The position numbers were made by a program, and so were the translations under genes. From Craspedostauros australis (taxonomy: Eukaryota), in NCBI GenBank assembly GCA_030167865.1, contig JALAGF010003692.1, positions 1 through 64,000 on the forward strand: a stretch of 64,000 bases of DNA, written 5' to 3'. The notes beneath the pieces are model-generated. The model saw only the letters and a list, made by a program, of their open reading frames with translations, was not told the origin of the DNA and searched no databases. This document shows, piece after piece, positions 1-64,000 of this stretch (positions are counted from its first letter, which is position 1; every line of letters begins with the position of its first letter).

Positions 1-150
1 CTCTGTGACGCCAAGAGAGGATCGCTGAGCACCCGCTTGGTTATTGCTCTCACAAATCAGATTCCTGACAATCAGAAAGCACAGCCACAAACACACAAGT
101 ATTTCGAACAACAAACGTCAAAGCGAAAAAACAAAACCACTTTCATCACC

Positions 151-2578
151 ATGTCTCGCAGCAACACCCACACCGACAGCGGCAACATCGAAGCCGAGAT
201 CGTGGATGGCATGGAATCAGGCATCAACAACAAGAGCGCGAAGGCCTCCTCTGTGGGAACCATCGACTCTGACGAAAGCTCCGGATCAGCCCTCGTGTTC
301 GACAACATCAACTTCACCGTGGGTTCGGGCGACAACGAGAAGAAGATCCTCCACAACATCTCCGGTAAGGTCAAGGAGGGCCATGTCTTGGCCATTTTGG
401 GACCATCCGGTGCGGGCAAGACCACCCTCATTTCCGTCTTGACCATGGATGCTCACCATGGCACAGCAAATGGCGAAATCAGCTTGAACGGCATGACCAT
501 GACGGGCAAGGCCTTCAAGAAGCACTGCTTCGTTGTCAAGCAGCAGGACATGCACTGGCCGTACCTCACCACTCGCGAAACCTTGAAGTACGCCGCTGGT
601 CTGTACCATGTGGCAGACACGTCGCATGGGGTCGATACGGCTGTCGATGAGGTGTTGAACAAGATGGGATTGGTGATCTGCGCTGATACCAGATGCTCCA
701 GCCTCTCCGGTGGGCAAAAGCGCCGCTTGAGCATCGCCGTGGCATTGCTGAAGCAGCCAAAGGTATTGTTCTTGGATGAGGTAAGTGCACATATTTGTAT
801 AGTGCACAGCGCACACGCCCGCACGCACACGGTTCATGACATACCATGCACATCGCACATGTTCGCACAAACGCTCTGTCGGGATTGTCGAAGAATCCCA
901 GAGCATGCACGATCCAATGTGCACCCTCAATCGAATCAAATCAATTCAAACTCGAACCCATCTGGCAGGTTTGCTCACCCTTTCTTCCTCTCTCTCTCTC
1001 TCTCTATTTCTTGATGTGCACGCATGTTCCTGGTCTGTATCCAACACTTGCCTACTCTCTGTACTTTTACCATACTCTATGTGGCTTCCTTGTGACCATG
1101 ACAGCCAACATCCGGCCTTGACGCAGCATCCGCATCCAGCGTGATGGAAGAGATCGGCCGTGTTGCCAAGGACGAGCATCTGATCATCATTTGCACCATC
1201 CACCAGCCGTCCACCAAGGTGTACAACTCCTTCGACCAAGTCATGATCCTCACCCGCGGCATGGAGGCCTTCTCCGGAAACACCGAGGATGCCTTGGCAT
1301 TCTTCGACTCGATCGGGTATCCGCTGCCGGCCAACACCAACCCGGCAGAGCATTACCTCGACTTGGTGAACAGCGACTTCACCAGCGAAACACAGGTCAA
1401 CGAGATCTTGATGCATTGGTACAGGATGAAGCCAGCTATCGCCGGGATCAACGGCAACGCCACCATGAAGCACAAATCCAGCATCGACATGGAGGGCAGC
1501 TACGTCAACGCGCCCATCCTCAGTCAGATGTCGATCATGTTCCATCGCCATCGGACGTTGATCATCCGCGACCCCATCTTGTACCTCGGTCGCGCCGTTC
1601 TCATCGCCGTCGCGACCTTGGTCTTCGCGTTTGTGTACTGGGAGGCCAGAAACCACACACTGGACAACGCGTACTCCAAGTTCTGGATCCAGATGTGGAT
1701 CCTCAGTGTCCCAGCGCAAAGTAAGTCGATGTGCCATTCCACGTTGCTGGGATATTCAGCTTTTTGCCATCGGCCTGCTCTATCTGCTTCTGGCCATTCG
1801 AGCGTGCGTGCGATGCCTTGCTACTCCATGGCACTTGTGCTCTCTTGAATTGCAATATCAAATCTCACCGGTCCTCCTCTGTTTTTTATCATCGTTTCCG
1901 TTCCCAATTCGGCACCTTCGGATCGACGCATCGCATCGCATGAGAACAGTGGCTGTCGTGGCTGTCTACGCGTTGTTCGACGAGTTCCACTCAATCCAGC
2001 GCGAAGTCCAGAACGGAATGATCCAACCATGGTCCTACATTCTGGCCAAGTTTGTCCTCGTCATCCCGGTGCTCTTCATGTTCACCATGATTGCCCTGCT
2101 CATTCCGAGCTTCGTCATCCAGGACGTCCCGTGGGAGTCTTTCGGCGAATGCGTTGCCATCTACATGGCGACCATGTTCGTCTTCGAGTCCGTCGCCGAA
2201 GTTCTGTCTGTCGCCTTCAGCAACGTCATCGTCGGCATGCTGGCCTTCATCTGCTTTTGGTTCGATTCCTTCCTGTTCGGAGGCTTCCTGATCGGCGAGG
2301 AGGATCTGTACTGGCCATTGAAGCTGTTCTACTACATCTTCCCATTCACCTACTTCCAGCCAAGCACCGTGTACGTTACATTCCAGGACACCGACTGGGA
2401 GGATACCACAGCATCTGAGGCTCTTGCCGTCCTGCACGGCGCCTTCCCCGTGGTCAAGAACTCTGACCGTGTCTGGGAGCATGTTGGCACCCTCATCGGC
2501 ATCGGCATGATCTATAAGCTCATGTACGTCGGGTTGGTTGTCATCAGAACCCGCAGCGTTTCCAAGATCGAGAAGTAA
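151..2578 (+). CDS. ABCG-family (White-like) half ABC transporter, NBD-TMD order, 3 exons, ~624 aa
   Basis: Exons 151-780, 1105-1720, 1950-2578 with GTAAGT...AG introns. The joins restore Walker B/D-loop LFLDE|PTSGLD and PAQ|MAVVAVY. Walker A GPSGAGKTT, signature LSGGQKRR and H-loop TIHQP are present, followed by a multi-pass hydrophobic C-terminal half. Confidence 0.93.
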
Positions 2579-3091
2579 GCGCGGGAACGGTGCGGTTCTC
2601 TCGCACCTCCAAGCTTGTCACCGTACTCGCGCTCGTAGGTATGCGTACGAGTACGCCCAAGCGGAGAGGCCAATCGCAATCGCAATTCACACGGCCCCTT
2701 TCCAACCGAAGCGCGACGACTGTCGCCTTCATCTTGCATGTTCCGTTGACGATGACAGACCCAGTGAGGGTTTGGTGAGGCAATCGGCTACTCGTGTGAT
2801 GGCAGATCATTGAGCAGACCCAAGCCAACCCAACAATCCCCCTCAATACTACACATATTATTCTATGTATTAAAACAAAATGTGATACAACACCCATAGT
2901 ATAATATAACAGCTCATACGATGGTAGTCCATATCGAGGAGGAGTTCCGTACGAGTATGTACGCGTACGTATGAATACACGTACATACTTCACCATTGCG
3001 TTGTCCTTCCAACACCTCACAACTCCCGATGTGCTTGAGAGGTGTTCCCATTGGTTACCGTTGTTGTTGAGCAAGTTTCTGTGATGTTACG

Positions 3092-3105
3092 TTTTGGCGC
3101 GAAAA
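3092..3105. promoter_or_regulatory. Overlapping double E2F-type site (TTTTGGCGCGAAAA)
   Basis: Matches the E2F consensus TTTSSCGC on both strands. Function is untested and there is no obvious gene start nearby. Confidence 0.3.
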
Positions 3106-5413
3106 GAGACGATGCAATCGACCTAGTCGATCAATTGACGATCGAGGTGGTCACACATTTCTCTGAGAGGCCACTTTCAAGGCTATCATGAAAAGGCCTT
3201 GTGTGTTGTCGTTGAAAAGGGCCTGTTGTGTGCGTTTGGTCTTGTTCCGCAAAACGCAGGTTAGTCACGAATCGATCACATGTTTCGTCGCGCCACAAGA
3301 CCTGATTGAGTTCGGGACTCGCGTTTCCGACTCCTCGATTCCTCTTCTTCACGATCACAAATGGGAGAAAATGGATGCGGTTGCCCCCTCGCGCGAAGAG
3401 AAGAATAACCAGTCAATCAGGCAAACAGCTCGTGGCCGCACGAGGAGATTAAACATGAGACCCGCCAGCATCTCTCTCAATGGTTGACTTGACGTGCCAT
3501 ACTCATGCAGCGTGAGGGGAATGCAACTCGAGGAGGAGTCTCGCCGTGCGTGTACTGTATGGTACGGTAATGCTGATAAATGTATTTAAATCCTCGAAGG
3601 TGGGTAGGAGCATCGAGGAATGGTGTATGCTCCGCCGTCACCTTGAGGGGCTCATAAACGGAGAATCGAAACTAATGAAGATGGATGCCAAGTGGTTGTG
3701 CCGATAACGTGAGAGGCAAAGAGTCCGCGATGGGGGTGCTTTAGGTATGTGAATGTATAGGACACATATATTATATTCTATTAGATTGTCGTGTTCAATA
3801 GTATTTTATTATATGTAGATGTGTGTTGCGCACGAGCAGGAGTGCGATGTGTGGTAGGAGGGGAGCACAGTGCCGTCCGGTTCGATCAAGCCGCCTCCCT
3901 TGTTTGCTTGCCTTTTGCTTTCTTCCTTCATGTACGATCTATCTTCATGGATTCGGACATCGCCGTGCGCTGATGTTCAGTCCACCGCCGCGAACTGTGA
4001 GGAAAGTGTGCGACAACTGTGCTACAACTGTGTTACAACTGTGCTCGTATCATACTCTCGTACCATAGACGAAGACGATTTGATGTGAATGTCAAGTGTC
4101 GCCGTTTGTGTCCGATGGCTCGTATGAGCACGAGCATGATTGCTTGAAGCGCGCAGTACTCTCGACTGGTACTCGCATGTCCTCATTCAACCAACATGGG
4201 GTGCATACCTACGTGCTCGCACCACAGCTCGTACAAGCATCATGCGTGTAGAGTTGATGAGATCATGATGTGAGGTGACGTGCCATGGCGCGAGTCGACT
4301 CCGCTTGGTGATGATGCACAGCCACAAAAGTTGCCTGCAACAATGCCGACATCGCCGCCAAGAGTGATGGAAGAGCACGTGAGGTGAACAGAGAGAACAA
4401 GAGGAACACGTACGACTAGGCGCAACGAACAATGGTCTCCGAATCTACCATCCTTCCGAAACCACACGGATTCAACACAAGGCTAACTCTGCGGATTGAT
4501 CGGAATGTTGTCATCAACTATCGCGCCATGATCGTACTTATGGCAAACAGCAAGGGCAAGCTTCTTCGTCTCTTGTCTCTCCATTTCTTCGCATACTATA
4601 CGAACTACCATGATGCTGTCTCTGATGGCAGATTGATGTGGCGATGTGTGCCGGGCTTGTTGGATTTGCGCAAGGGAAGAACAAGGTCCCGACGGAGGAT
4701 TTGCTCATCAGCGACGTACGCGTACAGCAGAGCATCTGAAAAGATGAGAGTGGATGCCGTCGCTACAGAAAGAGTGTTGGTTTTGAAATAGAAGATAGCC
4801 TAATGGTTGTGATAGCACTAGCAGGAAAGTACCTTACTGTTTCATTGCTTTGGATTCGTGTGGTACGAGTATGTACAAAGAATTGTTTGATGTTCGTGAA
4901 GGCGTGCCGTCGGTTGTGCATTGCACCACGCTGTACTGCGCGGTGCAGCACATGGCAACACGTCCTTCTCTTTCATCCATCCTGGGGGTTGACATTGTGT
5001 GGATTGCAATCACGGGGGGAGTGATCGATCCTGTCTTAGAGCCTTAAGTCGGCGGGAGTTGTTGTGCAGGGAAGCGTGCGTGTCCACATGTTGGGGAGAC
5101 GCAGGCTTGACGTGCACGTGTTGATGGATGAGGAAGGAAGGAAGGGAGTGCCTCCTTGATTCAGTTCTGGGTGATACCAAGGACAGCAGCTGGTTCAGCC
5201 ACTGGCTTGTGTATATGTTTGTGTGTGTGTTCGTGTGCAACCGTGGTGGTGGCACATGGTTGTTGTGTTTGTTGGATTGTTGGAGTTTGCGCATGTGGGG
5301 GATGGTGTTGCCGTCGCCGTTGTCGCACTGACAAGGGCGGGCGCTGGTGTTTGTTGTTTGGGGGTGATGGTGGTGCTGGGAATGTTGTGTAAGCTAGGTT
5401 CATTCTGTAGCGT

Positions 5414-6574
5414 TTAGAAGAAATCGCCGAGGACGTCGTCCACGGTGTCAGCTGCTTGTGCCCATTCGATCTCGGCTTCGTCGTTGACTCGTTTGGGTGC
5501 AGTTGGGGCCTGGAAGGCCAGGTCGTCCGTCGGTATCAGAGCGTTCTGTCCGAGGAGCGGCCGGGTGGCTCGGTGAAGGGAGCTGTGGTGATGGAGGTTG
5601 TTGTTGGTGTCGTTGGAGGGGAGGCGTGGCTCCTCGAATGGCTCGTCGAGATCCACGAACCATCCGAAGGAGTCCTTGGGTTCCTCAGCGGCAGCGCTTG
5701 TTGCGTTGGCAACGGCAGCGGCCACGCTGGTGATGGAAGATCGTGCGCGGAGGGACCCGGTGGCCAGACGGGTTTGGGAGTAGGATGACTCGCTGACCGT
5801 GGCCGGGAGGTTGGGGAAGGCGATCTCCACGATGTCGATGGATGTCTTGGGCTTGGTGAAGGCATCGGAGGAGGAAGATGAGGACTGTGCGGCCTGATCT
5901 TGCATGGCGGTCTCGGCGGAGTCGGAGGAGGCGCTGGAGACGCACTGTAGCTGGTAGGCCAAGGAGCTCTGTCGCTGGAGGGTGCCCTGCGCTTTGCCGC
6001 TGCTGTCGCTGGCGATGCCAGGTGCTGGCGCCACGGAGGAGGCCGACTGCAGCTGTGGCAGTGGCTGCTCGCACAGCATCTGGAGATTCCTGGTGGACTG
6101 TCTGGCGTTGATGGAGGATCGCATGTGGAGGCCGAGGCAGCGCTTCCGTCTCTTGGAGGTGTCGGCGGTTGGCGTGACGGTGCCCACCTCGACTGTGCCA
6201 GCAGCAGTCGTTGCTGCTGGCGATCCAGCTGCGTCCAGGGAGGAGGCCGTGGAGGGCGAGATGAGATCGCAGGATCTCTTGTGGGTGTGCGTGGGGGAGG
6301 CGTCGCCGGGGTGGGTGGAGATGCGCAGCTCCGACAGCACGTTGGCCTTGGCCACATCGGCGAACAGCCCTGACAGGAAGTCTGAGTTGTACGACGCCAG
6401 GTTCATGCCGTTGTTGCTGCCGTTGCTGGCATCATCGCGGAAGGATCTCTTGCGCAGCGAGAAGCGTGGTGCTGCCGAGTGCGAGAGGTGGCTTGTGCGT
6501 GGTGACGAGGACGAGGATCCATGCGCCGGTTCGTGGTTGGCGCTGTTGTCGGTGCTGTTCATGTACATCTTCAT
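5414..6574 (-). CDS. Hypothetical Ser/Ala-rich, largely disordered protein (386 aa) with short motif islands
   Basis: Single ATG-initiated ORF with C/G-ending codon bias like the neighbouring genes. Motif-like islands include SDFLSGLFADVA, AFPNLPATVS, SFGWFVDLD and C-terminal EWAQAADTVDDVLGDFF. No family recognised. Confidence 0.8.
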   Translation of the reverse strand: MKMYMNSTDNSANHEPAHGSSSSSPRTSHLSHSAAPRFSLRKRSFRDDASNGSNNGMNLASYNSDFLSGLFADVAKANVLSELRISTHPGDASPTHTHKRSCDLISPSTASSLDAAGSPAATTAAGTVEVGTVTPTADTSKRRKRCLGLHMRSSINARQSTRNLQMLCEQPLPQLQSASSVAPAPGIASDSSGKAQGTLQRQSSLAYQLQCVSSASSDSAETAMQDQAAQSSSSSSDAFTKPKTSIDIVEIAFPNLPATVSESSYSQTRLATGSLRARSSITSVAAAVANATSAAAEEPKDSFGWFVDLDEPFEEPRLPSNDTNNNLHHHSSLHRATRPLLGQNALIPTDDLAFQAPTAPKRVNDEAEIEWAQAADTVDDVLGDFF

Positions 6575-8567
6575 TGTGTTTGTTGTTGACGTTGTTGTTG
6601 TTGTTGTGGTTGTGGTTGTTGACGTTGTATGTAACTGTTGTTATGTAACTGTTGTATGTAGCTGTGTTGTATGCAGTTGTAGCGATTTATGAAGAGGGTG
6701 CGGAGCTTCGGGCAGTGGCAGTTGACACACTTTTTCTCTCGGTTGCTTTTTGTGCTTGCGTGGCGGAAAGGCTGCGGAACTGGCTGGGGTGCTTGGCTCT
6801 GCTGTTGGGCCGAGATGGGTTGAGATGTGTTGTTTACGACCACGAGTTGGAGGTGTTCGTAAAGTGCGGTCGGTTTGATGTTGGGTTGGTTGGTTGGTTG
6901 GTTGGATTGTTACGAACAGGACAAGCAAGACAAGCAAAGCGCTCTCGATGGTGATGATGCGGTTGGTGACGATGTGGATTGTGGCAACGAGAGAGGAATG
7001 GATCGATGGATCTGCTGAGGATGGTGGGCAGTTGGTCTCTTGCGTATCCTTGCTGTGGTGATGCAGCTGCTTTGCTTTGCTTGTGAGTGTCTGTGACGCG
7101 TCTTCCGATAGTGGAGGAAAGGCGCACTTGGCTCGCAACGTTGCTGGTTGGTTTTGCGCGAAAATCGTCGCTGAGGTTCCTCCCGTGCTACTTCGCGATA
7201 GTCATCTCCGGTCTGGTTGTGCCCAACCGGCTCCCGTTGTGTCTATCACGTACTTTCTCGTATCGCACGATACACCGCAGCAGATGGTTTGTTTGTCGAT
7301 GCGATCTTCTTGCCCTCGTACGTGCGTGCGTACCTGTTCTGAATCCACAACAACAAAGCGCAGTACCGTAGACTACGAGCCGCAGCAGCTGTACCAATAA
7401 AATCGCGCACGCTGGCGAGTATCCTTGTCGACACCCACCCACTTTGCCGCTGTTGTTCGTGGGAACACCAACGCATGCAGGTAGCGAACGGCGACGATGT
7501 GCAGCGATGGAATCAAACGCAACACGAACCCTTTGGAGCTTTCGTACATTCCAGTACTCACGGAAGGTCCGCGAGAACTGCACGCAGTTGTGGCGTATTT
7601 GAGTGATGTGATTGGCCACACTGTGGCCACGTCAACTCGAAAAACATAGCCGTATCCAAGAACAACAACGTCACCGACTTTTCAACAACCAAAGATGTTC
7701 CTCCGCACCACAAATGCACCCCATCTCCACGCAACGGGACCCAATGGTTGAATGGCACTTAACATCACGAAAAAATGTTAAGTGGCCTGCATTTGGTGTC
7801 CACAAGGAAAGCATTCTAATTGGATCCCCGTCGCTTACATCAAGGGGGCGGCCATCTGCATCTTCGGTGGACTGGAAGCTTTTGGTTGGGTGATGTGGAG
7901 GAAACGAATGGTTGCCAAACGGCGCCGTCTTTGCGAGGCTCCATCGTCCAATGGGAAAGCTCTCATGAGGTGATGTGTAGCACTTCAGTTGGCTACGTTC
8001 CGCGTTTTGTCCCTGTGATCGCCTTCGTTTGGAGCGATGAGGCGGTGCGTCGGTCGATGTGGGGGAGAGGAGCAGCTGCTCGGATTTGATTTGATTGGGA
8101 TGACGTTTCCTCCTTGCTTTTTCGCCATTTGCCTTCACCTTTCCTGTTTGCGCCCTTGTGTGTTCGTGTGCACGCAGGTGTTGGTGTGATTGGGTGAGTA
8201 TCATCGTGATCGTTGTTGAAGTGCTGGTTGTTCCGGGTTGGATTGGGTTAGGTTGGGTTGACTCAAGTTTTGTGGCAATAGGAGCAGAAAGACAGAGAGA
8301 GGACTCGTTCCAGTGCCTTCACTTTCCTCAGATGTCATGCGAGTGCATCTTCCCCTCTCCTTCTCCCATCCACTCTTGTCGTCCACACACACACGGGCAG
8401 TTTGATCCCTGCGCCACTCACAACCTTTGTGCCATCTACGATAGCTCGTAGAGATCGTACAATTGTATTACTTTACAACATCAGAAGGAGATATGATTGC
8501 GAACATCATGCGTGGTGGTGTCGATGAAAACGCAAACGCACATGCGAGTCCCAGCACGACCAAGAAC

Positions 8568-8607
<40 letters not shown>

Positions 8608-10089
8608 GTGGAGAGGACAGCACGGAAGACCATGTCCGTGGTGCTCACCCATGTTTTTCGTTTGTTTCATGGTTGATGCGTGCGCGTGTTCGGAATCATC
8701 AGACCATGCACAGAACGGAGCTCTGCCAGTCGATCATCATTGTCGCAATACGTCCTCGCGCTCGTACTCGTACGTGACACTTGGATGAGCTTGCGGAGGT
8801 GGATCACAGTGAAGCATAGTGCTATAATAGATCGGATTCTGTGCGCTTGTGATCTGCATGTGAACCATGGATGGCTTCGTGCCCGTGCACTGTACAATGG
8901 TAACATGTACATCAGCAATCTGATTCAATGTCCACGGACAATACTGCGCAACAAAGGAAGATTCATTGAGCTCATCGTCCGTACGTGTGACACAATGCGT
9001 ACTCTCGGTCGTACTCACCGCACATACTCAGAGGTTTTCGATCATCCTCCACGTGATCAAAATTGCAAATACAGCCATGGTGCCCCCGCCACGCGCGCAC
9101 TCGTGCACAGCGACAAGGCGCACAGGAACTCTTCGCGCACATTTGGACTTTATTCCACAATTCCATTCTCCTTGCTCTCACCTCTTTGTTTTGCTGGAAA
9201 CATGCAAAATGCTCCTGATGCGTAGGATGGGGATGGAGGCAACGCAGGCACCGATTGAATGCATCATTCAATTCAATGCATGGTTGACAAAGCAGATACT
9301 GTTCGTTCGCGTATTTGTCGTGTGGCATGGCATGGCAAGAGTACAGATACGGAGCCGCCGCGAACAACAACGAAACTGATGGGCCAAGCGCAGCACAGCA
9401 CAGTACAGTGCGACACAAGAGTATCTTTTTTTGTGCTTCGTGGCGCGCGCACAAGCGCGAGGTTTGCTGTGGGCGTACCCTTTCGTGTGCTTCGATGTGT
9501 GTGGCCGGCACGCTTGTGTCTCGAGACGTGAAATGGAATCAAATCATTGGCCAATCACTGTCGCATCATACATGTGTGTCAAATGTACTTAACGACTTGT
9601 GACGGTTACTTCATTTCGGTAAATTGGCGATGACAACTCCCACAATTGTTTCTTCTTTCTTTGGCAGTTGACATCGACGAGGGGCGTGGAACTACGCAAG
9701 ATTGGGCATCATCGCCAGAATCCAACCTGCGAAAAACCTCCCTTTCGCCACATCTCCACGCAGAAACACAAGCAATCGAACAAACAACGACACCTCAACA
9801 CCACCAGACGATTCATCTCCGATGCAAGCACCTGCAAAGCAACCTCAAGGTGCCACAAGTTGGAAACTCCGCAACTACCCGATTCTATTCAAACTTTCAA
9901 AACAGCAACTCCTTCAAACCCAACTTTTCTTGAGCACCCCACATCAACGATAGACAATCAAGTCCACCATTCAGCATTTTAAGCAGCGCAGATAGCCACT
10001 CGTCTCCGACAACACAAGCCGACGCCGCGACATCCTCCGCACCTTACACTGCACTGCACTGCACTACACCAAACCACACCACACCAAAG

Positions 10090-10123
10090 CTGACATCACG
10101 CCTGACATCACGCCTGACATCAC
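10090..10123 (+). repeat. 12-bp tandem repeat (CTGACATCACGC x~3) just upstream of the ATG at 10175
   Basis: Directly visible: ctgacatcacgc ctgacatcacgc ctgacatcac. Confidence 0.85.
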
Positions 10124-10174
10124 ACTGAACAATACTGCAACGCATACTCGCAAACACAGACAGACACATACACA

Positions 10175-11683
10175 ATGGTCGCTGACACTCTGCACCGCGT
10201 ACTCCATGATGCGATGGACAACGACCACCCGCACGGCATGGGATCCCCTCTCGTTTCCAAGAGGGAATCAGGTCGCTTCCACCCACGTGACGATGAGGTC
10301 TCATTCGAGAACAACGAGAATGCCGAGAATGGCATGCCCGAGAAGCAGGGACCAATGAGCAAGAAGCCGAAGAACGCAAGAACATCATTCTCGCGATACC
10401 AACAATCGCAGTTCACGGCATCTTCACCATCTCGAACCAGCAGCGGCGGCGGCAGCGGCGACATTGAGAGCAAAGAGAAGCAGACATTGCGCACACCGCA
10501 ATCGGCACGTTCACAACAGCGCAAGGACATCATGTCTTCATCCGCAAGCAAACTCCTCCAACGCATGGTCGACCGCAGCGGGGCCACTGAATCAGGAGCC
10601 AAGAAGTACTTCACCCCCCTCCGCGTCAAGCCCAAGATCAAGAAGGAAGACGTGGAGGCGACGGACAGCGGCTACGCCTCCGTCAAGAAGCTCTCCCAGT
10701 GGCTCGCCGACGACCCAACCTCCACGAAGAAGCTGCGTCACGTCCGCAGAGGACGCAACGTGATCGCCAAGTCCCGTCAGTTCGAGAAGGACCTCGAGGG
10801 AGTCGTCATCGAAGAGGCCAACATCTCGAAGGGCGCCGTCACGGGCAGAAAGGACTGGCTCAAGAACGCCTTCAAGGACGGAGATGCCGACGCCAATCCA
10901 TTCGGCCTGCGATCTGTGCCGGGCGCCAAGCGATACGCCCAGAGCGAGATCGGCGTCCCGACGTTCTCCGCCAGAGCAAGCGGCCGTGATGACGACGAAG
11001 CGCGCAGCGAGATCGTCCTCGATGATACCTCCTCCACCCTCTCCGTTTCGGACAAGAAGGATTGGCTCAAGAATGCCTTCGCGAAGAAGGCGTCCGCGGC
11101 ATCTGCCGTCATCCCCGCTCCCATGAAGGCCCACAGCGACGTGCTCGATCTGCGCGGTGCAAACCGCGAGGATGCCAAGATGCGCGCGAAGAGCCGCTTC
11201 CGCGAGCGATCCGCCCGCAACCTCATGCTGGCCGCGCAGAAGAGGGAGCGCCATGCCGCCGACGCTGCAGCCTCGACGGTGACTACCCCGGTCAAGCGAG
11301 GTCTCCTCCCTCCACCGTCGGGTCGCAGATACGCACCAAGCCCACGTGCGATGCCCGCCAGCCTCGCTGGTGCCTCCTCCCCGCATGCTCATACTGAGCA
11401 TGTCAGTGGCATGCCGAGAAGATCTCGTCCACGCCATCACGAGGCGGAGACGCGCACTGGGCCACCATCGTCCTCCTCCGCGCAGCCAGCAGCGCCATTC
11501 CGCAAGGACTACGTCGTCGATGAGGACAAGTCGTCCGTCGACTTCAGGGCGGCACGTGAGCTGCTGGTGAAGAGAAGCCAGAAGAATGGCAACGACGTCT
11601 CCGTCTGCAAGAAGGCCGCTGCTTCCACCAACGCAGGAAACACCAGCGAGGATGAACGCCATGACACTGAGGCGACGGCCTAG
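10175..11683 (+). CDS. Hypothetical basic protein (502 aa) with internal KDWLKNAF repeats
   Basis: Long ATG ORF with strong codon bias. Repeated GRKDWLKNAF / DKKDWLKNAF and the related SVKKLSQWL. No family recognised, and the true 3' end could be spliced differently. Confidence 0.8.
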   Translation: MVADTLHRVLHDAMDNDHPHGMGSPLVSKRESGRFHPRDDEVSFENNENAENGMPEKQGPMSKKPKNARTSFSRYQQSQFTASSPSRTSSGGGSGDIESKEKQTLRTPQSARSQQRKDIMSSSASKLLQRMVDRSGATESGAKKYFTPLRVKPKIKKEDVEATDSGYASVKKLSQWLADDPTSTKKLRHVRRGRNVIAKSRQFEKDLEGVVIEEANISKGAVTGRKDWLKNAFKDGDADANPFGLRSVPGAKRYAQSEIGVPTFSARASGRDDDEARSEIVLDDTSSTLSVSDKKDWLKNAFAKKASAASAVIPAPMKAHSDVLDLRGANREDAKMRAKSRFRERSARNLMLAAQKRERHAADAAASTVTTPVKRGLLPPPSGRRYAPSPRAMPASLAGASSPHAHTEHVSGMPRRSRPRHHEAETRTGPPSSSSAQPAAPFRKDYVVDEDKSSVDFRAARELLVKRSQKNGNDVSVCKKAAASTNAGNTSEDERHDTEATA

Positions 11684-12959
11684 AGTAAGAGACGTGGAAG
11701 GCTATCACGCGAATGGATCAATCATACCATGCATACATGCATGCATGCACGCACGTGTGCACGAAGGCAAATCCAATTCATCAAGCCTCTTCTTTCCTCT
11801 TAACCCAACAACGCGACGCAGCGCAGCGCATCCATCACAACACCACACAAACCAAAGATGGCGTCGGCACATGTCGATGATCACACTTCGTCCTTCTTTC
11901 AGCTGTCAGCTCTCAACTCTCTCTCCTCTTGAATGAATTCGATGACGACATTAGGAAGCAGCAGCATATCAACTGCGCTGGCCATAATCGTGTATGGCCA
12001 TACGAATACACCATCCGGGTGTGTGCATAGGTCGCAATGTGCATGGTGTGCATTTGTTGATACCATGCCGATGGCACAATGCACATCATGTCGCGACCCA
12101 ACATCCAAATACCAAATCCAATCAATGCATCAATGCGCGAGCAGGAAGACCACTCTCCTCGTACACCTTCACATCATGCATTTGATGCAATAATCCTCAT
12201 GAACGCGCGCGAACCTACCAGGCAGCGCTGCGTACCGACGACTATCTTCTCTCTCTCTCTCTCACACACACGCACAACACACAATTTGAACGTTCGGTGT
12301 ACATCATCCACAACGATGATGAATACGCTCCAAAGAGAAAAGATACATTGTAGCATTAGTCACAAACATTAGTCACACCCGAATAAACCGAATCGAACAT
12401 GTGTTGTGCGCTCTCATGTTGTGCAGCGATCATTGCAATGCGATGCAAAGACAGACACATTCATGACGCGTGATGGGAGTGAACCAAGTCGTCTTGGAAT
12501 GACAACAACAAGCACGAGAGGGCATGGGACGCGTCCCTGCTATCAGCCGATGCAGTTTGAGAACGTTAAACTTGATCTACTCTATCACTTCTTACGTTCG
12601 TTGTTACGCACACGTCTGTAGTTTTCGGACCCTGTGGTGGCATTGCATTTCGCGTTGCAGAGCATGTTATACCTTCTATTGCTGACGGCTGAAGGAAGAC
12701 AGCTGACGGCTGACGAGTGAGTGTTGCGAAGGGGTCGTTGTGCGTCCGGGCAAACACACGCATGCCCATCGACACCCTCTCTCTCCTCCTTCTCCATAAC
12801 ACGATCATCATGATGGAGTACTGGTAGTGCATACTCTCGTAATGGTCGTCAGGTTCTTCCCACGTCGGACGTCTACAGGCGCAGCGGCATGCTCAGCGGG
12901 CGGTTGATTGTTGCTGTTATCGCTGCATCCAATCAAACACGATCCATCTGTTTCTTGGA

Positions 12960-14970
12960 TCAATGCTGTTCATGATGGTGGTGCTGTTGTTGCTGTTGTT
13001 GTTGCTGTTGCTGCTCCTGGTACATTTGATGTTGGAATCCCAATTGCATTTCGAATTGCTGGCGCATGGCAAGCTGGTGTTGATGTTGTTGATGCTGCTG
13101 CGTGGGCGTTGGCACGTACATTCCCTGGTGTGCCTGCTGTTGTCCACCCATCTGAGCATGCTGCGGATGCTGCCCGCCGGGGCCGTTGGGGTTGACCGCT
13201 TGCGCATGGGCGCGGGCTTGTGCCTGAGCTTGAGCATGCGCGTGGACGGCGGATTGGAGCGGGTTGAATGCAAACATGAAGGGCGCTGGCGCCGCTGAAT
13301 CCATGCCACCGAGGATGTTGGGGGAGCCGAAACCGTGCATCATCTGATGGAACGCTGACGGTTGTGGGATGGGGGGACCGCCGATGACGCCGACCGAATA
13401 CGGCAGCACGACGTTGTTGGCAGTCGCGTTTGTTCGTTGCGACGAGTTGGAGGTGCTCGCCTCGTCTCCGCCTCCTCCACCCACGATACTGCCACCATCT
13501 CTGTCACCCATATGGCCGTGCCGCATCTGATGCATCTGACCATGGCCGTGTCCGTGTCCGTGGCCACGACCGGATTTGTGTTTGCGCCCACCGCCATGCT
13601 TCAGACCATGGCCACCGCGACCGCCGCCACCTCCCGCGGGCTTGATACGCCCTTGGAATCTGTCCTCCTCCCGTCTACCGCCTCTTCTGCCGCCCCTGCC
13701 ACCAGGCCCTGGCACGGCGAGTCGCAAGGCGGATGACTGCTGACCCTGGCCATCCGCGGTCATGTGGTATGGATCATTCGCATCAGGCAGCAGCTGCTGA
13801 TTGGGAGGTTGCTTGCGCACGACAGCGACGAGATTGAGCTTCGAGTAATCACGATCGAAGTTCATGGTCGAGGGTGGGATGGGGGTGCTGGTTATGCCGT
13901 CGGGGAACGCCCTCATCTTGCCCCATTTGGTGACAGCCAGCCGAATGAATTTGCCTCTGAATAGCTCGATGGTGCAGTTGCGAATGACAACGGCGCCCGA
14001 TCTGGACGCGACCTCCTCCAATAGCTCAATCTGTCCGTCTCGCGCTCGCAGCGACGCGATTCCGGTTTCGTCACCAATCTGCACTTCGGCGAGTTTGATG
14101 CGCGTGCCATCGACGCGTGCTTTGTCCGCCACAATGTTCATGCTTCCCACCTTGCTGTTACGCAATGTTGTAATGGAGCAGAGTAGGTATGGTTGTTTGC
14201 CCGGACAGAATGAACCACACGACCAGTCCGAAAAAGGATAGATGATTAGGAAGAAGAGGAACCCAGATGGTTGTTGTATGGGGTAATGTAAAGCATGGTG
14301 CAATCGTTTGTGATGGAGCAGAGGAGAGCCAAGTGTGAGGGTGGCACTGACACGGGCACTGAGATGAGACCTCTGGATGATGCACGAAGATGAAATGCAG
14401 CAAAGACGGGGCGAAAAACGAGAAGCAAGCGACATTATGAGAGCCGCCTGCAAAGGAGACGCACAAGGGTGGCACTTACACGCAGAGATTGAAACCTTGT
14501 GATGGCGGTCGCAGTCGTTTTATCCGCGGCGCATGGGCTTTGTCGTGATCACGCTCGTTGCCATGCTCGTTGTTGTGATCACGGTTGGTGTTGTTATTGT
14601 CATTGTCATTGCCAGTGTCATTGTTGCTGTCATTGGTGTTGCCAGGACCGTCCAGTTCGGCCTCCGCCGATCCCACCGCAGGGGAGTTCTTGATCTGCTC
14701 ACCAGCACTGCCGACGCTGGCGTTTCCATCCGCGGCATCCTGAATGGCTTTGACCCTCTTCCATTCCTTGTCCAACCTGGCATTGTCGATGTTGTAGACC
14801 GCCACGAGATCAGCAATGCGCACGTAGGTCGCTCTGCGCAGGAGGGTGCCCTGTGATTCGTGATCGACGTTGACGCTGATGTTGACGCTTTCGATCGGCA
14901 CCGGCGAGTCGCTGCCACCGGTGCCGCGGGATCCCGACGAGACGGAGCTTGCGGCCATTGCCATTGCCAT
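12960..14970 (-). CDS. OB-fold nucleic-acid-binding protein (SSB/RPA-like OB domain) with RGG-, His- and Gln-rich C-terminal tail, 2 exons, ~561 aa
   Basis: Exons 14970-14480 and 14154-12960, intron GTAAGT...TAACAG (14479-14155). The join gives IKRLRPPSQGFNLCV|KVGSMNIV...KLAEVQIGDETGIASLRARDGQIELL...VVIRNCTIELFRGKFIRLAVTKWGKM, the GDETG-type OB-fold pattern. Confidence 0.82.
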
Positions 14971-17776
14971 GGTTGTGCCTTCTTGCTTGGTCGATTGGTT
15001 GGTTGACTGTTTGGCAAGTTGGCTGATTGACTGATTGATGGATGTGCGACCAATGCGCTCCTCTGCGTATTTATGAGAACCACCAGGAGCGCCAAGTCGT
15101 TGTTGCAACTGCCCAAGATGAGGCTTCCGGGTCAACACAAGCACGAGGACACACACAGATACACACAGACACACACAGATACACAGATACGACTACACCG
15201 CCACACACGAGTGCCAAGACACCACAGGAGCTCTCCACCCGCCTCTTGATGTGTGGGGACGTGAGTGTGACGTGATGTGACGTGCTGTGTGTGGTGCTCT
15301 TGTATTGTTGGTTGGATAGCGGATGGCGCAATGAAGACAGAGGAATAGGTACTTGTTGCGAGGTGCGATAGATCGTCGGTCGTACTACTATGAGTAAGGA
15401 TCCAAGCGTCACTCTTTGTACATCAACAGCCATGGCTGATGTGGCCTTCGTCAAATGAGGATTGGTTCTGTGGGCACGGGAGAAGAGGGCCGTTGGATTT
15501 GAGCTTCAACAGAGATAACACCCGTGTCGCTGGACCCGGAGACACGGTGGTGAGCGAACAACAACAAAAACAACAACAACAACAACACGCAGTGTGCCGT
15601 TGGCAGACAGCCACACATAACGCATCCGTGTCTCATCAGCGTCTTGGTGCACAAAATCTGGTTCACATTTCTCCTCCACCAAAAAAGAGGATGAATTGGA
15701 AATTCGCCATCTCTCCTCCTTTCTTCACTCTTCCTTTCTTGTGTCCTTTCTCGGTTTGTTTGAGACATGGAGGCAAACATCAATCCGACATCGAACTGCC
15801 TCCGACGACACCGAAAACTACAGGGAAACCATCATTGGCAGATGGCATGTGTCAAGGCAGTGGCGTGCTTCCAGAACAGCGTCAAGAACTTTGGCTTGTA
15901 TCAATGGCCAAACCCCTTTTGTCATCGTCACATGGCGATGACCGCTGTTGCTGTCGTCATCGTCATCGCCATCGTCGTCGTTGTGGCCATCATCGCGGTC
16001 GGCATCACCTCCACTTTCCTTTGTGCTGCCGTTTTGCGTGTGGAGGTCGCGAACTGTGAATCATGTGGACCCACCATGAACAACGATGGCATCCTCTGAT
16101 GCTTTCTTGCTCTTGCAGAGAAACGGACAGCGAAAGAGGATTGCCATTGCCATTGCCGACAAGCTTGCACAGAGACACACGCAAAGAGAGGATGGGACAG
16201 CACAGCTCTCCCCAATGCCTCCGCAACTTGCCGCACGTCATCCAGAACACCTCCAAATGTGAGGGGACGTCAGATTCGCGAGTGTTCGATTGTTCGTCCT
16301 CTCTTGTTTGTTCTTGGAATCAAGCGAAACAAGGAACACAAACAAGCGAAGTGAGGAGAGACGACCGTTGCCTCCCGCGCGCTGCAGCAGCGCTTTGGGC
16401 AACTCCGCAAACGTCGCCTGTTGACCCGTTACACGACTCGCCGGTTCGTGGGAAAGAATGAGTCTCAACTTTTGTCAACCCAGAAAAAGAAGCGAAGGTG
16501 TCGATGGGATGCGAACGGCTGTATTCGGAACCCTTATTTTGCTTATGAATGATGAAACACGGTGTTGAAGTCGTTAAGTAAGATAACTGTTCGATTGAAT
16601 CGCCCCAAGACAGCTGCGTGTCATCTGGGACTTCGCGGTGTTCCTCCTATCCCATTGGTGGACCTGAAAAAGCCATTCTTCGTTGCTGACAATGCGAGCA
16701 TTGCTGTCTAACGCTGGGGAGAAAATACGAACCTCGCGCTGACCAACAGAAGACAGTGACTCCGCGTCCTGCGCGCAGGCTTGTGTACCTGCCGACTACT
16801 GCCAAGACACCACCAGCATCGCTGTCTGTCTGTGTGCCTCCCTTGCGTGTCTGTGCCCGAGGAGCGACAGGCACGAGCTCCGCGTGTCTCTTGCGTGTGT
16901 GAACGGTTTGCACGCTGGTTTCAGCATCTGCTCTCTTTTGGCTTTGCCTTCTTTTTGTTGTGTGTGGTGTGTGGTGCGGCGTTTGCGTTTGCGTTGCGCG
17001 GTGTCGGTTGTTGTGTGGTGTTCCTTGTTGGAGCGTCTCTCTTCTGCTGCTTTGCTCCTCTTTTTGCGCCTTCCTTGTTGATGTGCTCAGTTGTTTTGCA
17101 AGGTAAGGATGACCATGGCCAAGAGGCCGTTTGCGAACGTCGGTTTCGCCGTCGCTGCGCTGTACGCATCGTCTCCATGACAGCGATACGCAGAGTATAC
17201 CGACTCGCAACGATCAAGATGATGTCCCCCGTTCCTTTCGTGACGTCTCGTCCTGTGGAGGGGGTGCTTGCTCTGACACTACGAATGGCAACACAGAGAC
17301 CAAGAAAAGCGCCAAATGCAACGGCGGACGCCTCCATCACGCGTTTGCGTGTTGTCTTGCTCTGTCTTGGTGCTCGTTCCATTCTGCTCTCGAACCCCGC
17401 TACTCCATAGCAACAGAGCGCATCAACTAACACATACAAATGCCTCTGGCTCACTCATGCACCGTGCATCATACCATCCTGGGACGCTCCATCCATCGCT
17501 CCTCGACAAACCGAAACCTTCCACCACAACAACGGCAAACAGAGTTACACATCCACACAGACGAACGAGAAGCACACAATTTGACGGACAGAGACCCACC
17601 AACCAACGCAACCAACACAACGCAACCAGCCAACCAACGAACACAACAGCGATCGCAAGAACAAACCACACAACAAGAACCCCATCACTACCAACTTCTT
17701 GCGCCATCCAAACCAATCAACAAACAATCAAGCAACTGACCAATCGCGAGTTCATTCAATCCCCATCCATTCCAAC

Positions 17777-20045
17777 ATGTCAACCGCCAACCACCCAACC
17801 GCACTGGAGCCCAACCTCGCCACCACCGCAGCCGCCTCCGCTGTCTCTGTCCCCATCACCACCATCAGCTCTTCCGTTCCCAACCCTGTGGCCAATGTCA
17901 CTCTCGCCGCACCCGCTGCTGCTGTGCCGCCCGCATCTCCCAAAGCCATCGTTCACAAGACGACCGCGATGGGAATGCCAACTCATTTGGCGCCAGCAGC
18001 AGCCTCAGCAGCTCACCCGCAGACCGCCATGCTGAGGACCCCGCAACTCCAAGCTGCCCAAGCCGTGGCTGTCGTCCCAGCCGCGATGCAACCACCCACG
18101 CCCACCAATACCAAAACCACGACCACCAAATCCAAGAGCAAGAAAAAGAAGTCTTCACCAACGGTCACCATGGCCACCGCCGCCTCCGCGCAGAACTCTG
18201 GTCAGGGTTCTCAAGGAGAAAACACCGGAAGGTGGACCGCTGACGAGCACCGCCTCTTCTTGCAGGGTCTGGACAAGTACGGCAAGGGTTGGAAGAAGAT
18301 TGCCTGCCTCATCAAGTCCAGGACCGTCGTGCAAATCCGCACGCACGCCCAGAAGTACTTCCAGAAGCTCGCCAAGGCACGGCAGAACGGGGAGGAGGGA
18401 GACGTCGCCATGGACGCGCGAGGAGGCGCAGCGGTTCCCATCGTCAACGCATCAACCGCCCAAACCACGAAGAGACGCCGCCAAACATCTGGAACGAAGC
18501 GCAAGGCGATCCAGTCGGTCGTCTCGTCCGCCCACCGTCAAGGAAAGCGGGCCATGGCGGAGCAGTCATCACGCGGCATCCAGAATCCCACCGCACCACT
18601 CCCAGCTGTTGCTCCAGCGCTGTCACCATTCGTGCTCTCACCATCCGGGGCCCATCCCGCGCACGCCGCCACCATCAGCGCGCCGTGCGTCCCGTCCATC
18701 ACGACCGCTCAAGGCACGATCTCCGGACCTGCCTTGGAGGATTCCCTGTACGTACCATACTTCTTGTTTCTTGTTCTGCTGCTTTGTTCTTTTTTGTTCT
18801 TTCCTGTGGTGGGGTTCCTGCACAATCCACGATGCGTCACATACATTCTTTCTCTTGTGGGGTCTCCAGCCATCGTTCCTTGCATCATCGTGTGTGAGGC
18901 TCGTTCAAGTTAACAAGCATGCACGCATTCATGCATGGACACCTACACACATCTGCAATCACATCCTCACTAACGCAATGACGCATTCACTCCATCTTGT
19001 CATCACGTCGGGCGAACTCTACCGGACATTCTTCGCTTGCTCCTTGTCTTCTTGACCATCGTTGATTTGATGATCGCATCCGAACACAACACCTCACGGA
19101 TGCTGGCATCGAACTGGCATTCAAACTCATGCTTGGTCCACTCTTCGCAGTTTCCGTTTCTTGACTCCAATGCCACCAGTTCCCATGGAGCCACAGGTCA
19201 GCGATGTTGCGAGACAGGCTGGTGCTAACCCCATCACGTTGCCATCGGACCATCCAACGCCATCCCCATCCACCATGGGAGGCGAAGTGTCCCCAACCGG
19301 TGTCACCGAGCTTGCGATGTACACATCCTGGACGGATGCCAAGGACACACCATCTTGGTACGCGAAGGGTTCCGATGTAGATGATCTTCTCGACGTTGCC
19401 GGATCACTGGATTGGTTGACTGACACAGGCGACATCCACGAGACCTACCAGCCCGCACCGGTCCCTGCGCCCGTGCCCGTCCCGCCGTCACCAGCTCGGC
19501 ACCAGCATCATCAGCTCCCAACCCCGGCAGTGTCAGCACCGCCTTCTGTCCCAACGCCACTCCCACCACAAGTTCAGCCAGAGTATTCCCATGCGCCAGC
19601 CCCAACCGCGGTTGGGCATATGCACATTGCGGGCCATGCGGCACCGACCCATGCTCCTGCCCCGTCGCCGATCCAAACCCAAAGTTCGTTCTCAGCCGGC
19701 GCACCACTCGATGGCGTCGAGTCGCGAATCCAGCCAGCAGTGGTCAGCAGCGCCTCGCACACCAACCTCGAACCATCGACGTCCACAAACAACCTGCAAC
19801 TGGGCACGTTGGAAGCAGCCGCGCCTGGTGGCGACGTTGTGGTGCCCCCACTGCCATCCCTCTTTGAAGATGATGGCGTTTCGGAATTCGCAGATGCAGC
19901 GAAGCTTGGCCTCCCCACGTCTGCCAGCGCCACTTCCATCGATGAACACCTGCGCGTCTTCGACAGCCCAATGGAGGAGCAGGACTTCGTGTCAACTCTC
20001 CTGGACACGAACGAAAGCACCTCCACTCTGCCAGGCCTCGAATAG
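17777..20045 (+). CDS. Single-repeat MYB transcription factor, SHAQKYF class, 2 exons, ~621 aa
   Basis: MYB domain [48 protein letters not shown]. Exons 17777-18747 and 19151-20045, intron GTACGT...CGCAG, join EDSL|FRFLTP. Pro-rich acidic C-terminus. Confidence 0.92.
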
Positions 20046-21624
20046 GGCGCCTGCTGTCATCGTTCAATTCGTTTCACCCAGAGCCTCTTGCGCCAATTGA
20101 GACGCACGACCTTGTCAAGCGGTCAAGAAGCAACAGCCTACAACGACATCAGCAACAAGTAGCATCAGAAAAAACAAACAAAAAGAAACACGACCAACAC
20201 ATCAGCACGACCATGAACATGAACATGAGCGTCGGCAACGCAAGGAGTTGCGAACGTCGTCCACGCACAACGAACATTTGCCTGCGTAGCAGGCGGCCAT
20301 GCACCGATCGCTGAATACTCGGCTTTCAGTATTCAGCACTCCTCTACTCCACTTCACTATATTCTCTGTTCCATACTTTCATACATCGATTAACATTACG
20401 TATACATGGAATACCAATTAGTACAACTGCTCCACTACATTCTCCTCTGGAATACTTGACCCTCGCTCGCAGCTTGGGCTGCAGCTGCGCAGTTCTGCGC
20501 GTTCAACACTGCGCTTCTCTTCGTTCTCGTGGTGTTGCCTCGTGATCTGCCGTAACGTGGACAGCGCAGATAACACGAGCGTGTCCGCTTCCGTTGTGAA
20601 TTTGGCGTATGTGGACTGGACAATTCACCAGCAACAGTGTGACATCGCATGCCATGTGGTTTGTGAGTCTGGCTTGACGTTGTGCTGATTTAGACGAATG
20701 TGATTGGTTCATGCGTACTGTCTGACTCGTGCGGGACACGAATCAACGACGCCAGCCGGGCAAGCTCCATCCAACAAATGGGAGGCGCATCTCTGGATGG
20801 TGATGGGTGCATTTTGAAATTCGAACTGAAATTTGTCGACGATGACCACGCGATGATGCAGTTGCAGCTGCACGGAGAACCCAGAAGGAGCATACTATAG
20901 TCGCCAGGAGAGAGGAGGGGTCCATCCACCAAGCGAGTGCATTACTGCACCATACTCTACTATTACTGCACACAACATCGGCATCTTCCGTCGTGCCGAC
21001 CCACGCGTCCATCAAGTGATTGATTGACATCTCCAAGCACCCTTACTTATCTGCATGGTGGAGTGTCCAGGCTCTGTTTGGCATTTCATCCAAAAGGCAA
21101 CGATTTTCCGAGAGGGGCAGAGTTTGGGAACCGTTGATGGCGGTGAAGCTGAAAGCGCCAAAAGGGTCATCTCAAGGAGGTGAAGAAGCGCCAGAACTTC
21201 TCTCTCTCTTTCCTTGGATCCGGTTCGGTTTGGTTCTGTTGTGTTTCGCATTGCAGAGAAACGGGAGAAGAGACCACAAGACACATTTGGAGAAACGTGA
21301 GAAGAAAGGCGTCAGCACTCCATCGATCAAGTTGCAGGCGCTGAACTGGGCGAGTGCAGACACATCACGAATCATCACAAATCGCCACCGCTCTCTGAAA
21401 GCAACATCTTCCGCAGTTGACCAAACAAAGGCATCCGTCATTTGGGGTTTCGGTCTGATCAAGTTGATTGACTGCATTGCTCTGCTCGGTACATATAATC
21501 GGACGAGTGCACTGCGACTTATTGGTACTCGCACCGATACTCTGCCACCGCAACGAGTCCTCTGACTAGTGTTGTGCCGCCATCGATCGACCAGCCCCAA
21601 CAACGGCAGCGAATCAACGGCAGG

Positions 21625-24303
21625 ATGCCATCCAAACGCGGGGTCTTCAGAAGGTCTTCTCGCGGACACATCACCGCCACGGATGGTGGTGGCGGCGATG
21701 TCGGTACTGTTGACGTTGACGTTGACGTTGACAACAGCAACACCAGCGATGCCAAACTGACCAAGCGAAAGACATCCAAGTGGCTGTCGGGCCTATCGCC
21801 GAGCAAACGACGGCAGCAAAAGCCATCAGACAATGACATTGCTGAACGCAAAGACGCCAAGGATCCACAGAACCAGGCAGAGCAGAACCCGCATGGACCG
21901 GATGCTGTCGTTGCCGTGGCTTCTGCGTCGAAGCAGGATGGAGAGCCACGCGCAGGTGAACGATGTGCGGAATCTGGAAACAGCAAGTTGGACGGCACAC
22001 ACACGCCAACTTCTCAGGATTCGTCACCCATCGCACCCGTCAATGTCATCAACCTCACTCCCTTCGAATACAGCAGCAACGATGAAGGCCCCCATTGGAC
22101 GGCAGCAGCTCAAACCATGCACTGTCTGCCAAACAGCCCGAGTACCTGCGATGGAATCGTATTTGAAGATAGGACGGACGAGAGTCTGAGTCGTTCTTCT
22201 CGCCGTTTCACGAATCATATCAGCGATTCTGATGACAGTCCCAACCGTGATAAGTTCGGCGATTTGCAACACCGGCAGCAACAGCAGCAACAGCAAGATC
22301 TAAATCTGCCAGATTTTCAGAGTCAAGACAGAGATCGAACCACAGTTCAAGAGGTGGCCACCGAAGAACGAGATACTTGTGTTCACGGCAATATTGGAGC
22401 CGGATTCGCTTCATTCCTGCATATATCTCCATCTCCATCCAAGCCACAGGACCGAACTGCGGCACAAACATCGCCCACCATTCGCATGGCCACCAGCACA
22501 ACCATGACGGCAGACACATCGACCGTCGAACTGGCCGATGGTGAAATCTTGTTGATTGAGCCATCACCTACAAAGGCGACTGGAGATAGCAAGAACAACA
22601 ACAGCAACAGCTACGCAGCAGGAGACGTTGGAAAGAAGTTGCTGCTCAACGAGAATCACACAATTCATGTGGACCTTGTGGCAAAAGATGAGCAGGAAGA
22701 CGTGCAAGGCAACAGCAGAGAATGCCGCACCGATGACAACACGAGCGACGACGATGGCTTTGGGGGAGTATCGGTGGTCACTGATGATGGGGTTGTATTG
22801 CCGGAAGACAACAGTAACATACGCACGGTCAACGTCAGCACTGATGGAGCAGAGTACAATGCAAGAAGCAATCCGAAAGGAAACTTCCTTGCCCTTCCGC
22901 ACAAGGCTGCCCTTGGCAGTCCCGTGCTCGGGAGCGACAGAACTCACGAGAACTCCTTCGCCGACGCCTCCAAGGACACGGGCACAGACCCACAACCGTT
23001 ACATCCCAGACCCGCAGTTCCTCGCGCAATCGATCAAAGCAGGAACAGAGCTCCCGAAGGCACCTCAAATGGCAACAATGACGGCGATGCTCATCCTAGT
23101 GGCGAGAACGGGGCAACCGCTGATCGACCAACCCTGCTGAAGACGACAACGACGACCGAAAGACGGGCATCAAACAACCACCAAAATGAGACAAGCAGCG
23201 AACGGCAACAGTATTCGCTTGATCCCTTGTCGCAAACAGCCGGGAACATTCGCGATGCAAGACTGTACAAAATCCCAACGGAGATCATTACCATCATCGA
23301 CCATCCTGACGGAGAAGACAAGCAAAAGACTCCAAAATCGAAGGGTGCATCAGACAAAGCAAAGGAAGTTGCCAAAAGCACGAGGAATGCCGATCTCAAG
23401 GCATTCCCCAGCCAGCATTCCAGGGGCAGCAGCAACAACTCTACACAAGACAATCTCGCAGAAGAGCTCCAAAAGCGTCTTCACCACGCTGACATGCTCA
23501 TTCAGGCCTACCGCGAGAAGCTGGAGCAGTCGGAGAACGCTGTCGGCTCTCTGAACAAGGACATGCAACTCGCCCGGAAGAGCATCCACCACATCGCCCG
23601 CCGCAACAAGAGCCTGCACAAGAGGTGGAAACGATCACTGCAGTCGCTTCAAAAATCGAAGCTCCAAACACGCAGCGCGGACACCAGGGCGGCAAGAAAC
23701 GAACGGAAGCGGCTGGGCCGCGCCTTTGTGGTGATCGCACCTGTGTTCCTTATCGTTGGAGGGTTCGTGTATGTTGCCATTGCGGCGTGCCTTGTCTTCG
23801 CTCTGCTTCAAGCTGACAGCATATTCTACCCTCCAGAATTGTCATCATCATCATCATCGTCGTCGTCGCCGCTGCGGCAGGATTTACTCTCCTTCTTCTT
23901 CTCAACACCAACGGTTCAGCCAGAATCACCAAGCAACGAGAGCAAAGGCAACGTGAGTGCATCTGCATCTCCAATGTCTGCAGAGAACATTGGCAAGGAC
24001 AAGGCCCGTGATGCTGGCAACTACGGAAGAGTCAAGAGCCAGAAGGGCAGCAGCGGGGAAGACACGGATGGCGCCAGCAATGAGAACGAGAATGAGGACG
24101 ACGCAGCCGAAGAGCACTATGACTGCGATGACATCTCCGCTGATGTGAACGACATGAATGATTCGACCATTGGCAAGCAGGTTCTCCAGCTCTTCCGCGA
24201 CGACGCCATCCAGCCCAACGAAGCTGCAGGGATCCTGAAGAGCAGCACGTTTGCGAATGGAGATGGCAGATCCGAAATCAAAGTCCCCGCCTACAACACA
24301 TAG
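21625..24303 (+). CDS. Hypothetical protein (~892 aa): disordered N-terminus, coiled coil, then hydrophobic membrane segment(s)
   Basis: 2.7-kb uninterrupted ORF, first ATG at 21625. Heptad-like stretch LAEELQKRL...LQSLQKSKL, then RAFVVIAPVFLIVGGFVYVAIAACLVFALL. Confidence 0.75.
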   Translation: MPSKRGVFRRSSRGHITATDGGGGDVGTVDVDVDVDNSNTSDAKLTKRKTSKWLSGLSPSKRRQQKPSDNDIAERKDAKDPQNQAEQNPHGPDAVVAVASASKQDGEPRAGERCAESGNSKLDGTHTPTSQDSSPIAPVNVINLTPFEYSSNDEGPHWTAAAQTMHCLPNSPSTCDGIVFEDRTDESLSRSSRRFTNHISDSDDSPNRDKFGDLQHRQQQQQQQDLNLPDFQSQDRDRTTVQEVATEERDTCVHGNIGAGFASFLHISPSPSKPQDRTAAQTSPTIRMATSTTMTADTSTVELADGEILLIEPSPTKATGDSKNNNSNSYAAGDVGKKLLLNENHTIHVDLVAKDEQEDVQGNSRECRTDDNTSDDDGFGGVSVVTDDGVVLPEDNSNIRTVNVSTDGAEYNARSNPKGNFLALPHKAALGSPVLGSDRTHENSFADASKDTGTDPQPLHPRPAVPRAIDQSRNRAPEGTSNGNNDGDAHPSGENGATADRPTLLKTTTTTERRASNNHQNETSSERQQYSLDPLSQTAGNIRDARLYKIPTEIITIIDHPDGEDKQKTPKSKGASDKAKEVAKSTRNADLKAFPSQHSRGSSNNSTQDNLAEELQKRLHHADMLIQAYREKLEQSENAVGSLNKDMQLARKSIHHIARRNKSLHKRWKRSLQSLQKSKLQTRSADTRAARNERKRLGRAFVVIAPVFLIVGGFVYVAIAACLVFALLQADSIFYPPELSSSSSSSSSPLRQDLLSFFFSTPTVQPESPSNESKGNVSASASPMSAENIGKDKARDAGNYGRVKSQKGSSGEDTDGASNENENEDDAAEEHYDCDDISADVNDMNDSTIGKQVLQLFRDDAIQPNEAAGILKSSTFANGDGRSEIKVPAYNT

Positions 24304-24967
24304 GCTGGTCTTTCCCGCTGAACGAATGGCTCCGATGCGTGTCGTGTCATGCCGTACCGTGTCTATCGATGTGAATGTGAATACGTGTGAATATGAATAT
24401 GCATAGGCGTGGATGCATGTAGGCGTGGATATGGATGTGGGCGCGGCTTTGTGCCTACTGTGGATATTGGCACAGTGGACGGAGGCACTTCAGTTATACT
24501 CAAGGTATGGTTGCATGTACTCGTACATGCGCCTCGGATGAACTTTAGAACATCTATGGCCTCTCAATCTATTATTATACATAATGATACAATACTTTCC
24601 AAATACCAAAGGTTTTGATGAAGAGTTGGAGGTATTCGTGAGCTACGAGGACGAGCTAGAGAGGGAAGCCGACTCATCGGACCAACGCACTTCCGATGTT
24701 TCTTGGATCTTTCGTTTGCGTGTGTGGATGGGTGTTGACAGGATCCGAATCCGAAACCACCCACGACCATCTCCATCCACATCTCCATCAACATCAACAG
24801 GAACAACACACAAACAACCGATCGCTTCTTTCTTGTGCATCAGAAAAAGCAGATTGGTCCAGTCGAGTGGTGCTCTTCCATCCATCCATACGCACTCTTA
24901 CTCGTGGTCTTCTCTGCTCTACTCCACTCTATACTCTGAATACAAGTGCATCGCTGTGCTGAACATC

Positions 24968-26413
24968 ATGTCAGCACCATCTTCTGCATCCATCAATCGC
25001 GCTTCAGTCCATCACGTCAACATCTTCGGATCCTTGCTGTGCCTGCTGATCCTCGCGTCGCAAGGCAGCCTCGTTCGGTCGTTGCAGATGAGTTCGGCAC
25101 TGCAGCTCACCGACAATCCCAAGCCCAGGCTGCCGATCCCGGAGCCAATCCTGTCGCTGACGCAGGGCACCTGGGCGTACGACACGATGTCGCGCCGCGT
25201 CAATGAGGAGATCCTGCAACGCACCTACGAGGAGAACCAGGAGGAGTTCGAATCCGAAGAGTTCGCGGACGTCCTGCGGCGTTTCAACGAGCTGCGCGAG
25301 GACTTGAAGCAGAGCAGCCGTCTCACCATGCTAGAGGATCTGCCCGACGGCGCCGACGAGGACCGCGTCCGGGAATGGAAGACGTGGCAGCTGATCCTGC
25401 AATCCTTCCTGGACAACGACGACACGTGGCTGTCCGCCCCGTGGCTGGTCACTGAATTTTACGTCTACCGCTGCCTGATGCAGGCCATCGGATACTGGTC
25501 GGAGGGAACTGCTGGGTACAAGTACGATCCATTCGCCAAGCAGAAGACCGCGGGCCTGGAGACCTCCGTCGGCTCGGCCGAATCCATGCTGGCGAAGATC
25601 GAGGCCATCCCCAAAACCCGCGAAGGCATCAACCTCGCGGCCAGCGTTGCGCTGTGGGGCAACAAGATGGATCTCTCGCTATGGCCCGCCGATGCCTCCA
25701 GCGCCAACGTGGACATCTTCTCCAGCATCCTCGCAAATGCTGCGGAGAACCTGCTGCACGACGACTCTGATGTGCTGGCGGACCACTGCGACAAGCTCAA
25801 GGCCAACGGCGGCGGCAACGTCGACATCATCGTCGACAATGCGGGCTTCGAGCTCATCACGGACCTGGCGCTTGCCCAGCACCTGATCGACAGCGGCATT
25901 GCATCGTGCGTCACATTCCAGCTCAAGTCCCACCCAACCTTCGTCTCCGACGCGTTGGAGAAGGACCTGCTTGCGCACGTGGAGTACTACGCCGGCTTGA
26001 ATGCCAAGGAATACCCCAGTTGCCAGAACGCCGGCATGAAGTGGAAAGCGTACCTCGCCGAAGGCAAATGGAAATGCAACGAAGACGACTTCTGGGTGCA
26101 GCCATTGGCGATGTGGGACATGATGGAACCCCTGCATCAGGACATGAAAGACCGGTGCGATCTGGCCTTCGTGAAGGGCGACGCCAACTACCGTCGTCTG
26201 CTGGGAGATTGCATGTGGGATTACACAGCGCCGTTCGAAGACGTCGTCGGTGCGTACTTTCCATGCCCCGTCTGCGCGCTGCGGACGCTGAAGGCAGAGA
26301 TCGGCTGCGGCATGGACGTCGCCCAGGTGCAACGCGCCAAGGATCTGGACGACAGCTGGATGGTGAACGGCAGATTCGGCGTGGTTCATTTCGGGAAGGG
26401 ATCATCCAACTAA
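24968..26413 (+). CDS. DUF89 / ARMT1-like metal-dependent damage-control phosphatase with N-terminal signal-like peptide, ~481 aa
   Basis: Motifs APWLVTEFYVYR, LWGNKMDLSL, DIIVDNAGFEL, FVSD, FVKGDANYRRL and ALRTLKAEIGCG are typical of the ARMT1/YMR027W subfamily. Hydrophobic IFGSLLCLLILAS near the N-terminus. The start codon is inferred. Confidence 0.9.
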   Translation: MSAPSSASINRASVHHVNIFGSLLCLLILASQGSLVRSLQMSSALQLTDNPKPRLPIPEPILSLTQGTWAYDTMSRRVNEEILQRTYEENQEEFESEEFADVLRRFNELREDLKQSSRLTMLEDLPDGADEDRVREWKTWQLILQSFLDNDDTWLSAPWLVTEFYVYRCLMQAIGYWSEGTAGYKYDPFAKQKTAGLETSVGSAESMLAKIEAIPKTREGINLAASVALWGNKMDLSLWPADASSANVDIFSSILANAAENLLHDDSDVLADHCDKLKANGGGNVDIIVDNAGFELITDLALAQHLIDSGIASCVTFQLKSHPTFVSDALEKDLLAHVEYYAGLNAKEYPSCQNAGMKWKAYLAEGKWKCNEDDFWVQPLAMWDMMEPLHQDMKDRCDLAFVKGDANYRRLLGDCMWDYTAPFEDVVGAYFPCPVCALRTLKAEIGCGMDVAQVQRAKDLDDSWMVNGRFGVVHFGKGSSN

Positions 26414-26736
26414 TTCGTCGAATAGGTCGCACGTATGGTACCGCGATTGATGGATTGACGGATTGACGGATTGACGGATTCATTGCTTGAACAGTGGCTA
26501 GATGCGTCCTTGTCACACTTGGCGGGCAGAGGCATAGTCAACTGACCGAAGTGCATCGATTGAATGACCAACCGCGCTAATTCAATCATTGCAGCGCCTA
26601 CCTTGTCCGATCTACTCCACTGTACACTTGTTCAGGTGACAGACACACTCTTTACGCCTATGCAAGAGAAGCTACCGGCCCGTACATCGTTCGTTCATGA
26701 GCGTACACAGGAGACAAAAGTAGCCTTTTTCTATGT

Positions 26737-28308
26737 TCAGATGACGCCGCCGCCGTAGCCACGTTCGAACGCATAGCGGTCTGGGTAATCTCGTGCACTA
26801 CCGTGCCGTCTCTTGATGAGGTTTGGGCCCTCTCGCTTCAGCGCCTCGACCGTCGGCGTTCCAAGCAGACCCATGGCTCTGTCAAGCTCCACCTTCAGGA
26901 TGTCGAACGCCTTGCAAACGCCCTCCTCTCCACCTGCGGCAAGTCCATACAGGTACGGCTTTCCGACACCGACCGCGTCGGCTCCAAGCGCGAGTGCTTT
27001 TGCGATGTCTGTTCCGCGTTGTATCCCTCCATCCAGTATCACTTCTGCGTCCGGGCCAACGGCTTCGCGGATGGACGGAAGTACGTCGATTGTGGCAGGC
27101 GCGGTCTCCATCTGGCGGCCGCCGTGGTTGGAAACCCAGACAGTGGAAAATCCAGTGTCGATGGCCTTTTTGGCATCCTCGGGTCGCACCACGCCTTTCG
27201 TCGCTGCCGGACCATTCCACTCGCCAAGCAACCACTCCGCATCGGCCCACGTGAAATCTGGAGCGATTTTGTTGTCCACGAATTCGTACAGATCTTGCGC
27301 GGGCACGTCGGCGTTGATGCAGGCGTAGACGCACGGGTCATTCGCAAGGAAATCGTAGGTCCATGCAGGTCTCGCCAGCGCCTGCATGACGTGCGCCGGA
27401 GTGTGCTGCAGAGGGATGGTAAACTCATTCCGGAGGTCACGTTCGCGGTTTCCATACCAGCTGAAGTCGACGGTGAGCGCCAATGCGCTGAATCCATTCT
27501 CTCGGGCTTTGGCGATGAGATCTCTGACTAGTTCTTTGTCGTTCCACAGGTACATCTGGAAGATCTTCGGTCCTGTGTGGACCTTCGAAACATCTTCAAA
27601 TCCTGACGTCGCGTGCGTCGACAGTCCATACAGCGTCCCAAATTTCGCTGCCGCTTTGGCAACACCAACTTCGCCCTCGTGATGAAAGATGCGGTTGGCG
27701 GCTGTTGGGCAACCGAAGAATGGCATATCGATATCCATGCCGAAGATCTTGGTGCTCAAGTCGAGCGGGGGCTTGATGCCGGAGAGGACCTTGTAGTGCA
27801 TCTCATGCTCGGAGTAGGCATCCTTGTTTCTCCGCAGGGTGATCTCATCGTCAGCGCCAGAATCAATGTAGTCAAAAATAATCTGTTTTGGTGTTCGTTC
27901 ATGATGAGTTCGGATTCAAAGTCGGAGGCAGATTGCCGAAGAGCATAGTATTTTCGCAAACGGTAGATGGTTGTGGCACAACGGTGAGAGCATTGTTGTT
28001 GGATGTGATGTAGAACTCTCTTCCTAAAGACCTGGTTCGAGAGAGAGAGAGCAGAGAGAGGGAAACTAATACAATCCTGTTGAAAAAGCACCACCATGAT
28101 TCGCACCACTCCGAACTACGACAGCATTCACTGTGGTGGTCTGAGTAAGAATATGACTGACCTTGTGCGTCCTGGACTTCGCGATCGATCGAAGGTCGGC
28201 AATGTTGACGGCTTTCCTCACAGCCCTCTTGTATGGGGCATCGAAGACGGCCCCCAGCGGGATGTGCTTCAGCACCTTGTGCACTCCGAACTTGTGTGGA
28301 TCGATCAT
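26737..28308 (-). CDS. FMN-dependent alpha-hydroxy-acid dehydrogenase (L-lactate dehydrogenase/glycolate oxidase family), copy A, 2 exons, ~430 aa
   Basis: Exons 28308-28162 and 27882-26737, intron GTCAGT...AACAG. Motifs DYIDSGADDEITLRRN, FQMY, LTVD, GNRERD, KGV, SNHGGRQ, DGGIQRGTDIAKALALGA. There is a possible in-frame upstream ATG at 28467. Confidence 0.93.
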
Positions 28309-29161
28309 CAAGTCTCCGTTTGCGGATGAGACTCCAAAAGGAGAGCGTATCGTTGTCTGCACAGCAGCAGTATGAACTGTTTTTCGTCTGAGTCTGAGTA
28401 TGAGTCGGAGTCGGAGTCTTCCTCGTATGTGTGCGAGGGTGAGGGGTGGGATCTTCTCGTTGGCCATTTCTTGTCGCAGCGTGACGGAACCGATCAAGTT
28501 GCACGTGTGTTTCCCTGCTTTTTCACAATGTTGTGTGGCGCAGAGGTGGCCTTTTGTGGTTGGGTGGAAAGAGTGATGGGTCATCCAGAACAAAGAGTGA
28601 AGGAAGAATTATTCCAAGAAGACAAACCAAAGAGACAATTCGACACCTTTGATCACATCTGATTCGCGGAAGACATATTTCGTGTCGCAGTGACCACACA
28701 CAAGATTCTGCCCCCACAAATGTTCCCAAAATCAGGAGTTGGGTCAGGTCGAACCCTCTTTTTGGGGATTCAATCAGAGTGTTTCGAAATGCAACATGTG
28801 TCATAGTCTAGAGTATCCCACTTCTCGGTGTAATGGTGCCCGGACAACCATCGTCTGTCGTCGTGAAGAACCGACATCGAGCTGTGCAGCTCGCCACATG
28901 AAGTGAGCTATTCTACATATTACCGCGCACCAGATACGAACCATCCACAATGAGTGCTACCGCACATGAGAGTTCTACGCGAGATCGTGCCCGTGGTGGA
29001 GTACTCTCGGGGTGAAGAAGTGATACATGACATCCACATTCTTCGGTCAAAGATGGCTGCCTAATTTACGATCGGTTCCTCAGTTGACCGATCTACTCGA
29101 GCCATGATGACACAATCGCAGTCCTTTTCTCGACCGCTTGTGATTTCCGACGATCTTGCGG

Positions 29162-30749
29162 TTAGATGACGCCGCCGCCGTAGCCACGTTCGAACGCATA
29201 GCGGTCTGGGTAATCTCGTGCACTACCGTGCCGCCTCTTGATGAGGTTTGGGCCCTCTCGCTTCAGCGCCTCGACCGTCGGCGTTCCAAGCAGACCCATG
29301 GCTCTGTCAAGCTCCACCTTCAGGATGTCGAACGCCTTGCAAACGCCTTCCGCTCCGCCGGCGGAAAGTCCATACAGGTACGGCTTTCCGACACCGACCG
29401 CGTCGGCTCCAAGCGCGAGTGCTTTGGCGATGTCTGTTCCGCGTTGTATCCCTCCATCCAGTATCACTTCTGCGTCCGGTCCAACGGCTTCGCGGATGGA
29501 TGGGAGCACGTCGATTGTGGCAGGCGCGGTCTCCATCTGGCGGCCGCCGTGGTTGGAAACCCAGACGGCGGAAAATCCAGCCTCGATGGCCTTTTTGGCA
29601 TCCTCGGGTCGGATTACGCCCTTCATCGCGATCGGACCATTCCACTCGCCAAGCAACCACTCTGCATCCGACCAGGTGTACTCTGGGGTGACCTGATCGT
29701 CTATGTGTTGGGACAGCTTTTCCGCGGGCACGTCGGCGTCGATGCAGGCGTAGACGCACGGGTCATTCGCAAGGAAATCGTAGGTCCATGCAGGTCTCGC
29801 CAGCGCCTGAATGGTTTGCTTCAGAGTGTACGGGAGCGGGATCATGTAGTCATTCCGGATCTCGCGTTCACGATTTCCATGCCAACTGAAGTCGACTGTG
29901 AGTGCCAATGCGTTGAATCCATTCTCTTTGGCTCGGTCGAGGACCTCCTTGACCAGTTCCCTGTCCTTCCAGATGTACATCTGAAAGAGCTTTGGTCCTG
30001 TGTTCACTTTCGTAATATCTTCAAAACTCGTCGTTGAGTGCGTTGACAGTCCGTACAACGTCCCAAATTCCTGCGCCGCTTTGGCAACGGCGGCCTCGCC
30101 CTCGTAGTGGAAGACGCGGTTACCGGCTGTTGGGCAACCGAAGAATGGCATATCAATATCCATGCCGAAGATCTTGGTGCTCAAGTCGAGCGGGGGCTTG
30201 ATGCCGGAGAGGACCTTGTAGTGCATCTCATGCTCGGAGTAGGCATCCTTGTTTCTCCGCAGGGTGATCTCATCATCAGCCCCCGCATCAATGTAGTCGA
30301 ACATAATCTGGCAAGGTATTCATTCATTCATTCATTCGTTCGTTCGTTCATGACGAGTTCGACTTCGCAGTCGGTGGCGGGTTGCAGAACAAAAGTGTGA
30401 GGGACGGATGCATCACAGCCGCAAATGACGCGTTGCAGCACGAGTGCGTCAACGACATTGGGTGAGTGCCATGCTCCCTGAAGGAACGCAATGACACGAC
30501 AAACATCGTGATTGATGTACGTATGTCGTCAATAACGTTGCGCACCAGCACCAGCACAGCGACTTCTGATGGTGTGATCTGAGTACGAGTATGACTGACC
30601 TTGTGCGCTCTGGCCTTCGCAAGCAGTCGGAGGTCGGCAATGTTGACGGCCTTCTTCACCGCTCTCTTGTGCGGGGCATCGAGGATAGCCCCCAGCGGGA
30701 TGTGCTTCAGCACCTTGTGCAGCCCGAACCTGTGTGGATCGAACAGCAT
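29162..30749 (-). CDS. FMN-dependent alpha-hydroxy-acid dehydrogenase, copy B, 2 exons, ~431 aa
   Basis: Exons 30749-30600 and 30307-29162. Same intron position and same 1146-nt exon 2 length as copy A, and all catalytic motifs are present. Confidence 0.93.
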
Positions 30750-31672
30750 ACTTTCTCTCTCTTTCTCCTTCCGTTGTTGACGGAATTCCAAAAAATGGAT
30801 TTGTCGGCACTTCGCAAATCGAATGTGACGCAGCGACGGCGCGTCCGGAAGGTGGTACGAGACTGGGTGATGGTGCTGTGCACTTGGTTGTGGCCCTTCT
30901 GTGGATCAAGAGTGATGAATCTCGGGGCGAAAAGGGAATTCGTGGTGAGCAATGACGGTTCGGTGGTTTGGTGTGTGTTGGATGGTGGTGCGGGGTGATT
31001 GGCTTTTGTGTGACGACTTTGTTCCAAGACCCAGCAAGTTGAGGAGATGTCTGACTCACGCAGCGAGAGCAGATCGGTTGTGCACACGTTCTGTTCAACA
31101 ACGAACCGGGTATCGGGCGACAATCTGCTCCAATCAACCTGATTGGTCCAACGCATACCCAGGATGTCACATCGACGAACCAATCGCGACAGAAGTTATC
31201 AATCTTGGTCCAATCAACAGCACGGGATTGGAAACAAGTCCAAGAGCTGACGAACGGACCCAACACGAAATCGTGTTCCATAATTTCGGAAACTGTATCC
31301 AGATGACACGTTCTTCCAGAAACCCATACGGCCGCCGTACGTACGTAACGTTGGTCATATTGATTGTGTGCCTCACGGACACGATGTCTGTTCTTTTCGG
31401 ACACACACAGGGAAAGACCATGCTGAAAGCGGGAGAGCGTTCATGTCCGCGAGAAGAGATCCCAGACGTTCGCAAGCATTGCGCGCCATCCTGCTGATCA
31501 TGGACGCAGCTGAAGGTACTCATCCATCCATCCATCCATCCATCCATCCATCCATTATATTCTATTCTATTCGACAACATTGAACATCAACCAGAGAGAA
31601 CAACAAAAGAGATCCCTCTGCGTCGCTCTCTGGAAAGAGTCAACGCGACGAGAACCATCAGACTGCGTCATC

Positions 31673-32767
31673 ATGAGTCAGTCTGCAACGTCGCGCGACG
31701 TGTCTGCCACCGCCGCAGCATCCGCGGACCTATCTGCCTCCGCCCAAACCACATGGACGACCGACGAGGCCGACGAGTTGCGCAAGCAGCTGCGCGCAGC
31801 CTTGCAATCCATCAATCGCAGAGAACCGTTGGAGCCAACCTACAAGCGGCTGCTGCTGGGCGGACTCGTCACGCGCCGTTCGCCTGTCATCCCGCGCGAC
31901 AAGTTCTACAAACGGCTGCCATCGCGATTGCGCGAACGCGTCGAGGCCTACCAGGCAGAGATGCAGGGCAAGGATCCGTTCGATCGCATCTCCCAACGCC
32001 AAGCCCTGGAGGAAGCGGCCATGCGCACGGCCTTCACGTTGCGCGAGGCCAAAGATCATGAACAGCTCGCGCTGCTCGAAGCGACGTTGGCAGCCAAGGC
32101 CATGCATCCCATCCAGAAGCGCCATCTGGATGGGATGGTGCTGCAGCTGCAGGCCCGCAAGGATCGGAAGTTGCGCAGCATGAGCCCGACGAATGTGCCG
32201 GCCTCAACGTCATCGGCATCGAAGCAGAGCGATCATGCGCGTCGTGCGGCGGAGCTGGAGGCCACGCAGATTCAGGCGCGAAAGCGAGAGGAGATGCGGC
32301 TGCGACGCGAGGCCGAACGACAGCGCCGCAAGAAGGAAGAGATGGAACGCGCCCGGGCCGATACGCCCCAGCAGGCATTGCACAAGATGATCGAGCCGAT
32401 CTTTCAGAAGCTCTGGGACATGACCTTCGACGTGCTGGGTGGGACGAATCCGTTCCGCGTCATCATCGATCGGACCACCTGCATCAGCCTCGATGCTCCG
32501 GATTACTGCGACATCATCAAGAAGCCCATGAACCTCACCTACATCCGCAACAAGATTCGGGATCTGCAGTACGAGAACTTGCAGCAGTTTTTCGCCGATC
32601 TGGAGCTCATGATTGACAACGCTATCGTGTACAACAGCGATCTCAACAATCCTTACCGTATCGCAGCGGACGACATGAAGCGACGCAATGCCAAGCTCAT
32701 GAAGAAGGTCCACGAGAAGCTGCAGGCCCAGGCGCAAGCCGCCAATGCTGCAAATGCCACCAAGTAG
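31673..32767 (+). CDS. Bromodomain-containing protein with preceding charged coiled coil, ~364 aa
   Basis: C-terminal NPF...APDYCDIIKKPMNLTYIRNKI...YENLQQFFADLELMIDNAIVYN is a bromodomain signature including the acetyl-lysine-binding YN. Single exon, ATG at 31673. Confidence 0.88.
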   Translation: MSQSATSRDVSATAAASADLSASAQTTWTTDEADELRKQLRAALQSINRREPLEPTYKRLLLGGLVTRRSPVIPRDKFYKRLPSRLRERVEAYQAEMQGKDPFDRISQRQALEEAAMRTAFTLREAKDHEQLALLEATLAAKAMHPIQKRHLDGMVLQLQARKDRKLRSMSPTNVPASTSSASKQSDHARRAAELEATQIQARKREEMRLRREAERQRRKKEEMERARADTPQQALHKMIEPIFQKLWDMTFDVLGGTNPFRVIIDRTTCISLDAPDYCDIIKKPMNLTYIRNKIRDLQYENLQQFFADLELMIDNAIVYNSDLNNPYRIAADDMKRRNAKLMKKVHEKLQAQAQAANAANATK

Positions 32768-35138
32768 AGCAGTCTGCTCAACGCTTGGAGGACTCGAATG
32801 TGCATTTATACGAATGTACATTCACAGATTTACAGGTGCGCAACAAAGGTTGCATCGTGTCATACCTACCTGCGTACCTACCGTGGAACGACCGACCACG
32901 ATGTCGTACAGACGACTATTCATAGAGTACTGGTACTAATGCATACATTACATCATTGAGAAGATTACTGGTAGCGATTATGGACACCTGCTGCTTGACA
33001 CGGCTCTCCTTCTCATCACGTTGCATCCATGCCATCCATGTATTGGTACCGGGTGACATGATGGGTTGGCACAACGATGTGGTTATGGTTGCGGTCATGC
33101 ACAGGAGACAGAACGAGAGGAAAGCTGGAAAGGCAGCTGGGAGGAAAGAAGAACGAGATGAGCTTGTCACGACTGAGTGATGTTTCTTATATAATATTAT
33201 AGTACACACCGCACATATTGGTATTGTGATGTGGCATTCTGTTGCTGCTGCCCTGGCTGTTGCAGCTGCAACGACTCCAGTCATGAGCTCGGTATGAGCT
33301 ACAGTCGGGATCGTGTGTGTGCAAGTGGTGGGAGTGTCCACGGATTTGGCATCCAAAAGGTGTGTTGATGATTCCGCGCTCGAAACAGCGCCAGCGTGTA
33401 TGTTCAACTTTTGGGGGTTTGCCATTGTCGAAGTGTTGTCGTGTTCATTGCAGCCTTGGCTGCTGCTGCGGTGAATGTTCTCTATTCAGGATTGACGTTT
33501 GGTGCGACGGTTGGTGTGGCGATCGTTGATCGTGCCTTTGCTCCCGATGCTGTGAGTGTGGGCGATGTTGGCAAGCCATCCGGCGATGCAGAGGTAACGA
33601 TGATGTTGCATTGAACATAGCAACTTTCGTTTTCACCTCGATCTGCAAGCAATGCCTCATCGAGCGGCCCAGTCATGATTTCTCCGTCGGGGTCCACCGC
33701 ATTGGGGTTGGTTGCCATTGTCTTTTGCGGTTGGAGGACTCTGCTCGTTTCTCGTTCCGTGCGCCTTGTTCCTCGTCGTTTGGTGCACGAGTATGATGAT
33801 TGATGTTGCTGCTGGTGTTGCGGGAGCTGTTTGTGTGGTTACTATGAGAACGATGCCAAACTCCCAGCGTCGCTCTTGCCAGAGTTCGCGTCACAATTAT
33901 TGTCATGGCTCGTATCACGGCTGTGTCGATCGCCTCCCGCTTCTTTCCAATCGCTGCTGTGGAATACCATGTCTTTCCACGCTGTTCTTCCACGCCGGTC
34001 TTCCACGCTGTTCTTCCACGGCTTGTCCTTGCGTAGCTTGTGCAGCTGGAAATTCGTTTGGCTGATAGTCGTGAACATGACCTTGATAAGTGAGCACGGA
34101 GAATGGTGATTGTGGTGGCTTCGTTGGAAACTCCGATTGGTTGGCCGATTGATTGACTCAATGATGATGATTGCAGTCACAACCTTCATGGCCGATCAGT
34201 CGCGGAACGGGTTCCCTCCACTGTGGATTTACCGTGGAGACACCGTAAACTTTCCATCCTCTTTCTTGGTCCTCCTTGATCCGCTTTGATCCCTCTTGCA
34301 CCCTCACGTCGTCTGAAGAGCACTCGATCATCTAGGAATGATCATTGCGTTCTGTGTTTGCTCTTCGATTGTGGATGGATTGCTGTCTCCGCGCCTCGCC
34401 AAGACCATCACGGTCATCACCATGGTCACCATCACGATGGCCACCATCGCCACCATCACCACCACCCAACCGCTCATGACGAGAAAACGAGACAAAGAAA
34501 ACAAAGATACCAACGCAACTGACCACCTGAATCACCCACCGGACACCAGCGACTCACAGGACTCGTTCAATTTCTAGAGAGAGAGACTGGTAGACTGCCC
34601 GACAACATGAGTAGGTAGTTTGGAATCAGAAATGAAAAACTCGAAAGAACTTCGTGTTGCTACGTGCCTGCTGTGCCATTCCTCATTCTTCTGCTCTATT
34701 CCACTTGGCAATGGACATGTTGACGATGCAACAATAATCCAATTGCTTCGGACAGATAGTTCACTGTGGTTGTCTCTCCAGTACATCTATGCTATCAATC
34801 ATGAAGAGGCGAATTAAATGGGTGGAGGTGGCCACATAATTCATCTCAGCGGACAGGCGATGCCTGCAAGCTGCTTCGTTCTCATGATTACATTCTTCAA
34901 TGGAGGGGATCGAATGGAGTCCTCTTTGGAATGTGACACTTGGGTGTATGGTAGAGTCGGTGGAGTAAAGTAGTTTCGTTTTATGCTGCCTGGTCTGATT
35001 TTTTTCGCGATCGGTTTGCTCGTTTGGCCGATCTACCGGAGTGCCGTGCTGATGCGATCGAGGCCTTCAACAATTGTACTTGTCTTCGACCGCTGATGGT
35101 TCGGATTAATCTTTTGCGGATGTGGGACAAAAATGCGC

Positions 35139-36957
35139 TTAGACGACACCGCCGCCGTAGCCGCGGTCGAATGCATAGCGGTCTGGGTAGTCGCGGGAGC
35201 TTACATGCCGTCTCTTGATGAGGCTTGGGCCCTCTTTCTTCAGGTCCGCCACTGTTGGTGTTCCGAGCAGACCCATGGCTCTGTCGAGCTCCACCTTCAG
35301 GATGTCGTATGCCTTGCAGACACCGTCCTCTCCACCGGCGGCGAGTCCCCACAGGTATGGCTTTCCAACACCGACGGAGTCGGCTCCAAGGGCAAGAGCC
35401 TTGGCAATATCAGTCCCACGCTGCACACCACCGTCCATGATGATCTCGACATCAGGACCGACGGCTTCACGGATCGACGGGAGGACGTCGATGGTTGCTG
35501 GAGAAGTCTCCAGCTGACGAGCACCGTGGTTGGAGACCCAGACGGAAGAGAAACCAATCTCGATGGCCTTTTTGGCATCCTCTGGTCGCACCACGCCCTT
35601 TGGTGCTGCTGGGCCGTTCCACTCACCGAGCAACCACTCGGCATCGGACCAGTTGAATTCGGGGGCGATCTGGCTGTTCACGAATGCAGCCAGGGAGTCG
35701 GCGGGGACGTCCGTGTTGATGCAGGCGTAGGTGTACGGTTCGTGGGAGAGGAAGTCGTACGTCCAGGCGGGCTTGGAAATGGCCTCCAGCGTCTGTTTGA
35801 TGTTGTACTTTGGTGGGATGGAGAAGTCGTTGCGGATGTCGCGCTCTCGGTTTCCGTACCAGGTGAAGTCGACGGTGAGGGCCAAGGCGCCGAAGCCGCC
35901 CTCCTTGGCCTTCGCGATGACCTCCTTGACGAGCTCTCTGTCCTTCCACACGTACAGCTGGAAGACCTTTGGCCCGCTGTGAATCTCACCAATCTCGGTA
36001 ATTCCAGTTGTGGCAAGCGAAGACAGGCCGTACAGGGTGCCGAATTTCTCAGACGCCTTGGCGGCGGCAGTCTCGCCCTCCCAGTGGAACATGCGGTTTC
36101 CGGCTGTTGGGCAGCCGAAGAATGGAAGATCGACGTCCATGCCGAAGATCTTGGTGGACAAGTCGAGCGGAGGCTTGATGCCGGAGAGGACCTTGTAGTG
36201 CATCTCAAGCTCGGAATACGCATCCTTACCTCTTCGAAGACTGATTTCATCATCGGATCCGGCATCGAGGTAATCGAAAACCATCTGTTGGGAATGGGGT
36301 ACACATGGCACAAATGTTGCGTGTTGCGTGGTGCCATGTTGATTGTTACAGCATGACGAAACAGGACGTCACATACGGTGGTGTAACATAGATCCGATGA
36401 ACAATGAGAGGGATGCAGAGTTAGCAGACGTAATTGTATCAAAAGGGCACAACATCATGGGGTCAACAGCCCCACGATATTTGTGAAGCTGCGAGACGCA
36501 TGTGATGCACGCTGTGCATCAACATCTGAGCTCCGTCTCTCCATCCATCAAAAGGGGGGAATGGTAAAGAGATCGATCCGACATGATGCCATCATGCTGT
36601 CGGATCCAACATAGAGCTTTGATTGCAAGGTGATCGGCGCATTGTGTGGCAGGCGACGCGTCTCACGCGAGTCGCCCATCACAGCACTTGCATTCAGCGT
36701 CTTTTACCCATCAGTCCGGCCCGTTCAAGCAGGCATCGGATTTCATCCGTCGTCGTCATTGTCGTCGCCGTCATCATCTTCAATTTCGTCGCAATTTGGG
36801 AACTGACCTTGTGCGCTCTGGACTTCGCGACCAAGCGGAGATCAGCAATGTTGACAGCCTTTTTCACGGCCCTCTTGTAAGGGGCATCGAAGACGGCTCC
36901 CAGAGGGATGTGCTGCAGCACCTTGTGCACGCCGAGCTTGTGTGGGTTGAACAACAT
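35139..36957 (-). CDS. FMN-dependent alpha-hydroxy-acid dehydrogenase, copy C, 2 exons, ~431 aa
   Basis: Exons 36957-36808 and 36284-35139, intron GTCAGT...AACAG at the same position as in A and B. Motifs DYLDAG, FQLY, GNRERD, PKGV, SNHGARQ, DGGVQRGTD. Confidence 0.94.
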
Positions 36958-38085
36958 GGTTGCTTGTGTGATGTCGTCTACGAGTACTGGAGTCGGAAGA
37001 GGACTTGGTTTAGCTTTCCTGGATCGAGCAAACAAGAGCTGTGATGTGGAGCCGTTTGGACGATGATGAACAAGGGCGGCAGTATGGTCTGATGCTGCTC
37101 TCTGGTGATGTTCTGGCTTGATGAAGATGAATCAAGTGACGAGGTGGATGTTGACTGTATCCTTTGTGATCACACGAAGTCCAAGAAAGAGAGAGAGAGA
37201 GGCTGTGCGTGTGGCTTCAGTGCGAACGTGACAGCGCAATACTACTTCACTTTGCATTGTCGTACATTCGTGCGGATACGGTTGTCACAAGATGATGGGC
37301 GGTGATGACGATTTTGATGACGATGACGATGGCGAAAAATCCGCCGCCTTTTGTTGATGGGAAGAAAGCCGCAAATCCAACAACAAAAAGCGCTGAACAT
37401 CAACAACGTCATCATTGCCGTCAACGTGACGTGGGTCTGATGGAATCTCAACATAGATATGACCGCTTGTTGAACACACAAATTGTATGGTCGAGAACAG
37501 GAATCCGTCCCGCAAGATTCCAAAATGACACATTCCTCTTCAAACCGTGTGATGATGTCATTGGATGGATTTGGGGTGTTGCAAAGCGTGATTCGAATGT
37601 GACATGACTGAATAGCTGATGTCATGTGGGCCTTTTCCTGTCGATGTGCGCAACGATCCATTCGAACCAAGGCCACATTGGTCACGAACAGCGAACAATC
37701 AACCGGGACTCGTATCATCTCCCGCCAAAACGGGTTTGTGCACAACAACAACAGAAAACCCGAAACGCAAGCGTCAACAACAGAGATCATGGGTGGAAGG
37801 AAGCTGCGAGGACGCAGGATCCGCGATGACATTGGGATCTCGTTGCTGTGTCCATACTGATCACATGCACGAGTACTCGTGCAGCAGGAACCATGGCAAC
37901 GGTGCGACAAGACAAAAGGAACAAAGAAGCAATCAGCGTCATCGAAGACGATACGGTGTGAATACAGTGCTCCGCATTTGTCTTCCGCAGGTTCAAACCT
38001 GCATCCGCAGATAATCCACGCATCCGTCAGTTGTTTGGTTGAAGCAAAACCTGCGTCCGACGCCAACGCCAAAGCTACCATCGCC

Positions 38086-41000
38086 ATGAATCCTCAGTAC
38101 AATTCAGGAGCTGCTGCGAAATCGTCGTCGTCCTCGTCATCCTCCGTCCAACGGCGGGGTTCAGGACCGAACGCAAGACTGGGAGGAGGAGACTCCGTCA
38201 AGAGGACACCCAGCATCGATGACATGTTGGAAGTTTCTCCTGTCAACACAATGACGGACGATGATGCGAGCCCAAGGGTATCCTTCGATCATGATGACCA
38301 GGACGTCAGCGATTCCACCGAAACCAGGGGCGATCCGCCAGTTGCTGTACACGGCAACACAATCAGCAGTAGCAACAGCAGCAGCAGCAGCAGCAGCAAC
38401 AACAACAGCATCCAATCCGGCAAGATGATGATGGGGAGACAGCATGCCAAATCAAGGAAGACCACTCCGCCCCTGCCTCCATCATCTGCATCGTCGGTGT
38501 CATCCTCTACATCATCAGTGGCCTCCTCTGCGCACATGCAAAATCAGATGTCAGCCAGGAATTCAGGCATGTCAGAGTTTGATAAGGCGCTGAGTCGAGG
38601 AGTTGGAAAGCCCAGCACGGGCTACGCCAAATCCTTCCTCCCCAAGCAGAATCAGTCTCAGAACCATATCCAGGGTCAGACTCACACCCACACCGCCAAG
38701 CTGCACATGAAGGGACAGGCACAATCGCAGCCGCATACATTGGCGGTGGCAGCGAAATCGGCAAAGGGAACCCCAGCGCATCAGCAACGAAGCAAGTACC
38801 CGCACCGTCAGCACGGCGTGCCTGTCAGTCCGCATGGAAAACGCAACACGCCAACCAGCCATCGGGCAGCTGTTGCCATGGGCAAGCTGAACAAACCCGC
38901 AACCAACAGGACTGGTCTGGGAGGCGCTAGTGCAAACGTTGGCATGGGAATGAGCCAGGAAACGCAACCAGCACCACCGAGTGCAAGCTCACGTGCGTCT
39001 GCGAATGTGAATGTGAATGCGAATGCGAATGTGAATATGAATGTAAAGACCAATGATGTAGGCGGCACCGATCGCAGGATGAAATCTGGAAGCACGAATA
39101 TTCACGAATCGTCAATCGCAGCGAATATCGACTCAGCGTCGACACGCAGTATGGCCACCGACTCGAATATGAATAGCAGCAGCAACAACAACAACAACAA
39201 CGCGTCAATGTCGAGATCGAGGTCTGCACCAACCATGTCCCAGGCACCACCACCGCCTCCTCCTCCCCCGCCGCCGCTTCCACCATCGCAGCAGCCGCAG
39301 CAGCGGCGCCAACAATCGCAACAGGAACAACATTCCACGTATGCCACCAACTCTCAAGCACAGTCGCTAGCACAGTCGCAGTCGCACTCAAATTCGCAGG
39401 TATACCCTCAGGCACATTCGCAAAGCACCATGGACCCGGAAGAGCTTGCCAGTGGCGTCCTTCCAGATGTCCTCATGTCCATGAGGCAAACCATCGAGTC
39501 CCTCACGCTCTTCGACAGCGATATGATGAGGCTTGCCGATACTTCCGAGGACCCAATCCAGCGCGAGACCAGAGAATCGCTCAAGCGATCCAGCCAGCAA
39601 TCCATCTCTGCCGCCGTCCTCGTCAGTCTCGCGCACAAACGGCACGAACGAAGACGGCTGGCCGCGAATGAAATCAGGGACATGGTGCGCAGCCTCATCG
39701 AGCAGGACAAGCTGGAGCGCGTGCGTGCCATCTTGCTCTTGCTCAGCGACGACTATGTCCGATCCACGAGCCCCGAGGCCAGGAAAGGTGGCCTCGTCGC
39801 GCTGTCCATCTCGGCCAAGAGTTTCAAGAAGGCGCGGCACAGCGATGCCATCGTGCAGGAATGCAAAGACCTCATCCTCGCAGCCATGGTGCATGGCTGT
39901 CAAGACCACGAACAGCGGGTGCGGTACTACGCCACCGAATCGCTTTTCAACGTCATCGCCTGCATGCCAACCCTGGCCGAGCAGCATTTCTTCATCTTGT
40001 TCGAGATCCTCCGATCGCTCTTTGCCGACGTCGACATCGAGGTTCAAGGTGCGGCAGCGTTGGTGGACAAAAAGCTCAAGGAGGTCATCGTGGGTGCCAT
40101 GAACAGCGGCTCATTCACGGCGGACACCTGCGTACCAGTTTTTGCCCGATTCGTATACATGCGCAACAAGGCCACGAAGCGATTGACGCTCACATGGCTG
40201 CAAGAGCTCAACGAAAAGCTCATCGGTACTCCGATCCTGCAGTTCCTGCACCTGTTCCTGGGTGGTATCTTTGACATGATCGCAGATCCCACGCTGGTCA
40301 TCCGCCAGTCGGCACTCGCCTTCCTGCAGAGCGTGCTGCCGAAGCTGTGCGTGGTGACCAGGGAAGAGGCTATCGACGATATGGAGTCATCAGGTGGGAC
40401 GACGGTGGATTTCGACAAAATCCTGCAGTCCTTGGTGACGACCATGGAGCACCCGGATCCTTTCGTGCGGAAGGTTGCGATGTATTGGATCTTTCGCATC
40501 GTCAAGGTGTACATGACTCCTCCGAAGTCGGCATCAGGGATCGAGGCAGGTCAAACGACCAATGGCAATACCGGTAGCAACAAAAACAAAAGCGGTAGCA
40601 ACAGCAACGGCGAGATTGAAGAATCAAGGGCGGGGAATGCGATGATGTCCGTCCGCAACTCACTGCCCCACGTCTTGCCAGGAGTGTTGTTGAGGTAAGA
40701 AACACCATGTTACTTTATCCTGCGCTGTGATTTGCATTCACACTACTGTATACTGTCCATATGTTGTGCTGTGTCATCTCACAAAACTCTCACGCATCCG
40801 TCAATCATTCACCCACTCATTCGAACCCAAACCAAACAACTCAACTTTAGCATCGGGGACATGTTCCACAACAAGGCCACGACCAAGGACTTCTTCCTCC
40901 CAGACCAAACTACTCACAATCTTGCATCGCAAACCAATGCATGCCTCCAGGAAGCCGTCAGGCGTGAAGGCCATGCGTACGTCCACCATCTCGATGGATT

Positions 41001-43582
41001 CATCGTAGCTCTGAGAGAGGAGCTGGATAGTCCAAGTGGTCTCAACGCGCGCAATCCTCCTGGCTCGCAGCGCAAGATGTACAGAATGGACGCCAACCAT
41101 GACGGCAGCGGCATTGAGCGCAAAGGCTTCTTTCCAACGGCCAAAGATGATGCCAATCACGACAGAACTGGCATTGCCAGTGGTGCGAAGAGCAATGGGT
41201 ATAGCGTAATCAACAGAAAAGGGAGCGCAGATAGCCAATCAACCAGCACAATAACCCCAAGGAATGCACGCTTGGCAAGAAATGCAAGAAACGCGGCCAA
41301 CGGCGAGGACGGTGGTGACGAGATTGGCAATGATGCAACTAGTTTGCAGATGAGGATCGTCAGACAGGGGGAGACACAGATGGGAGGAGATGTGGATGAG
41401 GAATCGATGATGGCATCACGCTTGTGTGCGCTGCACTGGGTGATCGTGCTGTACGAAAGCGTGGTTCCAGATGTGTTGAAGGCCGATGTAAGTACACGGC
41501 GTGTTTTTGCCATGCGCGTATTGGTACTCTGCTTGAATGTATGGTGCGATGACGTCTATGTTCGTGAGTATTATCATAGTGCTGCCGTGGCGTTGTTCTG
41601 GCATTTGGTTGTTGTTGGTGTTGGTCGTTTTTGGACACCACGAAGTTCACCCTGCCAAAGCCCAATGCTCACGATTGTTTTCTCACTCATTTCACACGAT
41701 TGGGGCTGACGATGGATGGTATGTGACGATGGATCATGCAACGATGGATATTTCGTTTTCATTGCTTGCCGAATGACAGTATGCACGAGAATTCATCGTT
41801 CCGATCATTCATCAAATGGTGGAGAACCCCCCAAACAGAATCATCGAAAAAAGCCTCCAAGTGCTTGCGAGAATCACTGTCCCCGAGCCTAACGAGGCGC
41901 AGTATGCTCCCGAGTCCAATTCAGCATCTCGTGGTGGACCGTCGCCGTTCCCAGATCCATCGCTGGATCCGCGTGGACATGAACATGGGCAGCCGCACGA
42001 CTCGCTGTCCCCGCTGGCAGGCCCCAACACCGCGTTTGCGTTGGACGTGATGGGTCCTTCGCGGAGCCGACTCAAGTCGAGGGATCGGGCTGTGTTTGCT
42101 GCCATCATCCGGCTGCATTCGTCCAACCCGCACCTATTGTGCGACTTATCTCGCGTGCTGACCTGCATGTGCCGACTGCAGCCACCAGAGTTTGTGTTCG
42201 TGTCGTTTGCCATCGAACTCGAGCAGTATATCAGAGACTATTGCAAGGTCACTGATGTTGTCGATAGCAGCCATGATGGTGCGGGTGCACGTGCTGGTGC
42301 AGGCATCGGTTCTGACGATGGAGACCAAAGGGCTGTATCCAGGACGAGACACGGAGGGACTAGAAGCAATGGTCATTCGCACGAAGATGATGAGAATGAC
42401 ACGACGGGTATGCCGATGACCAAGATGACGGTGGGATCGAGACAGCTGCAGTTCGTCAGCTCCTTCGTGCAGCAGATGTGCCACATTCTCCTCAACAGCA
42501 ACGAAGCGCAAGGACTTCGCAACATACTCAAGGATTGTGTTGGACGCAGGAACGAGAATGATAGGGATCGACGCAGGGTGCGCTTGTTCCACATCCTGCT
42601 GCATTCCTTCGCGCACAACCTGGTGTCAACCGTGCTGCTTTGCCTGTGGGCAGGGGCGTACAAGACGTCGTCGCTGGTGCTGCGTCACATCGATCCTTCG
42701 GACATCAACCTGATGTTCCTGCTGGAGATGGACAAGCTGGTGGAGATGATCGAGAGACCGGTGTTTCGCCATCTGCACGTTCGCATGCTAGAAAGTGATA
42801 GGCAGCCGACATCGGAAGGGAGCGGCACCATGCTGTTCCTGACGTTGAAGTCGCTCTTGATGATCCTCCCACAGAGCGCGTGCTTCCACATCCTGAAGGA
42901 TCGCCTGGTGAGCGCATCTCGCTTCCGCCAATCCGTTTTGTGCACCCCGAGAATCATGATCGGGGGCGGAGCTCTGGGTAAGGCCGCGGGAATGGGCGAG
43001 AATACGAGTGCGACCGCAGGTGAGGGCAAGCACGAAGACGATGCCAAGGATGGAACTGCGATCAACACCAACCACGGTGAAGATGAAGAGAAACGCAGCA
43101 ATGGTGGCAACCGTGGAAACGGCGGCAACGATGGTATGAGTCAAGCCGAGAGAGAAACACATGCATTCGTTTCAAGAGTACAGGAGGTGAGGATGATGCA
43201 CTACGAAGCAACTTGGCAGACCATTCGAGCGGGCAGTCTTGAAGTCCAGCTGCAAGAAGCAAAGACAGATCCCCCCAACGACGTCGATGGCGGCGATGGT
43301 GGCAACGGCCGGTTTGACGACATCGACAACGCCTTGGAGCTGGATCTTGATGATGACGGCGACCACAACGATGTCGACGACGACGACGACAGCAACCTCG
43401 GTGGCATCAACATTGACCTTGACGATGCGATCAACGTCGATGTTGACCTGGATGACGGTCTCGATGCAACAGCTCAAAGTGCTATCCCGACTGGACGAAT
43501 CAACGACCCCGTGGGAGTTGTTCAACCAGCAGTCGACGACAAAAGCTGGAAGCAGTTCTGGACAGATTCGAACGCTGCGTAG
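38086..43582 (+). CDS. VAC14: VAC14 homolog (HEAT-repeat scaffold of the PIKfyve/FAB1-FIG4 complex) with long low-complexity extensions, 3 exons, ~1682 aa
   Basis: Exons 38086-40694, 40851-41487, 41780-43582, all GT-AG and in frame. Motifs ERRRLAANEI, ARKGGLVAL, RVRYYATESLFNV, FADVDIEVQGAAALVDKKLKE, and the C-terminal EMDKLVEMIERPVFRHL and LKSLLMILPQSACFHILKDRL. Confidence 0.9.
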
Positions 43583-43906
43583 TTTTGTGGTGTGCGGTGC
43601 TCGGAGCCGAGCTGCCGGTGGGCGACACAACCGATTTGGGTGCTGGGATCGTGTGAGGTAATCGTGCCTCGTTATTATGGTGGGCTGAGCGTGACTTGTC
43701 TGGGTGACCATGGCGCTTCGTTGAAGTCATAATTATCGGATGTTATAATTTGACGCGTCTCCCAGTTGATGTGTTGTTTCCACGATGGCAGCGTCGTTCC
43801 GCCACGATCATTCACAGGGTTGATCATTCCTATTTGGACGCTGACGCCCAGAGTGCCAACACGAATACCATTGCCAATACAAGAGCACACACACAAAGAC
43901 ATTGTT

Positions 43907-44602
43907 ATGCGCACCATGTTCAACCGAAGCCACGGCATCATCTTCCGACTTTGCATCATCGCTGCGGCCTTGACGTTGCACCACACCACGTGCAATGATG
44001 GCCCCTCCATCTTTGTGTCCGCGTGCACCGTCTGCAGCATGGCATCAGCCACCCGCATTCCCTTCCTCAAATCCAAATTCGACAAGCTGCACTCGCCGGA
44101 GTTGGTTGCGTTCCTGCAGAATTCCGGTGTTCGTGCCAGCGCGCTGTCGTGGCAGACAGTTGGACACAAGTGGAGACAGCAAGCGCTGCATCGTCCGGTT
44201 GTCATGGCGGGTGTGGTCGCGGCTGTGGGTATCATCGGACGCCGGTGGATGGTCACTGACAGTGCGGCAGACGCGGAGGAGGACAGCGATTCAGAACCTG
44301 GCCACAATTCCAAAGACAAAGTCAAAGACAAGGCAGGCAGCGAGGACGACAAGAAACCACTCTCCAGCGCCATGGTGGCCACCATCGGGGTGTACAAGAA
44401 TTTCATCAGCCCCTTGCTGCCACCGGCATGCCGGTTCGTTCCCACCTGCAGTCAGTACGGTGTGCAGGCCATCAAGGAGTTCGGGCCCACAAAGGGGTGC
44501 GTCTTGATCGCCTGGAGGTTGCTGCGGTGTTCGCCGGTGGGTGGGAAGGGATACGATCCTCCCAAGTGGCCGCCTGTGCCCTACACCTACAGCAGCTACT
44601 GA
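43907..44602 (+). CDS. yidD: YidD-like membrane protein insertion efficiency factor with N-terminal extension, ~231 aa
   Basis: C-terminal IGVYKNFISPLLPPACRFVPTCSQYGVQAIKEFG...WRLLRCSPVGGKGYDPP is the three-Cys YidD signature. The start codon is uncertain. Confidence 0.85.
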   Translation: MRTMFNRSHGIIFRLCIIAAALTLHHTTCNDGPSIFVSACTVCSMASATRIPFLKSKFDKLHSPELVAFLQNSGVRASALSWQTVGHKWRQQALHRPVVMAGVVAAVGIIGRRWMVTDSAADAEEDSDSEPGHNSKDKVKDKAGSEDDKKPLSSAMVATIGVYKNFISPLLPPACRFVPTCSQYGVQAIKEFGPTKGCVLIAWRLLRCSPVGGKGYDPPKWPPVPYTYSSY

Positions 44603-45285
44603 TGGAGACGGAATGAATAACAAGTCTCTGTGAGAGATGGGCAGTGTGCGCGTTCATACCCTAGAGAGAGAGAGATGTTGTTGTTGTTGTTGTTCAACTG
44701 GATAGATACGGACGAGTATGTAGGACAATGTTTACAATTATTTAGAGTAGCGTTGTTGGTTTTGTGAGTTTGTTGGCTTGTTTGTGGAATGGGATGGAAT
44801 GAATTGTGCTTGGGTGCGGATACTTGAGCATTGCGCAAATAGAATATGTTTCATCGGTAGGTCACCTCTGTACTCGTTTCGCAAAATGAACTCCTGTTGA
44901 TAATGGATGAGTCGAAGGATGAATGGCTGGAATGGGACCAGTGGCTTGTAGCTTTATGTGTGTGTGCGTCCGATTGCTATCACCGTGGCATCGGGAGGTG
45001 ATCTGTCTTGACACGGGAAAGCGCAGCGTGCATGAACTCGCACTCTCTTTCCGCGATCGTCGTTGCGTTGAGCGCTTGCCATTCTGTCCACCCGTTCATT
45101 TTGGATATCACGGATTGCGCATCGAGTGGCCGCATCAATGGAACTGCTACTGCCGTTGCCAAGTGGTGTGATACCAGACAAGATGCAATCCAGCCAATCC
45201 AAACAATCAATCTCTCAACCATTCATCATTTCATTCGTCCAGCCACCAGCAAATCCCGAATCAATCGATGACACGTGCGCACGCA

Positions 45286-47127
45286 CTATCTCTTGGAGTA
45301 ATACCGTTCATCAAAATTCTCCATCTGCATGGGCATGTTCATCAGACCTTCCAGTCCTTCTAGCGGAGTTTGCTTTCCTTCCAGTATCCTGGCAATGCCA
45401 AACAGGATGGGGTACTTGAGGTCCATGCGGTATCCGTTGCATTCGGTCTTGATGAGGTCGACGACAGCCAGGGCCGTATCGACGCCTTCTGCCACCTCCG
45501 TGGTCGATGCGCGGATCTCCTCCATCGTTTCGCCTTTGCCGAGCCGGTAGCCGAATTTGCGATTGCGCGACAGTGGGCCGAAGCATGTGCCGAAGGTGTC
45601 TCCGACGCCTGTTTGATTGCGAGTGGTGTCATATGTATTGTGGTTGGGAATTGCGATGTTGCATTGTTCATTCATGACGTTGGCAGTTGGATGCGATGAT
45701 GGCTGTTTGGTGAGTCGATATTGAATTGATTGGATGCAACGCACGGCATCACGATGCATCACTACACACAGTTTCAGTGTCACTGTCATTGTCACTCCAG
45801 AATATTAGAAGCATCACGTTCACGTTCGCAAACACGTTCGCAAACACGCCCGCAAACACACACATACGCATGAGGACCCACCTGACAGACCAGCGATGGT
45901 ACTGGGACGCGCACCGAACGTCAATCCCAACCGCCGCATCTCGTTGCATCCCCGCGTGACGAGCCCGCTCATGGCGTTGGTGCCGAGACCGAGACCTTCG
46001 CACATGCCGGCCCCCACCGCGATGACGTTCTTGACGGCCCCGCCAATCTCCACCCCGATGACGTCGGCGGACGTGAAGCACTTGAACTTGTCGTCCGACA
46101 GCAGCGCCGCCAGATCGCGCGCGAGGTCGAGATCTTCCGATGCGATGACGACGGCCGTGGCGACGCCCTCGACGATCTCCATGGCGAAGGAGGGACCCGA
46201 CAGGAAGGCCAAGGGGCGGTCCTCGCCGAGGCACTCGCGCAGGATGTCGGCCATGAATCCCAGGCTTGCCGTTTCGATGCCCTTGCTGACCGACAGGATG
46301 GGCGTGCCGGGCGGGACGTGGTCCTTGATGTCGTTGAGGAATCGTCGAGAGTACTGGCACGGCACAGCGTGGACGATGTAGGTGGCGTCGGGCAGGCATT
46401 CCTCCGGCTTCGTCGTGGCGCGGATGCGTTGGTGCAGCTCGATGCCGCTCATATACCGCGGGTGCGTGTGATTGGTGTTTATCTGTTTGGCAATGTCCTC
46501 CGATCGCACGAGGAGGGTGGTGGGATGTCCCTGTCGTGCGCAGACGGTGGCCATTGCGAGACCGAAGTTGCCGCCGCCCATGACCGCCACGCGGACCGGG
46601 TAGGGTGGCGGTGTGCTGGCCTTCATGTGGAGCGTTGTCGAAGAGATGCTGCGGCTGCTGCCGCTTCGGCGTTGCGAAAGTGCGGATGGGTCGTTTCCGA
46701 ACAATGGCGTCCGCACGAAGGCTTGGCCGTTGTTCCTGCTGATCGCATTCATAGTATTGGCATTGTTTTGGGTACGAGCAGCATTGCCATGAACACCAAT
46801 CCGTCTCTGATGATGTAGCGGTTTGATTGACAGCGCATCCACAACCATGCCGAATCTGAGGTCTGGGATCAAGGCTGATATGAAGGTGGCATCAATAGGC
46901 ATGGGAATAGGAATGGATGTGAATGATGTGATGGTGCTGACTGTCTCATGAGGTTGGCCTGCTGCGAGTGTACTCGGATTGAAAAAAGCATCGCCATTGC
47001 CAATATCACCGAGAGTGTAACCAGCACTGACACCACCTCCCAATTGCTGCTGCCCCGTCATTGCTGGGAAACATAGCTGGCAAACCAGCACTGTTGAGGC
47101 CGAGATCAGTCCTATCGTTCGCTTCAT
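45286..47127 (-). CDS. gpsA: NAD(P)H-dependent glycerol-3-phosphate dehydrogenase (bacterial GpsA type) with long N-terminal targeting region, 2 exons, ~522 aa
   Basis: Exons 47127-45882 and 45608-45286, join GLSG|VGDTFGTC. Motifs VAVMGGGNFG, SKGIE, LSGPSFA, GGAVKNVIAVGAG, SRNRKFG, VAEGV. Confidence 0.93.
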
Positions 47128-47998
47128 GATTGCTGTATTGATTTGTGATTGCCTTCTTTGGTGTGTCGATGTTATCGCGATTGCGATTGTTGCTGTTGTT
47201 GCAAGCAGAGTACGGATAGTTGTTGCTTGCACAGAGCTTTGCTTTGCGAGTACTTCAATGAAATCTCAATGAGTTGAAGTCACTCGTGTTGTTTACTTTG
47301 TGCGTTCTCTTGGCGTCAACTCAATTCAAGTGACACGAGGCGACGTGAAGTCCGGTGGCAAAACCGATCCGATCAAGAGTTGAAGCCAAACAATCAAGTG
47401 GTACTCTCTCTGCTCTCTTTGGAAAGTTTGTTGTGTTGGCTGGTGTCGTTCCAGAGTGTCTCTTTGCCTGCGTCTGTGCGAGCCTTGGAGTTGGATGAGA
47501 AGATGATGATGATCAATGCGTAATGCGAAAAGTCGAGCCCAAAGACCGGTTCACATGAGGCGCCGACAGAGAAGCTGCGGACTGGTGAAGTGCAAATGCT
47601 CGTCCAATTCCAACAGAGAGCACTGCCTGGGGGTTGATTGGCTTCTTTGTTGCGATTGTCCTGATCCTGTCTGATCGCAGATAGCTTCTTGTGGTGTGGG
47701 AGTGGTATTGTGGTGGTTTCCGCTCTCCTCTCTTCCTTCGTTTCCCTTGTTTCGTCCTCATCCCTCATCTCTTGTCTCGTGGTGATCATGACGTGACGAC
47801 TGGTGTCGCTGAATGGTTGGTGCAGAAGACGGGTTGTCAACCCTTCAAAAATCTCTTCGTCTTTGGTGTATCGTCAACTGACGTCATTGAATTGCTCGAA
47901 TGGGTCGCAGCCGAAATGAACAACATTTGTTTTCAGTCGAATTAGTCGCATGGGTCGTAACGACCAGTTCGAGTAAAACATCAAGTTTCCTGCATCCA

Positions 47999-48016
47999 TC
48001 GCGAAAAAGCGCGAAA
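47999..48016 (-). promoter_or_regulatory. Tandem E2F-like sites (TTTCGCGC and TTTCGCGA on the minus strand) upstream of the Whirly gene
   Basis: Sequence tcgcgaaaaagcgcgaaa lies ~330 nt before ATG 48342. It has one perfect and one near match to TTTSSCGC. Confidence 0.35.
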
Positions 48017-48341
48017 AACGATTCGCGTTCTCTCTGGTGAAGAGGAGACAGAAGGCATCACGTTTGGATACGATCCACTTCACACGCCACACGCGACGAG
48101 CACGACAGGGCGCGGCAAGAGGCAAGAAGACTACCTCCTCTTTGCATCCACAGGAGGCATCAGCATTGCTGGCAACACCACACAAGAGGACCACAGATAG
48201 AGCCCACCGTCGATCATCTCACAGCGCGGATACTATACACCCTCTATTGCATTGCATTGCATCGCATCGCATCGCATCAACAAGAAAGAAAGAAACAGAG
48301 TGCATCAGAGCCCGGGAACTTGTATTCGCAAACGAACGAAC

Positions 48342-49905
48342 ATGTCGTTGCAATTCGGGAATTCAATCAAGGCCACCATGGCGCGCAGATCAGCAATCTG
48401 GAGCGCTGCGGTGGGACATGCCACAGTGCATCAGATACCATCGCAAACACCAGCGCAAGCAAGCCGAGGATATCAGACTCGGCTCAATCCGTCTCATCTG
48501 GTGTTCGGTGACACAAGCGCCTTCGTCGTCAAGGCCATCGCGCCAGAATTCAAGACCTACAATTCGACCATGTCGTTGGATTACACGAAGCGAGGGCGTC
48601 TGCTTTTGGAGTGGGTGCCGAAACTTGGAGATGGTACGTCATGTCTTGTCATGTGGTGTCTTGTCATGTCACATCATGTGGTGTCTGAATACCATATCCC
48701 CATCATTCAATGCTATCACAATGTGTTTGGAAAGTGTTTGGACCTGCTTTGCGGGGGTCGTTGGAATGAAGAGGACGGCACTCTCTTCAAGCAGCATGGG
48801 CAACCGTAGTTATTGTCAATGGTGTCAATGGTGCTATTGACAGGAATGCGGTATCCTCCTGCAGGAATGCAGTCGTGCCCTCTTCTCACGGATTGCGCTG
48901 CTTCTTTCCACACAACCTGCCGACGGTCACTTGCTGTACCCTTCCATTATCATACCTTGCCTCACGAATACTATGGCGTCGCAATGCACTGCCTGACAGG
49001 CAAGTTCAACTGGAAGACGCCGGTGCGTTTTGCGCTATCGGCGGATGAAGCTGCCGAAGTCGTTTCGAGAACGGCGATGCAGGAAAAGACTGAGTTCTTT
49101 CGCAAAGTATCTTCCAGCAACGGCCAGTACCAGAACCAGAGCTCGGGCGACTTTGATGGAGAGCAGGTGGAGAAGGTGTGTACGGTCGAACCCTCGGACG
49201 ATGGCTGCGTCGAATTCAAGTTGGATCATCAGATCAGCGATCCTGCTGGGCCACGCAGAAGTATCGTCATAGATCCGGTGAGTCTGTGCTGCGCTATTTG
49301 TGTTCCGTACTCTGCAGTTGAACGTGACTGTCAAGCAGAGGAGTCGTCTGTTCCACTTCACCGCTTCACTTCACCCCACAATACTGCATGGGTATACTCC
49401 TTTGTGTGAATGGCCTGTGCCTCCGTGCATCTTCTGCATATTCGATGCATTTCGGGCCGATGTACCATTTCCATTGGTCGCATGCCTCCGTCTACCGTCA
49501 TCATCTTCATCATCTTCTCACACGCGCTCATGCCGCTGCTTCCCTTGGTTGTGAATACATGGATCTACTTCATGCATGGATATCATGGCCATCCATATAC
49601 ACGCGCACGTTGTTCATCCACCATACATTCGTGCTTTCCACCAGAACGCACCCATCTCAATCCGCCTCATGGGAGGGGAATATCTTGTCATCAAGTCCAT
49701 CATCGAGTTCTCCATTCCGTACTTGATCGGATGGGCACCTGCGATGGAGGCATCATTGCAAGCAAACATTGACAAGGCAGCAGACGAATCGGGCGGTCTC
49801 GGAGGTGATGGCTTCCACGATAACTACAACCGCAACAGCCGAAGCACAAACTACCACACTCGCGACAGCGTCTTGAGAGGCAACAACAACGACGTGCCCT
49901 TCTAG
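48342..49905 (+). CDS. Whirly-family single-stranded DNA-binding protein, probably mitochondrial, 3 exons, ~276 aa
   Basis: Exons 48342-48633, 49000-49277, 49645-49905 (GTACGT..ACAG and GTGAGT..CCAG), in frame. The spliced protein follows the plant Whirly pattern: APEF, GRLLLEWVP, KFNW...FALS..E, EFF, EKVCTVEP..DG, ISIRL..GEY.V..S..EFSIPYLIGW. The N-terminus is Arg/Ser/Ala-rich and lacks acidic residues. Confidence 0.8.
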
Positions 49906-50707
49906 AGAGAGAGATTATGGTCTCATGCGATGGAATACTCTGCCATGCTCATGTAATCTTCTTAATGTTGAAATGACAGAGAGGAATACGTTGTCGCAAC
50001 ATCTCTTGGTATTCCGCGTTCGCAAATCCAAGCCATCGCGAGCGTCTTGTCGTCGCTTTGTGTGTCTTGTGAGAAATAGATCTTGCCATTTTATTCAGGA
50101 ATAACCGTGGCTGAAATACGTGTCTTCAGAATTGGCTGTGTCGCAATTGCCGCATCTCCCAATCATTTCGACAAAGAATTTGGGATCGAGGACAACCACC
50201 AAGAATTCTGCGCGACGTTCGCACGCGGTCGCCACTCACCTCGCTTTTGCGCGCAGTTCGCGCGGAACCACACATGACATCAGACGCCTTCCTGTGAAAC
50301 ACACCACAACTCACATTCGTCACAACTATCGGTTCTCTGTGTGCTCTGGTCCACACCCGTCTCCAGCAACTCTGTGCTCGACCTGACACACCGCTCCACC
50401 CTACGCTACTTCGCTCTGGTCCACTTCAGATCGGTTTTGGCTTCTCTGAGTCTCTGACTCTGAGCCAACACGGACGTCGCTGAGATTCTCTTGGGATCAA
50501 CTGCTCTCTGGAGAGATATCTCCGACGGCTCCAAGCGCCAACACAAGCAACAGCTGTTCACAAGCAAAGGAAAAACTGCCGATTGGGCGGCTTTTCCTCT
50601 CCTTGCGATTGCAATTGCATACGCGCTCTCCTCCGCACCTGCGACGACCAAACGCAGCTCCGAATACGGGTACAATCACCACAGCAACTACGCAGACAGC
50701 TGCAACC

Positions 50708-53004
50708 ATGAGCGCCACACTGCGACAAACCTGCAAACGGCGGCAGCTCCTCTCTGTTGTCCGCAGCAGCGATAGGATGGTCGCCAGCATTTGGACCGGA
50801 AGTATCGGCAGTGGCAACAGCATCAGGAGCGGCGAAGCTGTGGAGATGGTGGCTCCGCAGCATGCAGGCACCGTTGGTGATGGATCACGACTTCAGAGAT
50901 TCAGCACAAGTGCCAGAGTGGCATCGTCCCTGTGTGCCTCGGGGACCATGAGTATTGCTTTCTCAACTCCGCCTCCGCAGAGGCCTGCCAATGGTCTGCG
51001 CTCATCATCGACCTTCGTGTCTGATTCGCAGGACATGCCATCGTCCAGCGGTGCATCGGACGATGCAGTCAATGAGATATTGCAAACGCTGGACATTCCA
51101 CTCGATGACGCATCGCACACCGAACACGCGGCCTCCGCAGATAAATCCATCATGAAAATGGACGACGTCATGCGATTGGCCAACCAGAAATGCACGCCGC
51201 TCAAGCTCGTCGACATGTACAAATATGCCGTCGACTTTAACGATTCAGAGCAACGGCTGCGCAACGCGCAATTCATATACAAGGAGCTGCCCATCCGCAT
51301 CGCCCAGCGCACCGTGGATCTGCTCACGTTGCCGCATGGCCTCAGCAACGCGTTGCCCATTCAGCAGGTTACCTACGTGTATCTGCGGTACATGAAGCGG
51401 TTGCAGGATACGAAGAATCCAACCAACATGGAGGAGGAACAGCAGTTCACGGACATCTTGCAAGGTGCGTATGTGTGGGCATTTGCCTCTTGGCATGCTT
51501 TCATTTTCGATGAGTGTGCGGCATTGTGATTGCATTCGGATATGAGCAAGCTCGCATGGAGCAAAGCAGAAGAACAACAACCCCTACAGACATCCACGCC
51601 GCGTCAGAGCGGACTCTAATCTTCTGCCATGTCAAAAGTTCGCAACCTTCGTCATTCGTTGGCAGACGGAATCGGAAACAACTATTATACTTCGCAAAGC
51701 ATATCGATCTCGTGTTGCTTTGTCGACGACGGCAATGGCAAACATGCCTACTTTGCGTGCAAGCAACTAACCCATCAATACAATCGCTGATGCAACCACT
51801 GATCGAACGATTCATCAATCAATTCGGGCGGCAACTAACGCGGAAAATCCATCCAAAACGCTTAATGCTTCCGAAATATTCATAGGCATCGTGCTGGACA
51901 GAACATCCATCCCAACGGCCATCGCACGTGGTGTCGCCACATGGCGAGAAACCGAGGGCATCCAGGACACCGACGCCGATTCAGATCGTCTCCTCGAGAT
52001 GGAGGAGGCCCTGTATCGATTCTTCACGGCGCGCGTCGGTCTCAGATTCCTCGCCGAACATCACATCCTCAGCTCGCCGTCCCGACTGCACTACAAGGAG
52101 CTGCGACGACAGCAGACCTGCCTGCAGGAACTCGAGGATGACTTCTTCCTGGGCTGCATTCTCACCGACTGCTGTCCGAAGCGCGAGCTGCAGAAGGTCG
52201 TCAAGGACATCACGCGCCGCACCAAGGATTACTACGGCATGTGTCCCGAGCTCGACATTGTGGAGATCCAGAAGGGACTGGGGCCCTTCACTTACGTCCC
52301 GCATCACTTGCACTACATGGCCGGCGAGCTCATCAAGAATTCATGTCGTGCCACAATCCAGAGGTGAGTTCGATCGCTAGGTCTTCGTTCGTTCGTTCGC
52401 TCATTCATTTGCTCAACTTGCGTTCATGCGATCCTCGAACCTCTCTCACCACACACTGACGCTGCGCTCACACGCGCTTGCACATGTTCGTATATGTTTG
52501 CGAACTACTGTCAATCTGCGGCTGGTACGTACTCTCGACAATATCATATACGATGTGCTCAGGCATCTCCAAAGCCGCGGTGCTGGCATAAAGAAACCAT
52601 TGCATCCCATCAAAATCGTCATCGTCCGAGGCGCCGAGGACGTGACAATCAAAGTCGCCGATCGTGGCGGCGGCATCCCACGTTCTAAAATCGATCACAT
52701 TTGGAAATTCGCGCATTCCACAACGAGCGAAGAAGAAGAGAGCTCCGATTTCGGCGTCGACCAGGTCACAGGGAGCAAGATCCGCGGATTTGGATTGCCA
52801 TTGGCGCGCATCTACGCGCGGTATTTTGGTGGCGAACTGACGCTCAAGAGCATGGAGGGATACGGACTCGATGCCTACCTGTACCTGCCGCGGCTGGGTG
52901 AGAATTGCGAGAATCTGCCATCGCCCGTGCGGCAAAGTCCCGCAATGGACATCTCCTTGCCGCGCATGGGATTGCAGACTACGGCGAGCACGACCAGGAA
53001 TTAA
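50708..53004 (+). CDS. PDK: Mitochondrial pyruvate/branched-chain alpha-ketoacid dehydrogenase kinase, 3 exons, ~558 aa
   Basis: Exons 50708-51464, 51886-52363, 52563-53004. Motifs NAQFIYKELPIRIAQR, RFFTARVGLRFLAEHH, YVPHHLHYMAGELIKNSCRAT (N-box), IKVADRGGGIP (G1), GFGLPLARIYARYFGGEL..SMEGYG.DAYLYL. Confidence 0.92.
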
Positions 53005-53747
53005 TGGTTGCGCTGCATATAATACGTGGGTGGCAGTGAGCAAGCAAATGAGAGATATGCACAAAGTACAAGCAGAAGCGGAAACACAACCGTCGCGATG
53101 AGAAGAACGGAAAGGAAAGGAACCGAGGCAAGTGATTGCGGGTGTGTGAGGGAGAGAGAGAGAGTGAGAACCCAACGTTTGGGTTCATAAAGCAACAAAT
53201 GCAGTAGCATGATTACGTGATCGTACAATACCCAACAGTCAGGGTGTGTGATCCCACATGAGCTACACAAGAATGGTGAACGCAACGATCATCATGTGTG
53301 CCATACGTATGCGTACACACGAGACGCGCCGAAACAGCACGACCACATGGTCTCCAATTCTTTCTCTCTAGAGAGCAGTTGAATATGATTGTATTTCTGT
53401 AGTGTACTGCAGTGTATAATACTATACATACTATGCAATTATGTATCGGCGGAACAACGACGACACTCTTCCGCGCGCATACGCACTCGTAATGCCCCAG
53501 TGCCTCTATGGTTCGTTGCTCCTGTCCATTCTTCCCCCGCTCCCTCGTCTTCTCATAAAATCATACTTCATTCCATCGTTTCCCAACACAATTGCTGTCT
53601 GTATCAGTGTGTGTCTTGTACCAGTATGGTACGAGAACTGGAGAACCGCGTTGTACGCATGCAACGCTGTCTCCGCCATTTCTTCCCCACCCTGCGAGTA
53701 GAGGACCAAAGACCATCCTCTCTCGTAATAATACTATGCAGAGTAAT

Positions 53748-56700
53748 TCACCCCGCCACCGAAAACGATCGCAGGGATTCAATCCCCCTCTTCAGCACGA
53801 GCGCCGACCGCAACGAATCCAACTCCCGCTTCAATTCGTTGCCCTCGAAGGAGGACAGGATCGGTCGTTGGAATTGTGCCTTGTACAATGCCGCACCGCA
53901 CAACGTCGCCGTGATGGTGTTCCCCGTGTTCTTCTCCCGCTCTTCGTCACCAGCGTTGTGACTGCCATCCTGGTCGGCAGCCGCATGGGCGCCTGTTCCA
54001 TCGTCGCCGTCGCCGTGGTTGGTATCATCACCATCATCTGCAGTTTGCGAATCCTCTTTGGATGTTTTGAAACCACGGTTCTTGCGCAGCTTGGCCAATC
54101 GATCCTTGACACTTTGCAGTGCCACCTCTCTCTCCATCAGCGTCATGTGCGTCGATTTGGATTCGTACGATTCCGAGGTCAGCAATGTTCTGGCATCGAC
54201 GGGGCCATCGGCAGAAGTCGAATTGGAGTTGTCTGGTTGCGCATCGCCATTCTGCTGCTGCTGCTGCTCGCGTTGCTGCTTCAGCGTCATGAGCTGCATC
54301 TGTCGTCTAGCCGTGTCTTCCAGCAACCGAATGCCGCGCAAGATGTTGACCTTGTCCTTGACCATGTCGACCTTGAGACGTTTTTGCATGAGGTCGACGA
54401 AGATCATGTCCTTCTGCACTTCATTGTGCAGAATTTGCAGCTCTTCTCCGACGGGACGGTTGTCGAGGTCCATCACGTCGTCATCATCCATGCCGATGGC
54501 ACCGCTCGCGTTTGGATCGAAACCGGACGATTGCGCCAGCATCTTGTCCCCCATTTCGATGGCGGCAATCTTCTCGAGCAAGCGCACCACCCTGGGATCG
54601 TGTTCCCCGAATCGATCCCATCGGATGTTTAACGCCTGCCGGTAATGTTCCAACGCGTGCTCCTTCTCGCTTTCCATGTCGCTGTCGGGCGCTCTGCAGC
54701 GGTAGATCGCCCAGTGCACATCGCCCATGTTGGACCAGACCGTGGCGACGTCCTTGTCATCCTCCCCCAGATTGGATTGCATGATCTGCAGAGCCTCCGA
54801 GTAGGCCAGCAGGGCATTCGAGAACTCCCTGCGCAGGTAGTGCACGCTGCCAATGTTGTTGAGCGTCTTTCCTACGCTGAGGGAGTCCTTGCCCAAAATT
54901 TCTCGCTTGATGCGCAGGCTCTTCTTGTAGGCCGCCATGGTCTCGTCGTGCGTCGCCTCTCCGGACCGTTGGCGCAGGTACCCGATGTTGTTGATGGAGG
55001 TGGCCATGCTCACGAGCAGCTTGGCGTCCGCCTTTTCTGGATTGCGCACCAAATTCTCTCCCTCCAGCGCCTCGTCGAGTATGTCATCCGCCTCGTCGAG
55101 CAAGGTGTGGAAGGTGCGTCGCTTCAACCGCAGCGCCTTGGTGTAGGTCTCCATCGCCTTGTCGTAGTATCCCTTTTCGAAGAGGAGGTTTCCCTTGGCA
55201 TCCAACGCCGCAGCAGCCCTCGCGATGCGCTCCGTCTCACGTCGTTGCGCTCGCTGTTCTGCCGGTGAAAGCGCGTGCGGAGAACCGCCTGCGCTGCGTT
55301 TGGTGGGAGAGGATGCCGGTTTGGAGGCAGGACCAGATGCAGACGGAGTATGTCCGTTGCTCCTGGTCTTTCTGGTTGGAGTCTGCACCGTGCGACAGAG
55401 GAGATCGAGGTCCACGTCGTCATCATGAGCGTCGTCGTCATCGTCGCCTTCGTCATCCGTGCCTTGCCTCGTCGCCTTGTTGGTGGGTGTCGACCTCTTT
55501 GATTTGCGGAATGCCATCATGCCCTTGGCCGCCTGGAAGGAGGAGGCCACGGCTCTGGTGGCGCTTCTGCCGAATGTTTTCTTCCTGCCGGACGTGGCAC
55601 TGATGCGTTGGCGCCGTTTCATGGTTGCGGAGGACACGAAGGTGCCATCCTTGGACGGCACGAGCGTGGCCGATGCGGATGGCGCGGACGACAACGATGA
55701 TTCTGCTTCGGATGCGTCGGGGTTGAGGACCTCATTGCGCTTCGCCTTGGTGGTGGTGGAAGACGAGACCGCGGCCTTGGAGAGATTGGACAGAGACTTG
55801 GCGGTCGCAGTGTTCTGTGCCTGCGTCTGTGCTTGCATGTGCGCCTTCCCCTTGTTCTTGTGCCTGTTGGAACGAAAGAGAAATCCCTTCTTGTGCGACA
55901 TTGATGATTTGGAGGTTGGCGTAGCGGCGGTAACCACAGCATCAGCCGATGCCGTGCGTGTACGGTTGCGAGCGCTGGTATCATGATTGGGCGTGGACGG
56001 TGACTGTTCTTGCACCGCCATCTTTCGGACTGCCGCAGTATCGCCGTGTGAATCGTTCGATCGTGTTTCCACACGATGTCGGTTCTCGTTTTGGTACTGA
56101 TTTTGGGAATGTTGTTGTTGCGAATGTTGTCGATGCTGATGTGCGGCGTCATCGTCCTCCGGCACATCATGGGGTTGACGAGAGCGACCGGTGCTATGCC
56201 GTCGGCTCTTCTGTTGTGGTTGTTGTTGTTGCTGCTGTTGCTGCTGTTGTTGCTCCTCCTCCTGGCTTTGAGTTCGGTTGTGCTGGTATGTGCGCGAGTG
56301 ATGCGATACACTTGCGTTCGTTCGCAATGCAGCATTGGCAGTGCTGTTGGCAGTCTCCCTGCCATGCGATGACCGTCCGTTGGTGTGACCACTGGCGTGC
56401 TGATGTTGTTCTGCAAGATTGTTGTGCACATGTTGTGGCAGAGTGGCGGACGCAGACATCGGCATTGCCATCGATGATGAGGATGGCGAAGCGGCGGCAG
56501 TCAAAGACGCAAACTGGCCTGCCGTGATGGGTTGCGCAGCCACGCTTGTATTCGCATTTGCATGTGTTTGTTCATGTGTATTGCGTGTGCGCGAGTGCGG
56601 ATGCGGATGTGAATTGGATGCGGAGGTGCTCTGGGTGGAGGCGGAGTTGGTGGAGCCTTTGTTGCCTGCATTCGCGTACAGGGACTCGTGCACGTCGATG

Positions 56701-56906
56701 CGCACATGCTCCGTTTTGGGTTCCGCATGACTGCCTGTGGTTCTATTTGCAGCTGCAGTAGCGGTACCACCGTTGGCATGCTTCGCACTGTTCGTGGCCT
56801 GCTGCGCATGGGTGCGTCTGTCTCTGTGCTTGCTCTTGCCGTCGGCATGCTGCGACTGTCCCCGTTTCCCCGCCGTTCGACGGAGCTTCTGCAACAGCGA
56901 GGGCAT
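53748..56906 (-). CDS. Large single-exon TPR protein (kinesin-light-chain/nephrocystin-3-like TPRs) with ~560-aa disordered N-terminus, 1052 aa
   Basis: TPR helices ALDAKGNLLFEKGYYDKAMETYTKALRLKR, SMATSINNIG, SVGKTLNNIGSVHY...ALLAYSEALQI, DVATVWSNMGDVH...ALEHYRQALNIR. Poly-Q tracts. Confidence 0.88.
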   Translation of the reverse strand: MPSLLQKLRRTAGKRGQSQHADGKSKHRDRRTHAQQATNSAKHANGGTATAAANRTTGSHAEPKTEHVRIDVHESLYANAGNKGSTNSASTQSTSASNSHPHPHSRTRNTHEQTHANANTSVAAQPITAGQFASLTAAASPSSSSMAMPMSASATLPQHVHNNLAEQHQHASGHTNGRSSHGRETANSTANAALRTNASVSHHSRTYQHNRTQSQEEEQQQQQQQQQQQPQQKSRRHSTGRSRQPHDVPEDDDAAHQHRQHSQQQHSQNQYQNENRHRVETRSNDSHGDTAAVRKMAVQEQSPSTPNHDTSARNRTRTASADAVVTAATPTSKSSMSHKKGFLFRSNRHKNKGKAHMQAQTQAQNTATAKSLSNLSKAAVSSSTTTKAKRNEVLNPDASEAESSLSSAPSASATLVPSKDGTFVSSATMKRRQRISATSGRKKTFGRSATRAVASSFQAAKGMMAFRKSKRSTPTNKATRQGTDDEGDDDDDAHDDDVDLDLLCRTVQTPTRKTRSNGHTPSASGPASKPASSPTKRSAGGSPHALSPAEQRAQRRETERIARAAAALDAKGNLLFEKGYYDKAMETYTKALRLKRRTFHTLLDEADDILDEALEGENLVRNPEKADAKLLVSMATSINNIGYLRQRSGEATHDETMAAYKKSLRIKREILGKDSLSVGKTLNNIGSVHYLRREFSNALLAYSEALQIMQSNLGEDDKDVATVWSNMGDVHWAIYRCRAPDSDMESEKEHALEHYRQALNIRWDRFGEHDPRVVRLLEKIAAIEMGDKMLAQSSGFDPNASGAIGMDDDDVMDLDNRPVGEELQILHNEVQKDMIFVDLMQKRLKVDMVKDKVNILRGIRLLEDTARRQMQLMTLKQQREQQQQQNGDAQPDNSNSTSADGPVDARTLLTSESYESKSTHMTLMEREVALQSVKDRLAKLRKNRGFKTSKEDSQTADDGDDTNHGDGDDGTGAHAAADQDGSHNAGDEEREKNTGNTITATLCGAALYKAQFQRPILSSFEGNELKRELDSLRSALVLKRGIESLRSFSVAG

Positions 56907-58066
56907 GGGCTGCTCTCGACTTCTCCTTCCTCGCTTGCCTTCCCCAGTTGATTGCCGTTGCTTGATCGTTGCTTCTTGCTCCCCTTGATTGTTCTTCGAT
57001 CAACTGCTGCGCTTGCCAGAGTCGTCGTGCTTGCTATCGTTGCTATCTTCGTTGCTGTGTTCTTGTTGGTGCTTGACGCCCCAAAGGCCCAGCACTCTGC
57101 ATGCAGATGCAAGCTATTGTGATTATGATTGTTCTGCTCTCCTTCGTCTCTGGAAAGGAGGCGATGTTTTGCAGATCACTCTCGTGTCTCTCGTTGTGCC
57201 TGTCTTGTTTGTTTGTGCGTGGAACAGTTGGCGCGTCTCTTGGTGGCAACGATGACAGCAAATGTGTCTTTGTGTAGTAAAACTACGCGCACTGTGGTGT
57301 CCCTTGTGACAACAAGTGTTCGTGACTTTGTTGGTCACGATTGCGGGAATGGGAAACTCCAAATCGTGTTCTGTCAAATCACTCAGCGAAGTGAGATGGC
57401 GGCGTGTGTGTGTGGACAAGTGATTCACTTCAACCAAGCATGGTACTGGCGCGGACACAAGCCAACGCCTCCTTCACAAGCACTTCCCAGTGCCGGATCT
57501 CAACGAGATGCAATACAATGCAATGCAATACAACGCAACGCAACGCGATGGTTGCACATCGAGGTCACACCTGTCATGCAGCACCATTGCTGCAAGTACA
57601 CACTCACATCTCTGTTGTTATGAGCTTGAGCTGCGTTTGGATACTCATACCATACGTTGCCATAACTATCTTTGGCCATCCGTTGCATCGTATTATACTT
57701 ATGTATTCTATCTCACATTCGGTTGCTGACGATAGTGGTGGCAGTGCTGCGTGTTGGCGCCATCCTCCGCTGATTTCATGTTGCATTTTGCTTCCGTAAG
57801 AATTCGGAACACGACTGGTTGCTTGGTGCTTCACCATGACAAGAATCATGCTCATCATCCATCATCCATGCACGACAGGCTCATGTGAGTGCGATGGTGC
57901 ATCCGAGTCCGCTGCCTCCAAGAATTGGATACTCCTCGTTCGTGCTCCACGCTTATTCTACTCCTGCCAAACAGTGGGAGACAAAAGTTCGTTGTCTGTA
58001 ACCCCCTCTCCATTCCTGCAAGACAATGACAATGTGCCAATCCAACAGTACCAATACCAGCACCGA

Positions 58067-59127
58067 TCATTTCTTCGCTTTCTTGCTTTTGGTTTTGTCC
58101 GCCTTGGCCTTGGCCTTCTCTTCTTTTGCGATGCGCTTTTGCATGGAACCCAGGATGATGCCGAAGATGGTGCCCAGCACGTACCCGTACGTGGCACCCA
58201 CAACGACGGGTATCGGCCAGCGCTGGATCTGCGTGCCGCGGTCCAGAATCAGGAACAGCTGGAATGGGATCATCACGGCCAGCATTCCGTACAACCGGCT
58301 CGTTGCCAAGATGTCGATCGATGCGCCACGGAATGGCAATTGATTCAGCACGTTGGACTCGCCCGCCATTGTGCCCGTGTCGCAGGTGGTGGTCAACAAG
58401 CTCGCCACGTACAGGGCGCTCACGATGGAATGCCAAGGATGCGTCACGATGTTGGCGCCGCACACGCCTAACAGGGCGTACACGAGTGCCGAAAGTCGCA
58501 GGTATGCGACGTTGTAGGTGGTGAACAGGGTGGGGTCCTCCGCGTACTTCGACATGTAGATGATGACGATGGGGAGCATCACGTACACGTTCAGTCTCTG
58601 GAACGGGATTGGTTCCTTCAGAATTTCAGATGGGTCCATGTCCGCCTGCTCAGTCATGAAGTACATCGCATCGTATTGCGTTGCGTTACGGTTACGTTAC
58701 ACCACATTTGGTTTCACCACGTTCCAATGCATGATATCATTTGCATCAATGAATGTCCGTATGTGAGGGAAGGCATGTGTCAGAGAGTGAGTGTTGACGG
58801 GGATTTGGGACAGAGAGAGAGAGAGATTACAGTGCGGATGCGACCTCCGCAGAAACGGCAAGGACCACGCAGGAACGCAGCAACTGCCTCCATGACAGTG
58901 CGTCAACTTGAACTCAAATTGACGTCCCCGCCGTCCCATACAATCAGTCAAACAAGCCAAGGAATTCCATCTTGTACCATACGTACCATCTCCTTGCCTT
59001 GCTGCTTCAAGAACTGCAGAATGATGAGGTGCGTCCATCCCACGAACAGACTGCAGGATACGGTGGATTTGAAGACGCCCAGGATATCCTGCGCCTTTCG
59101 TCGTGTCATTGCCGATGCGCGCGCCAT
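58067..59127 (-). CDS. PIG-F/GPI11-like GPI-anchor biosynthesis membrane protein, 2 exons, ~239 aa
   Basis: Proposed exons 59127-58987 and 58645-58067 (GTACGT...GCAG, phase 0). Multi-pass hydrophobic protein with GVCGA and ILDRGTQIQRWPIPVVVGATYGYVLG, resembling the PIG-F PLDWDRPWQxWPI motif. Lys-rich tail. Confidence 0.65.
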
Positions 59128-60459
59128 GGTCAATCAATCTTCTGTTCTTCTTTGCTGTGTATGCGACTGAGTGGGTACTTGCTTGATTGTCTTGAGCAAA
59201 TTACGATAATGTCGCCCAGTGGAGATGTTGTTCTCGTTCTTGTTGTTGATGTTCGATGACAAATGATGATGATGATGAGGTACTCATGCTCTGCCGCCTG
59301 AGTTGTGTGGATTTCGTCTGATGTCTTTTTGCGTTTGTTGTGTTGCGTGGCGTGATGTCACCGCGGAGTTTTGGCGGGACGTCATCTTGCCCAGACACAT
59401 TTCAAGCACCAGGCATACACGAGCGTGACTGAGCCATCACTGACTTTGGACACGTACTTCTTTAGCTTCTAAAATGTCACACGGGACTGATGGATGACAG
59501 GTTGCGCGGTTCTTCCTTGCTCAAGTTGCAGTTGTTCGTTGTGACCCACGAGGAGAGATGATGGTGTTGTGGCCGAAAACGTTTTTTGTCGCGGCAAACG
59601 TTGCTGTCGTGCGTTCCTTCTGGTTGGAGGATTGATTCCGACGCCAAAATTGATGACGAACCCATCTCGTTTGTGACGATGTTGATGTCTCGCTGGTGTT
59701 GGTTGTGTTTCCTTGGCAACCCTCGACCACCAACACTTGTTTCTTCCGCACACCGCGTGTCCGTAAGAATACGAGTGCTCTCGTGCATGTTCATCAAACT
59801 TCCACTGCCACGAAACCTCAACTGCGCATCGGCTCATTCGCACCAGAGCATACCAAAGCCCAAGTAAAACAGAGCAAACCGAAGCAAAGCAAAGCGCTTG
59901 ATCAGTTCTGCAGAGTAACTTGGATGTTCCACAAACCAGTCGGCTATTTCTCCACTTCTCAATCTCGCACAGACTCGTCGACCAGAGCGATCAACAGCCT
60001 CAGCAAGGCTTTGCTTGAGTACGGGTGCTCTGAGTGTTGGACTCATTGCCACTCACACGACGCCAGTCCCACAACTTGTGGCTTGTCACGTTCATGGGTC
60101 CACGATACATGTGAAGAGACTATTGCAGGGTACGATCATATTCAGAAAATACGAGTGGAGGACCAGTTGAAGGGCGGTAGATGAGATCGAAGGTCGGTCG
60201 CTTCTTCTGCTGATCAACACCAAGCCACTTCACTCAAGCGAAGTCAAACCAAGTGATCCCACAGAGAGAAAGACAGAGATTCAACATGTTCGGATTGAAC
60301 GATGCAACGTGCGAGCTGGCTCCTTCGTGGAGTCCATGCGACACTGCCTCTGCCGCACAGAAGTTGAAAGACCGTGACAATGGTGAAGCCACTACTACGA
60401 TTGATGGCAGCAACGAAGACAACGGAAGGCGGCGGCTCAGAGCTACATCCAGATGCGCC

Positions 60460-63400
60460 ATGCTCTCCTTCGTTTGTCATCTTCTGTTGGTCACCCCGAC
60501 CGTGGTAGATGGCTTTCAAACCACCAACAGCCAAACGCGCAATGACCACATCAACTGTGGTTCAGTGGAGGCAAACAATAATGTCGCTCAGCACGATAGG
60601 CATCAATTTTCACGACGATACCAGGCACGTCAACAGTCTCAGCAGCGACAGCAGCGGTGGATCACCACCACCATGCTCAGAGGGACGTTCACGGATGATG
60701 AACTTGCGACGGATAGAGATTCCGATCAACACCCAAACAAGAACGAAGCTTCTCTGGATGTACCGCCGATCTCACAACCGCCGTCGTCATCATCATCAAT
60801 GATGCTAACTGCCGCCGACAGCTACTTCTTCAATGTCTCAAAGGAATCCAGCCACAAGAGTACGAGTGCCCGAACACATCAGTCCATGCATTCTACATCA
60901 TCCAGTACCTCATTTTCTCAGCCAACGTCTGAGCCGCATGCTCAAAGCACCACCATCATCAGCGGCAATGACTTCTTGTCTTTCAGAAGCAAGGCAAGGG
61001 ACAACGCAGCCATACAAACAGATGTTCAAACAACAATCAACGGAGATGTTGGCGAGAGCAAAGACTCCGCCAAATCGAATGCATCGCCACCAGCTGATGA
61101 AGAGATGGATGGAATCTCGTCACAAGGTGGGTGGAGACGACCGTTTCAGGTCTTGCGCTCCTCCATCTTCCACAGACGGAAGCGAAGACGGCGAGATTCG
61201 GATGATGAAACTAGTGACAATGCATCTGCAGCAACCACAACAACCCCTACTGCAGCAACACCTACTGCAGCAACACCTACTGCTGCTACACCTACTGCTG
61301 CTACACCTACTGCTGCTACACATACCGCCTCTGAAAGCAACCAACAGCAAACCGCGGTGAATGAGAACATGCCAACCATACCGGGGACAGTGGACCAACA
61401 AATCATGGAGATGGGCGAGGGTATCTACAGCACGGCGCAGAACTTCACATCGGATGTTGCCAGCACCATCACTGGCCGTCTCAGCAGCATGAACCGAAGC
61501 GTATCATTGCGACAGCTTTGGAAACGCCGGCATGCGCGCAGTTTTGAAGATGGCATCCGCGGCCAGACGACGGACACCGAATCCCGGCTCACGTCGCTGC
61601 TGACCCGGACCAAACTCAATGAGACGGCGCCCACAGGGCGGCGGCCGATCGAACGCATCCTCATGGGCCTCATCAATGCCGTGGCCGTCGAGGTGGAAGG
61701 CATCGACGTCAATCTCCACAGCGTGGCAAAGACGCCCTTCTGGCGCAAGGAGGTGGACTCGTTGCAGATCGATTTCAACCGTCTCGGCTTTCAGCCGCTG
61801 CGGATGGGTGGAATACACAAGAACACGAACGCGAGCAACACGCAGCAGCTGCTGTTGCAACAGCAGCAACAACTGCGGCAGGAACAGCAGCTGCAGGAAG
61901 AACTGCGACAGCAGCAGCAACAGCAGATATCGCTCTTGGATGCCACCGCGGTTGCGCGACCGGACGACGACCTATCCTTGGTGGATTCCGCTGATGAAGC
62001 CTTTCTGAGAATCGATGCCGACAACAGCGGGACATTGGATACGGAGGAGCTGGCGACGGCCATCGCGATGCTATCGTCGTTCCGAGTCGACAAGGAATCG
62101 GCCTCCAAGATTGCGCGCGAATTGGTGGACATTTACGACTTGAACGGCGACGGCGTCGTGGATCGTGAAGAATACCAGCAAATGATTGAGGATATGGCCA
62201 ACCTGCAGCACTCCCAAACAATCAAGAAGAAGAAGGAGGAAGAAAAGGCGTCCTTCGGCGACAGTGTCATGGGCATGTTCAATGGCGTGCGCAAAATGCT
62301 GAACATGACCAATCTCACAACCGCGGCCACAACCTCAACCGCAACCAACAGCGAAGAGGCGGACGGCACCGACGAGCTCATGATGATGGAGCCCGATTGG
62401 GGTTCCATCGTACTGTCGGACATGAAGCTCGATCTGCGCCGTCTGGTGTTTGGCGGCATACCTCTCATCAAGCGGATCGCACCTGGAGGCCCGCTGGTGT
62501 TGGAGCCTTTCACAGTGACAGTATCCGGTTCCTTCAATTCCGAGGATGTCCTGGGATCCTTCCTCCTGGACTTTGGGTTGCGCAGCCTCGTCGCACGAGC
62601 ATTACGCGTCCGCCTGCGATCCTTCCGCGATGTAATCGATGGCGCGTTGCTGTTTGGTCGACAGTGGAAGATGGCCAGCAAGACCGCTCCCGTTGTCGAC
62701 GTCCTGGGCCTCGAGAGCGTGGAATTCGATGACCGTAACAAGATGGTCATCACCGGGCGTGCTCGCATTCGCGCCAGCCCGGACGCACCCATCGTCACGA
62801 ACACCTTCAAGGTGCGGACCAAAATCGGGACGGGCCGGAACGGGCAATCCATCCGACTAGTGGAACCCGAATTGGCATTTGTTTTGGAATGCCCGGAGGC
62901 GTTGGAGAAAGGGTGAGTTCATCGATGCTTGGAGTCGTTGTTGCTTCTTGTGTTGTTGCGCGTGGTGCACTAGTACTGGTACGACAGAAATGAGTCGCTG
63001 GTAATTTGTCTGAATGCTTGCGAATGCCCTTGTCCATCTCTAACACAGTTGGCTGGAATGACAATGACACTGCGCTTCACAATATTGGAAATGGGTTGCG
63101 TATCGCGGGGATGTTTCGGATGAACACCTCATGGCAACAATTGATGGGGATGAACGCAACGAAACGGAACGCAACCAATGGGCATGAATACGTGCCTCCC
63201 ACTGTGACCACAAATCCGTACAAATACGAACGTGTGCAAACACATGCACGCTGCAGACTTGGAATCGTTTGTGAGAAGCTGGGCATGCCTGCGCCGAAAC
63301 GACCAGATCCCATCTACTCCTTCTTTCCCATCTATTCACCGTTCAAGGTGGACGAGAATGCTGGATATGACATGGGGAACGACAACTGCATGGAGGAGAT

Positions 63401-63890
63401 TTACATCAGGGACGGAGCGTTGCGATTCCGCATGAGGGCCGTATTGCGTCCAGGCCGTTTCCTCGGCAGTCATTACTTGGCGTTCACCGTGCCGGAACGC
63501 ACGTTCATCATCACGATGGATCGCGTGAAGGAGGGCATCAAAACTGCCCGGAAGAACAAGAAGATTGCCGCCTTGGAAAAGAAGCTGAAGGCCGATGAAG
63601 CCGCAAAGCTGCAGCCAAGGAATCTCACGAAAACCTCCAGATGGAAATCGCTGTCTCCCATCGTGTCCTTCTCGTCGATCAAATCCAAACTGCAATCCAC
63701 AGGTTCCATCCGACGCAAGGTCTTCAGGTGGAAGTCGCGGCAGCAGCCAAAGAGCTTCTTTTCGCGTTTCGTGGAAGGTTACACATTGTCGGAGGAACGC
63801 GATGAAGGAGAGGAGCTGTCTGAGGCTATCAGCACTTTCTTTGGTCGTCAGAGTGGTTCCAACTTCACTGCCCGAAGTGCGGAAGTGTGA
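60460..63890 (+). CDS. EF-hand protein with DUF2993/LmeA-like region and putative bipartite plastid-targeting N-terminus, 2 exons, ~1028 aa
   Basis: Exons 60460-62912 and 63257-63890 (GTGAGT...TGCAG, join EKG|LGIV). Canonical EF loops DADNSGTLDTEE and DLNGDGVVDREE. N-terminus MLSFVCHLLLVTPTVVDG-F. An alternative upstream ATG lies at 60286. Confidence 0.8.
61246..61320 (+). repeat. Coding minisatellite, 15 bp x5 (CCTACTGCWGCWACA), encoding (PTAAT)5
   Basis: Directly visible. Two copies are cctactgcagcaaca and three are cctactgctgctaca. Confidence 0.95.
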
Positions 63891-64000
63891 GCGAGACAAG
63901 TCGGGCGCGCGGAGATTGGAAGCGCGCCGCTATCCCGAATAACAGTGGCAACACAGACGAGGTCAACTGTGAAAGAGTGCAACGGTAATAACAGCAGCAG

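Follow-up and report, generated by a model that had tools for sequence, protein, structure and literature searches.

A diatom nuclear Whirly gene encoding a disordered tail with a conserved Val-Pro-Phe tip, a putative two-state docking peptide

The ssDNA-binding protein gp2.5 of phage T7 has an acidic tail that ends in Phe and docks on the T7 polymerase and helicase. In E. coli SSB, self-docking and partner-docking coexist, and binding of the bacterial SSB-Ct also relies on an acidic run. According to a passage in PMC5872125, the SSB-Ct hexapeptide DDDIPF makes essential interactions. For plant Whirly proteins, excerpts of two papers state that Glu271 and Trp272 contact Lys188 in the StWHY1 crystal and that mutation of Trp272 raises ssDNA binding (PMC9070903), and that the N- and C-termini project outward in Whirly assemblies (PMC3245945). 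The likening of plant Whirly tails to SSB is already in print: a passage of a 2019 review (PMC6963530) calls them “analogous to bacterial SSB,” and a further passage describes Whirly proteins as “unique to plants.” In Table 3 of PMC4827209, the number of Whirly genes counted in Phaeodactylum and Nannochloropsis is 0. A literature search that covered titles and the starts of abstracts of the papers listed, with most subscription journals outside its coverage, found no description of a diatom or stramenopile Whirly or of its tip.

The window analyzed here is a 64,000-nucleotide stretch of a Craspedostauros australis contig, in which we found a nuclear gene of a raphid diatom encoding a Whirly protein. 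On the plus strand between positions 48342 and 49905, three open pieces are joined in frame by removal of two canonical introns, giving a CDS of 831 nt that encodes 276 aa and ends in ...GNNNDVPF-stop. The features, with residue numbers referring to the transcriptome-derived protein P0001 (see below), are as follows:

48342-48633, plus strand: exon 1 (292 nt), with the first in-frame ATG at 48342 and the second at 48378
48378-48485, plus strand: N-terminal extension (residues 1-36), basic, without Asp or Glu, pLDDT about 50, with no signal-peptide-like hydrophobic stretch
48486-49791, plus strand: Whirly core (residues 37-227), interrupted by both introns; confidently modeled, with a helix after each of two beta-sheets and a further C-terminal helix at 208-227
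48634-48999, plus strand: intron 1 (366 nt), GT..AG (GTACGT...ACAG), phase 1; its removal matches P0001
49000-49277, plus strand: exon 2 (278 nt), middle of the Whirly domain, 21.6 bits with the Whirly profile when taken alone
49278-49644, plus strand: intron 2 (367 nt), GT..AG (GTGAGT...CCAG), phase 0; its removal matches P0001
49645-49905, plus strand: exon 3 (261 nt, counting the stop codon TAG at 49903-49905), encoding the last strand, the pair of C-terminal helices that contains PYLIGW, and then tail and tip
49792-49890, plus strand: low-complexity linker (residues 228-260), pLDDT about 48-57, with a degenerate HDNY at 49816-49827
49891-49902, plus strand: C-terminal tip Asp-Val-Pro-Phe, directly followed by the stop; placed by the gene model, P0001, and conservation

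P0001 (264 aa; MMETSP1442, Craspedostauros) agrees with the spliced model at every residue from Met13 to the C-terminal end, so that RNA-derived data support both junctions and the C-terminus. It starts at the second in-frame ATG (48378; Kozak-like context GCCACCATGG) and not at the first (48342; context GAACATGT), so that the product has either 264 or 276 aa. Thus, the original prediction of three ORFs spliced in frame into a 276-aa protein with a DVPF-stop end is upheld by the canonical introns and, at both junctions and in the C-terminal frame, by RNA-derived data, although the start may be Met13.

The joined protein scores 47.4 bits against the Pfam Whirly profile (PF08536; cut-off 23) with an E value of 2.2e-12, the match covering positions 2-110 of the 136 in the profile, whereas exon 1 (13.6 bits) and exon 2 (21.6 bits) remain below the cut-off when searched singly and exon 3 gives no match. 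This agrees with the earlier description of individually unremarkable ORFs whose joined product follows Whirly motifs through PYLIGW. With phmmer, the crystal chains of AtWHY1/2/3 and StWHY1/2 were matched at E values of 5.5e-11 to 2.9e-08, and a profile of 95 relatives matched the same chains at 7e-41 to 5e-37 (StWHY2, 7.3e-41). Pro203, Gly207, and Trp208 in the PYLIGW helix-turn are nearly invariant, as in plant Whirlies. Nine alignment columns reach at least 90% conservation across the 95 rows; among them is that of Lys144, which aligns with a Lys in the plant RKVLKVEP strand. A Pfam scan at E values up to 1 returned Whirly alone and no OB fold (PF00436), and the fold search likewise gave Whirly folds. 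The protein is not a member of the bacterial-type SSBs, to which its resemblance is architectural; by sequence and predicted fold it belongs to the Whirly family, and its homology suggests that it binds ssDNA.

KGKAAL is a hallmark of higher-plant Whirlies, and its second Lys is needed for 24-mer assembly. The motif is absent from the diatom protein, in which it aligns to GDTSAF, and the clade consensus at this position is approximately G-E-x-(C/A)-x-L, mostly G-E-x-x-x-L. Plant-type higher-order assembly therefore cannot be assumed. Because green-algal Whirly-like proteins also lack KGKAAL, as mentioned in a passage of PMC9070903, the motif marks a land-plant subgroup and not the Whirly family.

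The AF2 monomer model (mean pLDDT 82.5, pTM 0.72) comprises strands at residues 39-98, a helix at 100-111, strands at 116-186, a helix at 188-205, and an extra helix at 208-227, with an insertion of about 20 residues modeled at lower confidence between strands at 121-140. All of the 12 Foldseek matches listed with E <1e-9 are plant Whirly crystal structures (target-normalized TM 0.71-0.82), followed by PUR-alpha and MRP1/2 (E 3e-4 to 7e-3, target TM 0.41-0.63). The Whirly fold claimed at the outset is borne out by these matches, as a prediction for a protein of unsolved structure. Four copies of residues 30-218 were modeled with a score of 0.86 (best of three controls, 0.00), a contact agreement between runs of at least 79%, and a partner pLDDT of at least 77; the interface lies on helices 100-109 and 187-216. 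In the calibration, which was on two-copy and not four-copy cases, 21 of 30 proteins solved as one-chain pairs attained the mark set for this score, but none of 23 known as single chains; among eukaryotic proteins 17 of 29 attained it, with only 1 of 7 among those without an older solved relative. The alignment of relatives was not used in the run. Since plant Whirly tetramers have already been solved, the pass may be memory. The four-copy model shows likeness and not binding; the core is predicted to form the usual Whirly tetramer through its helices, in line with the tetrameric state that the original description gave for Whirly proteins in general.

Diatom plastid proteins need an ER signal peptide. 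The first 30 aa of the protein contain no Asp or Glu and three Lys or Arg residues, and the highest hydropathy of any 12 aa is 1.18. PF-tipped relatives whose sequence begins with Met and whose extension reaches 15 aa or more are similar, with at most one Asp or Glu in 17 of 19 and a signal-peptide-like hydrophobic 12-mer in 1 of 19; such a 12-mer (>2.0 on the Kyte-Doolittle scale) is found in 1 of the 68 other relatives. Judged by composition, which is a crude measure, the N-terminal extension is a probable organelle presequence, most likely mitochondrial. By the same crude measure, plastid targeting is thought unlikely, as no 12-mer exceeds 2.0.

The tail differs from the core in the AF2 monomer, with pLDDT values of 48-57 over residues 228-264. 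The tip is left undocked (pLDDT about 50-57), and the monomer model is uninformative either way on self-docking of the tail. The last 37 aa include seven Asn, six Gly, four Asp, four Arg, and three Ser and have a net charge of 0. Calling this segment a Gly/Asn/Asp-rich low-complexity linker is thus fair as to its composition and its low pLDDT, but the linker is also rich in Arg and carries no net acidity. The HDNY within it (49816-49827) is a degenerate copy of the SPHNY motif of the closest relatives. The 95-row alignment includes 42 PF rows, in which the tail extends 21-65 aa past the invariant Trp; the distal tails of PF rows consist of 30% Gly, 13% Ser, 10% Asn, and 8% Asp, with a mean charge of -0.7.

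The Pro-Phe ending recurs in 47 of 150 relatives (the window's own fragment left out), with VPF in 30 of the 47 and Val, Leu, Ile, Met, or Thr at position -3 in 40. Chance is ruled out as its source: shuffling the last 30 residues of each of the 150 relatives 1,000 times yielded 0.42 PF ends on average and never more than 3. Internally, PF occurs at 56 of 36,631 positions. In an end-anchored comparison, identity is 0.81 over the last 3 residues and 0.13 over the 20 before them, and the xVPF-COOH tip is kept across many relatives that are less than 50% identical, while the linker varies freely in length and sequence. When the window's own fragment is included, 108 of 151 proteins align through the last helix; 48 of these end in PF (41 with Val, Ile, Leu, Met, or Thr at -3) and 3 in P[YW], while the last residue is a different aromatic in 20 and the remaining 37 end otherwise. 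Within the 64-row clade to which this protein belongs, each of the three large subclades includes PF tips. On the tree, the PF label changes 19 times, compared with 21.8 times when labels are shuffled, and 62 of the 500 shuffled sets need no more changes than that; because this is close to the shuffled level, PF is scattered and does not define one clean clade. Of 30 clusters, 9 have an organism name. The named PF carriers are four diatoms (Cylindrotheca fusiformis, a Bacillariaceae MAG, Fistulifera solaris, and Mayamaea pseudoterrestris) and one parmalean alga, Parmales sp. “scaly parma.”

The acidic part of the tip is less constant. Asp or Glu occupies position -4 or -5 in 26 of the 47 PF tips; at -4, Asp and Gly occur 14 times each, and at -5 Gly is commoner than Asp. 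The tip under study has a single Asp at -4 and an Arg at -9. The original prediction expected a terminal (D/E)(V/I)PF to be conserved and the linker not to be, which is right for the xVPF end and for the linker but less so for the acidic residue at -4. Similarly, the likeness to an acidic-hydrophobic-Pro-Phe SSB tip is clear for the VPF, which is kept beyond chance, and less clear for the acidic run of DDDIPF, which is reduced to one Asp here. The acidity of the diatom tip is far below that of bacterial DDDIPF and weighs against an SSB-like function.

Compared with the plant Whirlies (AtWHY1/2/3, StWHY1/p24, and StWHY2; PDB 4koo, 4kop, 4koq, 1l3a, and 3n1h), the diatom protein has a homologous core with 20-30% identity over about 180 columns (Foldseek). 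Shared features are the fold, the helix-mediated four-copy model, the helix-turn with Pro203, Gly207, and Trp208, and an N-terminal targeting extension (putative here). The C-terminal tails resemble each other in being disordered and ending in an acidic/aromatic tip, but ends this short allow no proof of homology and the tip motifs differ: (D/G)-V-P-F-COOH here and D-x-E-W-x-(R/K) in plants. Apart from its diatom host, which contrasts with papers that describe the family as specific to plants or to the green lineage, the protein is further distinguished by GDTSAF in place of KGKAAL, the insertion at 121-140, and the extra helix at 208-227. With bacterial SSB it shares a tetrameric ssDNA-binding design (predicted here), a variable Gly-rich linker, and an aliphatic-Pro-Phe ending with a free carboxylate, whereas the folds are unrelated (Whirly here, OB there) and the diatom tip lacks a run of three to four acidic residues on a tail with a net charge near 0. 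The likeness to T7 gp2.5, a C-terminal aromatic residue on the flexible tail of an ssDNA binder, is an analogy only, as the fold differs and gp2.5 has no Pro-Phe; gp2.5 works in a T7-type replisome, and algal organelle replisomes use TWINKLE, a T7 gp4-like helicase. PUR-alpha and the trypanosome proteins MRP1/MRP2 are nucleic-acid binders with weaker fold matches; they show no sequence match, form other oligomers, and have no such tail, and the diatom protein is not one of them.

Taken together, the locus is best explained as a diatom nuclear Whirly gene with a disordered tail whose conserved xVPF tip probably acts as a two-state docking peptide, the functional part of this explanation being drawn from analogy. 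The core would assemble as a tetramer through its helices and send four flexible tails outward. Without DNA, the tip would fold onto the basic DNA-binding face of its own protein and dampen binding, as is reported for the Glu-Trp tail of potato WHY1; ssDNA occupying that surface would free the tip. The terminal Phe and carboxylate of a freed tip could then plug a pocket in a partner from the organelle replication or repair machinery, in the manner of SSB DDDIPF, and the SPHNY-type motif upstream in the closest relatives might provide a second contact point. The diatom tip may be the Whirly acidic/aromatic tail in another spelling.

Tips that bind a pocket on a partner typically have strictly conserved last two residues and a free carboxylate. 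This consideration bears on a reading that we regard as rather improbable, namely, that the tip is the diatom spelling of the “putative autoregulatory domain” of plant Whirlies, which folds back near a conserved Lys and tunes ssDNA affinity or the oligomeric state without recruiting any partner; the strictly kept last two residues point instead to a partner pocket. The StWHY1 contact and the Trp272 mutant speak for such a role, and a passage of PMC9070903 says that Glu271 and Trp272 are highly conserved in all Whirlies. Also favorable are the conservation of Lys144 and its alignment with the plant Lys, although the alignments do not establish that Lys144 is StWHY1 Lys188, and the tail is undocked in the AF2 monomer. 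Tips ending in (E/D)WPF, which exist in plant-side relatives without a taxon name, combine the plant Glu-Trp with Pro-Phe and fit a self-contacting tail. As self-docking and partner-docking occur together in E. coli SSB, this reading overlaps the two-state explanation that we prefer.

The same (E/D)WPF tips tell against a bolder alternative, the strong form of the original interpretation, in which a Whirly replaced the canonical OB-fold mitochondrial SSB in diatoms and the VPF tip is a functional copy of the SSB-Ct, convergent or transplanted, that docks RecG, RecQ-like helicases, exonucleases, or RNase H. Because plant-side relatives end in (E/D)WPF and plant Whirlies in EWxR/K, an aromatic tip is suggested to be an old Whirly feature and not an SSB import, and most tips have little or no acidic run, with Gly as frequent as Asp at -4 and commoner at -5. 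Nevertheless, the architecture corresponds point for point (the predicted tetrameric ssDNA-binding core is followed by a disordered linker rich in Gly and by a hydrophobic-Pro-Phe-COOH end), 40 of the 47 tips, in which Pro-Phe is invariant by the way they were chosen, have Val, Leu, Ile, Met, or Thr at -3, where DDDIPF has Ile, and some relatives have frankly SSB-like tips (...EDDDDPF, ...YDDVPF, ...SNDDVPF, and ...ADDSDLPF). According to passages of PMC4166229, SSB repertoires are highly variable among photosynthetic eukaryotes. The literature on diatom organelle SSBs that we searched holds no statement on a canonical mitochondrial SSB. On this evidence, replacement seems doubtful. We are similarly skeptical of its widest form, in which diatoms and the parmalean sister lineage would use a Whirly in place of an OB-fold SSB as the hub that coats ssDNA in their mitochondrial nucleoids. 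The DNA-binding core would have undergone non-orthologous displacement while the interaction interface was retained, with an SSB-Ct key (aliphatic-Pro-Phe-COOH on a Gly-rich tether) that was kept or reinvented and of which the plant Glu-Trp and (E/D)WPF ends would be diverged versions. If that key was kept or reinvented, bacterial-derived or T7-like organelle enzymes could have kept their SSB-tip pockets.

Two further readings have much less in their favor. PDZ domains of the HtrA/DegS type bind hydrophobic-x-hydrophobic-COOH, and Val-Pro-Phe, a hydrophobic-x-Phe at the free C-terminus of an exposed disordered tail, might be a tag recognized by a protease or a PDZ-domain protein that controls turnover of the protein and not DNA transactions. 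This is very unlikely, as a degron needs no long Gly-rich spacer and the same architecture has a well-established docking role on ssDNA binders such as SSB and T7 gp2.5. Finally, the Pfam name, “Whirly transcription factor,” and the discovery of plant WHY1 as a promoter-binding factor, mentioned in a passage of PMC9070903, would suit a mainly nuclear transcription factor with the tail as an activation domain; however, both this protein and its relatives begin with a presequence-like extension, the tail lacks overall acidity (net charge 0), and plant Whirlies are primarily organellar according to a passage of PMC6963530, so that this reading is barely credible.

Our analysis identifies the locus as a transcribed, intron-containing diatom Whirly gene. 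The clade to which it belongs is large and has diverged deeply, and its named members come from several diatoms and one parmalean; consequently, the history of the family and the inventory of organelle DNA maintenance in diatoms need revising. The Val-Pro-Phe tip offers a simple handle on how a non-OB ssDNA binder talks to the replisome and makes it possible to ask whether SSB-type tip docking arose twice. Even if the strong SSB reading is wrong, the tip marks a probable self-regulatory element.

Other endings occur within the family. Two named diatoms (Entomoneis) end in Tyr, a nested subclade of 12 rows is almost tail-less, and some of the non-PF ends may stem from models cut short at an intron. 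A profile search with the 95-row alignment returned six proteins, none of them a newly named carrier. Three relatives end in “WLDEL”; reading these endings as ER-retrieval signals was rejected, as the N-termini of these proteins are presequence-like.

In the window, three open pieces in different frames lie within 48342-49905 of the + strand (ORF scan), and the original prediction had them splice in frame into a 276-amino-acid protein ending in DVPF. The joined model gives exactly that reading frame. The coding sequence has 831 nt and 276 codons, ends ...GNNNDVPF with TAG directly after, and is interrupted by two introns with canonical ends, of 366 nt (GTACGT...ACAG) and 367 nt (GTGAGT...CCAG).

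Exons of the spliced Whirly gene model
48342-48633, + strand, exon 1
49000-49277, + strand, exon 2
49645-49905, + strand, exon 3

With exon 2 alone as query, a 264-amino-acid protein (P0001) was found in a transcriptome collection; its source name reads “MMETSP1442 ... ORGANISM=Craspedosta...”, truncated, and the sole NCBI taxonomy genus to begin this way is Craspedostauros, a raphid pennate diatom. By script comparison, the spliced model is identical to P0001 from residue 13 to the last, so that both splice junctions, the frame of exon 3, and the C-terminus are confirmed by RNA-derived data. Because the first residue of P0001 is encoded by the second in-frame ATG (48378, context GCCACCATGG) and not by the first (48342), the product has either 264 or 276 amino acids; residue numbers here follow P0001. 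Six copies of a GCATC/GCATT pentanucleotide (96% matches) form an array at 48249-48278, 64-93 nt ahead of the first ATG and probably in the 5' UTR or promoter of the gene, and a 25-nt unit occurs twice (87% matches) at 48638-48686, directly after the intron 1 donor site.

The joined protein matches Whirly as its sole Pfam family (47.4 bits against a curated cutoff of 23; E 2.2e-12); the single exons score below the cutoff. Among solved structures, sequence matches to P0001 were to plant Whirly proteins only (E 5.5e-11 to 2.9e-08), and a profile of 95 relatives matched these chains too (E 7e-41 to 5e-37).

Solved structures matched by P0001
4koo, 4kop, 4koq: Arabidopsis WHY1, WHY2, WHY3
1l3a: potato WHY1/p24
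3n1h and its mutants: potato WHY2

An AlphaFold2 model of P0001, made from an alignment of the 95 relatives (mean pLDDT 82.5, pTM 0.72; confident over residues 39 to about 227), consists of two beta-sheets with a helix after each, plus a further helix at 208-227. In a Foldseek search of the PDB, all 12 listed matches with E <1e-9 were plant Whirly crystal structures (E 5e-12 to 2.5e-10; target TM 0.71-0.82), followed by PUR-alpha and MRP1/MRP2, Whirly-like folds that match less well. Profile, plant chains, and model thus agree with the Whirly fold originally proposed, which the diatom protein is predicted to have. The family assignment is not new, because databases already tag these proteins PF08536.

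A four-copy assembly through the helices is predicted as well. Four copies of residues 30-218 gave a complex score of 0.86 (best of three controls, 0.00), with at least 79% of contacts shared between runs and a partner pLDDT of at least 77, and the predicted interface helices (100-109 and 187-216) are those that form the plant tetramer interface. The mark passed was calibrated on two copies, not four, and the prediction did not draw on the relatives' alignment. Of 30 proteins solved as one-chain pairs, 21 reach this mark, as against none of 23 single-chain proteins; for eukaryotes the figure is 17 of 29, falling to 1 of 7 among those for which no older relative had been solved. Since plant Whirly tetramers are in the PDB, the pass may be memory; the predicted helices are compatible with a plant-type interface, which does not in itself establish the tetrameric state. 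The higher-plant motif KGKAAL is replaced by GDTSAF in the diatom protein and by roughly G-E-x-(C/A)-x-L in its clade. According to one review, green-algal Whirly-like proteins also lack KGKAAL (PMC9070903), the second Lys of which is described as driving 24-mer formation in potato WHY2 (PMC3245945).

Beyond the PYLIGW helix and the additional helix lies a tail, residues 228-264, with a pLDDT of about 48-57; it contains 7 Asn, 6 Gly, 4 Asp, 4 Arg, and 3 Ser among 37 residues and has a net charge of 0. For comparison of C-termini, an exhaustive representative search yielded 244 relatives at E <=1e-3 (61 at <=1e-10), of which the best 150, together with P0002 from a separate search, form a stored set of 151 proteins. 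The 95-row alignment holds 95 of the 108 proteins that align through the last helix, leaving out 12 rows of extreme length, very long or very short, and P0003, the exon-3 fragment from the window itself.

C-terminal ends in the stored set (best 150 of 244 plus P0002)
108 of 151 proteins aligning through the last helix: PF ends in 48, with V/I/L/M/T at -3 (counted from the C-terminus) in 41 and another residue there in 7
Same 108, other ends: P[YW] 3; other aromatic 20; otherwise 37
150 proteins without P0003: 47 end in PF
Position -3 in these 47 tips: Val 30, Leu 5, Thr 3
Shuffle control (last 30 residues of each protein, 1000 shuffles): mean 0.42 PF ends, maximum 3
Internal PF dipeptides: 56 in 36,631 positions
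Last three residues of the 47: mean identity 0.81
20 residues before the tip in the 47: identity 0.13 (end-anchored, ungapped)

The conservation test proposed with the original prediction is therefore positive, the tip being kept while the linker is not. In the 42 PF rows of the 95-row alignment, a tail of 21 to 65 amino acids (median 42) follows the invariant Trp; Gly makes up 30% of its distal part, Ser 13%, Asn 10%, and Asp 8%. A second motif, S/N-P-H-N/S/G-Y, precedes the tip by 10-30 residues in 14 of 150 proteins, all close relatives (P0004-P0038), and is degenerated to H-D-N-Y in the diatom protein (49816-49827). In the closest relatives Gly-rich sequence comes after the motif, which recalls the His-containing “putative copper-binding motif” before many plant Whirly tips. 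Three relatives end in strongly acidic tips nearer the bacterial SSB or phage type than that of the diatom protein (P0193, ...TSDDDIF; P0053, ...SDNDDPFST; P0147, ...EDDDDPF). Another, P0006, ends ...NDNDTPF and has 659 amino acids, more than twice the usual length, with three matched stretches; it represents either two gene models run together or a fused or tandem Whirly.

Organism names were found for 9 of 30 relative clusters examined.

Named carriers and their C-terminal ends
Cylindrotheca fusiformis, a Bacillariaceae MAG, Fistulifera solaris, Mayamaea pseudoterrestris: PF tip
Parmales sp. “scaly parma”: PF tip (the parmalean member's own end, ...GELPF)
Two Entomoneis species: Tyr end, non-PF
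Selaginella, Rhodiola: plant EWD(K/R) end, non-PF

A quick maximum-likelihood tree of 76 rows (aligned from residue <=60 through >=208, <450 amino acids, without P0003) splits into groups of 12 and 64 rows with support of 100. The smaller contains both plants, three NWLDEL-ended proteins, and three PF rows (PPF or EWPF). The diatom protein sits in the larger, where each of the three large subclades has PF-tipped rows (8/16, 10/22, and 5/23) and a nested 12-row subclade is almost without a tail. No clustering of the PF label was detected on this tree (19 changes versus 21.8 when shuffled; 62 of 500 shuffles as low). Either the tip is old with frequent loss or change, or many non-PF ends are truncated models from intron-blind callers. 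On the plant side, P0071, P0120, and P0146 form a clade (support 98) with long, Gly/Ser-rich tails ending ...SNWLDEL, another aromatic/acidic tip; its likeness to an ER-retrieval signal is resemblance only, the N-termini of the three being presequence-like. P0128, P0138, and P0168 end ...GEWPF or ...GDWPF, joining the plant Glu-Trp with Pro-Phe, and may bridge the two tip types in evolution.

We are confident that this is a transcribed Whirly-family gene whose product ends in a conserved Val-Pro-Phe, carried by a variable tether of low model confidence, and the tip is probably a functional linear motif. C-terminal Glu271 and Trp272 of potato WHY1 contact Lys188 of the Whirly domain, and mutation of Trp272 raises single-stranded DNA binding (PMC9070903); Whirly termini project outward from assemblies (PMC3245945); a 2019 review raises the possibility that the tails of Whirlies make protein contacts in a way “analogous to bacterial SSB” (PMC6963530); and the bacterial SSB hexapeptide DDDIPF engages many partners (PMC5872125). 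By analogy with these precedents, we infer that the tip may be a docking peptide. Without bound DNA, the tail would fold back onto the basic DNA-binding face; with single-stranded DNA bound, it would be released, and the Phe and carboxylate could plug into a partner pocket. As a whole, this two-state mechanism seems somewhat better than an even chance.

The stronger reading, in which the diatom Whirly acts as an SSB with a bacterial-type partner-docking tip, appears unlikely to us. Bacterial SSB tips use an acidic run as well as Pro-Phe, as in DDDIPF, whereas the diatom tip is Val-Pro-Phe after one Asp on a tail without net charge. Acidity is weak across the 47 PF tips too, with Asp at -4 in 14 versus Gly in 14 and D/E at -4 or -5 in 26. 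Moreover, acidic/aromatic tips are already present in the Whirly family, with (E/D)WPF ends on the plant side of the tree, and the tip of the diatom protein may have come down from Whirly ancestors instead of imitating SSB. The analogy itself is partly anticipated in print, by the 2019 review (PMC6963530).

The first 30 residues of P0001 contain no Asp or Glu, three Lys/Arg, and no signal-peptide-like stretch. Of 19 PF-tipped relatives that begin with Met and have an extension of 15 or more amino acids, 17 show the same pattern. This composition suggests an organelle presequence. Plastid import in diatoms requires an ER signal peptide, and mitochondria are therefore the likelier destination.

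In the papers compared, Whirlies are called “unique to plants” (PMC6963530) or “mainly found in plants” (PMC3245945), and are described as gained “in the early green lineage,” red algae being without them (PMC4166229); their origin is also placed in the ancestor of Chloroplastida. A transcription factor census gives zero for Phaeodactylum tricornutum and Nannochloropsis gaditana (PMC4827209). Among the papers listed for Whirly with diatoms, stramenopiles, or SSB tails, in a library with few subscription journals, none concerned a diatom Whirly or its tip. The ochrophyte Whirly clade as such, its conserved Val-Pro-Phe tip, and the SPHNY motif appear to be undescribed, a modest surprise for workers on organelle genome maintenance, and the tip lends itself to a clean, cheap experiment.

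The neighbors of the gene are ordinary, unrelated eukaryotic genes of the diatom nucleus, and their order offers no clue to function; across the locus, the ORF scan of the other strand showed short chance ORFs and nothing more.

Neighboring genes
41777-43582, + strand, Vac14 homologue (Fig4-binding domain, E 7e-33)
43754-44602, + strand, YidD-domain ORF, 282 amino acids (residues 206-269 match PF01809, E 3.7e-25)
45820-47265, - strand, glycerol-3-phosphate dehydrogenase (catalytic domains from residue 226 onward only)
50450-53004, + strand, mitochondrial BCKDK/PDK-type kinase, just downstream (at least three open pieces: BCDHK_Adom3 twice, then HATPase_c)
53748-56999, - strand, TPR-repeat protein, 1083-amino-acid open frame, an ordinary nuclear gene

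The late start of the dehydrogenase domains implies a long N-terminal extension or unrecognized introns. YidD is a bacterial-type membrane protein insertion efficiency factor, encoded here on a nuclear contig with a long N-terminal extension before the domain, and this ORF may be an organelle-targeted relic.
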